Assembly (NCBI RefSeq): GCF_006345805.1
Contig: NC_043010.1
Coordinates: forward strand, 31,744,001-31,808,000
Reading direction: 5' to 3'
Length of the DNA: 64,000 nt
Origin: Octopus sinensis
Lineage: Eukaryota
Shown: piece by piece, positions 1 through 64,000 of the stretch
How the letters are laid out: every line of letters begins with the position of its first letter
Numbering within the stretch: the first letter of the stretch is position 1
Program-made: the position numbers and the translations under genes
Notes under the pieces: model-generated
Database searches by the model: none
Told to the model about the DNA's origin: nothing
Seen by the model: the letters and a program-made list of their open reading frames with translations, nothing else

Positions 1-229
1 CATACACAAACACACACACACATATATATATATAAGCATACTTTTATAAATATATGCATTTATATAGATAAATAGATAGATAGATAGATAGATACATACA
101 TACATACACACATACACATATGCATATATATATATACATACATACATACGTATATATATATATACACACACACATTCAGGTGAATGTGTAAATGTACATC
201 CATATATAGATGTTTGTATATATCATATA

Positions 230-289
<60 letters not shown>

Positions 290-692
290 TACAAATGTAC
301 ACAGACATACGCACATATGTATTTCCGCATGTATACAAAATATAAGCGCATACAATAAACATATACACACATACACGCATTAAGTATGTGTAACAGAGGG
401 GCGGTATGTGTGCGTATGTATGTGTGGCGCGGGTGTGTGTATTTATGTGCGTTTTGTGTGCATGTACATATCATGACAATTATTCAAGTGAATATATTAT
501 ATTTCAGGGGTGGACAGATTGTGTTGAAATGGGAGTGAGAAAAGGATTTAAAAAGGAAAATAAATAACGAGTCAACAATACATGTGTATACATAGCTGTA
601 CATACTTCTATGTACATGTATGTATGTGTGTATGTATGTATGTATGTATGTATGTATGTATGTATGTATGTATGTATGTATGTATGTATGTG
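1..692. repeat. Compound microsatellite field (CA, TA, TAGA, TACA/TATG)
   Basis: Direct reading; explains the Y/I/H/T/C/V-rich spurious ORFs here. Confidence 0.95.
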
Positions 693-1181
693 CATGTACG
701 AACACATACGGATGTGTATGTAGCTATTTTCTTATTTTTACAAAGTGAATGCCATGTTAATAATGTATTAAGGTGTCAAGAAGCTCAATTTATGAACTAT
801 TTCTGACTAAGTATATATCTGTGTCAATATCGTCAATGTCCTTACCATTCCAGCCACGATCAGACATTAGTGAATACGTCAAAACACACCGACTAAACCC
901 ACCCGTTCCACCACTACACTACCTTTTTACACGAACCCGCACGCTCACACAGTGATATCAATTCTTAATGTATAGCTTAAACTTTTAGATAACATGACGA
1001 AACTTCACCTGGTGCGATTTTATATGTGTGTGTGTGCGTGCGTGCGTGTACCTATCATCATATATGTGTACATATACATACATACATACATACCTACATA
1101 TGTATAAATATTTATATATATATATATATACATACATATATACATATATACATATATATATAAATATATATATATATATAT

Positions 1182-1213
<32 letters not shown>

Positions 1214-1352
1214 ATATACACACATACATACATATATACACAGATAGATAGGATAGTTTGTAGAAATACATAAACCCGGAGGAGAAGCACACTCTAAAAT
1301 GTAGACCAGTTTATATTATAATCGGCCTATCCCACTATAATATATACATACA

Positions 1353-1386
<34 letters not shown>

Positions 1387-1411
1387 CATATATACATATA
1401 TACATATATAC

Positions 1412-1496
<85 letters not shown>

Positions 1497-1960
1497 TTAA
1501 TAATGATAGGCAGAACAGAGATTTTTCACATCCATAATTTAATTTAAGTTATTTACAGTTTCAACCTGCATTAATAAAAGCAGCTGCACTGACCTGTAAT
1601 CCTCATACTTGCAACATCAGAGGACTTCTTCGCAAATCGTTGGCGAGACTCAACTGTCACATTCGACATGAGCATTATGACTGACAAAGAAAGTATAGGT
1701 TGTCGGATCCTCATACGTCGAAACCGTCGGAAGAGTCTATCATATATATATATATATGATATATACAAACTTCCAAAAAGATGGCACTTTTTTCCGATAA
1801 AACCAAGAACTTATACCTTGTAGAAAACAGCACATATGCACGACTCCTACATAGCAGCATTATTAACAATTACACCAAAGCCAGGCAAGAAATTTATAAC
1901 GGAGTTGATAAAGGAGCTAGCATTATAGCCACCAGATTTAAATTAAAGAGCATTTTTTGA

Positions 1961-2035
1961 TTGCCTCTATAACTGATGAGATGCCGGAGCAGTTTTCCGC
2001 CCCGACATCCGAAACTCGGAGTCTTATTATGGCAA
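1961..2035 (+). ncRNA. Type I hammerhead ribozyme fold (PLE/retrozyme-type)
   Basis: Stem I ttgcc..ataa / ttat..ggcaa; core CTGATGA 1973-1979; imperfect stem II gatgccgg..ccgacatc; GAAA 2011-2014; near-palindromic stem III actcggagt; GTC triplet 2021-2023. Confidence 0.8.
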
Positions 2036-2120
2036 CCGAATAATTGTCACATATTATGACAGATAAATTCCTCTATTTACATAATATAGAGGTTTCACTT
2101 ATTCTTTGTTGTCTTACCTT

Positions 2121-2173
<53 letters not shown>

Positions 2174-2760
2174 TATAGTGGGCCGTCTCTACTCTGTTCA
2201 TTGGTGTATGTATGCATGTATGCACCTGATGTGTGAAAGTGTGTACTTTGTACTTGTTGACTGTGGGTCTTGCTTTGCAAGTTGACAAACTCAACGTTGT
2301 AGTTCACCGTTTTTTGCTGAAATTAGTTACCTCGTATCCCAGGAATATGCAACAGCTCGCTCTAAAGCATTGTTCCAAGCATAAATAGTTGTCGAATGCA
2401 CTCCTCCAGTATGTTCCAATCCCGAGAAGGCAGAGCGAAAAGAGAACCTTCACGTGTTTCATGACACACACTGCTAAAAGCCTTGTCATAATTTCACCTC
2501 GAAAGTACCGTTTCTGCCGAGATCACCAATCTTTACTGATTTGCGGAGTAAATCTTCGGTGTAGATCTCTCACAAATAACTTTTATAGTCAACAGCTGTT
2601 TTGGCCATTAATCCCTAATTTCTCCATACAAAATCTGTCACTAGTCATCTCTTCCGTCTTGCAATATAAAAACAAAATTAAACTCCTTACAGGAAAGATG
2701 TCCCCTTGCATCCTTGTGCCTTATCCCACGGATACAGATTCTTAACATTGTCTTTAACTA

Positions 2761-3961
2761 TTAGGTCGTCAAGTATGAAATTTATAGAAAAGAAAAAAGT
2801 TTGTTAAAGGAATAGTTTTATTCATCAAAGTATGTACTTTTGCCATTTCAGCAGCAACTTATCCAGCCTGGAAATATAAAAGCTTGGCAATCTAGAGTCA
2901 ATAAAATCTTGGAATTAATTTTTTTCCCATCAAAAAGTTATCCAAATTCTAGAAGAAGTGGTAGTCAGTGGGGGTAAGTATGGTGGATGATGGAGAACTT
3001 CCAACTCCAGCTCCAGTAGTTTCGCTAATGTCACTTTTGCGATGTGTGGTCTGGCGCTGTCTTGCAATAAAATAGGAGTGGGTCTGTTGACTAATCTAGG
3101 CTGTTTTTTGTAAGTTTCTGCATCATTTGGTCCATTTGGCTGCAGTATACATCGGTCGGGATTGATGAGCTAGGTTTAATGAAATTATAATGGACCACAT
3201 CTGCGCCAGACCACCAAACACACACCATCAGCTTCTTTTGATGATTTTTGCGTTTTGGACTGTGTTTTGACGGTTCGTTTTTGTCTAACCATTGTGCTGA
3301 ACGTTTACGGTTGTTGTATTGGATCCATTTCTCATCATGTCACAATTCGATTAAAAAATTATTCAGTTTTGTGACGAGAAAATAGCATAATGCAGACTTC
3401 CAAACGTTGCTGTTTCTGATTTTCATTGAGTTCATGTGGAACCCACTTATGCAACTTTTTCACTTTACCGATTTGAACTAGGTGAGTCAGTATTGTTTGC
3501 TTGCTAACATCAAACGACAACGATAATTCACGGCAACTTTGAGATGGATATGACTCGACGGTGGCTTTCACTTCGTCATTATCCACCTTTGTTTCTGGTC
3601 GACCGCGTTGCTCATTTGCGAGGTCAAAGTTACCAGGACGAAATTTTGCAAACCAATTTGATACTGTCTGCTGTGTAATAACATTAGAATGAAATACTCC
3701 ATTAATATTCCGAGCTGTCTGTGATGCTATATTTCTAAGAAAGAACTCAAATTTCAAAACTGTACGAATTTCCTCTAAACAGAACTAGAAAAAATCGATT
3801 TATAAATTCTTTATAAAGCGCAAAATAATTTGGAATAAAGAAATAGATGTGTCAGCTTTCTAACAAAAAATAAGGTTTATCAAAATATTAATGGCGCAAA
3901 ATGAGCAGCTTTCAAAGTTTACCATATTACCTTACTACAAATTTCATACTTGACGACCTAA
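2761..3961 (-). mobile_element. Full-length decayed mariner (Tc1/mariner) transposon
   Basis: TIRs ttaggtcgtcaagtatgaaattt / aaatttcatacttgacgacctaa with flanking TA; about 1.2 kb; minus-strand transposase remnants with an HTH region, WVPHEL, CDEKWI-like and LLQDSARPH motifs. Confidence 0.95.
3359..3757 (-). pseudogene. Mariner transposase N-terminal fragment (disrupted)
   Basis: ORF contains WFAKFRPGNFDL..RGRP and KWVPHEL; continuation is frameshifted. Confidence 0.9.
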
Positions 3962-5008
3962 TATATCGCCTCCATAAACAACCATGGTATAGCTTTATAC
4001 TTATAGTATGTTCCTTCTGACATACCTTCAGTAAAACTCTTTTCATGACAGCAAAAAGTTTCAACTTCTACCTTGTGGATGACAATAGGCGCATTTGATT
4101 GATTAGCATTGCATAGATTTAAATGTTTATAAGTTCTTTATTATTAATTTCCTGAAAAAAATGAACATGTTTTTCGTCATCAGCATAGAACATTTTAGAA
4201 CAATCAAGTGGAATTTTAAATTCATTAAGTAGCAGGAAGAAATTGAACTCTATCGATTTTGCTGCAGTTTCTAAGACAAGTTGTGGCACCATGCACAACC
4301 ATCCTCGTTGACTGGAATATTAGTAGTGTGTAGTGTTGCTGTTATTGTTTCGTATCAATTCTGCTCTGACAAAAAAAACCTATGACCAAAGATATTCTAA
4401 CCATTACCATCCCGTAATGTAATTTTTTATGATCCTCGCCAGATTGAACTGAAACATCAATTAGAAGAATACAGATGAGGAACTGAGGTTACCCTGATTC
4501 CCAGAGTATTTTTTGCCCCAGATCAGTCCTTCCTTCCATGCTGAAGCTGACACCCACCGCCGCCAAAAACAAAAACAACAACAACAAAACTTTATTAGTA
4601 TACACAAGCCTCGGCATGCAAGAAACATGTTGATGAAACAGAAACAGCTTCAACATCCACTCTATGTTCAAAAGTTGTACTTGGAATGGGATAAAGCAAG
4701 GGCAATCAGTACAGTCGCAAACCTTGAATAACAAGTCAATAACAGGTTTCAACAATTTAATTCTGGTCTTTAATATTTACAGAGATGACTTGTTGAAGTA
4801 GAAAACATAGGAAAAAAGACGACAAAATAAACATTTCATTCAAATTCAGATTAATGATAATACAGACATTAGACAAATACCAACAGAATACTTCCGATTT
4901 CATGAAAAAATGAAAGTTGATCTAACAAAATTTTACATAAGCATTATTCAGAAAAATTGATTATTACATCATCAAAAGAGACAACTATACCATATATTTT
5001 AAAGATAA

Positions 5009-5160
5009 TAATCATGAGGAAGCTGATACATCGATGGTTTGCTTAGCAACAAATGCATTACAGAACTGTCTTGAAGCACAAGTGGTCTTCAGCTTAGATA
5101 CTGATGTCTTGATTCTGGCTGTTATACATCATGACAAACTCTGCAGATACAATACGACAA
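5009..5160 (+). pseudogene. Remnant of a TE-associated PIN/XPG-like nuclease domain
   Basis: Reads NHEEADTSMVCLA..VVFSLDTDVLILAV, an EAD..DxD acidic pattern; interrupted by a SINE. Confidence 0.5.
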
Positions 5161-5171
5161 GTATCGCATCA

Positions 5172-5400
5172 GGTAAGCTGGCAGAAACGTTAGCGCGCCG
5201 GGCAAAATGCGTAGCCGTATTTCGTCTGTCTTGACGTTCTGAGTTCAAATTCCGCCGAGGTTGACTTTGCCTTTCATCCTTTCGGGGTCGATTAAATAAG
5301 TACCAGTTACACACTGGGGTCGATATAATCGACTTAATCCGTTTGTCTGTCCTTGTTTGTCCTCTCTGTGTTTGGCCCTTTGTGGCTAGTAAAGAAATAG
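5172..5400 (+). mobile_element. tRNA-derived SINE family A, full copy with target-site duplication
   Basis: B-box-like gagttcaaattcc; body ctttcatcctttcggggtcga..aagtaccag; direct repeat gtatcgcatcaggt at 5161 and 5401. Confidence 0.85.
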
Positions 5401-7404
5401 GTATCGCATCAGGTGTTTTGGATCTGAGCCAATTTGGATTGTGCTGGGGTGAGGCAAAGCAATAATGTAGCCAGTATTGCACCAACTGAATCAGACAATT
5501 TCCTGGAGTAGGCAAAAAAAAAAAAATGATTTCAATTGAAACTGAATGAAGAATGCAAGATAATACATAAGATAACAAATGTTCTGGATTTAAGGTGGAA
5601 TATCTCTTGAAAACATATGGGTGAAAGTAGCAAATTCCCTATATTGGATTCTTTGGCCCAGAAAAAAAATATTAGACAAGCATACTTTATTCAGTTTCTA
5701 GATTGAATTCAGTTTCTAGATTGACTAATAGATGAGTTTGCATAAAATATATATTTTACAGTGGTCATTTTGAAAATGTAAGATGCTGACCATACAGATC
5801 TCTGTACAAAAACCACTATTAATTTTCAGATCTTCCATTCTCTGATGATTCCAAAAATGTTTCAGGTTTAATAATCTCCAAAGTTTTTAACTAAAATTGA
5901 TTAAAGATTGTGAACCTGGCCACATTGCAAATCACACGCTACCATTTTAGAAGGGAGGGACACATTGAACAATATATGTAACCCTACATATGGACTACGT
6001 CTGAATGAAAAATAGAGAAGTGATGGCTTGAACATTAGTTTTGGTCGTATGGGATGTTGATCTGTGGTTAAGTGGTGTGAAGGCGGTAGGTGCCAGTGGT
6101 TGATGGGAAGAGGAGAATAATCTATATAAGCAACAGAATAATCTCTATAATAACAAAACCAACAAAGTATCAGTGTGAAGACAACAACAGTAGCAGTAAT
6201 AACAATAGCAGTAACAATAGTAATACTAATAATGACAGTAACGATAACAGTAAGAGCAGTAACAACCACTAGGGATAATGGTGGATATTGGGGAAAGAGA
6301 GAGGGGTAGAGAAGGAAAGAGAGAGAGAGAGAGTGTGTGTGTGTGTGTGAAAAAGGGAATGTGTGTGAAAGAGGGAGAGAAAGAGAAAGGAAGAGAGGTA
6401 AAACAGTATTGTGTGGGTCAATACACAAGCAGCGTAGCTACAGAGGAATGCAGATATCAGTGAGATAGCAGGATGGCCATTGTGTCATTTGAATGGTTGG
6501 CGGGGGTGAAAAGATTGAATGTACCCCGGTTATCAGTAAAACTTCAGATTTTACAAACTATTAAACACAAAATTCCGACAAGGAAACACATTTATTTCAA
6601 GAGAAAAAGTTTGAAAGAACAAAAGTATTTCGTAGACATGAAAACAAATCTCTAATACCATCATCATCATCCTCATCCTCGTCATCATCATCGTTTAACA
6701 TACCCTTTTTCATGCTTGCGTAAGTCAGATGGAATTTTCTGTGGCAGATTTCTATGGCTGGATGCCCGTCCTGTTGCCAACCCTCTCCTGCTTTCAAGTA
6801 AAGAAACCATCATCACCACCACCACCACCATTTCCGATATAATCATAATCAACACACCCTGAAAGGTTTTTGTCAAAATTTGCATTGAAAAATACCTTAT
6901 TTTTCAGAAAGTTATGAAGAAACAAAAATGACTCGCATGAATTTTCTGAAACTCCTCTCCTCACATAGTTTTTCACAACAAATTCAGATATAATTGGAGC
7001 ATATTTGAATAAAATTTCATTTAAAAATATTCATTTTTTCTGGAAGTTATAAAGAAACAAAGTTGGTAGGCATATTTGTGTACATATGCCCATTGCTTTA
7101 ACATAATACTAGTTTAAATAACTACATACCAGCTTGCTTTGCTTCACTTTGAGTTTGTATGTAACAATATTCAATTATATAACTACTTACGAACAGGGTG
7201 TTTTCACACCTTTTTTTACCATAAGGGAGATTTCTTTCTCCACAGTAACTACAGTGTATTTGCCTTTAGCTGTTAGATATGTGACAAACATATTTCAACT
7301 AACCTAAATTGTGATTATATGTAAACACTGCTTAGCACCATTACTCCGATATTTTTCTCGATCGGGCGATGTACTTGTGCAAATCAGTTAATGTGTTGGC
7401 TGAA

Positions 7405-7822
7405 TCATATCTATAAAAGGGAGGATGTGTGTGTGTGCGTGTGTGTGTGTGTACGTACGTGATTGTAATTTATGCACGTCCACAAATTAGCACGCATGTC
7501 GCTCCAATTTTAGGACATTTGTCAACATCCTATTTGGGTTTTGTCAACTTATTATTTTCCCCGAAGCACCCGTGGGTAGCGTAAATATCTATTTTCAGAC
7601 ATAGCTTTTAGCCACGAAAAATATCAGCCTTAGCTTTTTTGATGGCGTCTAACAAAATAAAAAGATAAAGAAAAGTGGAAGAAGGAGGCAGAGAGTTTCA
7701 CGGAAAAGACAAAGTGAGAGAGGGAGAGACAGAGATTAAACGACAACGTTCTTGCCAGCGTCTAACAAAAAAAGATAAAGAAAAGTGGAAGAAGGAGGAA
7801 GAGAGTTTCACGAGAAAGACAA

Positions 7823-7919
<97 letters not shown>

Positions 7920-8323
7920 TAAGTTATGACGTTCATAAAAAATAAAATGTAAAATGTTTTTTTTTTGGTTTTGAAAGATAATATATTTTATAATCATAGT
8001 ATATATACATTAGTGAAAATCGTGCGAGTGTTAATCTACAAATTTAACAACATTTTCCCCATTCATTTCTGTTTATGAGCATGTATGTATGCACAAAACA
8101 TGCAATAGGTGTACGTACGTACGTGTGTGTATGTGTGTTCGTGTCTGTTGCCCATATATATTTATATTAAATTATATATATATAATATATATATAATATA
8201 ACTGATTTCAACGGATTTCGCCCAAATTTGACGTCTATATTACTTAGTTTGGTTTGAAATAAAGAACTTGATTAGCTTAATAATCGTAACTTAATCCCGG
8301 GCAAGGCTGGGTTATACTGCTAG
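7405..8323 (+). mobile_element. Non-autonomous Helitron-like element
   Basis: 5' A|TC..tataaa, 3' GC-rich hairpin cccgggcaaggctggg then CTAG|T; internal ~75-bp duplication and (GA)n. Confidence 0.7.
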
Positions 8324-8948
8324 TTATATATAAAGCTATAAGCTTTATTCAGTTCGTTCAGAGTTGTCTCGCTTCGCTACATCGTTTGCTGCTGACATTT
8401 TTGCTAGTGTGTCTTATTTTTCTGTTGGTGATTTTTGTTAATTGTACTGTTTGTTGCTTTGTGGATTCCTGTGTGAATCGAACTTTGTCGCCGTTTCGAC
8501 GGTGTTTTCTCCCTACGAGGCGGAAAATTGTTAATTAATTTTGTGAACTTTGCCCAGTACAGGGGGAAATATTTTTTTCTACTTTTGTCATTTGTGACAG
8601 AAGGTGTATTTTTTCTACGTTGCTGTCTGTAAAGACAATATTGTATCTAAAAAAAAAAAAAAAAAAGAAGGGAATTTGATTTAAAATCAAATAAAGATTT
8701 CCTCTCAATGCAAGGGAATGTTGAAGCAAATGAAGGTGAAAAACTGAGTTTTTCAGCGGCCGTTGGAAGCAACTTTATAGATATGAACGTTACAAAGGAA
8801 CAATTGTTCAAGTTCAGAAATCTTATAAAGAAGACGGGAAGTGACACTAAACTCTTGCCACTACTATACAAAATCTGGCATCAAAAATGGTGGTCTATAA
8901 AATTTACAATAAAAAGGAAAAGAGAATAATGCCTACAAAAATGAAACA

Positions 8949-9407
8949 GTGGAAAAGTGCCTGGCGCCCATATGGGGCAAAATCGCGTACAACGGAAAAG
9001 GAGTGAGAAGCGCTACAGTGGAGGCGCATTTTAAAGATGCCGAAATGGCAAAACAAATATCAACTCAAACTTTAAGGAACGACGAAATAATCCCCCTTCC
9101 GACATATTTTGGAAGGAGGACAGCAAAAATCCCAATAGGGGAAATACCAACCGAGTACGAGGCGTCATGGTTGGCCGCTGCGGTTATCTATGACGCCGAA
9201 GAGGAAATAACTATATTACAAATGAGAAGGAGGGAGGCCATTAACTGGAAAGGCCAGACCCTGGAATCAAGGCCAGATCGAATCTTTATAGGGGTGGGAC
9301 TAAATGCCCGTGTTTTGGTGGAAGGTCGAAGACCGAGGTGTTTTAAGTGTGGCGAGAAGGGATACATGAGGTCAGACTGTGAAAAGGTAAAAAGACAAAA
9401 AAGGTAG
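8949..9407 (+). pseudogene. LINE ORF1 (gag-like zinc knuckle) fragment
   Basis: RPRCFKCGEKGYMRSDC, a degenerate CCHC knuckle. Confidence 0.8.
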
Positions 9408-10033
9408 ATGTCCCCCACCTAAAAGAAAAAGGTATAGAAACCAACATGGAGGAGGAGAAAAAAACAGGAAAACCGGAGAAAGAGACAAAGAAAGAGGAGG
9501 AGAATAAATCACAGAAAACAAAAGATGACGATAAAGGAAGTCAACAAGATGAAACGTAAGAAATGGATTACACAGTTGTGACACACAAAAGAAAAAAGTC
9601 CCAGCCCCTGACTCCCCTTCCATAACATAGAAAGCAATAACCACACGCGCAGGCACACAAGAAAAATTCCCCAGTCCACTCCCAAATCGAAACCCCAGAC
9701 CAAACCACTTTAATCAAAAGAGAGATTTATAAAATACAACGAAAAAAAACAAGTAATGGCTAAAATTTTTGGAGGACACCCGCAGGTGTTCATATATAAG
9801 CGGGTTCAAGACATGCCAGCCCATATTAGGCTGGCAAAAGTTATAGACGATGAACTTTACGAATCCTGTGAAAGAAGGTATCCCAGTGATTTGCTGGACG
9901 TGACTAAAGCAGTAGTCCAGAAAATGCTAGAGGTTGCATCCAGGGAGAAAAAGAGGGTGATACTGCCAAATTTAGTGCAGCCCCTCCCCCAAACGTAAAA
10001 ACGTAAGTTTCTTTTGCTGTTTTAAACTCTTCC

Positions 10034-10760
10034 ATGGAGATTAAAGTAGGGTCTATAAGTGCACGTGACTTGGGGTCGAGATGGAAACAAATCTGTCTCC
10101 TCAACGACCTCAGGTCACTAGATTTATGTGTGGTAACTGACTCTAAGTTGAATGAGCCACACACATTCTCGTCTCTTCTAAGTAGCTACGAGAAATTTAT
10201 TTATCCTAGTCGCCGGGGAGGTGCAGGCGTGGTGGTTTTGTTCAGAAAAGGCTTGGACGTACAGGTAAGTACAGTATTTCAGGATCCAGAAGGTAGGCTG
10301 GTCGTCCTAGATGTGACACATGTAAGTAAGCAGTCTTTAAGGTTGGTAGCTATCTACGCTCCGAAAGAATGTAGGCAAGCTGGGTTTTTTCGTGACTTGG
10401 AGAATTTCTTAGTAACGTCTAAGACTCTAGTTTTAACAGGAGACTTTAACACTATACTCGATGCACGGATGGATAGTGTTGGCTCGGCAAACTGAAGGGG
10501 AAATCCTGGTCTCAAAAGGCTACTAACAAGTCATGACTTTGTAGACCGTTATAGGCTGGATGAACCACTCGTTCCACAGTGGACGCGATCTAATAATAAC
10601 GGTTCACACAGGTCTTATCTCGATAGAATATTCGTTAGAAATAGAGATAAGGATAGTGTTAGTTGTCCACGTTTCTACTGCGTCTCTTACACGAATCACT
10701 AATTTGTGACGTTTAAGGTGTACTTGGTTAAGTGCTATAGACAGGGACCAGGGTACTAGA
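10034..10760 (+). pseudogene. LINE ORF2 apurinic-endonuclease domain (in-frame stops)
   Basis: ORF 10034-10495 and downstream in-frame APE motifs. Confidence 0.88.
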
Positions 10761-11423
10761 AGCTAAACAAGTCTATTTTGACTTGTAAAGCCTTCCAAGC
10801 CCGGGTTAAGGAATTAGTTCAGAGGGCATTATGTGGCGCCATCATCAATAATAGATGGTGGTGCGCCCTCAAACGAGCCTTTCGTTCAGAGTCTGTTAGA
10901 TTTAGTAAAGAGCTAAGTTTAGAAAAGACTAGAATAGAAGGGAAATTAGCTAAGGAATTAGAAGAGGCCATGGAATCTGGCTCTGCATCTAGAGTGCCGG
11001 CGGCGAGGGCGCTCTTGTTCCGCCACCTCAAAGCCAAACACGAAGTTACGTGCAGTGGGGAGAGAGGGCATTTATTTATTTATCCTAGTCGCCGGGACTA
11101 AGTTACGTGCAGTGGGGAGAGAGGGCATTAACGTTGCTGGATGGGCTAATCGTGTGGAGAGTCGTAGAGGCAGAGAAGCCTCTATAAAGTCTTTAATTGA
11201 CGAGCAGGGTCGTAAGATCGAGGGACAAGAGCAGATGCGGAAGGCTTTTCATCAGCATTTTGCCCAGTTATTAGGGGAGAGCGATGCGACGGACCGCGTG
11301 GAGCCCCTAAGGGACTTCCTCAATAGATGTCATTGATTGGTTGAAATTGCCGAAATGCAAGAAATTTAACAACAAATAGCTTACAAACTAAAGAATTTTC
11401 TCAAGAAATCCAAGAGAAAATGA

Positions 11424-11623
11424 TGTTTTATGTAACACATTCTACCAGTATACGAAGTTTTAAAATGTTCAGTTACAAAGAAATTATTTTTTTAGATCTG
11501 CCGGTCAAAGCGAAAAGATCCAAAAATGTTTTATACGATACATTCTACCAGTGTCTGAAGTTTGAAAGTGTTTAGTTACAAAAAATTAATTTCTCAATCT
11601 GCCGCTCAAAAGGTAAAGATCCC
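11424..11623. repeat. ~100-bp tandem duplication, probably a DNA-transposon terminus
   Basis: tgtttta..acattctaccagt..gaagttt..agttaca..tctgccg.tcaaa..aaagatcc occurs twice. Confidence 0.6.
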
Positions 11624-11816
11624 CTATAATATTTGTAGGTCTAAATGTGAAGATGTAAACGGTAAAACAGAATCTTTAAACGAATAAGCTATGTCTACAA
11701 TAAACAACAATAACTGGCAAGAATGATGGGACTATTTAAATTCCTGTCAGATGAGTTCATTTATATTTCTAAACTTAGCTTACTACTATCATAGGCAAAT
11801 ATTATCTTTTACTTAA

Positions 11817-12047
11817 CCTATTTCTTTACTACCCACAAGGGGTTAAACACAGAGGGGATAAACAAGGACAGACAAACAGATTAAGTCGATTACATCGACC
11901 CCAGTGCGTAACTGGTACTTAATTTATCGACCCCGAAAGGATGAAAGGTAAAGTCGACCTCGGCGGAATTTGAACTCAGAACGTAGAGACAGACGAAATA
12001 CTGCTAAGCATTTCGTCTGGCGTGCTAACGTTTCTGCCAGCTCGCCA
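11817..12047 (-). mobile_element. SINE family A copy
   Basis: Reverse complement of the 5172-5400 element. Confidence 0.88.
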
Positions 12048-12444
12048 ACCAATAGATGTTTATTCGTTACGGGATCTTTAAAATAATGGTCAACAACTGC
12101 TACTCTTTATTATTACTTCTGGTTTGTTACGAAAACGTAAAGATGATTAACGTTAAACTTTACAATTTCGCATTTATATTATTACGGAGATGTACTTGCA
12201 TAGCAAGTGATTTGATCTGAGATCGTGTGCTGAAACGAAAACAAGGCAGCACGGAGTTTTGTCAGTGAACAGTTCGCGGTCTTAAAGTGACGAAAATATT
12301 TTGACAAATTAAACTTAAATGTTGAAGCGAATCGAACGGCTTTTGTCTGTTTCTTAAATGGCTTACAAACACCTTCCACGCTGCAATTGTTTTCATTTAC
12401 ATTATAATATTTATATTACGAATTTATATTCCTTATTATATTTA

Positions 12445-13116
12445 GGTAATCTTACAGTTTCGGGTGTTTAAACAAGTAAATAATAATTAAAGGGGAAATA
12501 ACAACTAAACGACGGCATGTAGACTCCCGAAGTGATTGTGCATCAGTACTTTGTAGATCCCACAAATAAGGACCTCCATACGCAAAATGTGGAGAATATG
12601 TAGATGCGGGAAAAGAAAATTACGAGGCGATGTTACGGTATTAGTACCGGTGTACTTCCGGAAGTACCAGATACATTTCAAAAAAGTGTTTTTTTTATAT
12701 ATGGGGGGGGGGGGGTAGGGTTAGGGTATGTGGCGATGCTTCGGTATATGTACACACGTGACTTTGTTTACATTTCTGAAGATAATAGAAACCCTTTTCT
12801 CCCACCCCTAACAGAAACCCTAACCCCCCCCCCATATATAAAAAAACCCCACTTTTTTTTAAATGTATCCAGTACTTCCGGAAGTACACCGGTACTAATA
12901 CCGTAACATCGCCAATTACGACGTCAAAATTTATCCGTGTCGTATTTACACGAATTCATATGGAGGAATTCTGTGCCAAAGAGAGAAAAAAAAAGACTTC
13001 CGTTCACTTTTTGGTGGCTATAGCCAAGTACTACGTTGTGTAACAGAAAGTTGACTTATTTATCTCCCCTTTAATTTTTATTTATTTGTTCAAAACCCGA
13101 AATTGAAGGAATTACC
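12445..13116. mobile_element. MITE with ~55-bp TIRs and TTAA-like flanks (Kolobok-like), hosting a nested MITE
   Basis: ggtaatcttacagtttcgggt..ttaaaggggaaata versus tatctcccctttaa..acccgaaattgaaggaattacc; flanks TTTA / TTAA. Confidence 0.7.
12626..12913. mobile_element. Young palindromic MITE with 8-bp TSD (Merlin-like)
   Basis: TIR ggcgatgttacggtattagtaccggtgtacttccggaagtac is perfect for ~40 bp and imperfect to ~95 bp; TSD aattacga at 12618-12625 and 12914-12921. Confidence 0.9.
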
Positions 13117-13152
13117 TTAACAATCAATAAGTTCGAAGGAATGCCATTTAGG

Positions 13153-13424
13153 CGTTCTTTCGATATAACTCGACAAAATCAAAACATTTCATTTCGGGTA
13201 TTTCCGTAGAAGAAAATGACAGTTCGATTCTGTTTTCTGCTTGGAAATTTGCGGATTTTACATACACACACGAAACAGGTAAGAACAAATATGCAAGGCT
13301 TTTTTTCCTTCAAGTTTAAAATGCGACATTGCTGGCATAATTTCGTTAGATCTATACCCTCCGCAACCCAAGGAAATACCCGAAGTGAAATGTCTCGACG
13401 TTGTCGAGCTATATCGAAGGAATG
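13153..13424. mobile_element. MITE/foldback with ~52-bp imperfect TIRs
   Basis: ttcgatataactcgacaa..acatttcatttcgggtatttcc versus ggaaatacccgaagtgaaatgt..ttgtcgagctatatcgaa. Confidence 0.75.
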
Positions 13425-13875
13425 ATTATTTTTGCCTTTTACAGTTTATAATTGTAAACTGGAACTAATCTCTATCTGAAATAGTCTCAAAATTCCCTCA
13501 GTTCAACATTGCGTGTTAATTTGAGAGATTTCGGAAAGGACATGGTGTGTAAGATAGTTGGAAATACACGTAAAAGAGAATGGATTGTTACTTTCGGAAG
13601 AGTGTTTCAAAATTAATCTTCTTTCATTAATAAATGTTAACTCTTTTAATTTCACTTAATATCTTACTTTAATAACGAATCCCATCGTTTCGAAGTTTGT
13701 CGATTTTTAATCATTTGTAGTCTAAAATAAAGCCCATACGAATGGCAAGAGCGTTTCTGGCTACAGAAGTTCCGAATCTGTACAGAAATTGGCATTTCAA
13801 ACTTTCAATTTCTTCATTTCTCACTTATTTTCAGAATTTTTTTTTTTTGTCATTATACGTGGAAAGGTACTTTTT

Positions 13876-14120
13876 GGTTGTCTCACCCTCATCAAAGAAT
13901 GGGGTTATCTCCCCCGTTTTACGAGTGATAACGGTACTTTTGCTCATCTCCCTCAACTAAAAAAATTGTTTAACCCTCAATAAAAAAATAAGAAAAAAAA
14001 AGTTAATAAACACGAAAACTGAAAAAAGCAATTTTTTAGTTAAGGGAGATAACCAAAAGTACCGATAGTTCTCGTAAATCGAGGGGAGATAACCCTATTT
14101 TTAATGGTAGTGAGATAACG
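13876..14120. mobile_element. Foldback/MITE with ~95-bp imperfect inverted arms
   Basis: gggttatctcccc..ttacgag..cggtacttttg..atctccct.aactaaaaaa versus ttttttagtt.agggagat..caaaagtaccg..ctcgtaa..ggggagataaccc. Confidence 0.75.
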
Positions 14121-15039
14121 TATTTTTTTGTAAATTTCAAGTTTCGTCGGGTAGAAAAATCACTTTCAGTTGTAAAAAAATTTAAAAAAACCCCAAAAAA
14201 CTGAACGCTTTAATTACACTTTCTGTCACAGTAAACCTCATTTTACCCTGGGAAATTTCTCTGAAAGGCATCTTTGCTGAAAAGGTGATCATTATTTTAT
14301 CACATTTTTTTTTGCCCCCAACAAATTCCTATATTATCAGAGCCTACACTATCTGAAGCATATATGTATAAAATTTTGCGAAGAAACAAAACTGATATGG
14401 GAATTTTTTGAAACCCCTCTCCAAACTGTTGGGAAAATTTTTTTACAGATTCGGAATCTCCATAAACAAAAACGTGGGTTTCTGTCGGGGGGAAAAAACA
14501 AAACAAAAAAGAAAACTAGAAGTGGGCGTAGTGACGGTTCACCTTGCCCGCCGTAAAGTTTCTGTGTTTAATTTTGTTGTTATTCTCCATGTTAGAGCAA
14601 ATCGAGCAAGAAGCGAGGTTGTGAGGAACTGCAAATCCACTAATGGGAGATAACTCACATATCTAACGCTTGTTTGCTTTGCAGCACATATGAAGTAACA
14701 TTTTTGGCATACCTACACAATGTGCTCCCTCCCGACTTTGTTGCCGTCTAACTTCCAAGAAAAAAGAAAAATGGATATTCTTTAATGAAATTTCTACAGA
14801 TATGCTTCAGATAGTGCAGATTTCGATTATATTGGAATTTATGTTGAAACATTTTTCTGAGGGTTGTGGTGAAGAGTATTGGAAAATTCACATGAGTTGA
14901 CTTTGTTTTCTCATAGCTTTCAGAAAAATAGGTAATTTATAAAGAAATTTTTTAAAATTGTCCATTTAAAAAAGCAGAGTGCTTTCATTGTGGAAATATA
15001 GAACATAAAAATGCACTGTAGAATGAAGATAACAAAACC

Positions 15040-16470
15040 ACAGAACAAAGAAAAAAATAATAAATAGTATATCATTAGAAGAAATTGGAAATATAATGAT
15101 GAGGAAATTCATGACGGACAAAATCAGAAATACAAGTGTTAAAATGCAGTTGGACACTGGTAGTGGTATTGCCATTATAAACGAAAAATGTGGAACTAAG
15201 TCGATAAGCTGAAATTAATTAAATCTTAAAAGGTAGCACATGGTGTTACAAGAAGAAGATTATATTTTCTTGGTAAATTTGAATGTAGTGTAACATTTTG
15301 AGATCAAACAAAAAAAGCTAAGATTTATGTGTTAAAAAATTCCCATAATCTTTTCAGCACAGAGTGGATGGAACTGTTCAAAGTATGGAATGTGCCCATA
15401 CATGTTTTGTTTGGAAATATAGTCAGTTCAGTTAAAAGTTCAAATGAGGCTGAATGACTGAAACAAAAAATTGCAGTAAAACAGAATTGAAAACCTGTAT
15501 GTAAGCCAAAACAAAATAAAAAATTGCTCATGATAAAAAATAAACATTGTTCAAAGCAGATGTTCCATGGATGAAACCACACATCGACTTTTGCTGGTCT
15601 TTTAAATGATTCTTACTACTTAGTGGTAGTTGATAGTTTTTCAAACTTTTCCTGAAATTCATAAGTAAAACACCAACCTCCTCAACTGTGATAAATTTTT
15701 TACACTAATTGTTTGCAAGATTTGGCATCCCAAAGAAGATTGTGTCTGACAATGGAATGCAGTTTGTGTCTGTTGAATTTGAAATATTTTGTGAAGCATT
15801 CGTGGTAGAATATATAACTATGGTGCCATATCATCCCAGATCTAATGGACAGGCAGAATGCTTTGTCAATACCTTCAAAAGGGTCCTTAGAAAATCACAG
15901 ATGAGATTGCTCAACAACAATTTTTAAAAGTGTACCGTGTGACACCAAACCCAAATACACCAGCAGGTAGCTCACCTGCGGAGCTGATGTTTGTAAGGAA
16001 AGTAAAATCAGTCTTTGCTAAATTGTTACCAGGCGAGAAAAGAAAAAGTGCCAGGGAAGACATAACAAGGTTCTTTAAAGTTGGTGAAAAGGTGTATATG
16101 AGGGCGTACAAGAATAGAAGGCAGAGTTGTGAAGATGGCGTAATTGCCAAATGCATAAGTAAAATGATATAGTCGGTGAAAAGTAGAAAAGGCATACAAA
16201 AGAGACACAGGAACCGACTGAAAAACAGATTCATGGAAAGCGAACCTAAGAAGTTGGAGGAATGGTTGTATGATGTTCTAAATACCAATTCCCCTGCATA
16301 TGATTGAACCCAAATGTACAAGTGAGAAGAAAAGAAAACAGAGTTCCTGAAAATAGATACCAAACACAAAAAAAAAATAAAAACTCAAAGAAAAGGAAGG
16401 TGGGTGAATAAAAAAAGATTATTGCTAAATAAAATGACACTTCCTATGAAAAACTTAAAGGGGAGATGTA
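15040..16470 (+). mobile_element. Gypsy/Ty3 LTR-retrotransposon remnant (protease and integrase; RT/RNase H deleted)
   Basis: MQLDTGSG protease; integrase HIDFAG..LVVVDSFS, FARFGIPKKIVSDNG.QF, PYHPRSNGQAE, YRVTP..SPAELM; polypurine tract aaggggaga followed by TG near 16467. Confidence 0.9.
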
Positions 16471-16623
16471 GGTTCTTGAAAGCATGAAAAGCAAAGCAGA
16501 CCACAGCGTAATTTTAACTCAGAATGTGAAGATGAACAAGCTGCAGCTAAGCATTTTGCCTCACATGCTAATGATTCCACCTGCTTGCCATAATTTTTTT
16601 CATTTATTTACAAATATTAATAA

Positions 16624-16814
16624 AGGCACCTGTGCTGGTGGCACGTAAAAAGCACCCACTACACTCACGGAGTGGTTGGCATTAGGAAGGGCATCCAGCT
16701 GTAGAAACACTGCCAGATCAGACTGGGCCTGACACAGCCTTCTGGCTTCCCAGACCCCAGTTGAACCGTCCAACCCATGCTAGCATGGAAAACGGATGTT
16801 AAACGATGATGATG
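16624..16814 (+). mobile_element. SINE-like family C (3' tail cccatgctagcatgga..gttaaacgatgatg)
   Basis: Recurs at ~44428, ~52340(-), ~58190, ~61241(-); tail-only pieces at ~6690, ~22870, ~28893. Confidence 0.8.
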
Positions 16815-17522
16815 AATAAAATTTTTGTTTACTAATATTAAACACCTGAACATGTCAGCTGAGATATAGAGAACTCATTCATGTATAGAATAAATTTATG
16901 TGCATTCGCTTTGTGTGTGTACTCATCTGATTTAATATAATGTTATAGTTTACCTGAAAGAAAGAAGTCAGAGAAAGTAAGTGGGGACATCTATTCATGA
17001 TCTAACAATTAGCACAGTTAAAACAGTAATCACATTGAGTGAGAGATACATATACCACACAGTACAAACAACACTGAGAGTTACCAAGAACAAACTTATG
17101 TATTTGGCACTGGCACATTGCTGTCCATATGTCAGCACCATCTATTACTAAACTAAATAATGAACTTTCTCATCGTTTGTTTTATTGCTATTATTTCTTA
17201 TATTTTGAATTAAGACTGCTTCCAATTTGGCAAATTTTGTAATACAGCCTATATGTAGCCAAAAGTATAGTTATAATCTTGCACATAACTCAAAATCCTG
17301 ATATACTAGAACAATTCTGAGTTTGAATTTGGAATCAGCATTCTTGATTTAGTCTAAAACACATGCTTTTACCCCAGTAGCAAAATCTTTGTTGTCTAGT
17401 GTAATATATTGAGTTGGAATCTAATTTTTTCGAGAATTCTATTTTTGAATCATTTTGAAATCTATTTTGTTTTTTTTTTCTAGTTAATTTTAGTTAATTT
17501 TTGTTTATTTTCAGATCATTAA

Positions 17523-18000
17523 AATGGAATGTCAAGTTAAGAAAAACGAGCGTTTTCGACACCTGCGTGTTTTTCCTTTTAATCAAGGTTCTAAGGCTGC
17601 AAAAGCTGCTTGCGACATTTGTGCTGTGTATGGAGAAGGTGCCATAGCTGAAAGAGCCGCTCGTGATTGATATGCCAAGTTCAAAAATGGAAATTTTGAC
17701 CTCAAAACGCACCTTGTTCTGGCTGTCCAGTTGAGTTCAATGAAGAGCAATTAAACCAACTTTTGCATGAAAATTCTCGTCAAACAAGGGAACTGGCAGA
17801 GAAAATGGAATGCTCCCACACTGCTATAGAGAAGCATCTTCACTTCATGGGAAAAGTTCGGAAGTATGGAGCATGAGTTCTGTATGCTTTAAGTGGTTTG
17901 CTTGCTCATCACCGCTCAACTCATGGACACAAGCAATGATTTCTTTACCAAATCGTTACTGATGACAACAAATGGTGCCTGTATATCAATATGAAGCAGC
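17523..18000 (+). mobile_element. Mariner transposase 5' fragment, ending at a Penelope-like element
   Basis: MECQVKKNERFRH..GSKAAKAACDICAVYGEGAIAE..KFKNGNFDL; IVTDDNKWCLYIN then abrupt end. Confidence 0.85.
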
Positions 18001-18150
18001 ATATAATACATTTTGTTGAATGTTTTCTTAAATACTTTCTTGTAAATTGTTTTTAACATTTTCTTATTATTATCAAAGAATGTATACATGTATTTTAATA
18101 CTTTTGTGACAACCAGTACTTAACACAACAAAGCTTATATAAAGCCTTAC

Positions 18151-18200
18151 ATTTTACTTTTGACAATCTTTTTCTAAAAATGTGAAACCAGTCAAGTGAA
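18151..18200 (+). ncRNA. Hammerhead fold in 5' pLTR, U3-A8 core variant
   Basis: Stem I tttactt/aagtgaa; core TTGACAA 18160-18166; GAAA 18184-18187; ccag-TC; stems II and III partly decayed. Confidence 0.6.
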
Positions 18201-19506
18201 TAAGCATCTTTAAAGTTGCATTTTCAAACCTTCTTTCATATATATTCCCACTCGTGTGGGTACCTTACAACTTCACTTTCTTATATATATAAACACCACA
18301 CGAGTCCTGAAAATGCCACCTAAGTCATAACAAACAGAAAAGTTATTGAACCAAAGCATCCTAAAAAAATTACAGGAAATCTCCAAACTTTCAACCCTAA
18401 CTAACAAAGTCATGCAATCACAATTATACCTAAATGGACTCCTGGAGGCTGAAACAGTTAATCAAACTCCTGACATCATCTGAACATTACAAAATCTAAT
18501 CAAATCTATAGAGACAACAATACTTCAAAAGCAGGAACACACTACAGACTATCACTCAATTAAAAACACTCTTAACATCTGGATTAAAAATCTCACAGCA
18601 TGAAAATTTGCTTTCTGGAACTTCATAAAAAATAATAACAAAGCAGACATTTATGAAAAGTGGCTCAACTCCACTTCAATCATCCTACCCCAAAAACTGC
18701 AAATAAAACCCATCCAAAATGAACCAGAAAATCAACAAACCCTCAAGGAGAAACTGGTTTTCGAAAAATTCAAAACAGAAATAGAACTAAGAGCCAATTC
18801 CAGTGAAGAACAATTCAAGGTCCTTGACAACGAAATGCAAATTGAAATTTCAAAATGCTGTGAAAGTGCACTCTTTGATAAAACCACCAAACTCTGGAGA
18901 AAAAACTGTGAGGATGAACTAACATCCCTCCAACGAAAGGAAAAAACACCTGGTTTGCCAGTTATGAAACGGAGTTCAAAAACGAACACCTTATAAGCAA
19001 CACATTTTTAAAAAAAATAACTACAACCCACACACCTCACCAACAACAAAGAAAACAAATCACAAAACATCAAACATGCACCACTCCTAACTTTGACAAC
19101 AACAATAACAGAACTTACAGACAGCACTATAACCCTATCAAAAGAACCCAGGCACCCACCAACCCAAGACAAAACTTTACCAGGCACTGTAGATCCCAGC
19201 CGACACAAGAACTGTTCCAAAATCAGGGATTCTACCCATCACATAGGAATTCACCTCTAAACCATGATTGTAGGTCCCAACCCAAACCGTTCCAAACTTG
19301 GAGATCCCACCTACCATATAAGAATTCACCTCTAAACCATGATTGTAGGTTCCAACCCACTCTAAGGAACCAAAATTACACCCAGTACGAACAACCCAGA
19401 CCCCGGAATAACCAAAACCCCTTTAGTAGGCAACACATCAAAATACTGCAGACAGAAGAACCCCCAGAAATCATTTTTTAGGCTAAGGCAACAGAATCCA
19501 CAACAG

Positions 19507-21135
19507 ATGGTAGATACCAACCCTGTAAAACCAAAAATATTGAATCTCTCAAACCTAAACCTGTCGACCCAACAAATCAAAATCCTTTCAAAAGGACTAA
19601 AATTCACTCCAACTCCACAATACTCTAACCTGAGTGAAATACAGGATGATGTCACACTTTTGCAGAAAATTACGCCTCACAGAGGAATTTTTTGACAAAG
19701 AAATCAATAACAATGAATCAATGGTTTGTAACAAAAGCAGTTATAATCCCACAAAAGGCAGAAACAAAACTGGATAAATTTTGTGACTACATTTCAAACT
19801 TTCCTTATAGTGAACTTCCACAGCCTAAACCCAACATCAGTAAAAGGGAATGGGAAATCATCTACAAGTTACGAAACAATCATGATATCACAATCAAGGA
19901 AGCAGATAAGGGTAGTACTGTCATCATTATGGATACTGGACAATACAAAAACTCTGTATCTCACCTTTTACAAGATACTATCTACTATGAAAGAGTAGTC
20001 AACTACCAACAGTCAAAAACAATGACCAAATTAAACACACTCATTTGCCAAGATCGAAACAACTTAACAGCAAAGGAATGCGACTACATAACAAACTTGA
20101 ATTGCAAAACCAGCATCCTCTAAGGGCTTCCAAAAATCCACAAGAGCAAAATTATTACCAAAGCTTGCAAAAAGTCCACTTCAACCTGCATAACTGTGCC
20201 AGATCCTACTGATCTCAAAATGAGACCAATTGTGGCAGGCCCAAACTGTGAAGCACACAGATTAAGCAATTTTATTGATACCATCCTAAAACCAATACTG
20301 AAACACATACCAAGTATTGTAAGAGATGACCTGGACCTATTAAATCATCTCCCCAAACATACCAATAAAGACATTTTAATTGTCTCCTTTGATGTAATAA
20401 ACCTTTACACTATGATCCCACATGAATATGGACTGGAAGCCATTAAATTTTGGCTAGAAAATACCCCAATGAGGTCCTGGAAAGAATAAAAAAGAATTCA
20501 TCACTGAGGGCTTTAAGTTTATTTTCCAAAACAACTTTTTTTAATTTTAATAATAACACCTACAGACAGGTGTCAGGGACTGCAGTGGGTACTAAAGTTG
20601 CTCCTACTTATGCAAACCTGGTGATGGCCTACCTAGAATTACAAATTTATGAAGAATCCAAATATAAGTATGACCTGTCGTTCCACAAATACCTGTTGGA
20701 GAATTGGAAATGCTGCTTGGATGATTGCCTTATCCTATGGTCCCACACACTCGACCAACTTATTGATTTCAAAAGCTTAATCAACAGTGTCAACAACCAT
20801 ATCCAATTTACAATGGAATATAGTCAAGACCAACTTCCTTTTCTTGACATTCTTATAAAAAAAGGCACCAACATTGAAACTGATATCCACTACAAACCAA
20901 CTGATTCCAAATAATACCTTCTGTTCACCTCCAATCACCCAAAGCACACGAAGACAAACATCCCCTTCAACCTAGCGAGAAGAATCTGTACAATTGTCTC
21001 AAATTATAGAACATGAAATAAAAGACTCCAAGAACTAAAGGCAATTCTTCTTGAAAGACATTATCCAGCATCATTAGTTGACAATGGAATAGACCGGGCC
21101 AAGAAAATTACTACCCAAGACTTACGAAAACCATA
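19507..21135 (+). pseudogene. PLE reverse transcriptase (frameshifted)
   Basis: Consecutive ORF pieces 19507-19695, 19692-20123, 20196-20489 and 20450-20914 carry ordered RT motifs; thumb NIPFNLARRI follows. Confidence 0.9.
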
Positions 21136-22080
21136 CCTACATATATACAGACACACAAATGCATACTCAACACCAGCATACACAAAACGCACATGCACAC
21201 ACATACACACCACCCAGATAAACCCAACACACAGAACCCCTGATAAATACAACACATTTGCACACACATACACACCCACACATACCCATACACATACATA
21301 TGCACCCTCACACACACATACGGTTGCTCACATACACATAGACACCACAAGGACAAAACACAAGCATACTCAGACACAACACATACACTCATGTACACAC
21401 GCATAACATCCCCACCATCACAAAATACACAAGCATACACACGCACACACACAGATGCACACATACATATGCACCCTCACACACATGGTTACTCACACAC
21501 ACACACACACCACAAGGACAATTAAAACAGCACAAACATACTCAGACAGAGACACATACACACTCACGTACACACATAACATCCCACCAACACAAAACAC
21601 AAACATACATGCACACACACAGACGCACACCCAAACAAACATAAACACACATGCGCACACACAACACCCCCATAAATACCAATCACACACATACACACAC
21701 AACACACACATACTCAGACAGAAACTCACACACACTCACATACACACACATACCATCCCCACCAACACAAAACACACAAACATGCACGCACCCACATACA
21801 CACATGCACGCACCCACATACACACATGCACACACACGAACAAACACATACACAGACATGCGCACACACAACACCCTAACAAATATTAATCACACACATA
21901 TACACACACACAAACGTGCACACACATACACACACCATCCTACCAAATATAAAACACACACATCCATTTACACATGCCACGATAAACTCTGGGACCAATC
22001 AAAAATGGCCCACACACATAAACACATGTATATACACACACATATAGAGACGTGCACAGAGACACATACACTCACACCAT
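21135..22080. repeat. Cryptic CA-rich low-complexity tract inside the PLE
   Basis: Degenerate (CA)n with internally repeated blocks such as caccacaaggacaa and catactcagaca. Confidence 0.85.
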
Positions 22081-22502
22081 TCTGACCTCTAAGACCTGTC
22101 CCAAAATCCACTGCACTATGACAGACTAGCAACGAAACAAAAAAATCCTTTTAATTCCACATTGCTCTTCCTTCCCTCAACCCCAACCTACCTCCCACAC
22201 TGTCCCTTAAAATAGCAAACAATCCTTAGCTACACACAAAATAAAAAATGCCAGGAATACAGATTGGTTCCTCTCAAATTCTTTGTAGACTCTTAAATAT
22301 ATCTCCTTCTGTGTATATATAAACTACCAAACAAACATGATTTTTATTGAACTCCTAATACTTTTTGTTGAATATTTTCTTAAATACTTTCTTGTAAACT
22401 GTTTTTATCATTTTCTTATTATTATCAAAGAATGTATATATGTATTTTAATACTTTTGTGACAACCAGTACTTAAAATAACAAAGCTTATATAAAGCCTT
22501 TC

Positions 22503-22552
22503 ATTTTACTTTTGACAATCTTTTTATAAAAAAGTGAAACCGGTCAAGTGAA
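22503..22552 (+). ncRNA. Hammerhead fold in 3' pLTR, U3-A8 core variant
   Basis: Stem I 7 bp; TTGACAA 22512-22518; stem II cttttt/aaaaag; GAAA 22536-22539; palindromic accggt; GTC. Confidence 0.75.
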
Positions 22553-22632
22553 TAAACATCTTTAAAATTGCCTTTTCAAACCTTCTTTTATATATATTTC
22601 CGCTCGTGTGGGTACCTTACAATTTCACTTTG

Positions 22633-22664
<32 letters not shown>

Positions 22665-23735
22665 CGAAACAAAAAATCCTTTTAATTCCACATTGCTCTT
22701 CCTTCCCTCAACCCCAACCTACCTCCCACACTGTCCCTTAAAATAGCAAACAATCCTTAGTTACACACAAAATAAAAAATACCAGGAATACAGATTGGTT
22801 CCTCTCAAATTCTTTGTAGACTCTTAAATATATCTCCTTCTGTGTATATATAAACTACCAAACAAACACCCATGCTAGCATGGAGAACGGACGTTAAACG
22901 ATGATGATATATATATACTCCGTCCAGTAACGAGTTTCAGACCTGTGCTGATATCCAGCAATTTGTGTGCCATGTCAGGCTACATCCACTATCCCACAAC
23001 ACTTCACCTGTGTCTAATGAAGAAGACTGCTTCACTGACCTGGGCCAATGACCATCCCACTGGATGCCAACTCCTGACCAGTTCCAAGCAGTTGATCAAT
23101 TTGCAAGCATCTGTCAATGTGTTGTAGGGTGGTTCAACTTTGGGGTAGTTGTTGCAACAACTACCCCAAAAGCATACTCTCCAATTAGGAAGAAGGGATA
23201 GGATGAAACCGATAATCTGTCCACCGTTTGTCTACCCTATGTGAAAGGCCTCTCCAAAAAGATACAAAAGATATGTGGCCCATATGACAAGGATAGTATT
23301 CAAAAGTAATACAACACTTCGCATATATCTCCTTCGAGTTAAACCACCAATCGAAAAGAATATGACAAAGAACTGCGTGTCCTCCATCCCATGCAGCTGT
23401 GGTAGGTTATACAAAGGCGAAACATGCCACCTCCTCAAAATAAAGGTAGAGAAACATCGCAAAGCTGTGACACAGGGAAATATTGATCAATCAGGTATAG
23501 CTGATCATTTATGGAAAAATGGAGACTACCTCCCCCCGTGGGATGAAGTTAAAATAATGGACAGAGAACACCACTGGAAAATACAAAAACTAAAAGAAGC
23601 AGCACATATGCTAGGACACAACAACCTCCTAAGCAGATCGAGTGCAGATATGAACAGCATATGGGAACTAGTATTAAGGAAGGATAGGAGAATATTAGAT
23701 TTATAAGCCCTAAAATTCACTCCATAATTGCCCGC

Positions 23736-23809
23736 GGGCATATGGCTTAGCGGTTAAGAGCGCGGGCTACTAACCCCAAAATTCCGAGTTCAATTCCAGG
23801 CAGTGACCT
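23736..23809 (+). promoter_or_regulatory. tRNA-like Pol III internal promoter
   Basis: A box TGGCTTAGCGG 23743-23753; B box GAGTTCAATTCC 23786-23797; anticodon-like arm ggg-ctactaa-ccc. Confidence 0.7.
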
Positions 23810-23863
23810 GAATAATAATAATAATAATAATATTAATAATAACCTTAGGAACGAGACACCAAG

Positions 23864-23906
23864 ACACCTGATGAAGTCTGGAGGGTATATCAGCTGAAAC
23901 ATGTTA
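23864..23906 (+). ncRNA. Hammerhead fold, stem I damaged
   Basis: CTGATGA 23868-23874; stem II ag(t)ctg/cagct; GAAA 23896-23899; palindromic acatgt. Confidence 0.6.
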
Positions 23907-24029
23907 ACAACAAACAAGATGAGGACAAATATTCGTCAATTGTAAATAATGTACATAATGCCTCATCTCTTAAATATAGAAGTGTAACTTCTCTTTTACT
24001 ATTCCTAATTCCTCTGTCAACTCAGGCTT

Positions 24030-25850
24030 TGCAGTGACAACCATGATTTTGAGAGACAGCTCACCACTTCACCCTACATGGATATCTCCTCACCATTATC
24101 CACACTGCCATCGTCCTGTAAATTTTGGATTGTGCCTCTACTCTTTCTCCTCACACCCACCCTACTCTTACCCATCTCCCATTCCCCTTCCTCTACCACC
24201 CCTCCAAAGCACCATTCTCTGAGTCTTCCGGGAATTCCAGTTTGACCCATCATCTTGCACATTTTCCCTAACCCAACCTTTACCTCCTTCAAATGAGTCC
24301 TGTGTGACCTCCTGGTCCACAGTCTCTTTTCTACCCCTGTCTCCCAGCTTGGCTCCTTCTGCTCTCGCCCACGCTGTTGCACTTACCCCTTCCTCTCCAA
24401 CATCACTGTCCTCACAGGCACCCTCCCATCACAGCATCGATTCCTTTACCTGCACATCCAGTAATGTTATTTACTGCATCTTCTGCTCTCTCTGTCCTTC
24501 CTGGTACATTGGTCAAATGGGACATTGCTTGGCTGACTGGTTTGCAGAGCACCTCCTAAACATCTGACTTGGCAATTACACCCTGGTCTCATGCCATTTC
24601 TGCTCTACTGGTCATTCGCTACATCTGTTTGTGTTTGGATTGTCTCTGCACAGGGCCCACCCATACTCTCACCTTCACCATGAGCAGGAATTAATCTTCT
24701 CCCTTTGTTCCTTTGCACCTTATGGGTTCAACTTGCTACCTCTTTTCATCTGACACCACCTCACACAGATTGCCTCAGTACTCTCACCACATACACACCA
24801 CTATTCAGACACCCATACACACTGTTCAACTCATTACTCACTTCACACACCATTACACTCACACCCACAAAAACCTTCCCACTCCATACACACTACCACC
24901 AAACACTTCTCAGTACCTACATCACACACTATTATCCACATACCCACACACACTCTTCAATAGCATCCTCACACATACCACTATATGAACATCGCTATGC
25001 ACTGTTTAACTCAGTACACACACCATCATCCACACTCCCACACCAACACAAGCATGTAATGCCTAAACACTGACTATATACACACACACACATTCAACAT
25101 GCATAAATACAGATAACTTTCACCTAGAAACATATACTATACACATGCACACTATATGGTCACAGTCACACACACACATACATACATGCTCACGCCACCT
25201 GAACAGGCACATATCAACTGTTAAATGCAAGTATTTGCACATGCGCACACACATACACACACGCACATGTTAGCCTCACACATATACACATGATGATATG
25301 CATACTCACACATATACACATATACACAGATATACAAATACATAAAATGCACATTTCTCTACACAACACATACACTAGGTTACTTGTACACATAGGCCAA
25401 TGTGTTTGCACACACACACACACACACATACATACTAGTATATGTAACACATACAACTCCACATAATGTATGCACTGGGTCATTTCCAAACATACACAGG
25501 TCCACATATTTTTCAGCTTGCTCACACATACTCACACACTTACCCTTATTCATACATACACACTCATTCACACCATTCTTACATATACGTGTGTGCAAGA
25601 ATAAATTTGTTCAGCCGTCAGCCTTCTTCTGGCTATTTCGTCATGTTGAACTGTTAATTGCTAAAAAAATGTTTTTTCTCTCTCAATTTTTTTCATTTTC
25701 TCTCCTTTTTTTCTTATTCTTTTCTATTGAAGATCATAGGCTTGAAATGTAAAAGACAGTTCCATTCTTCCTGAGCATTAAACCAATACACCTGCTTGTT
25801 TTCATACACCTGTCTTTGTCTTTTGTTTTCTGCAAATTTGAATAATACAC
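24030..25850 (+). mobile_element. 5'-truncated PLE (Neptune-like): GIY-YIG remnant, CA-rich spacer, pLTR
   Basis: FTCTSSNVIYCIFCSLCPSWYIGQ..FAEH..EQELIFSL..PYGFN; CA-rich 24750-25590; terminal module also present at 45980-46170(-). Confidence 0.8.
25719..25756 (+). ncRNA. Degenerate hammerhead-like motif (core CTATTGA)
   Basis: ttt-CTATTGA-agatcataggctt-GAAA-tg-TA-aaa; homologous to 46066-46105(-). Confidence 0.4.
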
Positions 25851-25879
25851 ACACACACACACATATACTCTTTACTCTC

Positions 25880-26071
25880 TCTCTTTTACTTGTTTCAGTC
25901 ATTTGACTGCAGCCATGCTAGAGCACCGCCTTTAATCGAGCAACTCGACCCCGGGACCTATTCTATCGGTCTATTTTGCCGAACCGCTAAGTAATGGGGA
26001 CATAAACACACCAGCATCGGTTGTCAAGCAATGCTAGGGGGACTATCACAGACACACAAACACACACACGC

Positions 26072-26135
<64 letters not shown>

Positions 26136-26139
26136 ATTA

Positions 26140-26181
<42 letters not shown>

Positions 26182-26354
26182 CATATATATGACGGGCTTC
26201 TTTCAGTTTCCGTCTACCAAATCCACTCACAAGGCTTTGGTCGGCCCGAGGCTATAGTAGAAGACACTTGCCCAAGGTGCCACACAGTGGGACTGAACCA
26301 GGAACCATGTGGTTGGTAAACAAGCTACTTACCACACAGCCACTCCTGCGCCTA
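25880..26354 (-). mobile_element. tRNA-derived SINE family B with internal microsatellite
   Basis: Head ggcgcaggagtggctgtgtggtaag..ggttcagtccc (A/B boxes); internal (TA)n; tail tgactgaaacaagtaaaagag. Confidence 0.88.
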
Positions 26355-26439
26355 TGTATATATATATATGTATATATATATATATTGATTAAAGTAATAA
26401 AGTTAATGTCTGGTCTCATCTGACACTAATCCAAAGATT

Positions 26440-26501
26440 AGAGTCTGATGAAATGCCTGCGAGGTTAAGGCCTTTGTGGATGTGAAACCATTGGTCACTC
26501 T
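26440..26501 (+). ncRNA. Type I hammerhead ribozyme with canonical core
   Basis: Stem I agagt/actct; CTGATGA 26445-26451; long imperfect stem II; GAAA 26484-26487; stem III acca-t-tggt; GTC 26494-26496; enclosed by a 27-bp inverted repeat. Confidence 0.85.
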
Positions 26502-26625
26502 GTGACCAGACATTAACTTTATTTCTTTAATACTTTACTACTCTGTTTTAGAGAGTGCTTCTTTTTTGGATACATGATACATTGACGAGGCTGAAACATA
26601 TAAAATAATAAAAGAATATATATAT

Positions 26626-27023
26626 AGGCACATGCTGTATGGCTGTGTGGTAAGAAGCTTGATTTCCAACCACATGGCCCAGTGTTCAGTCCCACTATGT
26701 GGCATCTTGGGCAAATGTCTTTTACTATAGCCTCAGGCCAACCAAAGCCTTGTGAGTGGATTTGGTAGATGGAAACTGAAAGAAGTCTGTCATGTGTGTG
26801 TGTGCTTGTGTCTATGTTTGTTCCCTCTCCATGACCACTTGACAACTGGCATTGGTATGTTTACGTCCCCATAACCTAGTGGTTCGGCAAAAGAGATGAA
26901 AGAATAAGTACTAGGATTTAAAAAAATAAGTCCTGGGGTCAATGTTTTTGACTAAAACCCTTCAAGGTGGTGCTTCAGTGTGGCCACTGTCAAATGACTG
27001 TAACAGGTAAAAGAATAAAAGAA
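26626..27023 (+). mobile_element. SINE family B copy
   Basis: Similarity to 25880-26354. Confidence 0.85.
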
Positions 27024-27153
27024 TACATTTAAAAGAAAAAAGATAGAAGATATATATATATATATATGCATATGTGTGAATAGACATGAAATAAATTGGA
27101 ATAAACATAATAATCAATTGTGCAATAATGCAATGAATATCAAAGGCACATAA

Positions 27154-27538
27154 TCTTTATATATAAAATTGAAGTTGTGTGTCTGTCTCCTACGATTTAG
27201 ATTCCTAACTACTCCCACATTTTGCGGTGCAGTGTAACCAAAAGTGGGTATCTTATAGTCGTGATTCATATCGAGCCCTTCTGGATATTAGCGCATGTCT
27301 ACGATTAAAAAAAAAATTTACCATAATTTTTTCCTATTTTTAATGCATTTTTTTTGATATTATATAAGGGAAGTAACTCTCTAAAAATGTATTATTAAAT
27401 CTCAGAACGTAAAAAGCTACAGTCACACCCCCCTTTGTGGTTAGCCATATTGAGATGGCTATTATACTTTACATCTCTAAAAATTCTTATATAGTTATTT
27501 CCCTTACAAACCCGAGTAACGCCGGGCGATACTGCTAG
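27154..27538 (+). mobile_element. Non-autonomous Helitron-like element
   Basis: A|TCtttatatataaa start; hairpin cccgagtaacgccggg; CTAG|T end; an internal piece recurs at ~55173-55237. Confidence 0.8.
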
Positions 27539-28301
27539 TAAATTATAAAGCTCTATAGTAATAACAATAAGAACAACAACCATAGCAACAACAAATCAAT
27601 CAACCAACAAGATTTAATGTATGTATTTTTGTTATGATTAAGACAATCAAATTATAATACATCATCATCATCACCACTTCTTACAGCCACCACCACTACC
27701 CTCTTGCTCATCACCAGCACCACCATCATCATTTTTGCATTCCATGATATCAGTTCATCATGGAGTCTATCCTCAACTTTTTCTACAAACACATGATTTA
27801 CTTTACTGTGACTCACAGATCTCTCCCTTCTTCCCTCTTTCTCAATGAATCTCTGATGTCTAAGCTAAACTCAATAGTCAAAACGCCACTCTGAAATCCT
27901 CACTCTCTATCACTAGTAATTCTGACTTGATGAATTGCACACCGTTTTATGGTCACCTATTGCCTCCACCACTCATTGAACTCCTCCAGCTGCCAACAGT
28001 TACTTAAATATTTCTTATCCTGCATTCTAAATATTTGTCTTTCCTCACCAATTTGGTTTTCACATTCCTAAGAGATTAGTGTTCATCTTTTACTGAACTA
28101 CCTGCATCTACCTTTATAACTAACCAATTTACTAACTAGGGGCTATTCTGAACTGTTTGCATCAGTGCAAAATACTCACACATTCACAAGCACACACACA
28201 CACACACACACACAGATTACCAAAAAATTAAGAAGCAAAACATTTGGCATCACTCAAAAAAAGCCCCATTTTATTTAGAAGGAGAATATAAACATATAAA
28301 G

Positions 28302-28390
28302 TCTCTTACAGCTGTTTCTAGAGTAGTCAAGCATGTGTATCATGATACAGAGTAAGGATTCCATTGGCTGAGTACCTTGCTATCAGAGAG
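28302..28390 (-). ncRNA. Degenerate hammerhead fold
   Basis: Minus strand ctct-CTGATAG-(long stem II region)-GAAA-cagctg-TA-agag; palindromic stem III acagctgt. Confidence 0.5.
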
Positions 28391-29098
28391 GAAGAGGTCA
28401 GAAAAATGTACAGATGAAGAAATATTCCCAATCAAGGATATTTGTACATTTTAGCTTGTCAAAAATGGAGGAAAAGATCAGAGTAAAATAAATATGCGTT
28501 ACACATTTTCATGATCAAATAGATAATAAAGTTATAGGTAAGGCCCATTAACAATTTTAAATGAGAATGTTTGATGATAATCCATGGCAAGGAATAATGG
28601 AAGTTATCAGTTCCATTTTTGAAAGGAGAATGAATTTGGGTTGAGTAGAAATAACATACTACAGTGTGAAGGAAAGACAGAATGTATATTCTCTATATAC
28701 ACACACATATACTTCCTTTATTTGTAGATTTTCAACTCTACATTAGGTGTTGTACATTACATTCCTGAAATAGTGTCAAAATCAAAAGTTAACAAATAAA
28801 AGAAAGTATTTATCCACTAGTGCCGTGTTGAGTATTCATCCTCATTGTTTACATCAAATGTGTGTGTGTATGTATATATATATATATATATACCCATGCT
28901 AGCATGGAAAGCGGACGTTAAACGATGATGATGATGATGATATGTATATATATATATATATATTAGAAGGTTTGGAGATGATGTACAGGTATTTTATATT
29001 AGAAGAAATGAGGTACTCATAAATTCGAATGGTTTTATATTTACAGATATTTATTTGTATATTACATGTTTTTATACATCATATAACTTATATCATAT

Positions 29099-29135
29099 AT
29101 TAGCACTTTCGTCCATTCTGGTGGATTTTTCAAAT
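29099..29135 (-). ncRNA. Degenerate hammerhead fold in a PLE-type terminal module
   Basis: Minus strand TTGAAAA-atcca-ccagaa-tggac-GAAA-gtgc-TA; stem I only 2 bp. Confidence 0.45.
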
Positions 29136-29279
29136 TGAACTAAGTTCCTGTGGAAAAATTTTGACCATTTTATAGTGTTATTGAGTGTGTAGTAGTGGGG
29201 AGGGATATAAGATAGTACAAGAGGGTGATGAATGGGGAGAAAGTGAGAGAGAGCATGTGTGTGAGTGTGCGTGTGTGCA

Positions 29280-30700
29280 TGTGAGTTTGCGATCATGCCC
29301 ATGAAGACCTCTATCCGGCGCAGAGGTGAAAATCTCCGCAAATGGTAGGTTTACATGTCCGTTGAAGATGTTGAAAGCTGGATGAGATCTCCCTGCATCC
29401 TCCGTCGTTCGAGTGAAGGCATTGCCAGCCTTGATGTTCCTCTTGCGCAAGCTTAGACAAGGCCGCGCCCATTCGGGTAGCCAAGTGCTGAACCCGTTTC
29501 AGCTGCTGAAAGTCTTTCTGGAGATATGGGTTTGAGGTATGGATGCAATATTCGAGGATGGGTCGAACTAGAGTGATATATATACAGGCCAACAGACGTC
29601 CATTGAAAGGTTGGCAAAGGATCAGTGGATGAAGAAAAGATTCCTTCTGGCTTTGTTCATGGCCTCGATACCCTGTCGTGGTGGTTTGAAAGTAGTATCA
29701 ATCATTATGCCGAGATCCTTTTCTTCAGTGATGTTGATGTTTGTGGCCAATTGTCAAGGGAGAGTTTGGAGGTGAACCTATTGGCAAATGGCTGCATTTT
29801 GAGGCGTTCAAGGGCAGATCCCATTCTTCCGTCCAATTCCAAGCTCGGTTCAGCGACGATTGGAGTATGTTGTATTGATTCCTAGGTGAGACAAGTTTGA
29901 CATCGTCTGCAAATAGGAGAACTCATCCATCAAGAAAATCTGGCAGGTCGTTGATATAGAGAAGGAAAAGTATTGGCCTCAGCACCGACCCCTGGGGAAC
30001 GCCGCTGCATGCATTCGTCTCCGCGGAGAGATCTCCATTTATCTGCACCTGAAAGGTTTGATAGCTCAGGAAAGAAGAAATCCACTAAGTCACCAATAGA
30101 TGAATCTTGAATGCTCGAAGTTTGCGCAAGAGAAGTCAGTGATTAATGGAGTCAAGCGCCTTTGCGAAGTCCAAAAATACCATGCCCACCGAGTCTTTTT
30201 CATCCATGGTCCTTGTAATCCATTCTTCAAGAAGGAGATTTGTTAGACAAGATCTTCAGGGAAGAAATTCATGCTGTGAGTCAGATATATCTTTGTACCA
30301 TATACAGATAATTGTATAATGCTTTGGTTGGAAATAGCTGTGGGAATGACCTGAACATTGTGAATAAAGACAAAGTCAAGTATGTTATTTTCCCCTAATT
30401 GGACGGGTAATGATTTGTTGTATGGGAAAGTCTTTTGTTGTATCAAGGAAAGTGTTCATATCCCACCACTTCAGTTGCTTAGTTCCAGGCTGTATATATT
30501 CCTCAGACCAGCTAAGATTAGTAAAGTTAAAGACCCCTGTTAAAAGCATATTAGCTGGCCTCAGCTAGGGTTAGACTTAAGAGCGAAACAAAGCACCTCT
30601 GAAGTGATCTTCGTGGTTAACCGCGTCAGGATGATGGTAGGTAATGCTTTTAATATCATTTCCTTTTTATATAGATTAGTCTGAAATTGTCAAATACATT
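29280..30700 (-). mobile_element. CR1/Jockey-group LINE remnant (RT plus endonuclease scraps)
   Basis: FLDFAKALDSINH, PQGSVLRPILFLLYINDL, LLFADDVKL, YITLVRPILEYC, RVQHLATRM; NILDFVF upstream. Confidence 0.88.
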
Positions 30701-32033
30701 TATTCGCAAATTAGGTAAGTTCGGGGTTGGTCTGCAATCATTTATATAGTTAAATATAGTTAAATGTTTCCTTTCAAAATCTTTTGTTTTTAATTTTTTT
30801 CATTAAACTAGACTAGTTTTTCGAATGAGCAATAAATATCAAAGCATTTAACAATGAGCATCAAATATCAAAGATAAAAATAAATCATTTTGTTCCCTTG
30901 TCAAACTTTTGACCTAACAACCTAAAGGAGAAAAGGGCTTTCAATTTTAGGCTGAGGTCAAACAGTCAAATCCATTCAACCATGTCGTCAGTCTTTAATG
31001 ACATCAACTACAAAGAACTTGAGAGAGGTGACAGATAGAGAGAGGACAAGAACCTTCACACATTTTCAGCATTGCAAGATTTTGGAGTTATTTTTGTCAG
31101 AATAGGGCTGTCTTCAAGAATCCAAGTAATGCTATGTATTGAAGAGTAGCCTTAGATGCTGGTCATGTTGTTGTTCTTGTTGTTTGCTGCTACTGTTGTT
31201 GTTGTCACATACTTTTTATTTTGACGCTGCTTTGCTTCAGAAGTTGGTTAGTCATAAATTCCCTTGCGAATTTTAAGCCCAGCTTCATCACTTTTATTTA
31301 TTTATTTTTGTTCTTTGTTTTTGCTTTGAAACGAAATCTAGCTTCAAGCGTCTTATACAGATAATTTTTTAGACGCTATTTTCTGAAACTGGTAAAATTA
31401 TGTAGGGGGTGCAAATTTTTATCTTGCACCACCTGAAAATTCCAAGGGGTGCAGGTGCACCGCTGCACCCCCTGTTCCCGGGCCCTTGCATGTGTCCCTG
31501 TGTCTCTCTACTCTGTCTAAAAAATGTTGTTTGTTGTAATTAGGTTGGAACGGGTCCTCAGTGTTAGGGTTGTTATTGTGGGAGTATTGTTGTGTAGGTG
31601 AATTGGATGGGATTATGTGGAATGAGTTGTAGGGGTGTTTGGTCCTCTATGGGGCACTGTGAAGTTGTTATTTTTGTTTGGGTGAGAGAGTTGAAGTTCA
31701 GAAAGTTGAATTCCTATGTTGAAGAGTAGGTAGGAATTCCTGTCTGTTTCTAGTTGCTGGAGGGAAAGTATTGAAATAATAATTGTTATTATTATTCTTC
31801 CTATGTGTTTCTTACTGGTGTTTCCTATTAATGGGGACGGGGGGGGGATCCTATTGTAAGGTTGTTGGTGGTTGATTTCCCCGTGGTGGGGTAGTTTTGT
31901 GTGTCTGTGTTGGAAGTTTGATCTGGGTGTACAATTATTGGTTTCTGTGGATGTATTTGTTTTGGATTTATTTTTAAAGGGGTTGTCTGAGGTGTAGTCT
32001 TTTTTGAATTGAGATTCATAGTTGGGGAAAGAG

Positions 32034-32158
<125 letters not shown>

Positions 32159-32179
32159 TCAGGTGATGTACAGATATTG

Positions 32180-32381
32180 TATATTTAGAATAATAAGGTT
32201 GTCAGAATATTAGGTGATTATGTATATTTCTATTTACATTTTATTTACATTCTTAGCACTTTCTTCTGTTATCGCATTTATCAATCTGATAACAGAAGAA
32301 AGCACTAAAAGTGTAAATAAAATGTAAATAAAAATATATATAATCATCTAACATTCCGACTACCTTATTATTCTAAATATA
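32180..32381. repeat. ~94-bp-arm inverted repeat (fold-back of a PLE-type terminal module)
   Basis: Arms 32180-32273 and 32288-32381 with a 14-nt loop; related in layout to 28965-29110. Confidence 0.9.
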
Positions 32382-32532
32382 TATATATATGTATATACAT
32401 GCCTACATACATACACAATCCTCCCCACACACATACAGAGGCATACGAACATACATATAAATATAAGATATAAAATATAACCAAGGTAAAATAAATTAAG
32501 TCTTTAAAGAATAACAAAATGAAGCTAAATAA

Positions 32533-33125
32533 AACTAGAAAAGCACTCGGATAGCACAGACCTCCGCCAAGCAGCTCATTTCCACCCATATACACACATG
32601 CTGAAAATCGCCCAATTTCCCAAACCAACGCTGGCAAAAACATAACCTCCTTGGCGGGGGTAAAAAAAATAGCGCAGCCATATGAGTTTTAAAAAACCCT
32701 TTAAAACAGGAATCAACCCAATAGTCAAGGCTTGTCATGTCATCCTCCGAAGACCTCCGCCAAGCAGCTCATTTTAAGATAGATACACAAGTAAAATTAC
32801 TAATAGAGAAACGAAAATAAACTTTAGAAACAGCAATGCCACCATAGGTTACGTGGAAACGATGAATGTGTTTTCAAAGGAGATAATCAAAGAACGTAAC
32901 ATTGTAGTACTTCATGTAAAGTAAATATAACAAAGGAAAGATCCGTCAAGAATCCATAAAAATTCCTGGATCACTACCAAAATTTCATCATCTGTTCCTT
33001 ATGTCATTACCTACTTTTCCTGCAAGTTGCATTGAATACTATTTGCAACTTTTTGAGTTATTTTGCACACAGACGGACAGACCAATGCCGATGAAAACAT
33101 AACCTCCTTCCTTGGCGGAGGTAAT
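32533..33125. mobile_element. Helentron/HINE-like non-autonomous element(s)
   Basis: actagaaaagcactc..gacctccgccaag at one end; short IR and stem-loop aacctcc..cttggcggaggt at the other; both motifs occur twice. Confidence 0.55.
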
Positions 33126-33903
33126 AAATAGGAGATCTGTAAATATATACATAAAAAATTAGGTAATTCACATTTATCACCTTGTCTTTATATCCATCTC
33201 CACTTATATCTTTCACTATATTATTAAAGTTGACTAGGGAACCCACTAAATGATTTATTTTTAAAATGTTTACAACTTACCCCTAATTCCTGCCTATGCT
33301 TAATAAGGTTACCTGCTGCTTTGAGGATTTAGAATGATTCTTCTAGGCAAAGTTCACTTCTCTTTCTACCTATTTCATAAGGTTTAGTTCTACTGAGGGT
33401 TGGCCATTTCAGTTCGTATTCTATTTTTTCCTCCCTAATTTGCCATATTAACTTGCTAAGTGATGTCACATTTTCTTATGCCTAAATGATGAGATGTGGT
33501 TATAATATCGTAACTTAAATGTTGTGGCACAGCATCCTGTATATCTATAAGTTGTGTTCTGGGTAACTACTGCACATTCATATGCTATGTTCTTTTCTAA
33601 GCAAGATTTATTCAACACACATTCCCTACCACTTCCACAGTTACAACTAGTGCTTTCCTTCCTATTGCTGCTACTATTAGAGTTATTCCCACAATTACTG
33701 TCATTATTCATATTATTTCTGCTCTTTTCATTACCGTTACCACTACTGCCCCTATTCTTGTTGTTTCCAGTATCTTTTTTATTGATCTTGTCCCCCACTT
33801 AGCCTTACTTTTTTATTATCTATTCTATTCCTGCTAGTTTTGTCAATTTTAAGTTTTGTAATTCCCTTCTATGGGTGTTGTGGGATGCTATGATTTGTAC
33901 TAT

Positions 33904-33944
<41 letters not shown>

Positions 33945-34015
33945 GATGAAATAAGTGATATAGGTATCCATTTTATACAGCTCAACCAATTAGCGCTCTG
34001 ATAGAGCTTCAGGAA

Positions 34016-34576
34016 TATAAAATTAAGGAGAGAAGAAACCAAATTCAAAGGCCGATGTATATATTCATTCAATCTATATTAACGAAATTCTCCATGGTAT
34101 ACAAAGTGCATACATAGATGCATTCATCTATATGATATATAAAAGATTTCTAAGAATTTATAAATACATATATATACACAAAAATTTATAAATATATAAA
34201 AATTCATACACATCTAAATATTTATACACATAAAAATTCATAAATATATGAAAAGTGTAAGTCCGAATGAAGAGGATGATAAAGTGGATGTAAAATGATT
34301 CATAAGGAGTTTGGAACATGTATGACTTCGCAAGTACATTTATGGACTTACACTTTTTATATATACATGAATTTTTATGTGTTTGTAAATTTTTATATGT
34401 GTATGAATTTTTATATATTTCGTATATATATATGTATTTATAAATTCTTAGAAATTTTTTTATATATCATATAAATGAAAGCATTGAGGTATGTACTTTG
34501 TATACCATGTAGAATTTTGTTAATATGGATTTTAGTGAATATATACACCAGCCTTTGAATTTGTTTTCTCCTTTCC

Positions 34577-34587
<11 letters not shown>
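34016..34587. repeat. Long inverted repeat, ~245-bp arms and ~80-bp spacer
   Basis: aaaattaagg..aaattcaaaggc..tggtatacaaagt..aaaagtgtaagtcc versus ggacttacacttt..actttgtatacca..gcctttgaattt..ccttaatttt; an arm fragment recurs at ~38290-38365. Confidence 0.9.
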
Positions 34588-34629
<42 letters not shown>

Positions 34630-34644
34630 ATACATATATATATA

Positions 34645-34678
<34 letters not shown>

Positions 34679-34740
34679 CACACACATATATATATATATA
34701 TATGTATGTATGTATGTATATATATATATATATGCATATA

Positions 34741-35800
<1,060 letters not shown>

Positions 35801-35805
35801 CACAC

Positions 35806-35857
<52 letters not shown>

Positions 35858-35859
35858 GT

Positions 35860-36158
35860 AAAAAACTATACAAACTGGGATAAGAAAGCAAAACATTTAG
35901 AAGATGATACAAAAAATACGGACGGGACATTTGAAGCCTTCAATCTTCAGTCAAGAACTGGATCATCCTCGCAATTTCGGCTGATTAATCTTGAGATTGC
36001 TCCAATCTGGCCAGCCCCAAGGAAAAACTAAGCTAAGCACATTAGATTCCTTGGAAGAAAGCTTCGAATGTATACAAAACAAGGACAGAAAAACGAACGA
36101 TTTAACACGAATATGAATACAAAAATAATACATAAAAACAATAATAATAATATGTAAA

Positions 36159-36160
<2 letters not shown>
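35860..36160 (-). mobile_element. (TA)n-flanked structured module, same family as 39710-40157
   Basis: Shared tccaatctgg..ccccaaggaaa..ctaagcta..tagatt.cttggaagaaagc..cgaatgtatac. Confidence 0.6.
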
Positions 36161-36198
<38 letters not shown>

Positions 36199-36820
36199 TT
36201 TATTGAACACCACACATCCATTTCCAAGTATATACGTACATACATACATACATACATACATACATACATACATACATACATACATACATACATACATACA
36301 TACATACATACATACACACATACTTACATATATATTGTTGTATCTTGGGAGGGTCATTATACTATTAATCTTGCAAACCAAATGCAAAAACAATATATAT
36401 TTATGTATGTATGTACACACACACACACACACACACATCCAACAGGCTATATGTATATGTGTATGTGTGTGTGTGAAAATGATTATGACAGTTGCAATGA
36501 GGATGAAATCAATGTTGCTTGTGTTAATGGTCAAGGTTGTGGTGGTGTGGTGGTAGTAGGGGGCGATGCAACATTGAGCCAGCTTTACATTATAGATAAT
36601 TGGATGTGTTTTAAAAACAGTTCCTATTGAGGAATAAGCAGACCAAAAACTTCAAAAATAAAATAAAGTATAATGATGATGATGATGATGATGATTCCTT
36701 TCTTTATATGTTCTGTAAAAGTAATACACAAAATAAAATGAAAAAGTTTTAAAAGTATATCAAATCAATGAAATTGATACAGTGTGTGTGTATACATTGT
36801 ATACAGTGTTTGTGTGTATG

Positions 36821-36871
<51 letters not shown>

Positions 36872-37352
36872 TACATATGTACACATACAAACATATATAC
36901 ATACATAGAGGATGTATATATATTTGTATGTGTACGTATGTAATAAATATATATATATCTGCATACACACACACTGTATATAAGTATATATAATGTGTTT
37001 TATATAGTATACATGAATATATATATATTTATATGTATGTGTGTGTAAGTGTATGATTCATACACACACACATACACACACACAAACACACACACACACA
37101 CACACACATGTATTCCTCACTCACACACATCACTGCTAACTGTCTACTTAATCATTTATGAAGAATGAAAGTTGTTTCAGTTGGATAATCATTGTTATTT
37201 TTTCTTGTTTTTGTTTCTTTTAGTGGTGTTTTCTGTTAAGGAAACAAAACAAAAGGAAAATGTCTTTTGAAATTTGTGCAATATTTTAGAAAGATATATT
37301 GTAGGGTAGAATTGCATTTGATCTGAACTATCTAACTGTCAATAATCAATAT

Positions 37353-37406
<54 letters not shown>

Positions 37407-39350
37407 TGTGTGTATGTATGTATATGTAAGTATATATATGTGTATATATATATGTGTGTGTATATATATATATATGTACATATGCATAAACCAAGAACAG
37501 ATTTTCTTTCAAACGTTTTATATTGAAGACACAACAATATTAAGGATACTCCTTATTTCCTTATCAGTTTTTATATCTAATTTATGTCTAATTTGGAAGA
37601 ATAGATTTTCTAAGTTTGTTAGCTACATCATTAAAATATATTCAGAGTAACTATAGTGTTTTGTTAGTATACTTTGCAATAAGTCAAAATCTTACTCTCC
37701 TCGATATAATCATGACTGTTGGACTTAAAATATTTTTTACTTCAGTCCCTGTAGATTTCAAGGTTTATTTTCTGTGTGCAGTATCTGTGTGCTGATTTCA
37801 AGTGTTCATGTTGCTATTAATAAAGAGCTCATAGTTAATCTTTATGTAATTTAATTCATTTATTTGGGGGAGGGGGAATCTGTGTAGGATGGTAGTGTTA
37901 TCAGCCAAAGTTTTCCTGTCTAATTCTGTTTCCTGTACTGTGTTGTAATGTATTGTAATGGCTCTTTGCTATAAATGTATGACCAGCTGATAAGAAAGTG
38001 TTGTAGATGTGTGTCCAGTATAAGAGTTTGAGTCATGAAGTTTTACTCTTTCTCACTCTGCTCTCTCTGTCTCTCTCCACATCTTTCATATTATGCTTTT
38101 TCTTGCTCTGCTGAGGGTTAGCATTTAATGTTAGGATTTTGTGTTAGCACTTAGAATTACAATTTTGAGTTAGGGTAAGGATTTTGTTTAAACAAAAATT
38201 GAAAAGAGATTCAAAAGATTTGAATTTGTGTACAAATTTTTACAGAATTGAGCTTGCTTATGTTTGGAATTTGGATATAAAAAAAATATATATTTTGTTA
38301 ATATGGATTGAATGAATATATACATTGGCCTTTGAATTTGTTTTCTCCTCTCTTTAATTTTTTATATATATATGGTTAGTACTTCTGTCAATTGAAGTTT
38401 TCTATAGAATTCTGCAATATTATCTTTAATTTCATTGGAGTTGGGTCTATGTGGGTCTCTCTTCTATCTTTTCTTTTTCCAAAGAAAATATTTTCTTAAA
38501 AGAAGAAAAATAAAAAGGTCTACAAAGTGTTCTTAGTCCATGAATGATATCTAAGCTACAGTGGAAAGGGCAAGCCACTGGATTTGGTTAAAAAGAGATG
38601 ATGAGCACTGGATTGAAGAATATTGAGCAAAACCTTTTTTTCATGAAGACCTTGATGTATTGGTGAACAGTCAACAGCATTGGAGAGTATAAGGACTACA
38701 GTCATAGTTGAGAAAAACTTAGGAGACATGGAGGACCAAAAGCCATCAGAATATTGGATAAGAGTTACCTGTATCATGAGGATTTGTTGCTAGGTATCAA
38801 AATATCAACATCATGACTACTGTTCAATGCTGTTTTTTGAAATGCAAATATGTGAATGAAAATTAAGTCCAGACTTCTACATGGTAGGTAGACCTGGTAG
38901 AAATAGCAGCCAAATCTTCCTCAAAACACCCTACTGTCTTAATCTGACAATTCTGCCTATCATGTAGTTTTAATGAGAAACTGTAACTAAAGATTATTTA
39001 CTCCACAAAGAGGTGAAAGAAGAGAGACAGCATAGCGAAAGTTTTGGCTGTACTCCCCTTGTTGCTAGTGAAATGGTATATGCTGGCTGTGTGAGCAACT
39101 GGTTGTTTTAATGGTGGAACAAACGGGAATTCCATTAGAAAAAAATTTAATCGATTTTCTCGGTAACTATGGGGGCTAGTTACAAACTGCATTCCAATCT
39201 ATGCACCCGTCTCCACATGTGTGCCATTTTTCACGTGAATCCACCCAGCCGTTTGACTGTGAACCTCAAGGCAAGAAAGAATACAACAATCGCCCATGTC
39301 CAATTTATATTATAGATTAATTAAGAGACCAAAGTGTATGTATGCTGCTA

Positions 39351-39685
39351 TCTCTCTATATATAAACGGCAAAATGTCTGTGTGGGTGTCCTTTATAGAA
39401 ATACACAATTTTTCAGTTAGAGGGCTTGCACTTTCTATGGTCATTCAAAACCATCTAAGGGTGGTCGTGCACATCTTTACATTTCCCCAGTCAGCCCCGC
39501 AAAGCCATTAAAAAAATCAACAGAAGTGACAGTTTTGTGAATTTTCTATCCAAAACCCAATCAAAATGCCCGAAACTTGATACGCCAATTGAATGCCAGC
39601 TAGCTGTATGTGATTGGTCGGAGATTTGGACAGTACTCGTGTGTATGTGCGCAAGCACGCAGCCATATATGCATGCACTAGCTAG
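39351..39685 (+). mobile_element. Non-autonomous Helitron-like element
   Basis: A|TCtctctatatataaa start; CTAG|T end after a weak hairpin. Confidence 0.6.
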
Positions 39686-39709
39686 TATGTATATAAAAAA
39701 GAATACAAA

Positions 39710-40157
39710 AAATGGGACAAGAACGCAAAACATCCCAACAGATGATACAAAAAAGGGACAAGGAAAAACAAGGATGTGTCATTTGGAGTTCCAGATTAGA
39801 TTTGCAGTTTCAGCTGGTTATACTTGAGACTACTCCAATCTGGTCCACCCCAAGGAAACTCTAAGCTAGGAGCACTAGATTACTTGGAAGAAAGCAGCGA
39901 ATGTATACGTAAACAAAGATAGAAAAAAAGAAACAGAGAAATGGTACACAAATACAGATGCAAACAACAGGTATCTTTCGACTAAGGACGAATTAAATTT
40001 AAGCTGGCGTGTGTGGAAGTGTGGAACTCGACTGACGAAAGAAAACTCTGAATGACCTGTCCTTGTTTTTTCTTGTCCCTTTTTTGTATCATCTGTCTGG
40101 ATCTTTTGTTGTCCCTTTTTCGTATCATCTGTCTGGATGTTTTGCGTTCTTGTCCAA
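39710..40157. mobile_element. Module with ~75-bp terminal inverted arms (inverted-pLTR-like)
   Basis: ggacaagaacgcaaaacatcc..acagatgatacaaaaaagggacaa mirrored at 40055-40155, with a ~37-bp internal duplication. Confidence 0.7.
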
Positions 40158-40158
40158 T

Positions 40159-40214
<56 letters not shown>

Positions 40215-40956
40215 GTGTGTGTATGTATATATGTACATGTATACATATGTGTGTCTGTGTCTGTGTTTGTTCTTCACCACTACTTGACACCCAGTGTTGG
40301 TGTGTTCACATCCCCATAACTGAGCAGTTAAGCAAAATATTCTGATAGAATAAGTACTAGACTTTGAAAATATAAATACTGAGTTTGATTTGTTTGACTA
40401 AAATTCTTCAAGGCAGTGCCCCAGCATGGTGAAAGTCTTATGACTGAAACAAGTAAAAAAAATAGAAGAAAGATATGTATGTGTGTATATATATATATAT
40501 ATATAATATATATATATATAATATTATATATATTATATATATTATATATAACACACACACACACACACACATACACGCATGTATATGTATATGTATACGT
40601 ATATGTATGCACGTATGTATGTATGTATGTAGGTGTGGGTGTGTTGAGGGTGGGTAAGATATGTTGAAAATATTCAAATTTATTCTATAATGAAGTAACT
40701 GATTTTTAACAGATACACACATACACATGCATTCATACAAACGCACACACAAGCACACACTCATACACACATAGACATACATATGTATTTGCAAATACAT
40801 GTGTGTGTAGGAACACATTTTTCCATGGCTGACAAATCTGTTTAGGTTTAAAGTATATATACCTCAGGTTATTCCTGAAATATATAACTCTTCTGAATAT
40901 TGTCTGCTTTTATTAGTTTTAAGGCACCGAATAAAAGTGTGTATGTAAAGATATAG

Positions 40957-41138
<182 letters not shown>

Positions 41139-41639
41139 AAAATAGATGGTGTGAGGGAGAGAGAATGGGAAATAGAAAAAAGAAAATTTCTGAATACACT
41201 GATATTGATGTCTCTATGTGAGTTTATGTATGAGTACATATGTTTGTATTTTAGTTCCTATTCCTTTGCATCAAAGATTTACTCTACTTGCCAGCACAGC
41301 CATAATTTACCCCTAGTTGTGTGCATTAAAATGAAAATGTCTTCTGATTCACTGTTTGTGAGGTTCAGTGGTTAAAAAGTTAATTTCATAACCACATGGA
41401 TCTGTGTTTGATCCCACAGCACAACATCTTGTTGACTAACATCATCATTCTGACACTTGAAAAACCAAAGATCAATTTTGTGTGTTTGCTTCTTGCTCCA
41501 TTTTGACCACAGAAATGGAAAAGCTACTGAGTATGGTATCATACCCACTGGGTATGGTATCCCATTCAGGTTAGGATGAGTGGGTAGTTTTTTTTTATCT
41601 CTCCATCAAGGAATTGAGAATTTGAGAATGTACACAAAT

Positions 41640-41804
41640 AGCGTAGGAGTGACTGTGTGGTAAATAGCTTGCTTACCAACCGCATGGTTCTGGGTTCAGT
41701 TGCACTGCGTGGCACCTTGGGCAAGTGTCTTCTGCTATAGCCTCGGGCTGACCAAAGCCTTGTGAGTGGATTTGGTAGACGGAAACTGAAAGAAGTCCAT
41801 CGTA

Positions 41805-41845
<41 letters not shown>

Positions 41846-41990
41846 AGGAAATGGGGAAATACAAAATAAGAAATACAAAATAATACAAAACATTTATGTA
41901 TTAACCTTGTTGGGTACTTCACTAGCAGTATATTGGATATATGTTATCCCATGGAGGGTTGCATTTACAACCCCTATCTCAATTTGTATA

Positions 41991-42060
<70 letters not shown>

Positions 42061-42490
42061 ATCCAAACATGAAAACACAAAGAGAAAACACAACGCGAAG
42101 ACGTGGAACAAATATAGTATTATTGGACGCTCAGGAAGGAAGGGAAGAAGGAGGGTTTAACGTTTCAAGTGGAGCTCTTTGTCAGAAACATAGAAAAAGG
42201 AAAGATCCAGAGAAGGGAAGACGGAGAAAAAAAAATCGCCAACGGTACACACGTGGTCATGTATGTGTGTGTGTATATGTTTGTATGTCTGTGTTTGTCC
42301 CCTCAACATCGCTTGGCAACCGATGCTGGTGTGTTTACATCCCCGTAACTTAGAGGTTTGGCAAAACAGATCGATAGAATAAGTACTAGGCTTGCAAAGA
42401 ATAAGTCCTGGGGTCGATTTGCTCAAGTAAAGGCGGTGCTCCAGCATGGCCACAGTCAGATGACTGAAACAAGTAAAAGAGTAAAAGAGT
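41640..42490 (+). mobile_element. SINE family B split by insertions into its internal microsatellite
   Basis: Head 41640-41802 and tail ~42260-42490; the intervening ~450 bp includes an HHR-bearing module. Confidence 0.8.
42155..42189 (-). ncRNA. Minimal hammerhead fold, decayed
   Basis: Minus strand gttt-CTGACAA-agagctccactt-GAAA-cg-TT-aaac; palindromic acgt; departures from the canonical fold fit CpG transitions. Confidence 0.6.
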
Positions 42491-42745
42491 AAATACCAAA
42501 TGAAATATTTCATTACACTTCCAATTAACTCTGTGTGTTGGCTGTAAGCAAGTGTCACCATCATGCAAGGCATGTCCTTCATTTTTGATACATATCTGAT
42601 TATTAAAATATATTGCCTTACTTAGCAACAGGTGAATGTTGATGACAGGAAGAGCATCTAGCCAATGAGAATCTACCTCTATGAATTCCATCTGACCCAT
42701 ATGGGCCTTGAAAAGTTGACATTACATTAAACAATGATGATGACA

Positions 42746-43300
<555 letters not shown>

Positions 43301-44427
43301 CCATTTCATGTAATGTATTATATAATGTACTGTTCAGAAATGCAGGCACTATATTATCAAAGGGTTGATACACATAGAAATAGATGGTAAGAAAAACAAA
43401 TAATAGTACAGTCAACAATAGAAAAACAAAAATGTCTGCCTGTTTAATGGTGTAACAATTTAGAAAGTGGGTTTATAGTTGAAAATTCTGACTGAATTTA
43501 TTTGATTCACTAGATAGATTTGATTGGGAAATGTTTCCAGAACTATTTAAAGACTGAGATGTAATAATGTTGTTTTGTGGATGTTCTCTGTATCTGGCAA
43601 TTGAAGCTATTGTTTAGCAGACATTTTGTTCAGAGACTCTTATTCAAATGGCTATTTTGCCTAAATTTTATCTTTTATGTATTTTTATTATTATTCATTA
43701 TCTGCGATCTTTGATACTGCATCAGTTGGAATTACTGAAATTGCTTTTGTCTTTGTGCATCCTGTGATACAACTAGTGAAGTATGGTGTTGGCTCAGATT
43801 GTATGATTACGGTGCATAGTGTGTGATGTGGTGTGTGTGTGTGTGCAGCAGGATGTGATACAGGGTGTTGTAGAACAAGGAATGGATAGACACAGACATA
43901 TTCTTAATACAAAAATACAAACTAACAGGAGAGACTCTACAAGGTCATTTGACCTGCTAGATATTGTTGCCAAATTCTTGCAAATCACGTACTATTGTCT
44001 TACAAAAGTAGTTCTAGATAGACAAAACAAAAAGTCATAACTGGATTACTTTTGGTAAGAGTTAAAACACAAACAGATGTTTAAAAAAATATTTATTTTA
44101 GTTGAGAAGTTAAGGTGTTAATTCTCTGACCACATGATCAAAAGTTCAAATTTCACCATCTTATAGCTTGGGACAACTAAATAAAGCATATAATTTTTTT
44201 TCTATTGTTGTTGGCATCAGGGTAGTTATGATCCAGGAGACATATGATCAAAGATATTCCAGCCATGACCATCCTATTTTTCTCTAGATATTATATTGCA
44301 CTATATTATTGAATGTGCCCTTCATTTTTTAAGAAGGCAGGATGTGGTTTAAAAGGGAATTGGTTACTACTTCATGCAGGTTGACTGACCATGCAGAGGA
44401 CCATTTGTTGCTACATAGTCACTCTTG

Positions 44428-44606
44428 CTACACACTACACTCTCGGAGTGGTTGGCATTAGGAAGGGCATCCAGCTGTAGAAACTATGCCAGATCAATAT
44501 TGAAGCCTGGTGCAGCCATCTGGTTCGCCAGCCCTCAGTCAAATCGTCCAACCCATGCTAGCATGGAAAGCAGACGTTAAACGACAATGATGATGATGAT
44601 GATGAT
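44428..44606 (+). mobile_element. SINE-like family C copy
   Basis: Similarity to 16624-16814. Confidence 0.82.
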
Positions 44607-44669
44607 GGTCACTACAGATAACCTAACCGGACAAGTAGGGAGAGTCCAACACTCTACTTCATAGACGAG

Positions 44670-45052
44670 TGCCAATGGTAGGAAGGAAATTACTGGTGAC
44701 TGATCAGTAGGAGGAGGAACACAAGAATATACTGATCAGTAGTAGGAAAAGTATTAAAAGTGATTGATCAGTGGTAGGAGGGGCATTACAGTTGAATGGT
44801 AAACAATAGGGGAGACTTTAAATGTGAGTGGTCAGTTGTAGGAAGGACATTAAAGGTGATTCCTCAGTGGTAGGAAGAGCATCAGATGTGAGTGGTCACT
44901 TGTAGGAGGGATATTAGATGCAATTGGTCAGTGGTAAGAGCAGCATTGGAAGTGAGTGGTCAGTGGCAGGAGGAATATTACAGGTAAGTGGTCAGTGACT
45001 AGACAGTGATTGGACAGTGGTAGGAGGAATATTACAGGTAAGCGGTCAGTGC
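44670..45052. repeat. Degenerate ~37-bp minisatellite
   Basis: About ten units resembling gtggtcagtggtaggaggaatattacaggtaa. Confidence 0.75.
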
Positions 45053-45279
45053 ATCTGATGGAATTTTATTCAATTGGGTGGCTTATTACAACACCAGTGA
45101 TTGTCCAACCATTGTATTCTTACATCAGCAGTGAAGAATTTTCACTTAGCATGCAGTTGGTACTGATATATCTGTGTCTTTAAACACAGCACACATCCAT
45201 AAGAGATATTGCCTCTGGATGAATACTGCAGTAAATTTGCTTCTTCCTCATGATGTATTGATATTAAGCATGGACACAT

Positions 45280-45355
<76 letters not shown>

Positions 45356-45559
45356 ACACACGCATGCACACACACACATGCACACACTCACACACATATG
45401 CATACATACACACACATAGTATGAATGAGTTGGAGAAGGTTTTGGATACTACCACTCCTAGTAACAAAAATATTTTCCCTCTGAATGAAGAGCAGATTGA
45501 AAGATTGCATTATGTTTGTGTTAGAACCATAATGCTGCATAATAATGTAGTGAGACATG

Positions 45560-45930
45560 GATTTTGAATGCAGAGGATTTGAGAAAACTGGGGAGAAATG
45601 AAGCAAGCATGCTCCATTGGATGTGCAATGTAAGTGTGCATGAATGATATAGTACAAATGTGCTGAGAGGTAAACTGGACATAAAAGGAATCGGATGCAG
45701 TGTACAAGGATAAAAACTGAGCTGGTGTGGACATGTGTGATGCATATGGATGAGAACAGTTGTATAAAGAAGAGGTGATAACTTAATTTGGATGCAGCTT
45801 GTAGAAGAAGAAGATCCAGAAAGACATGAAACAAAGTGGTGAAGGCTAATCTCAGGATCTTGAATTTCACAGAGGAGATAAAAAATGACTGGTGATAAGT
45901 GATTCTTGAGAAGACTTCCCAACATTGGCA
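45560..45930 (+). mobile_element. RTE-clade LINE 3' remnant
   Basis: LHWMCNVS..KLSWCGHV..RRRSRKT, resembling the RTE C-terminal LRWxGHV and GRPRKTW motifs. Confidence 0.55.
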
Positions 45931-45979
45931 AAACTGAGTTCTGGTAGTACTGTATATATATATATATATATATATATAC

Positions 45980-46170
45980 ATGAATCTTACAGAAAAACAA
46001 AAGACAAAGACAGGTGTATGAATAACAAGCAGGTGTATTAGTTTGACGCTTGAAGAAGTGAAGAAGTCTTTCTATGTTTCTAGCCTACACTCTTCAATAG
46101 AAAGGAATAAGAGAAAATAAACAGAGAGACAATAAAAAAAACTTGTGGATTTAGCAGTCAAGCATGGCGA
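45980..46170 (-). mobile_element. PLE terminal module with hammerhead-like motif at 46066-46105
   Basis: Reverse-complement homolog of 25700-25850; cttt-CTATTGA-agagtgtaggcta-GAAA-ca-TA-gaaag. Confidence 0.65.
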
Positions 46171-46759
46171 TTGGTTGGGAAAAAAAAGGTTTGACAGGAC
46201 AGGTAGAAAGAAGGGGAGATAATAAAGTATTGGTGATCCCAAAACGAAGGTAGGTGTGTGTGTATGTGAGAATGTGTAAGTGTGTGTTGATAGGGGATAG
46301 TGACTTTGATGTGTGTGTAAGTGTGTGTGTCTAATGTGTAGATGATGGTGTGTGGGTGTACATATATATATATATATGTGCACAACTGGGCCCTTCACCC
46401 AATTTTTTTTCCTCCTCAAGACACCCCATTACCCATCTTCTCCATAACTGCAGCTCTTCTTTGATACATCTTACTTTCTTACTACCCAGAACCATTTGGC
46501 AAGATATACTTCTTTCATCCCTTTATACTATTTTCTCCATCCACACTTTATATTAATCACCCTCCCCCATCTGAGATACCAAATTATGGCTCTTCCTCTC
46601 ACCCTTCTCATACAATATGCTTATCTCTCTCTTTCCCATCCACTCCTCCAACACCATGTCATCCTTTCTGTCCTTCTCTTGTCTTCTGTACCATCGTTAC
46701 TATTCTTCTGCTCTGTACTATCAGTCATCTCATAGCCCCCCTTCTTTCCCTTGCATTGT

Positions 46760-47091
46760 TGGTCCCTGAATAAGGGTTCTTTAAGGATGTTGAACAAAAC
46801 ACCCATGTTTCCAAAGGTGAATTATTCAAACCCCCAAAGAATCCCCCTCAACACATGGCTATGATGCTCCCCCATTACTTCTGCTCATGATCAGAGATGC
46901 ACATATCGTCAGCCACTAAGGGACATGCTCAACTGGTTAAGGTCAAACAACTGTCAAGCAAATCTGTGGTATTGAGCAGAATATTTGCTGTAGCCCATCT
47001 TTTATACCAAGGCAAAACAATGTACATGATAACACTTCCAATCAGTTAAGATCAGAAGCCATGAAAGCCACTGCCTGGTACTGCATCAGGG

Positions 47092-47134
<43 letters not shown>

Positions 47135-47690
47135 GAGTGAGAGAGCAGTTCATGCAATCAAAGTGACACTGGGGTAAAATATATGAAGTCCAATATACCC
47201 ATCATGACTACCCGTCTGATAAGGGTACACCAGGCACATGCATCACAACCATATGTGCGCGACATTGTGATCTCATATCAAGATAAACAGCACATGACCT
47301 TGCAGGTGGGGCCCAGTTAGAATTTTCTTCAGGTTGAGTAGCCCATCCCGCTCAAAAGGTCCCTGAATAAGGGTTGTTTAAGGATGTTGAAAGAACCACC
47401 CATGTTTCCAAAGGTGAATTATTCAAACCCCAAAGAATCCCTCTCAACACATGGCTATGATGCTCCCCCACTACTTCTGCTCATGATCAGAGATGCACAT
47501 ATCGTCAGCCACTAAGGTACATGCTCAACTGGTTAAGGTCAAACAACTGACAAGCAAATCTGTGGTATTGAGCAGAATATTTGCTGTAGCCCATCTTTTA
47601 TACCAAGGCAAAACAATGTACATGATAACACTTCCAATCAGTTAAAGATCAGAAGCCATGAGAGCCACTGCCTGGTACTGCATCAGGGCA
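46760..47690. mobile_element. Partial tandem of a ~555-bp element embedded in (ATT)n
   Basis: 46760-47093 is nearly identical to 47357-47690; each copy is followed by (ATT)n. Confidence 0.85.
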
Positions 47691-47703
47691 TTTATTATTA
47701 TTA

Positions 47704-47754
<51 letters not shown>

Positions 47755-47799
47755 CATCATCATCATCATCATTTAACGTCCATTTACCATGTTTCGATG

Positions 47800-47913
47800 A
47801 TTCTGGGTTCAGTCCCACTGTGTGATACCTTGGGCAAGTGTCTTCTACTATAGCTTCAGGCCGACCAATTCCTTGTGAGTGGATTTGGCAGATGGAAACT
47901 GAAAGAAACCCAT

Positions 47914-47946
<33 letters not shown>

Positions 47947-48108
47947 ATGTTTGTGCATCTGTGTTTGTTCCCTCACCGTCGCTTGATGACTGATAGAATA
48001 AGTACTAGGCTTACAATGAATTAGTCCTGGGATCGATTTGATTGACTAAAGGCAGTTCTCCTGCATTGCCGCAGTCAGATGACTGAAACAAGTTAAAGAG
48101 CAAAAGAG
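47800..48108 (+). mobile_element. SINE family B copy (5'-clipped)
   Basis: Similarity to family B. Confidence 0.8.
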
Positions 48109-48257
48109 TATATAATATATATATATATATGTGTGTGTGTGTGTATGTATGTATGTATATATACATAAATCTATAGATAGATAGCGAGATAGGTAGATAC
48201 ATGCAAACAAACATACATCCAATCATGCATGCATACATACATAGATACATACATACA

Positions 48258-48288
<31 letters not shown>

Positions 48289-48477
48289 TGATTTGTATCC
48301 AAACATATACAGCAGCACACACACATATGTATTAGGTAGATATACGCATTGTTAGAGTGAAATAAAGAGGTGAGAGATGAAGAGAAGATGCATAGTTATA
48401 TTCGACATTCTCATTACCATCACCAACATCAACACTGCCAAAAAACTATTCCCATCATCATTACCACTTCCCCTACA

Positions 48478-48577
48478 ACCACCACCACCACCACCACCAC
48501 CACCACCACCACCACCACCACCACCACCACCACCACCACCGCCACCACCACCACCACCGCCATCACCACCGCCACCA
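48478..48577. repeat. (ACC)n microsatellite
   Basis: Direct reading; source of the poly-T, poly-P and poly-V ORFs. Confidence 0.95.
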
Positions 48578-49139
48578 TTTCATTTATCAATTGTTTCTGC
48601 AAGTCAGCCATATTGGATTCATTTTGTGTCATTGTTGTCATCACAAGGATTCACTATGTTATTCTTGTCACAAAATTTTTGCTGCATACACACACTCTAT
48701 ACACAAGCTCATATGTATATATTATTTATACAAACTTATACATTCAGATAGACACATGCATGTGCGCGCACACATATATCTCCAGCTTCCTAAATACTCT
48801 TATATACACAGAAAATTTATTCAAAGATTTCTTTTATTTTGTCTATTCCACTTATTTGATACTCACTTCCTATTCGATTTTTCTTTCTATCTATAATACT
48901 TAAACTGATGCATAGTACACTTAACCTATAGCAATTTCAGTATCCAATGCACATATATATAAATTATTATACATATACACTTCATACACTCATATTTATA
49001 TAAACACATGGTAGTATGGTAATATATATGATGTATGTTTAATACTTTTACTGTTGCCTGTAGGCAAACTAAGGCGATTGTGACTATATACCATTAAATG
49101 AGAAATAGTTATTTGAAACATCTTGAAATAATCCTTCCT

Positions 49140-49856
49140 GTACAAAACACCACACCCAATTTTCCATTCCTGAACGTCATTCCTCTGCAGGTCTCTCCTT
49201 GCTCATGGAAGTCCAGAGGTGCTAAATCTGGCGAATAGGGTGGGTGTAGAAGTGATACCATGTTGTATTTCGCAAGAAACTCACAAATGAAGAGAACTTG
49301 GTGACAGGGTGCATTGTCATTGTGAAGAATCCAATTTTTTGCCCTTCACAGGTCTGGTTGCTTTCACCAAATGTCTTCCCTCAAATGCTTCAAAACATCG
49401 TTGATTCTTCTCCAATGATCCTCATGCGCAAGCTGATAAATTTTCTCCACATTTCTGGGGGTGATGCTCATGGCAGGTCTTCGACATTGCTCATCATCTT
49501 CCAGGGACATTCTTCCGCATTTGAGGTACATGTGCCACTTGAAACGTTGTGTACGACCCATTGCCTCATTGCTGCAAGTTTGCTGAAGTATGCTCAATGT
49601 TTCTGTAGCAGTTTAACTCAGAATTTCACGTTGGCTCTTTGTTCCAACTTCCTGTCCATGACAAAAATCACAGACTACAGCATGCATGTGATCCCCAAAA
49701 TACAAATTTCACAACTTGCAAAGTAAACACAGGGATGTCACTTGGCACACTGGCTCACGAAGGTCATTGCTAGCTGTCACTGCACACGCAACCATGTGCT
49801 GCGATCTGTTCGTGTGCTACAGAACTAGTCGGGGAACTTTTTGATACCATCTCATA
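49140..49856 (-). mobile_element. Internally deleted mariner remnant
   Basis: TIR-like end tatgagatggtatcaaaaagttcccc; GRMSLEDDEQCRRP; HNDNAPCH and HPPYSPDLAP motifs. Confidence 0.88.
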
Positions 49857-50099
49857 CGTACTTTTTAAACCTTTATGCTCATTAGTACTCAGCTGTATAT
49901 GAGATGACAAGGATTTTCTCAAATGCCTCCCACCCACTGTCTCAGAAGGAACTAATCTTTAAGTTTCGTTTTAAGCAAACTTTATACTAATATACTTCAC
50001 ACTTTATGCCTGGAAGCAACCAATCAAAAACCGGGTAGGGAAACATAGAGGGAATATAAACAAATGCTTCAAAATGGATTTCGTTACCAAAGACACACA

Positions 50100-50525
50100 C
50101 CTGATACTACAGAAGAATACCTTTAGCTTTGCTGGTAAAATATATCAACAAATAAAGGACTCAGTTATGGGAACAAAATTTGCACTTACATTCTTCATAT
50201 GCTAATGTAGTGATGGGATATTTAGAAGAGAAATTATACAAGGGAGTAGAGAAAACTTTTATTTTTTGAGAGAAATCAAATGATCTACAAATATTCAATA
50301 ACATTTTGAACACCCTTCATCCATCTATTAAATTCATGACAGAAACCAGCCATAATAATTTACCTTCTTAGACATTCATGTAAAAATACACAAATTCACA
50401 ATGGATATTTATTACAAAACAAAAAACAGACACATCAATATTTGAACTTTTACTCTCGTCAACCTTCACACATCAAATGGAATATTCAATATAGAATGAC
50501 AAGATGTATTTGTTCAATAGTTGTT
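50100..50525 (+). mobile_element. PLE reverse-transcriptase fragment
   Basis: FSFAGKIYQQ..VMGTKFA, YANVVMGYLE, LHPSIKF, DIYYK, QYLNF. Confidence 0.8.
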
Positions 50526-51346
50526 GCCCAAGTGCTCAAAGTCATCTGTCCTAATGGTCTACCTTACATGAATGTCTGAGGCTGTCTGCCTAGTGAGTTA
50601 GGTTCTAAATTGTTTTTGAAAGGTAAAAAGGGGGCAAATTTTACATCATCTGAGAAGCTACATCATGTCACTGCTTCACACTGATGGGTTGATAGACCCT
50701 TGGTTGATTTATAGACCCTTCAAATAAGAGGTTATAGCATTGAGGAAGGTGGCTATATGCCAGATGATGTATGTTTAAAGTATGAAATAGGGACAGAAAC
50801 TGACGTCTTCCTGTAGGGGAGATATATGATGACACCAGTTGGAAAAGGGAGATGGTGGTGAAAATGTGTCAGTGCATACCTTCAAGTTACAAGAAGGTAA
50901 ATATAAAAGAAGTGATACCGATTGGACAGAGCAAGTGGATGGGTAAGTTGATAACAGGGTGGAAGGAGAACAACGGATAAATAGAGAAGAATTCAGTGAG
51001 TGGTGAATATGGATAATGGTATAGTCAATTGTGAATATCAGTTGGAGGGGAAGAGGAAGGAAGTAAGAGTGAGTCAGTGAGGTAATAGGTGGCAGCACAG
51101 ATGATGTGAAATGAGAAGTACAGTGCCAGAGACAAATTCAATGGTAAATAAGGATGGAAATAATGAGAGACAAAAGATGTGTGGGAAGAAGAGAGCTGCC
51201 TTTGGCAAGATTAAGAAGTGTGGTGACTATACCATTATCCATATTCAGTGGAAAATAAGGTAGCAAGGGATGACACTAAGTAGGGCCTCAACACATGTGT
51301 AGGAATACATATATGTGCTTTTATTACATTCACTAATACTTATGTA

Positions 51347-51731
51347 CTTGTACTTGTACTTGTGGTGACATTCACCCTGGGTGGGTTGAGTCGGCTTCTT
51401 CTACCACCCTCGAGGCAATGGAAGAAGTTTCGTGGGAATATGTGGATTACACAAGTGGTCCCCAACAATTCCGCATGTAGAGACATCCTGTTTGCCGCAG
51501 ATTGTCCGTAGACGCAGGGACAGAACGACCGAGGAGCTGCCGGTTGCCGAAACAGACACTCCGAAGATTTTCACCAGAGCCCCGTCTGCTGGGTTGTGGC
51601 CCTAATACCACTCAGTGTCAGACCAATCTGCCCTACCAGGAACGGAAGTTCCTGATGGCATAGCTCTGACACTACCCGTTGCCAGCATCCTCATCACGGT
51701 GAGGAGGGGATGGACTTTGGGGACGCAAAGT
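51347..51731 (-). mobile_element. Complete short non-autonomous retroposon with RTE-like 5' UTR and (CAAGTA)n tail
   Basis: 10-bp TSD tacttatgta at 51337-51346 and 51732-51741; shares agagctatgc..tcctggtagggc with the RTE 5' UTR at ~63035-63071. Confidence 0.75.
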
Positions 51732-51939
51732 TACTTATGTAACCACCATTTACTTTAAAGTTGAACAAGGTGTCCACGTATCCATCACCTGGCAACATAC
51801 CAGAATATTCTCAACCTTAGAAATATGATTCTGTAGGGAAGTTTGAATTACTGGATCTGTCATTAACTTGGCTCTAGCTTAATTAGTGTTACTTGATTTG
51901 TAAATGAGCACACACATGCACATATATACATAACATTTA

Positions 51940-52322
51940 TTTTTTACTTGTTTCAACCATTAAACAGTGGTCATGATGGGGCACTGCCTTGAAGATTGAC
52001 CTCAAGACTTATTTCTTCTTAAGCCTTCTACTTATTGTATTGATCTCTTTTGCCAAACTGCTAAGTTACAGGTACATAAATACACCAACACTGCTTGTGA
52101 AGTGGAGGTGAGGGACAAACACAAATACAAAAACATAAACATACATACATATATATATTTATGATGGACTTCTTTCAGTTTCCATCTACCAAATCTACTC
52201 ACAAGGCTTTGATCAGCTCAAGTCTACAGTAGAAGACACTTGCCTAAGGTGCTACACAGTGGGACTGAACCTAGAACTAAGTGGTTGGGAAGTAAACGGC
52301 TTGCCACAAAGCTATGCCTGCA
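51940..52322 (-). mobile_element. SINE family B copy (old)
   Basis: Similarity to family B with many transitions. Confidence 0.8.
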
Positions 52323-52339
52323 CATATATAATACATTAT

Positions 52340-52725
52340 CATCATCATCATTTAACATCCGTTTTCTATGCTGGCATGGGTTGGATGGTTTCTCAGGAGC
52401 TGGCCATCCGGAGAACTGCCCAGGCACTATCTGTCTGTTTTGGCATAGTTTCTATGACTGGATGTTCTTCCTAACACCAGCTACATTACAGAGTGTACTG
52501 GCTGCTTTTCATGTGACGCTGGCACTGGTGCTTAATACATGGCACCAGCACAGGTGATTTATACATAGCGCCAGTATGGGTGCATTATATGTGGCACAAT
52601 CACAGGTGTTTTTTACGCGGCACTGACATCGGTGCTTTTCTATGTGGCACCAGCATAGGTGACAATGAAACAAGTGTTTTTCACGTGACACTAAAAAAGG
52701 TGCTTTTTATGTGGCATCAGCACTC
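52340..52725 (-). mobile_element. SINE-like family C copy with upstream repeated motif
   Basis: catcatttaacatccgttttc..; repeated ggtgcttttt..gtggcac units. Confidence 0.7.
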
Positions 52726-52910
52726 ATGAATTTACAAGACAGGATCTCTCAGTTGAAAGAAGGAGTGAGGGCACATGGCTGTAAAGGACATGCAGTTTTG
52801 TATGAATGGCTGTAATTTTACTCAGTCCTTTGTCATCTCTTCAGTGAGGCCCAACACCTGAAAATCTTATACAATATATATATACATGAATACATGGATA
52901 CACAGCTTCA

Positions 52911-52968
<58 letters not shown>

Positions 52969-53399
52969 GTGTTTATAAATATGTGTATATAAATACATAT
53001 AATTAATTGATAGTGCTCTATACAGCAAATTTGGTGAATGTGCATATACTGATAATGTGATTTCATAGTTAATTAATTTCTACTAAAGGATAGATAAAAA
53101 CCTAAGGTGTAAACAATGTTTACTTTTTACAGTAAAAACAAAATGGTATACTTTACAGTTCAAATTATCTAAAAATGCTGAATGGTACACAATGAACAAA
53201 GCTGAGATACCGGCCTGTAATTGTGCTTAGATACCAGCCATTTATCGAAGCCCTTCAAGAAATTCTATCCTGTCATTAACCTTTTTGTTACCGTGTTTCC
53301 ATTAAGATATGCTGTTTTTGTTTGAATAAATTTCAAAAATAAAGAAGAATTTAGTAATGTAATTTTTTCCTTATCAAACTGGTGATTGGAACACAAATT

Positions 53400-53838
53400 G
53401 AGCACAGGTATGTCTGTGTGGTAAGAATCTTGTTTTCTGATCACATAGTTCCTGTTTCAGTCCTATAGCATAGTACCTTGGGCAAGTGACTTCTACTATA
53501 ACCTCAGGCCAACCAAAGCCTTGTGAATGGATTTGGTAGATGGAAAATGAGATAAACCCATTGTACATATATGTTCATGTGTGTGAGTGTGTGTATGTGT
53601 GTGTATGTGTGTGTATGTGTGTGTGTGTATGTGTGTGTGTGTTTGTGTTTGTATCATCACCATCATGAAACAACTAGTGCTGGTGTGTTTGTATCCCCAT
53701 AAGTTAGCAGTTAGAGACCAACAGAATAAGGACTAGGCTTAAAAATAAGTCCTAGGGTCATTTGTTTCATTAAAACCCTTCAAGGTGGTGCTCCAGCATG
53801 GCCCCAGTCAAATGAAAGAAACAAGTAAAATACAAAAG
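53400..53838 (+). mobile_element. SINE family B copy (old)
   Basis: Similarity to family B. Confidence 0.82.
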
Positions 53839-54642
53839 AAATCGGTGGAAAATTTTATCTTAGATCACTTTAGGTCAGTGAATTTGTATCATTGAACTAG
53901 CGGTGGGTGTCTGAGATGGATTGGTATCAAAAAAGTTAAGTTGTTCTTGGTACAAAACTTTGGATGATCTGGTAATATCTTCTTAGAAAAGTTCATTTAT
54001 AGTCATTCCTTTTTCTTTTTCCTTTCTAGCATATTACAATTACAACCACAGCAACAATAAAGAAAAACAATTGCAGAAGTAAGAGCACGTGTAACAAGAG
54101 TAATCCTGACTTAAGTAGTAACAAAAGCAGCAACTGCAGCAGCAACACAACTGTAATGGCAGTTGCAACAACTATGGCAATATGTACAGTAGTAGCAGCA
54201 CCAAGGGCATCAATAATAATTAGAACAATTACAGTAATTACAACAGCAACAACATCTATGACAATAATAGCAGCTGTAACGACTACAGCACTAATTCTAA
54301 AATGAAGAACTTGAAATTTCAAGATACATTTGTTCTATTTTAATATCTATTAAATATCCACCCTGTTTATAGTTAGCGATTAACAGGGTGTTACTGATGG
54401 TAGTGGGTGCAAGGGAGAAAAGATAACAGTCGATGTGAGGTGGTTGTGGTGATGGTGGTAATTCCTTGTCAAAAGGGAATACTGATCCGAGTGTATAACA
54501 AAAGTTTGATGTGTATTTGGGTGGAGAGGTGAGCACCCAATTTGCTATGTGTGTGTATAATTATATATGTATGTTTGTGAGTTTGAGTGTATATATATTG
54601 CTTGAGTGTGTGTGTGTATGTGTGCATGTGTGTGTGGGTGTG

Positions 54643-54678
<36 letters not shown>

Positions 54679-55025
54679 GGTAAATATATTCAAAAAGAAT
54701 ATTATGTACTGAATTTATATTGAGTGCTCAATTGTATCAAAATATTAATACTATTAAAGTATAATGAACTATATTTGGATTACCGGATAATATAATGAAT
54801 TTTATGCAAAAGTATTATGGATTGCTGCAGAGAAATTACCAAGAAGACATGTGAATTTCAAGATTCTCATACTAAAATATATACAAGTACTTTCACATGG
54901 GTATATCTTCATTATGAGTTTGGATATTAATTTCCTTATATTAATGATAATAATATATTATTAAAAAAAATATATATATGTATATATATATATATATATG
55001 TTATCATTTAGAACAAACAATAACC

Positions 55026-55066
55026 GCCCGTTGACAAGGGACAAAAATCCCGAAACTAGTCCGAGC
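55026..55066 (+). ncRNA. Minimal type I hammerhead, U3-A8 core variant
   Basis: gcccg-TTGACAA-ggga-caaaaa-tccc-GAAA-ctag-TC-cgagc; palindromic stem III actagt. Confidence 0.8.
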
Positions 55067-55944
55067 ATATCACTCAGGCTTGTGAGGAGGGGATGGCCTC
55101 CCTTTGCAAATACTTCAAGGGCACTGAAATGGTGTCTAAAGCCAGCTGGAGACGACGATCTCCTGGGACTATAAAGCTACAGTAACACCCCCTCCCCTAT
55201 GTGGTTAGCCATATTAAGATGGCTTCTATACTTTACATTATCGAGCGATTACTGTTTACATCTCATTCTGAGATTTAATAATGCAAACAATAAAAGGTTG
55301 TCATTATAGTGTTTGGAGTTTCGAATGTTGAATCAAGGAGCTATTATACATTCTTGTCAGCTATTAATGGCAACAGACACTATGTGAAAAAAAACAAAAA
55401 ACATTGAATAAAAGTTACTCTGATAGGTAGAAAAAGCAAAAAAAAAACAAGATAAAAAATACACGCAACCATATTCTCTTGGATTATGTTTTAATTAAAT
55501 TGCTACAATTATACTAAACTACACAAACACACATATATATGTGTACATGTGTTTATGTGTGTATGACAAACACACACATATATATATATATATAATATAT
55601 ATATATATACAAACACATAAGAGATAACCAAAAAATAGGATATCTGACTCACTAGAAAGAGCAGTTAAACTCCAAGCCACTATTTGTTGTAATTCTGAAA
55701 GTGAATGAAAAATAAAAACTTTTACCTTATTGCCCTAGACTATGCATAATTCCTGCTGGCTTAAATATAGATTGAAATAAAATAATTCCAATCTATATCT
55801 GGTGCTGCTTCTTCAGTAGGATGCCAGGGATCAAACACATAGACACGGGGCAATAAATAAACAATGAACCCCACAGAACCAATATAACCCCAATGAAGAA
55901 CAACAACACCAAGTCATATAACTTAAGAAAACCATACAGAAATA

Positions 55945-56520
55945 ACCCCAAAAGAATGAAAGGCGAAGTCGATCATGGCAGAATTTGAACTCAGAATGTA
56001 AACACAGACGAAATACTGCTAGGCATTTTGCCCAGCTTGCTAACATTTCTGCCATCTTGCCTCCTTACAACAAGACACAGATTTTTTTCTACTCTAGGCA
56101 CAAGGCCCGAAATATTTTGGGAGGTGGCCAGTCGATTAGATCTACCCCAGTACGCAACTGTTACTTAATTTATCGACCCCTAAAGGATAAAAGGCAAAGT
56201 CGACTTTGGCGGAATTTGAACTCAGAACATAAAGACAGATGAAATACTGCTAAGTATTTCACCTGGTGTGCTAACGCTTCTGCCAGCTTGCTGCCTCATA
56301 AAATATTCTTTTCTACTCTAGGCACAAGGCCCGAAATTTTGGGGGAGGGGGGTAGTCGATTAGATCTACCCCAGTAGGCAACTGTTACTTAATTTATCGA
56401 CCCTGAAAGGATAAACGGCAAAGTTGACCTCAGCGGAATTTGAACTCAGAACATAAAGACAGACGAAATACTGCTAAGCATTTCGCTCGATGTGCTAATG
56501 TTTCTGCCAGCTCACTGCCT
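55945..56520 (-). mobile_element. Three head-to-tail SINE family A copies
   Basis: gaatttgaactcagaa..agac.aaatactgcta at ~55981, ~56212 and ~56436. Confidence 0.85.
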
Positions 56521-58662
56521 TCAACAAGACATAGATTGCAACATAAACGATGGTGCATACACACAACAATAAGTGTATACATTCTAATCATACAACAGTA
56601 ACATACACCTGAACAACATAGACATATGTAAAAACATGCACACACATACACACATTTATTCAGACACAGATGTACACAACACACACACACACACCACCAC
56701 TACCACCACCACCACCACCACCACCACCACCACCACCACACCACCACCGCTGCCACCACCACCGCCGCCACCACCACTACCACCTCCAGCTGTGTAACCA
56801 CCATTAATCTCCTCTTCAAATTGACAACAGTGAAAACATGAAAGTCCAATTAAAGATATGAAGAATAATGTTCATGATTGTTGTCAGAACAATCACTTCA
56901 TATCTACCATTGTTATCCACCATTTTGACACTCCTCCTATTGTTTTGCAGATATTGGAACCACATCTCCAGTGTCTGGGGAGAGCCCAGTGTGTATTAGC
57001 AAAATCCACTGCATTACAAACCTTAAGATCATATTGCCTGGGTCATGAATAACCCAGTATTTTGATGTGTTGTTACTTCATACTGTTGTAACCAATGGCT
57101 TGTGGTTTCTTTCTGAGTTTAACTTAAACTTCTTTTAGAGGTCATAGCTACTACACCATCAACATCACCACAACAGTAATTCTTCTACAAAATCATCACC
57201 ACTACAACAGCTATGACTATACTAGCATTTTTACAACAAGAACAACAACAACAACAACAACACCACCACAATACAATTACAGCACCAATGCCACTACAAA
57301 ACCAACACTGCTTCAGTCCAACATCATCACAACACCAGCATCACTGCAAAGTATCACCGCTACAATACCAAAACTGCTACAATACCAATACTAGTACAAC
57401 ACAAATTACTCAGGCTTTTATTTAGACAAGTATATATAGGAATATATTAACTAATTTGTCTGTTCTTTTTTAAGATAGAAAGGTATTATTTGAATGAGAT
57501 TTGGCAGCTATTTCTGGTAGGATTTCATGAATACATTAGAGACACTCTCTCATTAGTTCAGTTTCAATGAGATATTGTTGTTATTATTAAGCCTCAGGTC
57601 AGCCCTAATCCAACTGACCTATAATCTAAGATGTTCCAGCAGTTCTCTTCTAATCATTTGTTCCCAAACACTATAAAGAACGACATTGACTAACAACTTC
57701 CTCTTTTAATATAATAGGTAATTTGAAGCAACCAATCCTCCTTTCTGAGCCACTTCTTTCTCTCTCACCTTATGCTCTTCATATTGTTATTTCCTATCAG
57801 CTTCTCTGCCACTCTTATTCATCTCTACTCTCATATCTAACCATCTGTTACTCTCCTCTCACACTCTTCTGAAACTATCTTTCTCTCCCCACCTTCCCAA
57901 TCCACTGTCTGTATCCTCTCTTATCCACACCTCTTTGTACCTCAAAAGTTTGCTCTGGCACCCCATCAGTACCACCTTTATCTTCTTCCCATTCACTAGC
58001 CCACCTTTATATCATGTGGGGTAGCCATGTGTCTTCTCTATAGCAAGATACCTGTGGTTGGTCTTTTATCATACTTTAGCCTCTCAGCACCTAATATAAA
58101 ACCATCCAACTTCTCATATTCTCCCCTTCCACTCACTTTGTTATGGTGTCTTTTTGCCTGTTCTCCTTTTGTCTTGCAAGTTATTAGTCCTCACTAGTGC
58201 TGAAAGCATGAAAAAAATCACCCGGTATACACTGTAAAAGGATTGACATTAAGAAGAGCGTACAGCAGTTGATGCCATGCCAAAAAATGACACAGGAGTT
58301 TCATGCAGCCCTACATCTTGTTGGATCCTGTTATAGCATCTAACACATGTCAGTATGGGAAACAGACAATATGACGATGATGATGATGACGATGACAATG
58401 ATGATGACAATGATTTGGTCGCTATTTCTGCAAGGGTGAATGACCACATGAAGGCCTGTCTCTTTAACTTGGTTCTAATTAATTACAATGTTAGCTCTTG
58501 TCCCATTACCTTAAAACTTTTCCTTTGACATGCACATCAATAAAACCATCTCTTTGAAATATTTCTGGTCCCGAGCACTTTTTTTTATTGTCAATTATAA
58601 TCAGTTAGGACTAGTTATTATATTAGTCATCATTCTTAGTAATTACAATTGTATTAGCATTA

Positions 58663-58700
<38 letters not shown>

Positions 58701-58727
58701 AGTAACTACTATATTCTTTTTCTTCTA

Positions 58728-58768
<41 letters not shown>

Positions 58769-58785
58769 CATTATTATTATTATTA

Positions 58786-58842
<57 letters not shown>

Positions 58843-58847
58843 TATTA

Positions 58848-58879
<32 letters not shown>

Positions 58880-58885
58880 GTTATT
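58728..58885. repeat. (ATT)n microsatellite
   Basis: Direct reading. Confidence 0.97.
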
Positions 58886-59194
58886 GGTTGTTACACATAT
58901 TTACTAGATTAATAAAGCTGCCTGCTGCAGATAAATTATTCATTTTGACAAAGTCATTTCTTAGAACTGATTTTTCTCTCTCACAAATTACTTTGTCTTT
59001 CTGTTTATTGTCAGTTCTTTTGCTGTAGCGGTAATGTTGATGTTTGTTGTTGTTGTTGTTGTTGTTGTAATTGGTAGTTGTGGTGGTGATGGTGGTGACG
59101 ATGATGGTGGTAAGAGTGGTGTTGTTTTTTTCCCCTTTATTACTGTAGTGATACCATTTTTAATCATAGAATTTTTAACCAGTGATATGGACAG

Positions 59195-59286
59195 ATCATC
59201 ATCGTCATCATCATCATCATCATTGTCATCGTCATCTTCTTCTTCTTCTTCTTCTTCTTCTTCTTCTTCTTCTTCTTCTTCTTCTC

Positions 59287-59318
<32 letters not shown>

Positions 59319-59345
59319 TTTCTTCTTCTTCCTTCACCCTCTTCT
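59195..59345. repeat. (TCA)n/(TCT)n microsatellite
   Basis: Direct reading. Confidence 0.95.
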
Positions 59346-59689
59346 CCTCCACTGTTATTATTGTCATTATCGTTGCCTTAATGAGGACAAATATAATTGA
59401 TCATCGTGACAATGATCTACATTGCCATTCTCACTCCCATGGTCACTATGATTATCACTGCTGTCATAATTATTAGGATAATGATGATCCTCATCATTGT
59501 TGTCATTGTTGTTACCATCTTCATCCTCCTCCTCATAATTTAAATATTCCTAAAGATGACGGGTGCAATCATAAACAATTAGCACCATTATTTCTCTTCC
59601 TTTGCAGTGGTAGTCACATAGGGTCTCTGCAAAGTAGTCAGATCTACTGGATACTCATTCACGGTTGTGCTCCCACTTTTCATAAGTTT

Positions 59690-59970
59690 TGTGGAAGCAA
59701 TATTGTTTACTTGATATCACCAAAATTTATGACTGAATTTGACATCCCCTATCTATCCCTAATCCTTCTGTGGAATCCATTCATTCTTCATCTCAACAGA
59801 TTAGAAGTGTCCTGTCAAACCATACCATTGCATTAGGTTCTGACAGCACACGCTGTACCTTTAATTGTGGTTTAGCTATATCAGCTCCTCACTTCTTTCT
59901 CTATATTAATAATCTACTTGTTACTCTAATTAACAACACGCACTTCTATGGCCATGTTACAATACTTTTA
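59690..59970 (+). mobile_element. Highly decayed LINE RT relic
   Basis: LDITKIYD.I.H and PHFFLYINNLL..HFYGHVT resemble RT motifs LDIxKAFD, LFLLYINDL and YADD. Confidence 0.4.
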
Positions 59971-60382
59971 CTCCTTCTTAACCTTCTATACACAGGTAAG
60001 TCAAGCATGTAACCTAAACCCATGTTTTGGTCTACACTCTGAGTCCACAAAGATTAAACCTTAGAATCTGCTTCATTTGGGATATGACACAACATTGTTA
60101 CTTTCAACAGCACTAAGACGTGAACACAATACATATAATATATGAAGTAAAAAGTTTTCTATTTCACCTTTGGTTATCATAAAAGTAAAACCCTTAAAAT
60201 CACTACAAATGTTTCCCACCACATCAGATGACCTCTGTGATGACCATGCATATCTAACATTGCCAAGCAATTGCATTACAAAGTTTATGGTACCTCTTTG
60301 GAGCCAGAACACACACACCACACTAATATGTATGTTTATTATATATGTGAGTGCATATATATATACATATATATATACATAC

Positions 60383-60477
<95 letters not shown>

Positions 60478-60499
60478 TACACACACACACCACAATATA

Positions 60500-60530
<31 letters not shown>

Positions 60531-61240
60531 GGACATATATATTCTTTTATTCTTTAACTGGTTTCAGTCATTTTGACAGCAGCCATATACATACATGCAC
60601 GTGTGTGTATAAACATTAATATCAAACAGTGAGAACGAGTGCCCACCACCGTATTAGTGGATAAATATTTTCTATTCATGGTTTCATGTTGAGAGAGATA
60701 TATTTCAACAATTATTTAAGTCTGTCACGTGGAATGTTGTTCATCTCCATTTTGGATAAAAATTACAATAAAACAATAAAATCACGTGAAATCACGTGAG
60801 GTTTTGGAATAAGCAAATAAATATACATCTCAGAGGGGGAACAACTCCCAAAATATTATCTCCCTTGTATTAATTTGAATTTTATAAATATTAAGTTTGA
60901 GTTTTAATTGGTGTGCAAACGCACATATTACCATACCTACATTATGCATATTTAGTAATTTGTATTTGCATGTGTGTGTGTGTGTGTGATTGTCTGCTTG
61001 CAGAGCTTTACATGTTTTTCCTTTGTTGTTGTGAATTCATAGGATTGTATATTTATAAGTTTGTGTGTATATTCATTCTGTGAATCATTTGGTTTCTTGT
61101 GCATATACACATATACACATATATGTGTATGCACACACTTACGCACATATGCATACACACAAGCACTCACATATACACACACATAGATATACACCCATAT
61201 ATACATACATACACACATACATACATGCATATGTATACAT

Positions 61241-61690
61241 ATCATCATCGTCATCGTTTAACGTCCGTTTTCCATGCTAGCATGGGTTGGACAGTTCAAC
61301 CGGGGTCTGGGAAGCCAGGAGGCTGCACCAGGCTCCAGTCTGATCTGGCAGTGTTTCTACAGCTGGATGCACTTCCTAATGCTAACCACTCCGTGAGTGT
61401 AGTGGGTGCTTTTTATGTGCCACCGGCACAGGTGCCAGGGGTGGCTGGCAACGGCCACGATCGGTTGGTGGTTTTTACATGCCACCGACATGGAAGCCAG
61501 TCAAGGTGGTGCTGGCATCAGCCACATATGGATGGTGCATTTTAGGTGCCACAGTAGGCTGGCAATGGCCACGATTGGTCGGAGCATTTTACGTGCCACC
61601 GGCATGGAAGCTAGTCAAGGCTGCACTGGCATTGGCTGTGTACAGATGGTGCTTTTTACATGCCACCAGCACAGGTGCCAGGGTAGGCTG
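61241..61690 (-). mobile_element. SINE-like family C copy with ~60-bp repeated upstream units
   Basis: Reverse complement of 16624-16814 plus repeated ggtg.tttta..tgccacc.gca. Confidence 0.85.
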
Positions 61691-62089
61691 ACAGACACAA
61701 AATGCATACGTGTATGCACACATGCACACACATTATTGCACCTTGTGTTTGGATGTTTACTCATAATTGTAGAGTTTCACATTTCTTTCACATATTTTGA
61801 TGTCCAACTTGGTTCTTGGGATTATTTCTGAGATTATGGAGTTATGGATTCATAAATGAGTGTATACCATGTGATGTCATAGGTATGTATGATGTCCATA
61901 TATTTGTGTAATGAGGGAGCTCAGCATACGTTGATGAGGGTATGCATCTTTCATGCATAAAGTTCATATAATGCATATGATTGCTGTTTAGAGAACAAAA
62001 CCCTATCCAAGTTGGGTGGTGGTGGTAGCAAAGAAAGTAGTGGGCCCTGTTTGAAATTTCAGAGTGTAAACTGTTACTTGTGTGTGCAG

Positions 62090-62640
62090 GGAGAAAAGGT
62101 TTCATCCATAATATTTAAAATATTTGTATTTGATGTAATAATGTTTAATTTTTCAGTGATGCAAAGTTTGCGTTTGCTGCCCTGTCCCCTGTATTAGTTG
62201 GCCTTAGCAATAATGCTCCAGATTATCTGGGGGTTGTTCACACCTCTCCCTTTCAGTGTCCATACCATATTGGATAAAGATGTTGTGTGTTATTTGTTTA
62301 GCCTCTAAACAAAACCAAATGCTCCATATAACTTTCTTTGAAGTTGTTTCCTGTCCTTCCGATATACGTTTTTTTTATTTGTTACTCCATTCAAATCCGT
62401 GATGTTGGTCTTGTACCCCAGTTCTTTCTTCAGGTACTCATTGTTCAGCCATCTGCAGATCCAAAATTACATAGTCTTGGGTGGGGTGAAGGTTTCTAAT
62501 ATTGTTATTTTATTGTGATCAAATACAATTGACCCTATATTGGGGAAGCAATAATAGATAACTTTAACTGTATTTCTATTGAAGATCTTAAGGTATTTAT
62601 GTCAGTGTGGGAAGTGGTTTGATAAAACATTATCACATGA
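62090..62640 (-). mobile_element. PLE remnant: thumb/linker and GIY-YIG C-terminal half
   Basis: KIFNRNTVKVIYYCFPNIGSI and TSLSNMVWTLK..PQIIWSII..KLCITEKLNII..NILN. Confidence 0.7.
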
Positions 62641-62919
62641 TTTCTAAATTTGATCAATGGGATCTTGTTTCTCATCACATGTTTCTAGAATTAGTTTGAG
62701 TTAAAAGAGATAGCCTGGCCCCCATTCATACATGAGAAAAAAAACCATTGAAAAGTGAATAACATACAATAAGATATAATAATATATAAATGTATTAAGA
62801 TACATTAAATACATTATAATGCAGGTAGCTATAGCAATTAAAACCCAAAAAGTAAAATTAATAAATGAGGGTGCAAAATATCACCAACAATTGCTGGAAA
62901 TGAGTGCTAAAATTTAACT

Positions 62920-62967
<48 letters not shown>

Positions 62968-62984
62968 TTTATCCTTGCAAATGA

Positions 62985-64000
62985 ATACCACCTTGTAGTT
63001 GGTTGTGGGGCTTGCGTGTCTCCATGACCATGAGAGCTATGCTGGTGGGAGATTTGTCTCCTGGTAGGGCCACCCAAGCCAGACAGGTCGAAGGTTAGAG
63101 ACCAGGACTGAAACCAGGATAGGGACCTGGAACATCTGAACCCTATATGAGGCAGGAAAAAGTGCACAAGTGTGCAGAGAGATGCACAGTTACAATCTGA
63201 AGATTTTTGGCCTGTGTGAGACAAGATGAATGGGAACAGGATGTACAAGGCTCACAAGGGGTGACACCATCATCTACTCTGGACAGGAAGAAGCCCAGCT
63301 ACACACACACAGAGTAGCACTGTTGATGACACCTGAAGCAACATGAGCAATGCTGTCCTGGAAACCAGTGTCACCAAGGATCCTGACTGCAAGATTCAAC
63401 TCAAAGGGTAGGAAAGTTACCATCTTAAGTTGTCCCCACAAATACAGCAAATATGGTGGACAAAAAAGAGTTCTATGAGCAACTCCAAGTAGTCATGGAT
63501 AAAACACCAACGAGAGACCTGAAGATCCTTATGGGAGACTTGAATGCAAAAGTGGGAATGGACAAGAAAGACAGAGAATGATTCATGTGCTGACATGGCA
63601 TCAGAGAACAAAATGTAAATGGCGGACTTTTTACAAAATGTTCCTCCTTCAATGACCTAGTCATAGGAAGCACTGTCTTTCCTCACAAGAAGATCCACAA
63701 GACAACATAGATTTCCACTGGTGGCAAGACTGAAAACCAGATGGACAACATCACCATTGACAGAAAGTGGAGAGGGAGCCTGCATGACGTTAGAGTGAAG
63801 CGTGGAGCTGACACAGCATTGGATCACCACTTGGTAGTAGCAGTTTACAGGACCAAGCTGAACGACTTCAACAACTGAGCAGGAAAATCATCACAGAGGT
63901 ACAATGTATGCAGCCTGAAAGAGAAAGAAACAGCAGAAAGATTCAAGGTTGAACTGAGGAATAAGTTCAGTGCACTTTCACAATTTCTAGAGGAAACAAT
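62985..64000 (+). mobile_element. RTE-clade LINE 5' part (5' UTR plus APE endonuclease), running off the window
   Basis: WKPVSPRILTARF, EFYEQLQ, ILMGDLNAKVG, LVIGSTVFPHKKIHKTT, ENQMDNI, DVRVKRGAD..DHHLV; stops and frameshifts. Confidence 0.92.

What the first reader, a model, noticed from the sequence alone, without database searches (positions are those of the whole stretch)
18151..22552. Both pseudo-LTRs of a Penelope-like element carry the same U3-A8 hammerhead core
TTGACAA is present in both repeats (18160 and 22512) although they differ at many other positions, so it predates insertion. The stems are unrelated to the 55.0 kb ribozyme, so the variant occurs in at least two families. A third, weaker case is TTGAAAA at 29.1 kb.
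Basis: partly seen in the sequence, partly recalled or inferred. Interest (0 to 1): 0.72.

Follow-up and report, generated by a model that had tools for sequence, protein, structure and literature searches.

The report
Penelope retrotransposon's swapped-core hammerhead ribozyme
Both ends of a broken Penelope-like jumping gene carry a hammerhead-shaped RNA motif, predicted to cut itself, in which one core base pair is U-A instead of the usual C-G; this swap is already published, and here it is the normal form in a whole group of related jumping-gene families with about ten thousand matching sites in the genome.

Summary
Observation confirmed. TTGACAA lies at 18160 and 22512 inside complete minimal type I hammerhead layouts, in two 93%-identical pseudo-LTRs of a decayed Neptune/Nematis-type Penelope-like element whose endonuclease is deleted in this copy. 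U3-A8 is the family norm: 27 of 27 readable copies picked without regard to the core, 0 C3-G8. Genome-wide, among motifs with a 4-nt palindrome, U3-A8 gives 10,541 matches, C3-G8 1,508, U3·G8 830 and C3·A8 707; a separate family adds about 7,800, mostly C3-G8. Five U3-A8 RT families of this genome form one clade. Relatives from other hosts mostly keep C3-G8 (8 C3-G8, 1 doubtful, 1 U3-A8). The 55.0 and 29.1 kb cases are real families. However, U3-A8 in Penelope pseudo-LTRs (about 1,300 hits in Schistosoma; Cervera and De la Peña 2014) and this family's U10.1·U11.1 stem II closure (Perreault 2011) are published. The likely mechanism is slow dimer cleavage after GUC, untested; the 5' copy here has lost its palindrome. 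This scan has noted U3-A8 hammerheads elsewhere in this genome several times. New member of a known kind; modest interest.

The parts
18003..18290 (+). 5' pseudo-LTR (3' end of an upstream partial copy), running straight on into the 5' UTR
   Evidence: 268/287 identical to 22356-22643; collinear with the full relative L113 from 18151 on
18153..18200 (+). Minimal type I hammerhead, U3-A8 core (18160-18166), U10.1·U11.1; predicted cut after C18193; palindrome broken (ACCAGU) and one stem II pair broken
18313..19520 (+). Decayed ORF1 (starts MPPKS; several stops and frameshifts); end approximate
   Evidence: translation compared with the intact 448-aa ORF1 of L113
19474..19480 (+). U UUU UUA slippery heptamer at the ORF1/RT overlap, RT in the -1 frame (frameshift inferred)
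19456..21163 (+). Decayed Penelope-type RT and thumb, residues 1-575 of the 776-aa frame of relative L112; the linker and GIY-YIG endonuclease are missing after about 21133
   Evidence: tblastn and blastn; same-subfamily copy L120 continues into the endonuclease; RVT_1 E=8e-8 on L112
21133..22355 (+). CA-rich 3' UTR of the family
   Evidence: matches family loci L119, L081, L022 and L023 at 70-79%
22356..22643 (+). 3' pseudo-LTR, ending in a (TA)n tract at about 22641-22662
22505..22552 (+). Minimal type I hammerhead, U3-A8 core (22512-22518), U10.1·U11.1, palindrome ACCGGU intact; predicted cut after C22545
55026..55066 (+). Second family: U3-A8 hammerhead with G10.1-C11.1 and palindrome ACUAGU, at the start of a 262-nt repeat piece (55023-55284)
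   Evidence: no hit to the tested Penelope proteins within 1.5 kb in 30 of 30 loci
29095..29140 (-). Third family: U3-A8 core (UUGAAAA), family palindrome AGCGCU (decayed here), weak stem I
   Evidence: 1 of 20 loci links to a Neptune-type endonuclease (42% identity)
23245..23915 (+). Contrast, not part of the element: 3' piece of another Penelope-like family with a GIY-YIG-like frame and a canonical C3-G8 hammerhead (core at 23868)
   Evidence: the GIY-YIG label is by eye, Pfam gave no such hit

Best explanation
The two motifs are the inherited minimal type I hammerheads of a Neptune/Nematis-type Penelope-like retrotransposon family in which U3-A8 replaces C3-G8, and they likely work as slow self-cleaving ribozymes that pair up through a short palindrome to cut the element's RNA after GUC. 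Shown: the layout, family-wide U3-A8, covariation of positions 3 and 8 and of stem I across families, and the location in both pseudo-LTRs. Inferred from known hammerhead biology: in read-through RNA of tandem copies, two ACCGGU palindromes form a shared 6-bp stem III, U3 pairs with A8 as C3 does with G8, and each strand is cut after C17, possibly with help from the element's protein. Inferred from the tree: the swap was fixed once in the ancestor of at least five RT families of this genome and arose separately elsewhere. This particular copy is a dead insertion (stops, frameshifts, endonuclease deleted, 5' palindrome broken).
For: Family state: 27 of 27 readable loci among 30 picked on the downstream flank only have U3 and A8, 23 of them TTGACAA. 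Genome counts against reversed controls: U-A 10,541/394, C-G 1,508/149, U·G 830/234, C·A 707/211, purine at position 3 1,630/1,927; the control-subtracted odds ratio is about 47 (my arithmetic). In 12 hand-picked sequences from different families, 3-8 is paired in 12 of 12 (7 UA, 5 CG) and all 5 stem I pairs show double changes. Families only 53-63% identical in RT keep UUGANAA with quite different stems. The palindrome duplex is predicted at -8.3 kcal/mol for the 3' copy, while the monomer hammerhead fold is unfavourable (+2.6 against an MFE of -7.9), as expected for a dimer-type ribozyme. Published: dimer requirement and low activity (PMC4209133); U3-A8 active in vitro and U10.1-U11.1 tolerated (PMC3088659); a protein-assisted Penelope hammerhead (PMC11167929).
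Against: No cleavage was tested. The family combines two departures (U3-A8 and no G10.1-C11.1) with an A/U-rich stem II, each expected to slow it. Single copies fold no better than shuffles. Within the family the hammerhead region diverges about as fast as its flank (2.8% against 3.3%; 13 core positions 1.4%), so selection is visible only between families. Copies are not independent, so the counts overstate the statistics, and the 12-row alignment was chosen by me and the structure read from it. In the anole element, cleavage was not needed for insertion in vitro and no RNA-seq reads ended at the site. Tree support is moderate (80/94; 97 SH-aLRT in an unfinished search), and the direction of change depends on rooting.
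Confidence: 0.75

Rival explanations
1. The motif keeps the hammerhead fold but is used mainly as a protein-binding or reverse-transcription-start structure near the element's 3' end; cleavage is negligible in vivo.
For: In the anole Penelope element, catalytic mutants did not affect insertion, reverse transcription starts nearby, and no reads end at the cut site (PMC11167929 passages). Here family copies end about 50-95 nt past the motif (22597 and about 22640). Stem II closes with U·U at 51 of 51 rows.
Against: All catalytic positions (U4, G5, A6, A9, G12, A13, A14, A15.1, U16.1) are invariant across 12 diverged sequences, position 17 is never G there, and the 3-8 pair covaries. That pattern is what catalysis requires.
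Confidence: 0.17
2. U3-A8 is an inactive relic produced by AT-biased or CpG mutation of C3 and G8 (CUGACGA to UUGACAA) in a dead ancestor and then copied passively.
For: Both changes are transitions towards A/T; with C7, G8 sits in a CpG; this family's motif is very AT-rich; unpaired U·G and C·A states exist (830 and 707 matches).
Against: The same pair is kept in families with N7 = A, C, G or U, with unrelated stems and GC-rich stem II, and in young copies with long open frames. Paired states outnumber unpaired ones about 8 to 1. The neighbouring C3-G8 family in the same genome stays C3-G8 in 90 of the 100 listed matches.
Confidence: 0.06
3. The two repeats were laid down by separate insertions, so their agreement says nothing about one element.
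For: They differ by 6.6%, about as much as two random family copies (mean 3.2% from the majority), and a 99%-identical duplicate of 22131-22337 follows the 3' repeat, showing later rearrangement.
Against: They share two non-majority variants (at 22492 and 22498 and their counterparts), and the 5' repeat runs collinearly into ORF1 as in the full relative L113. The point would not change the family-level result.
Confidence: 0.1

Closest known systems
Minimal type I hammerheads in pseudo-LTRs of metazoan Penelope-like elements, including the U3-A8 variant of Schistosoma mansoni (Cervera and De la Peña 2014, PMC4209133; parts 1-2 of 4 of the text read, supplement file 2 searched)
   Same: Position in both pseudo-LTRs, type I topology, palindromic rudimentary stem III, U3-A8 core (about 1,300 hits in S. 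mansoni), mostly solitary truncated copies, often in inverted pairs.
   Different: Here U3-A8 is the majority form of the 4-nt-palindrome class (10,541 against 1,508) and marks a clade of at least five RT families; this family lacks the 'highly conserved' G10.1-C11.1 pair.
Natural hammerhead core variants U3-A8 and U10.1-U11.1 (Perreault et al. 2011, PMC3088659; section 8 and passages read)
   Same: Both departures of this family are described there as natural and compatible with activity.
   Different: Described there as rare and separately; here they are combined in one amplified family and its sister subfamily, and U·U also occurs in 3 C3-G8 relatives from other hosts (L194, L196, L270).
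Neptune/Nematis clades of endonuclease-bearing Penelope-like elements (Craig et al. 2021, PMC8557442; passages read)
   Same: [quoted passage not shown]
   Different: This copy has lost the linker and endonuclease. The family has a separate ORF1 joined by a U UUU UUA site, whereas canonical elements are described as single-ORF (the Fig. 1 legend mentions an optional frameshift; I could not see for which clade).
Animal non-LTR retrozymes (bioRxiv 10.64898/2026.07.22.740005, part 1 of 5 read; PMC7229834, search listing only)
   Same: Type I hammerhead related to pseudo-LTRs; a candidate identity for the 55.0 kb unit.
   Different: The element of the finding is 4.35 kb between hammerheads and codes for RT, so it is not a retrozyme.

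Membership tests
Minimal type I hammerhead of Penelope-like elements | Conserved core U4 G5 A6 A9 G12 A13 A14, pair A15.1-U16.1, non-G at 17 | tested here: met
   Both copies; 9 departures in 663 cells at 13 core positions over 51 rows
Minimal type I hammerhead of Penelope-like elements | Watson-Crick pair between positions 3 and 8 | tested here: met
   U-A in 51 of 51 rows; 12 of 12 paired across families; genome counts
Minimal type I hammerhead of Penelope-like elements | Stem I of 4 or more base pairs | tested here: met
   7 bp with one G·U; double changes in 5 of 5 pairs across families
Minimal type I hammerhead of Penelope-like elements | Stem II closed by G10.1-C11.1 (usual, with published exceptions) | tested here: not met
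   U·U in 51 of 51 rows, followed by C-G and U-A pairs; U·U is a published tolerated exception
Minimal type I hammerhead of Penelope-like elements | Palindromic rudimentary stem III that allows a dimer | tested here: met
   ACCGGU is the family majority and present in the 3' copy (duplex -8.3 kcal/mol); broken in the 5' copy (+1.4; mixed pair -2.4)
Minimal type I hammerhead of Penelope-like elements | Self-cleavage after position 17 | not testable with these tools
   Needs an in vitro assay or RNA end mapping
Endonuclease-bearing Penelope-like element, Neptune/Nematis type | Penelope-type RT | tested here: met
Endonuclease-bearing Penelope-like element, Neptune/Nematis type | C-terminal GIY-YIG with a CX2-5CxxC linker | tested here: met
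   Met for the family: L112, L127 and L120; Pfam GIY-YIG E=0.0019 on L127, below its cut-off, none on L112. Deleted in the window copy
Endonuclease-bearing Penelope-like element, Neptune/Nematis type | Pseudo-LTRs, inverted truncated partners, (TA)n target | tested here: met
Neptune as opposed to Nematis | Placement with named reference RTs | not tested
   No named reference sequences were in hand; the trees hold unnamed rows only
Non-LTR retrozyme | Short non-coding tandem unit | tested here: not met
   The element codes for ORF1 and RT over about 2.8 kb

The most novel reading that the evidence does not exclude
U3-A8 was fixed once at the root of this genome's Neptune-like radiation, by way of an amplifiable U3·G8 intermediate, and has been kept through about 45% RT divergence because it tunes the ribozyme into a slow, protein-gated switch; the doubly non-canonical U3-A8 plus U10.1·U11.1 family is the extreme case, and the genome offers a natural series of all four states of the core pair to test.
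Probability: 0.2. Interest if true: 0.6.

Novelty: new member of a known kind. Interest (0 to 1): 0.3.

Why it matters
The swap itself is known. What the locus adds is scale and a phylogenetic frame. Roughly half of the minimal hammerheads that my patterns count in this genome have U3-A8 (10.5 thousand against about 8.5 thousand C3-G8), so searches that require CUGANGA would miss them and could score such elements as lacking a ribozyme. Retention of a covarying core pair across deeply diverged families argues that the catalytic fold is under selection in Penelope-like elements, where its role is still open. Natural U-A, C-G and U·G versions on related scaffolds give ready assay material.

Tried and rejected
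Rfam scan: no hammerhead family among the 150 of 199 matches listed; the listed ones are almost all microsatellite-driven miRNA hits. Repeat finder swamped by microsatellites. My first strict scan missed the 5' copy and the 55.0 kb motif because of single stem mismatches. Single-copy folding is uninformative. The idea that U3-A8 creates the core-sequestering misfold was rejected: a C3-G8 version computed in the script folds the same way (-8.1 against -7.9). The idea that U3-A8 marks the whole Neptune-like clade across animals was rejected: of 20 outside loci at 37-50% identity, 8 read C3-G8, 1 doubtful C3-G8, 1 U3-A8 and 10 gave no motif, many ending soon after the ORF. A single origin for all U3-A8 rows is weakly rejected (AU p=0.037 for this genome's rows plus L274; at least 3 changes). 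Purine at position 3 shows no excess over control in the 4-nt-palindrome layout, so the G3-C8 families in earlier notes are neither confirmed nor excluded. Expression: no RNA holder listed; the laid contigs cannot show RNA ends. Pfam on the broken window frames was nearly blank (RVT_1 E=0.037). Lünse et al. on about the same class of ribozymes is not held and may already cover these variants. Searches showed no paper on cephalopod Penelope hammerheads and no mapping of the 3-8 pair on an RT tree. Supplement file 1 of PMC4209133 could not be searched.
Full report
Observation. The sequence shows TTGACAA at 18160 and 22512. Each sits in a complete minimal type I hammerhead layout: stem I TTTACTT/AAGTGAA, core U3 U4 G5 A6 C7 A8 A9, a 17-nt stem II, GAAA, four bases and TC, with the predicted cut after C18193 and C22545. 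The two repeats (about 18003-18290 and 22356-22643) agree at 268 of 287 aligned bases. The 3' copy keeps the palindrome ACCGGT; the 5' copy has ACCAGT and one broken stem II pair. Rfam gave no hammerhead among the 150 of 199 matches listed, and single copies fold no better than shuffles, so one copy alone proves little.

The element. Between the repeats lie a decayed ORF1 (from 18313) and a decayed RT, 74-81% identical to residues 1-575 of a 776-aa open frame in relative L112. Intact relatives continue into a Cys-rich linker and a GIY-YIG-type C-terminus (Pfam RVT_1 E=8e-8, GIY-YIG E=0.0019 on L127 only), which is the Neptune/Nematis arrangement as defined in PMC8557442 (passages). In the window, similarity stops at about 21133 and jumps to the family's CA-rich 3' UTR, while same-subfamily copy L120 runs on through the endonuclease. 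The copy is therefore dead and lacks its endonuclease. It ends in (TA)n, like many family copies. The genome (G000, 2.72 Gb) looks cephalopod to me; that is an inference, and no call names the organism.

Is U3-A8 the family state? In 30 loci found with a query that held the core, 29 read TTGACAA and 1 TTGGCAA; two of these are the window's own repeats and three are identical to each other. To remove the bias I picked 30 loci on the downstream flank only. Of these, 27 have the motif upstream, all with U3 and A8 (23 TTGACAA), none with C3-G8, and 3 are truncated or inverted; one is the window's own copy and several overlap the first set. In 51 distinct rows aligned from 59 loci, U3, A8, U10.1 and U11.1 are each present in 51 of 51. 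No other letter was listed at 18160 or 18165 in contigs of four coded runs under four organism labels (4 rows not shown, and one run may be the window's source). The two window repeats share two non-majority variants, which fits a common template. Within the family the hammerhead region drifts about like its flank (2.8% against 3.3%; 13 core positions 1.4%), as expected for inserted copies that decay.

Other families. The 55.0 kb motif belongs to a different repeat: 29 of 33 distinct places read TTGACAA, with no hit to the tested Penelope proteins within 1.5 kb in 30 loci. The 29.1 kb motif belongs to a third family, TTGAAAA in all 19 loci printed of 20, mostly with an AGCGCT palindrome but a stem I of about 2 bp; one locus links it to a Neptune-type endonuclease. 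Among 20 RT-selected stretches, sister subfamily 1b has TTGACAA with a GUU site, a family at about 60% identity has TTGATAA and one at 53% has TTGAAAA, each with its own stems; my scan found no motif in 8 of the 20.

Genome-wide counts. For the layout core-N10-20-GAAACYRGTH, exact matches against reversed controls are: U3-A8 10,541/394, C3-G8 1,508/149, U3·G8 830/234, C3·A8 707/211, purine at position 3 1,630/1,927. After subtracting controls the odds ratio for pairing is about 47 (my arithmetic; copies are not independent). A second layout with a 2-nt stem III, the family next door at 23868, gives 7,827/275, and 90 of the 100 listed are C3-G8 (counted by eye). U3-A8 is thus about half of what these patterns count; other layouts were not counted. 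About 32 of the 100 listed U3·G8 matches are one sister subfamily of the 55.0 kb unit (by eye), a possible amplified intermediate.

Phylogeny. From metagenome and genome collections I fetched 97 loci, presumably animal DNA in microbial assemblies (inference). Of the 20 at 37-50% identity, 8 read C3-G8 (L192-L196, L201, L270, L271), 1 is doubtful (L204), 1 reads U3-A8 (L274) and 10 gave none. Three distant loci also read U3-A8 (L213, L234, L242). In a 50-row quick tree (the careful search did not finish), the 9 rows of this genome's five U3-A8 families fall in a 16-row clade (SH-aLRT 97) with 7 proteins of unknown core and no C3-G8 row, nested among C3-G8 rows under a midpoint root. In a careful 17-row tree (21 unknown-core proteins, 3 duplicate own rows and 9 distant rows left out), the six own rows form a clade at 80/94, sister to the other near rows; at least 3 changes are needed, and joining L274 to them is weakly rejected (p=0.037). 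The labels of L112 and L120 were taken from their subfamily, not read by the scan. So U3-A8 likely became fixed once in this radiation and arose separately elsewhere; the direction is likely C-G to U-A but depends on the root.

Structure across families. In 12 sequences chosen by me, U4, G5, A6, A9, G12, A13, A14, A15.1 and U16.1 are invariant; 3-8 is paired in 12 of 12 (7 UA, 5 CG); all 5 stem I pairs show double changes; 10.1-11.1 is unpaired in 6 of 12, which are the U·U rows. The structure was read from these rows, so the shuffle controls flatter it.

Mechanism. The monomer hammerhead fold is unfavourable (+2.6 kcal/mol for the 3' copy, against an MFE of -7.9 that buries the core), and a C3-G8 version behaves the same; two ACCGGU palindromes are predicted to pair at -8.3, the mixed 5'/3' pair at only -2.4. 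This fits the published model in which minimal hammerheads cut slowly as dimers in tandem transcripts (PMC4209133; review PMC6765202 passages), perhaps helped by the element's protein (PMC11167929 passages). That last paper also found cleavage dispensable for insertion in vitro and no RNA ends at the site, which keeps a structural role open. Cleavage here is untested.

Comparison and verdict. Cervera and De la Peña 2014 report U3-A8 minimal hammerheads in Schistosoma Penelope-like elements, about 1,300 hits. Perreault et al. 2011 report natural U3-A8 and U10.1-U11.1, and cite earlier in vitro activity. My searches showed no paper on this animal group or on mapping the pair to an RT tree, but Lünse et al. 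was not available and one supplement could not be searched. Earlier notes of this scan describe U3-A8 hammerheads elsewhere in this genome; none matched this family by sequence. The finding is real and correctly read, and it is a new member of a known kind. Interest 0.3. A side result, a U UUU UUA site in the -1 phase at the ORF1/RT overlap here and in outside relatives, may be more interesting than the core swap; this scan has also noted it in other genomes.

Noticed in passing
window 19474-19480; L113, L127, L128, L191, L192, L198, L200, L201: U UUU UUA heptamer at the ORF1/RT overlap with RT in the -1 frame, in the window and in 8 of the 17 other loci that gave a row (present but out of phase in decayed L123 and L129; absent in L124, L193, L202, L214, L266, L271; one search prints L192 twice). 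ORF1 is open for 468 codons in L113 and 420 in L192. Suggests programmed -1 frameshifting; no strong downstream hairpin was predicted.
   Followed up: partly
G000, e.g. C1:15699325-15699355 and C1:22017017-22017157: An amplified sister subfamily of the 55.0 kb unit has a U3·G8 wobble core and a GUU site (about 32 of the 100 listed); possible intermediate between C3-G8 and U3-A8.
   Followed up: no
G000 C1:20622810 and C1:103756475, C1:182078659-182079400: One stem II type (GAGGC...CCTC) occurs with both U3-A8 and C3-G8 cores, one pair in tandem at 359 bp spacing: a switch within a retrozyme-like lineage.
   Followed up: no
G000, e.g. C1:22487526-22487553: A repeated family with an apparent C3·A8 mismatch core and almost no stem II (about a dozen of the 100 listed).
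   Followed up: no
window 22663-22869: 99%-identical duplicate (204 of 206) of 22131-22337, directly after the 3' pseudo-LTR's (TA)n; much younger than the pseudo-LTR divergence. Recent local duplication or assembly artefact.
   Followed up: partly
window 22920-23940: 3' piece of another Penelope-like family (GIY-YIG-like frame 23245-23706, canonical C3-G8 hammerhead at 23868) right after the element; this family has about 7,800 matches.
   Followed up: partly
window 17700-18000: Decayed mariner-like transposase fragment directly upstream of the 5' pseudo-LTR (translation; family label recalled, from no call).
   Followed up: no
window 49780-50522 and 24439-24552: Further distant Penelope-like RT and endonuclease fragments (27-44% identity to L112).
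   Followed up: no
L270-L287: Penelope-like elements with hammerheads lie in contigs titled as bacterial genomes; probably animal host DNA in the assemblies.
   Followed up: no

What the first reader, a model, noticed from the sequence alone, without database searches (positions are those of the whole stretch)
26389..26530. Near-intact hammerhead nested in a 27-bp hairpin, with no ORF
ttaaagtaataaagttaatgtctggtc (26389-26415) pairs with gaccagacattaactttatttctttaa (26504-26530) with one mismatch, extending stem I of a canonical CTGATGA/GAAA/GTC core. The ~230-bp module sits between (TA)n tracts and two divergently oriented SINE heads. It is the best candidate here for an active ribozyme.
Basis: seen in the sequence. 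Interest (0 to 1): 0.72.

Follow-up and report, generated by a model that had tools for sequence, protein, structure and literature searches.

The report
Decayed Penelope retrotransposon hammerhead end
This is the broken tip of a common jumping gene (a Penelope-type retrotransposon) that carries a hammerhead self-cutting RNA motif; the long hairpin is the back-to-back second copy seen at most of its sister insertions, and it is predicted to block rather than help cutting, so the finding is ordinary.

Summary
The hairpin and the hammerhead core are real, but the reading is wrong. 26438-26588 is the 3' end (hammerhead plus 58-nt tail) of an old, abundant Penelope-like element (832 first-look candidates; copies 75-90% identical to this one). 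26388-26437 is an inverted, tail-less second copy of that end with a 52-nt internal deletion; 19 of 29 sibling loci have such a head-to-head partner. [quoted passage not shown] The 27-bp helix does not extend stem I. The rest of the inverted arm pairs with CUGAUGA (predicted probability 0.998-0.999 at every transcript length tested), and the hammerhead fold lies 17 kcal/mol above the ensemble, against 7.5 for the isolated motif. The catalytic core is intact, but G10.1-C11.1 has become A-U and stem II keeps 5 of 12 Watson-Crick pairs. Family cores decay at the rate of the flanks (6.7% vs 6.2%). The SINEs are independent neighbours pointing away. Likely an inactive fossil; cleavage and expression are untested.

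The parts
26191..26352 (-). tRNA-headed SINE-like repeat, head at 26352 pointing away from the module; independent neighbour
   Evidence: 6 copies in the window, 82-100% identical; 88% inverted match to the right-hand copy (I6); SINE label from A/B-box-like motifs read by eye, no library test
26353..26385 (.). (TA)n tract, likely the insertion target
   Evidence: 14 of 23 tail-less ends and 30 of 44 tailed ends of the family are followed by a microsatellite
26388..26437 (-). Inverted, 5'-truncated, tail-less copy of the element end, with an internal deletion equal to forward 26452-26503
   Evidence: starts at the site where 17 of 19 sibling partners end
26389..26415 (+). Outer arm of the 27-bp helix (pairs with 26504-26530)
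   Evidence: 1 mismatch in 27
26416..26431 (+). Inner arm, complementary to 26436-26451 (5' strand of stem I and CUGAUGA); predicted lock on the core
   Evidence: MFE; pairing probability 0.998-0.999 in 6 of 6 prefixes; contigs of runs X1 and X2 read T at 26425, which adds a pair
26439..26502 (+). Type I hammerhead motif: stem I 26440-26444/26497-26501, core 26445-26451, stem II 26452-26483 (decayed, A10.1-U11.1), GAAA 26484-26487, palindromic stem III 26487-26495, C17 at 26496
26503..26530 (+). Element 3' region up to the short (tail-less) end site; 3' arm of the 27-bp helix
26531..26588 (+). 58-nt PLE 'tail', present on the forward copy only
   Evidence: two end classes among 94 aligned copies; absent from 17 of 19 inverted partners
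26589..26619 (+). 5'-truncated 3' end of a different, very high-copy repeat; not part of the element
   Evidence: depth jump of about 1000-fold and loose ends leading into another repeat
26628..26791 (+). Second SINE-like head pointing away from the module; independent neighbour
   Evidence: 89% identical to the left copy over 26640-26791

Best explanation
This is the truncated 3' end of a Penelope-like retrotransposon (hammerhead motif plus tail) joined head-to-head to an inverted, tail-less copy of the same end, and it is likely an inactive fossil because the inverted copy is predicted to pair with the catalytic core. Shown: family membership, the two-armed anatomy, the linkage to RT and endonuclease frames in longer copies, the (TA)n flank, the decayed stem II. 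Inferred: one target-primed insertion into (TA)n produced both arms from two reverse-transcription start sites (as reported for PAc); a 52-nt deletion in the inverted arm (at or after insertion, over a 3-nt microhomology) left the 27-bp outer and 16-bp inner helices; CpG decay then eroded stem II; SINEs and a SINE tail landed in the same TA tracts independently. In the active ancestor the hammerhead likely cut as a dimer through its palindromic stem III.
For: 832 first-look candidates, 60 matches from 40 scored, 75-90% identity over long matches. 19 of 29 sibling loci have an opposite-strand partner head-to-head; 17 of the 19 stop at the short end site where the window arm starts. Upstream of the same end, L025, L006, L027, L007 translate to an endonuclease C-terminus whose atlas neighbours (0.93-0.95) include a GIY-YIG-named cluster and a cluster with PF01541 in 46% of members. 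L092 and L103 hold RT-like frame, endonuclease and a window-like end (73% and 71% identity) in one locus; L103 has the end on both sides. Hydra motifs RWK and DKT in L103 and L098, CxCx5C in L098 and L063, CxxC and CxH in L025, L092, L098 match the clade definition in PMC8557442. Hammerhead fold in context costs 17.2 kcal/mol against 7.5 isolated; even 'core free only' costs 8.2. Core columns mutate in 31 of 466 cells (6.7%), flanks in 121 of 1940 (6.2%). Stems co-vary across subfamilies: 13 of 21 pairs with changes on both sides, 0 of 500 shuffles as high, slid controls 3-11.
Against: All 12 core positions, stem I and stem III are intact here, which holds for only 19 exact genome matches and 13 of 39 copies in the less biased set have an intact core. 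Isolated, the motif ranks 13 of 33 core-intact copies for folding cost and 15 of 33 for stem II energy, so the motif alone is not clearly dead. Nearest-neighbour models penalise every copy (3.3-23.3 kcal/mol) and ignore tertiary contacts and proteins. Pfam found neither RT nor GIY-YIG in any frame tested and the atlas did not recognise the RT piece; the RT label rests on motifs and on likeness to the published Hydra-1_Obim protein read by eye. No tree was built. The copy sets were picked by similarity or by pattern, which biases conservation counts.
Confidence: 0.86

Rival explanations
1. Same origin, but the RNA is still cut: if the locus is transcribed, its GUC strand is cleaved in trans by a transcript of a better-preserved copy, pairing through the palindromic stem III and stem I, because the deletion in the inverted arm leaves 26452-26503 uncovered.
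For: 26487-26501 matches the family majority; opening it costs 4.2 kcal/mol, an intermolecular stem III gives -8.9 and stem I -4.7; PLE hammerheads are reported to work as dimers (PMC4209133; PMC6765202).
Against: C17 is predicted paired (unpaired probability 0.04); few partners keep core plus G10.1-C11.1 (4 of 39); reported PLE hammerhead rates are low even as dimers; both SINE heads point away and no promoter or host exon was seen.
Confidence: 0.07
2. One reading: an active cis ribozyme whose stem I is stabilised by the 27-bp hairpin.
For: Intact core, stems I and III; in the forced fold the outer helix closes a junction next to stem I.
Against: The inner arm is transcribed first and captures CUGAUGA at every length tested; forced fold is 17.2 kcal/mol uphill; A10.1-U11.1 where G-C is described as highly conserved; 5 of 12 Watson-Crick pairs in stem II, joint lowest of 33 core-intact copies; 3-nt loop III points to dimer dependence.
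Confidence: 0.04
3. A non-autonomous retrozyme or ribozyme-bearing SINE unit of about 230 bp, mobilised as such.
For: Many copies are short and ORF-less; retrozymes are reported to derive from PLE ends (bioRxiv 10.64898/2026.07.22.740005, title and passages).
Against: 5' ends are staggered and run into coding frames; no head-to-tail array at the locus; this SINE lies within 1.5 kb of only 7 of 29 sibling loci and next to the end in 1; the internal deletion was not seen in the other aligned copies shown (output partly cut).
Confidence: 0.03

Closest known systems
Hydra-clade Penelope-like elements, Hydra-1_Obim (Craig et al. 2021, PMC8557442; abstract, passages, section 11 and parts of supplement file 1 seen)
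   Same: C-terminal endonuclease; RWK, DKT, CxCx5C, CxxC and CxH motifs; (TA)n insertion; 3' hammerhead with a long stem II and an ACCA-N-TGGT palindromic stem III; inverted 5'-truncated partner and one-sided tail as described for PLEs in general.
   Different: Different family: the hammerhead sequence differs from the published one, the RT region is 63-65% identical in DNA to L101, the locus that resembles Hydra-1_Obim by eye, the endonuclease carries a long T/N/D-rich insertion, and the tail is 58 nt rather than the 30-40 reported. The window copy has no ORF.
Metazoan PLE hammerheads (Cervera and de la Pena 2014, PMC4209133; parts 1-2 of 4 read)
   Same: Type I; short stem I, enlarged stem II, small palindromic stem III; dispersed single motifs and opposite-strand pairs from truncated PLEs; dimer-dependent, weak activity expected.
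   Different: Stem II is longer (about 12-13 bp) with a bulge after, not before, pair 10.1-11.1; this copy has lost G10.1-C11.1.
PAc (Poseidon of Anolis; Frangieh et al. 2024, PMC11167929; parts 1-2 of 4 read)
   Same: Two fixed 3' end sites defining a tail; AT-rich targets; hammerhead in the terminal repeat.
   Different: Other clade; here the ORF ends about 200 nt upstream of the hammerhead in long copies, and no biochemical test exists.
Metazoan non-LTR retrozymes (PMC7229834, search listing only; bioRxiv 10.64898/2026.07.22.740005, passages)
   Same: Non-coding stretch with a type I hammerhead related to PLE ends.
   Different: No tandem array, single forward motif, and the family is protein-coding.

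Membership tests
Type I hammerhead ribozyme | Conserved core CUGANGA, GAAA, UH | tested here: met
   26445-26451, 26484-26487, 26495-26496
Type I hammerhead ribozyme | Stems I and III flank the core | tested here: met
   Stem I 5 Watson-Crick pairs plus 1 G-U; stem III 3 pairs, palindromic
Type I hammerhead ribozyme | Stable stem II closed by G10.1-C11.1 | tested here: not met
   A-U in this copy; 5 Watson-Crick and 6 G-U of 12. Family majority is G (74 of 82) and C (44 of 92, T 39 by CpG decay)
Type I hammerhead ribozyme | Active fold reachable in its own context | tested here: not met
   Prediction only: +17.2 kcal/mol in 26385-26535, core captured with P 0.998-0.999
Type I hammerhead ribozyme | Self-cleavage | not testable with these tools
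   Needs in vitro assay
Penelope-like element | Single ORF with RT and GIY-YIG endonuclease upstream of the hammerhead end | tested here: met
   In longer copies L092, L103 and the chain L062-L066, not at this locus; atlas support for the endonuclease; Pfam silent
Penelope-like element | Inverted 5'-truncated copy adjoining the 5' end | tested here: met
   Window 26388-26437; 19 of 29 sibling loci
Penelope-like element | Tail at one end only | tested here: met
   26531-26588; 17 of 19 partners lack it; longer than the 30-40 bp in print
Penelope-like element | Partial tandems forming pseudo-LTRs | tested here: met
   L103, a sister subfamily at 71% identity, has the end on both sides of the ORF
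Hydra clade of PLEs | RWK and DKT motifs | tested here: met
   L103 and L098; not covered in copies closest to the window
Hydra clade of PLEs | CxCx5C linker; CxxC and CxH around the conserved E and N | tested here: met
   Linker intact in L098 and L063, degenerate in L062, L092, L103; CxxC and CxH in L025, L092, L098
Hydra clade of PLEs | Insertion into (TA)n | tested here: met
   30 of 44 tailed and 14 of 23 tail-less ends followed by a microsatellite, TA or CA type
Hydra clade of PLEs | Placement in the RT phylogeny | not tested
   No labelled reference set on hand
Hydra-1_Obim family itself | Same hammerhead and high DNA identity | tested here: not met
   Published motif matches L101, not the window; L101 vs L062/L092/L103 63-65%
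Non-LTR retrozyme | Head-to-tail tandem, non-coding family | tested here: not met
   No array at the locus; family is coding

The most novel reading that the evidence does not exclude
The two-armed insertion acts as a built-in antisense lock on its own ribozyme, and in this copy the deletion leaves only the substrate strand exposed, so a transcript across the locus would be a target for cleavage in trans by RNAs of other copies: a route by which dead Penelope fragments put ribozyme target sites into host transcripts.
Probability: 0.05. Interest if true: 0.5.

Novelty: new member of a known kind. Interest (0 to 1): 0.12.

Why it matters
Little as a single locus: it is one decayed copy among hundreds to thousands. 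It documents a Hydra-clade PLE family that differs from the published Hydra-1_Obim (long stem II hammerhead, 58-nt tail, low-complexity insertion in the endonuclease), and it is a caution for scans: strong hairpins around hammerheads in animal genomes are expected from PLE inversions and are predicted to silence the ribozyme. Only trans cleavage, if shown, would make it interesting.

Tried and rejected
Rfam at gathering (whole window) and at E<=10 (25800-27200): no hammerhead family. Pfam on endonuclease and RT pieces, six read-through frames and the 717-aa relative: nothing above cut-off; three of the nine frames were the wrong strand of L064. PDB sequence search with the 717-aa ORF: chance hits only. 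Search for longer homologues of the endonuclease: none (weak evidence); of the RT piece: 136 proteins, mostly unnamed, many with PF26215. Atlas on the RT piece: no hit at 0.9. My first guess of the Neptune clade (recalled motifs) was dropped after the clade definitions were read. Expression: no RNA holder listed; not used as evidence. Orthologue test: contigs from four runs (organisms A-D) match parts of the locus with 0-1 differences, too close to test conservation. A two-strand hammerhead fold script crashed; replaced by opening cost plus duplex energies. Lunse et al. 2016 is not held; cited only through PMC6765202. Two searches found no measured effect of an A10.1-U11.1 pair; that it lowers activity is recalled. 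A search for octopus + Penelope + hammerhead gave 5 papers, 4 listed, only PMC8557442 relevant; Repbase/Dfam were not available, so the family may be catalogued there. SINE-driven transcription was rejected because both heads point away. bioRxiv supplements were not seen; supplement file 1 of PMC8557442 was cut when stored and searched by terms only.

Full report
Observation. The 27-nt arms pair with one mismatch and 26385-26535 folds far better than shuffles (z -9.0). The hammerhead elements are in place: stem I 26440-26444/26497-26501, CUGAUGA 26445-26451, GAAA 26484-26487, stem III 26487-26495 with a 3-nt loop, GUC ending at 26496. The bare core pattern is at chance level in the window (7 vs 4.0 expected) and Rfam does not detect the motif. 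The outer helix is not an extension of stem I: 24 nt intervene on the 5' side, and 16 of them (26416-26431) are complementary to 26436-26451, so the predicted best fold pairs CUGAUGA.

It is a repeat end. A genome search with 26386-26625 gave 832 first-look candidates, of which 40 were scored into 60 matches; the long ones are 75-90% identical and begin near query 50 and end near query 203. From all loci fetched, 123 distinct copies were found and the 94 with E < 1e-14 aligned. Their 3' ends fall in two classes, one at the end of the 27-nt arm and one 58 nt further on. 19 of 29 sibling loci (L002-L030) hold a second copy on the opposite strand, 5' end to 5' end; 17 of these 19 stop at the short site, one has the tail, one stops earlier. 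The window's left arm starts at that same short site and, read on the minus strand, runs from upstream of the core into the 3' region with the equivalent of 26452-26503 missing. So the 27-bp helix and the inner 16-bp helix are the two remnants of one inverted partner. Ends are followed by microsatellites in 30 of 44 tailed and 14 of 23 tail-less cases.

The family is a coding Penelope-like element. Upstream of the same end, several copies translate to an endonuclease C-terminus; its atlas neighbours score 0.93-0.95 and include a GIY-YIG-named cluster and one with PF01541 in 46% of members. This piece has 15,635 first-look candidates in the genome and an RT-like piece from L062 has 3,858; these counts include related families and are not copy numbers. 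L092 and L103 carry RT-like frame, endonuclease and a window-like end in order, and L103 has the end on both sides. PMC8557442 describes inverted 5'-truncated partners, one-sided tails and 3' hammerheads for PLEs and defines the Hydra clade by RWK, DKT, CxCx5C, CxxC, CxH and (TA)n insertion; these motifs are in L103, L098, L063, L025 and L092. Its supplement lists Hydra-1_Obim, whose protein and hammerhead match L088/L101 by eye; the window's family is a sister at 63-65% DNA identity in the RT. Against this: Pfam and PDB searches recognised nothing, the atlas missed the RT piece, and no tree was built.

The ancestral ribozyme was likely real. In 25 hand-picked copies, five from sister families (L092, L103, L101, L091, L097), 88.8% of cells pair and 13 of 21 pairs show changes on both sides (0 of 500 shuffles; slid controls 3-11); relatedness and my choice of structure inflate this, and the stem I changes come mostly from the sister families. 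The palindromic stem III fits the dimer mode reported for metazoan PLE hammerheads, which cut weakly in vitro (PMC4209133; PMC6765202); the PAc hammerhead needed its protein (PMC11167929).

This copy is likely inactive. Of 68 copies without gaps over the motif (26 of 94 dropped), 33 keep the core and 12 keep core plus G10.1-C11.1; these counts are raised by the pattern-picked loci, and in the less biased set the figures are 13 and 4 of 39. The window copy keeps the core but has A-U at 10.1-11.1 and 5 Watson-Crick plus 6 G-U pairs of 12 in stem II (median 7 among the 33); it is 10.7% from the pooled majority (median 14.8%). Isolated, its folding cost is mid-range (7.5-7.8 kcal/mol, rank 13 of 33). 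Removing the inverted arm does not rescue the fold when the 3' flank is kept (16.1), because a short hairpin at 26493-26509 covers the cut site. Contigs of two public runs read T at 26425, which strengthens the inner arm. Across loci L002-L042, core columns differ from the majority in 6.7% of cells and flanks in 6.2%, giving no sign of selection after insertion. These are predictions and indirect signs; cleavage was not tested. A trans-substrate role is not excluded: opening 26487-26501 costs 4.2 kcal/mol and intermolecular stems III and I give -8.9 and -4.7.

Surroundings. The flanking SINE-like repeat has 6 copies in the window and lies within 1.5 kb of 7 of 29 sibling loci, next to the end in 1: independent insertions into shared TA tracts. 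Both heads point away from the module. 26589-26619 belongs to another high-copy repeat. Among 71 open frames of 110 aa or more in the window I saw only transposon remnants and simple repeats, by eye. Expression could not be examined.

Verdict. An ordinary, decayed two-armed insertion of a Hydra-clade Penelope-like family: new member of a known kind, interest 0.12. Earlier notes of this scan describe the same two-armed anatomy for other families in this genome; they are leads, not support, and none covers this sequence.

Noticed in passing
window 26425: Contigs of runs X1 and X2 read T where the window has A; the change perfects the inner arm that traps the core. Allele or assembly error.
   Followed up: partly
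window 26493-26509: A short inverted repeat built into the family covers the cleavage site and the 3' strand of stem I; the window's G at 26502 (A in most copies) adds a pair. Not evident in sister families L091, L097, L101, L103.
   Followed up: partly
L092 about 2560-2990; L025, L062, L063, L103 likewise: The family's endonuclease carries a long T/N/D-rich insertion (about 150 residues) between the linker and the YIG motif, absent from L098 and L101.
   Followed up: partly
L098:1296-3449, L099 and many places: A younger Hydra-type family with intact 717-codon ORFs; its 3' region shows no CUGANGA core by my pattern but a short variant motif near L098:3685-3700.
   Followed up: no
window 26181-26342 and 26640-26801: The two SINE copies form a 162-nt, 88% inverted repeat; a read-through transcript is predicted to fold into a long duplex enclosing the module, a possible editing or dicing substrate.
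   Followed up: no
window 23245-23906: Another PLE-like endonuclease frame followed, after a SINE and an (AAT)n tract, by a minimal hammerhead-like motif at 23868-23899.
   Followed up: no
window 19650-21100 and 33466-33798: Remnants of a PLE-type RT (different clade by eye) and of a Hydra-like endonuclease.
   Followed up: no
L046, L049: Sibling loci with short head-to-tail duplications of the hammerhead end on both arms, a retrozyme-like arrangement that could allow dimer folding.
   Followed up: no
L048:1479-1659: Best-preserved hammerhead seen (core intact, G10.1-C11.1, 11 of 12 Watson-Crick pairs in stem II), though it also has an inverted partner.
   Followed up: partly
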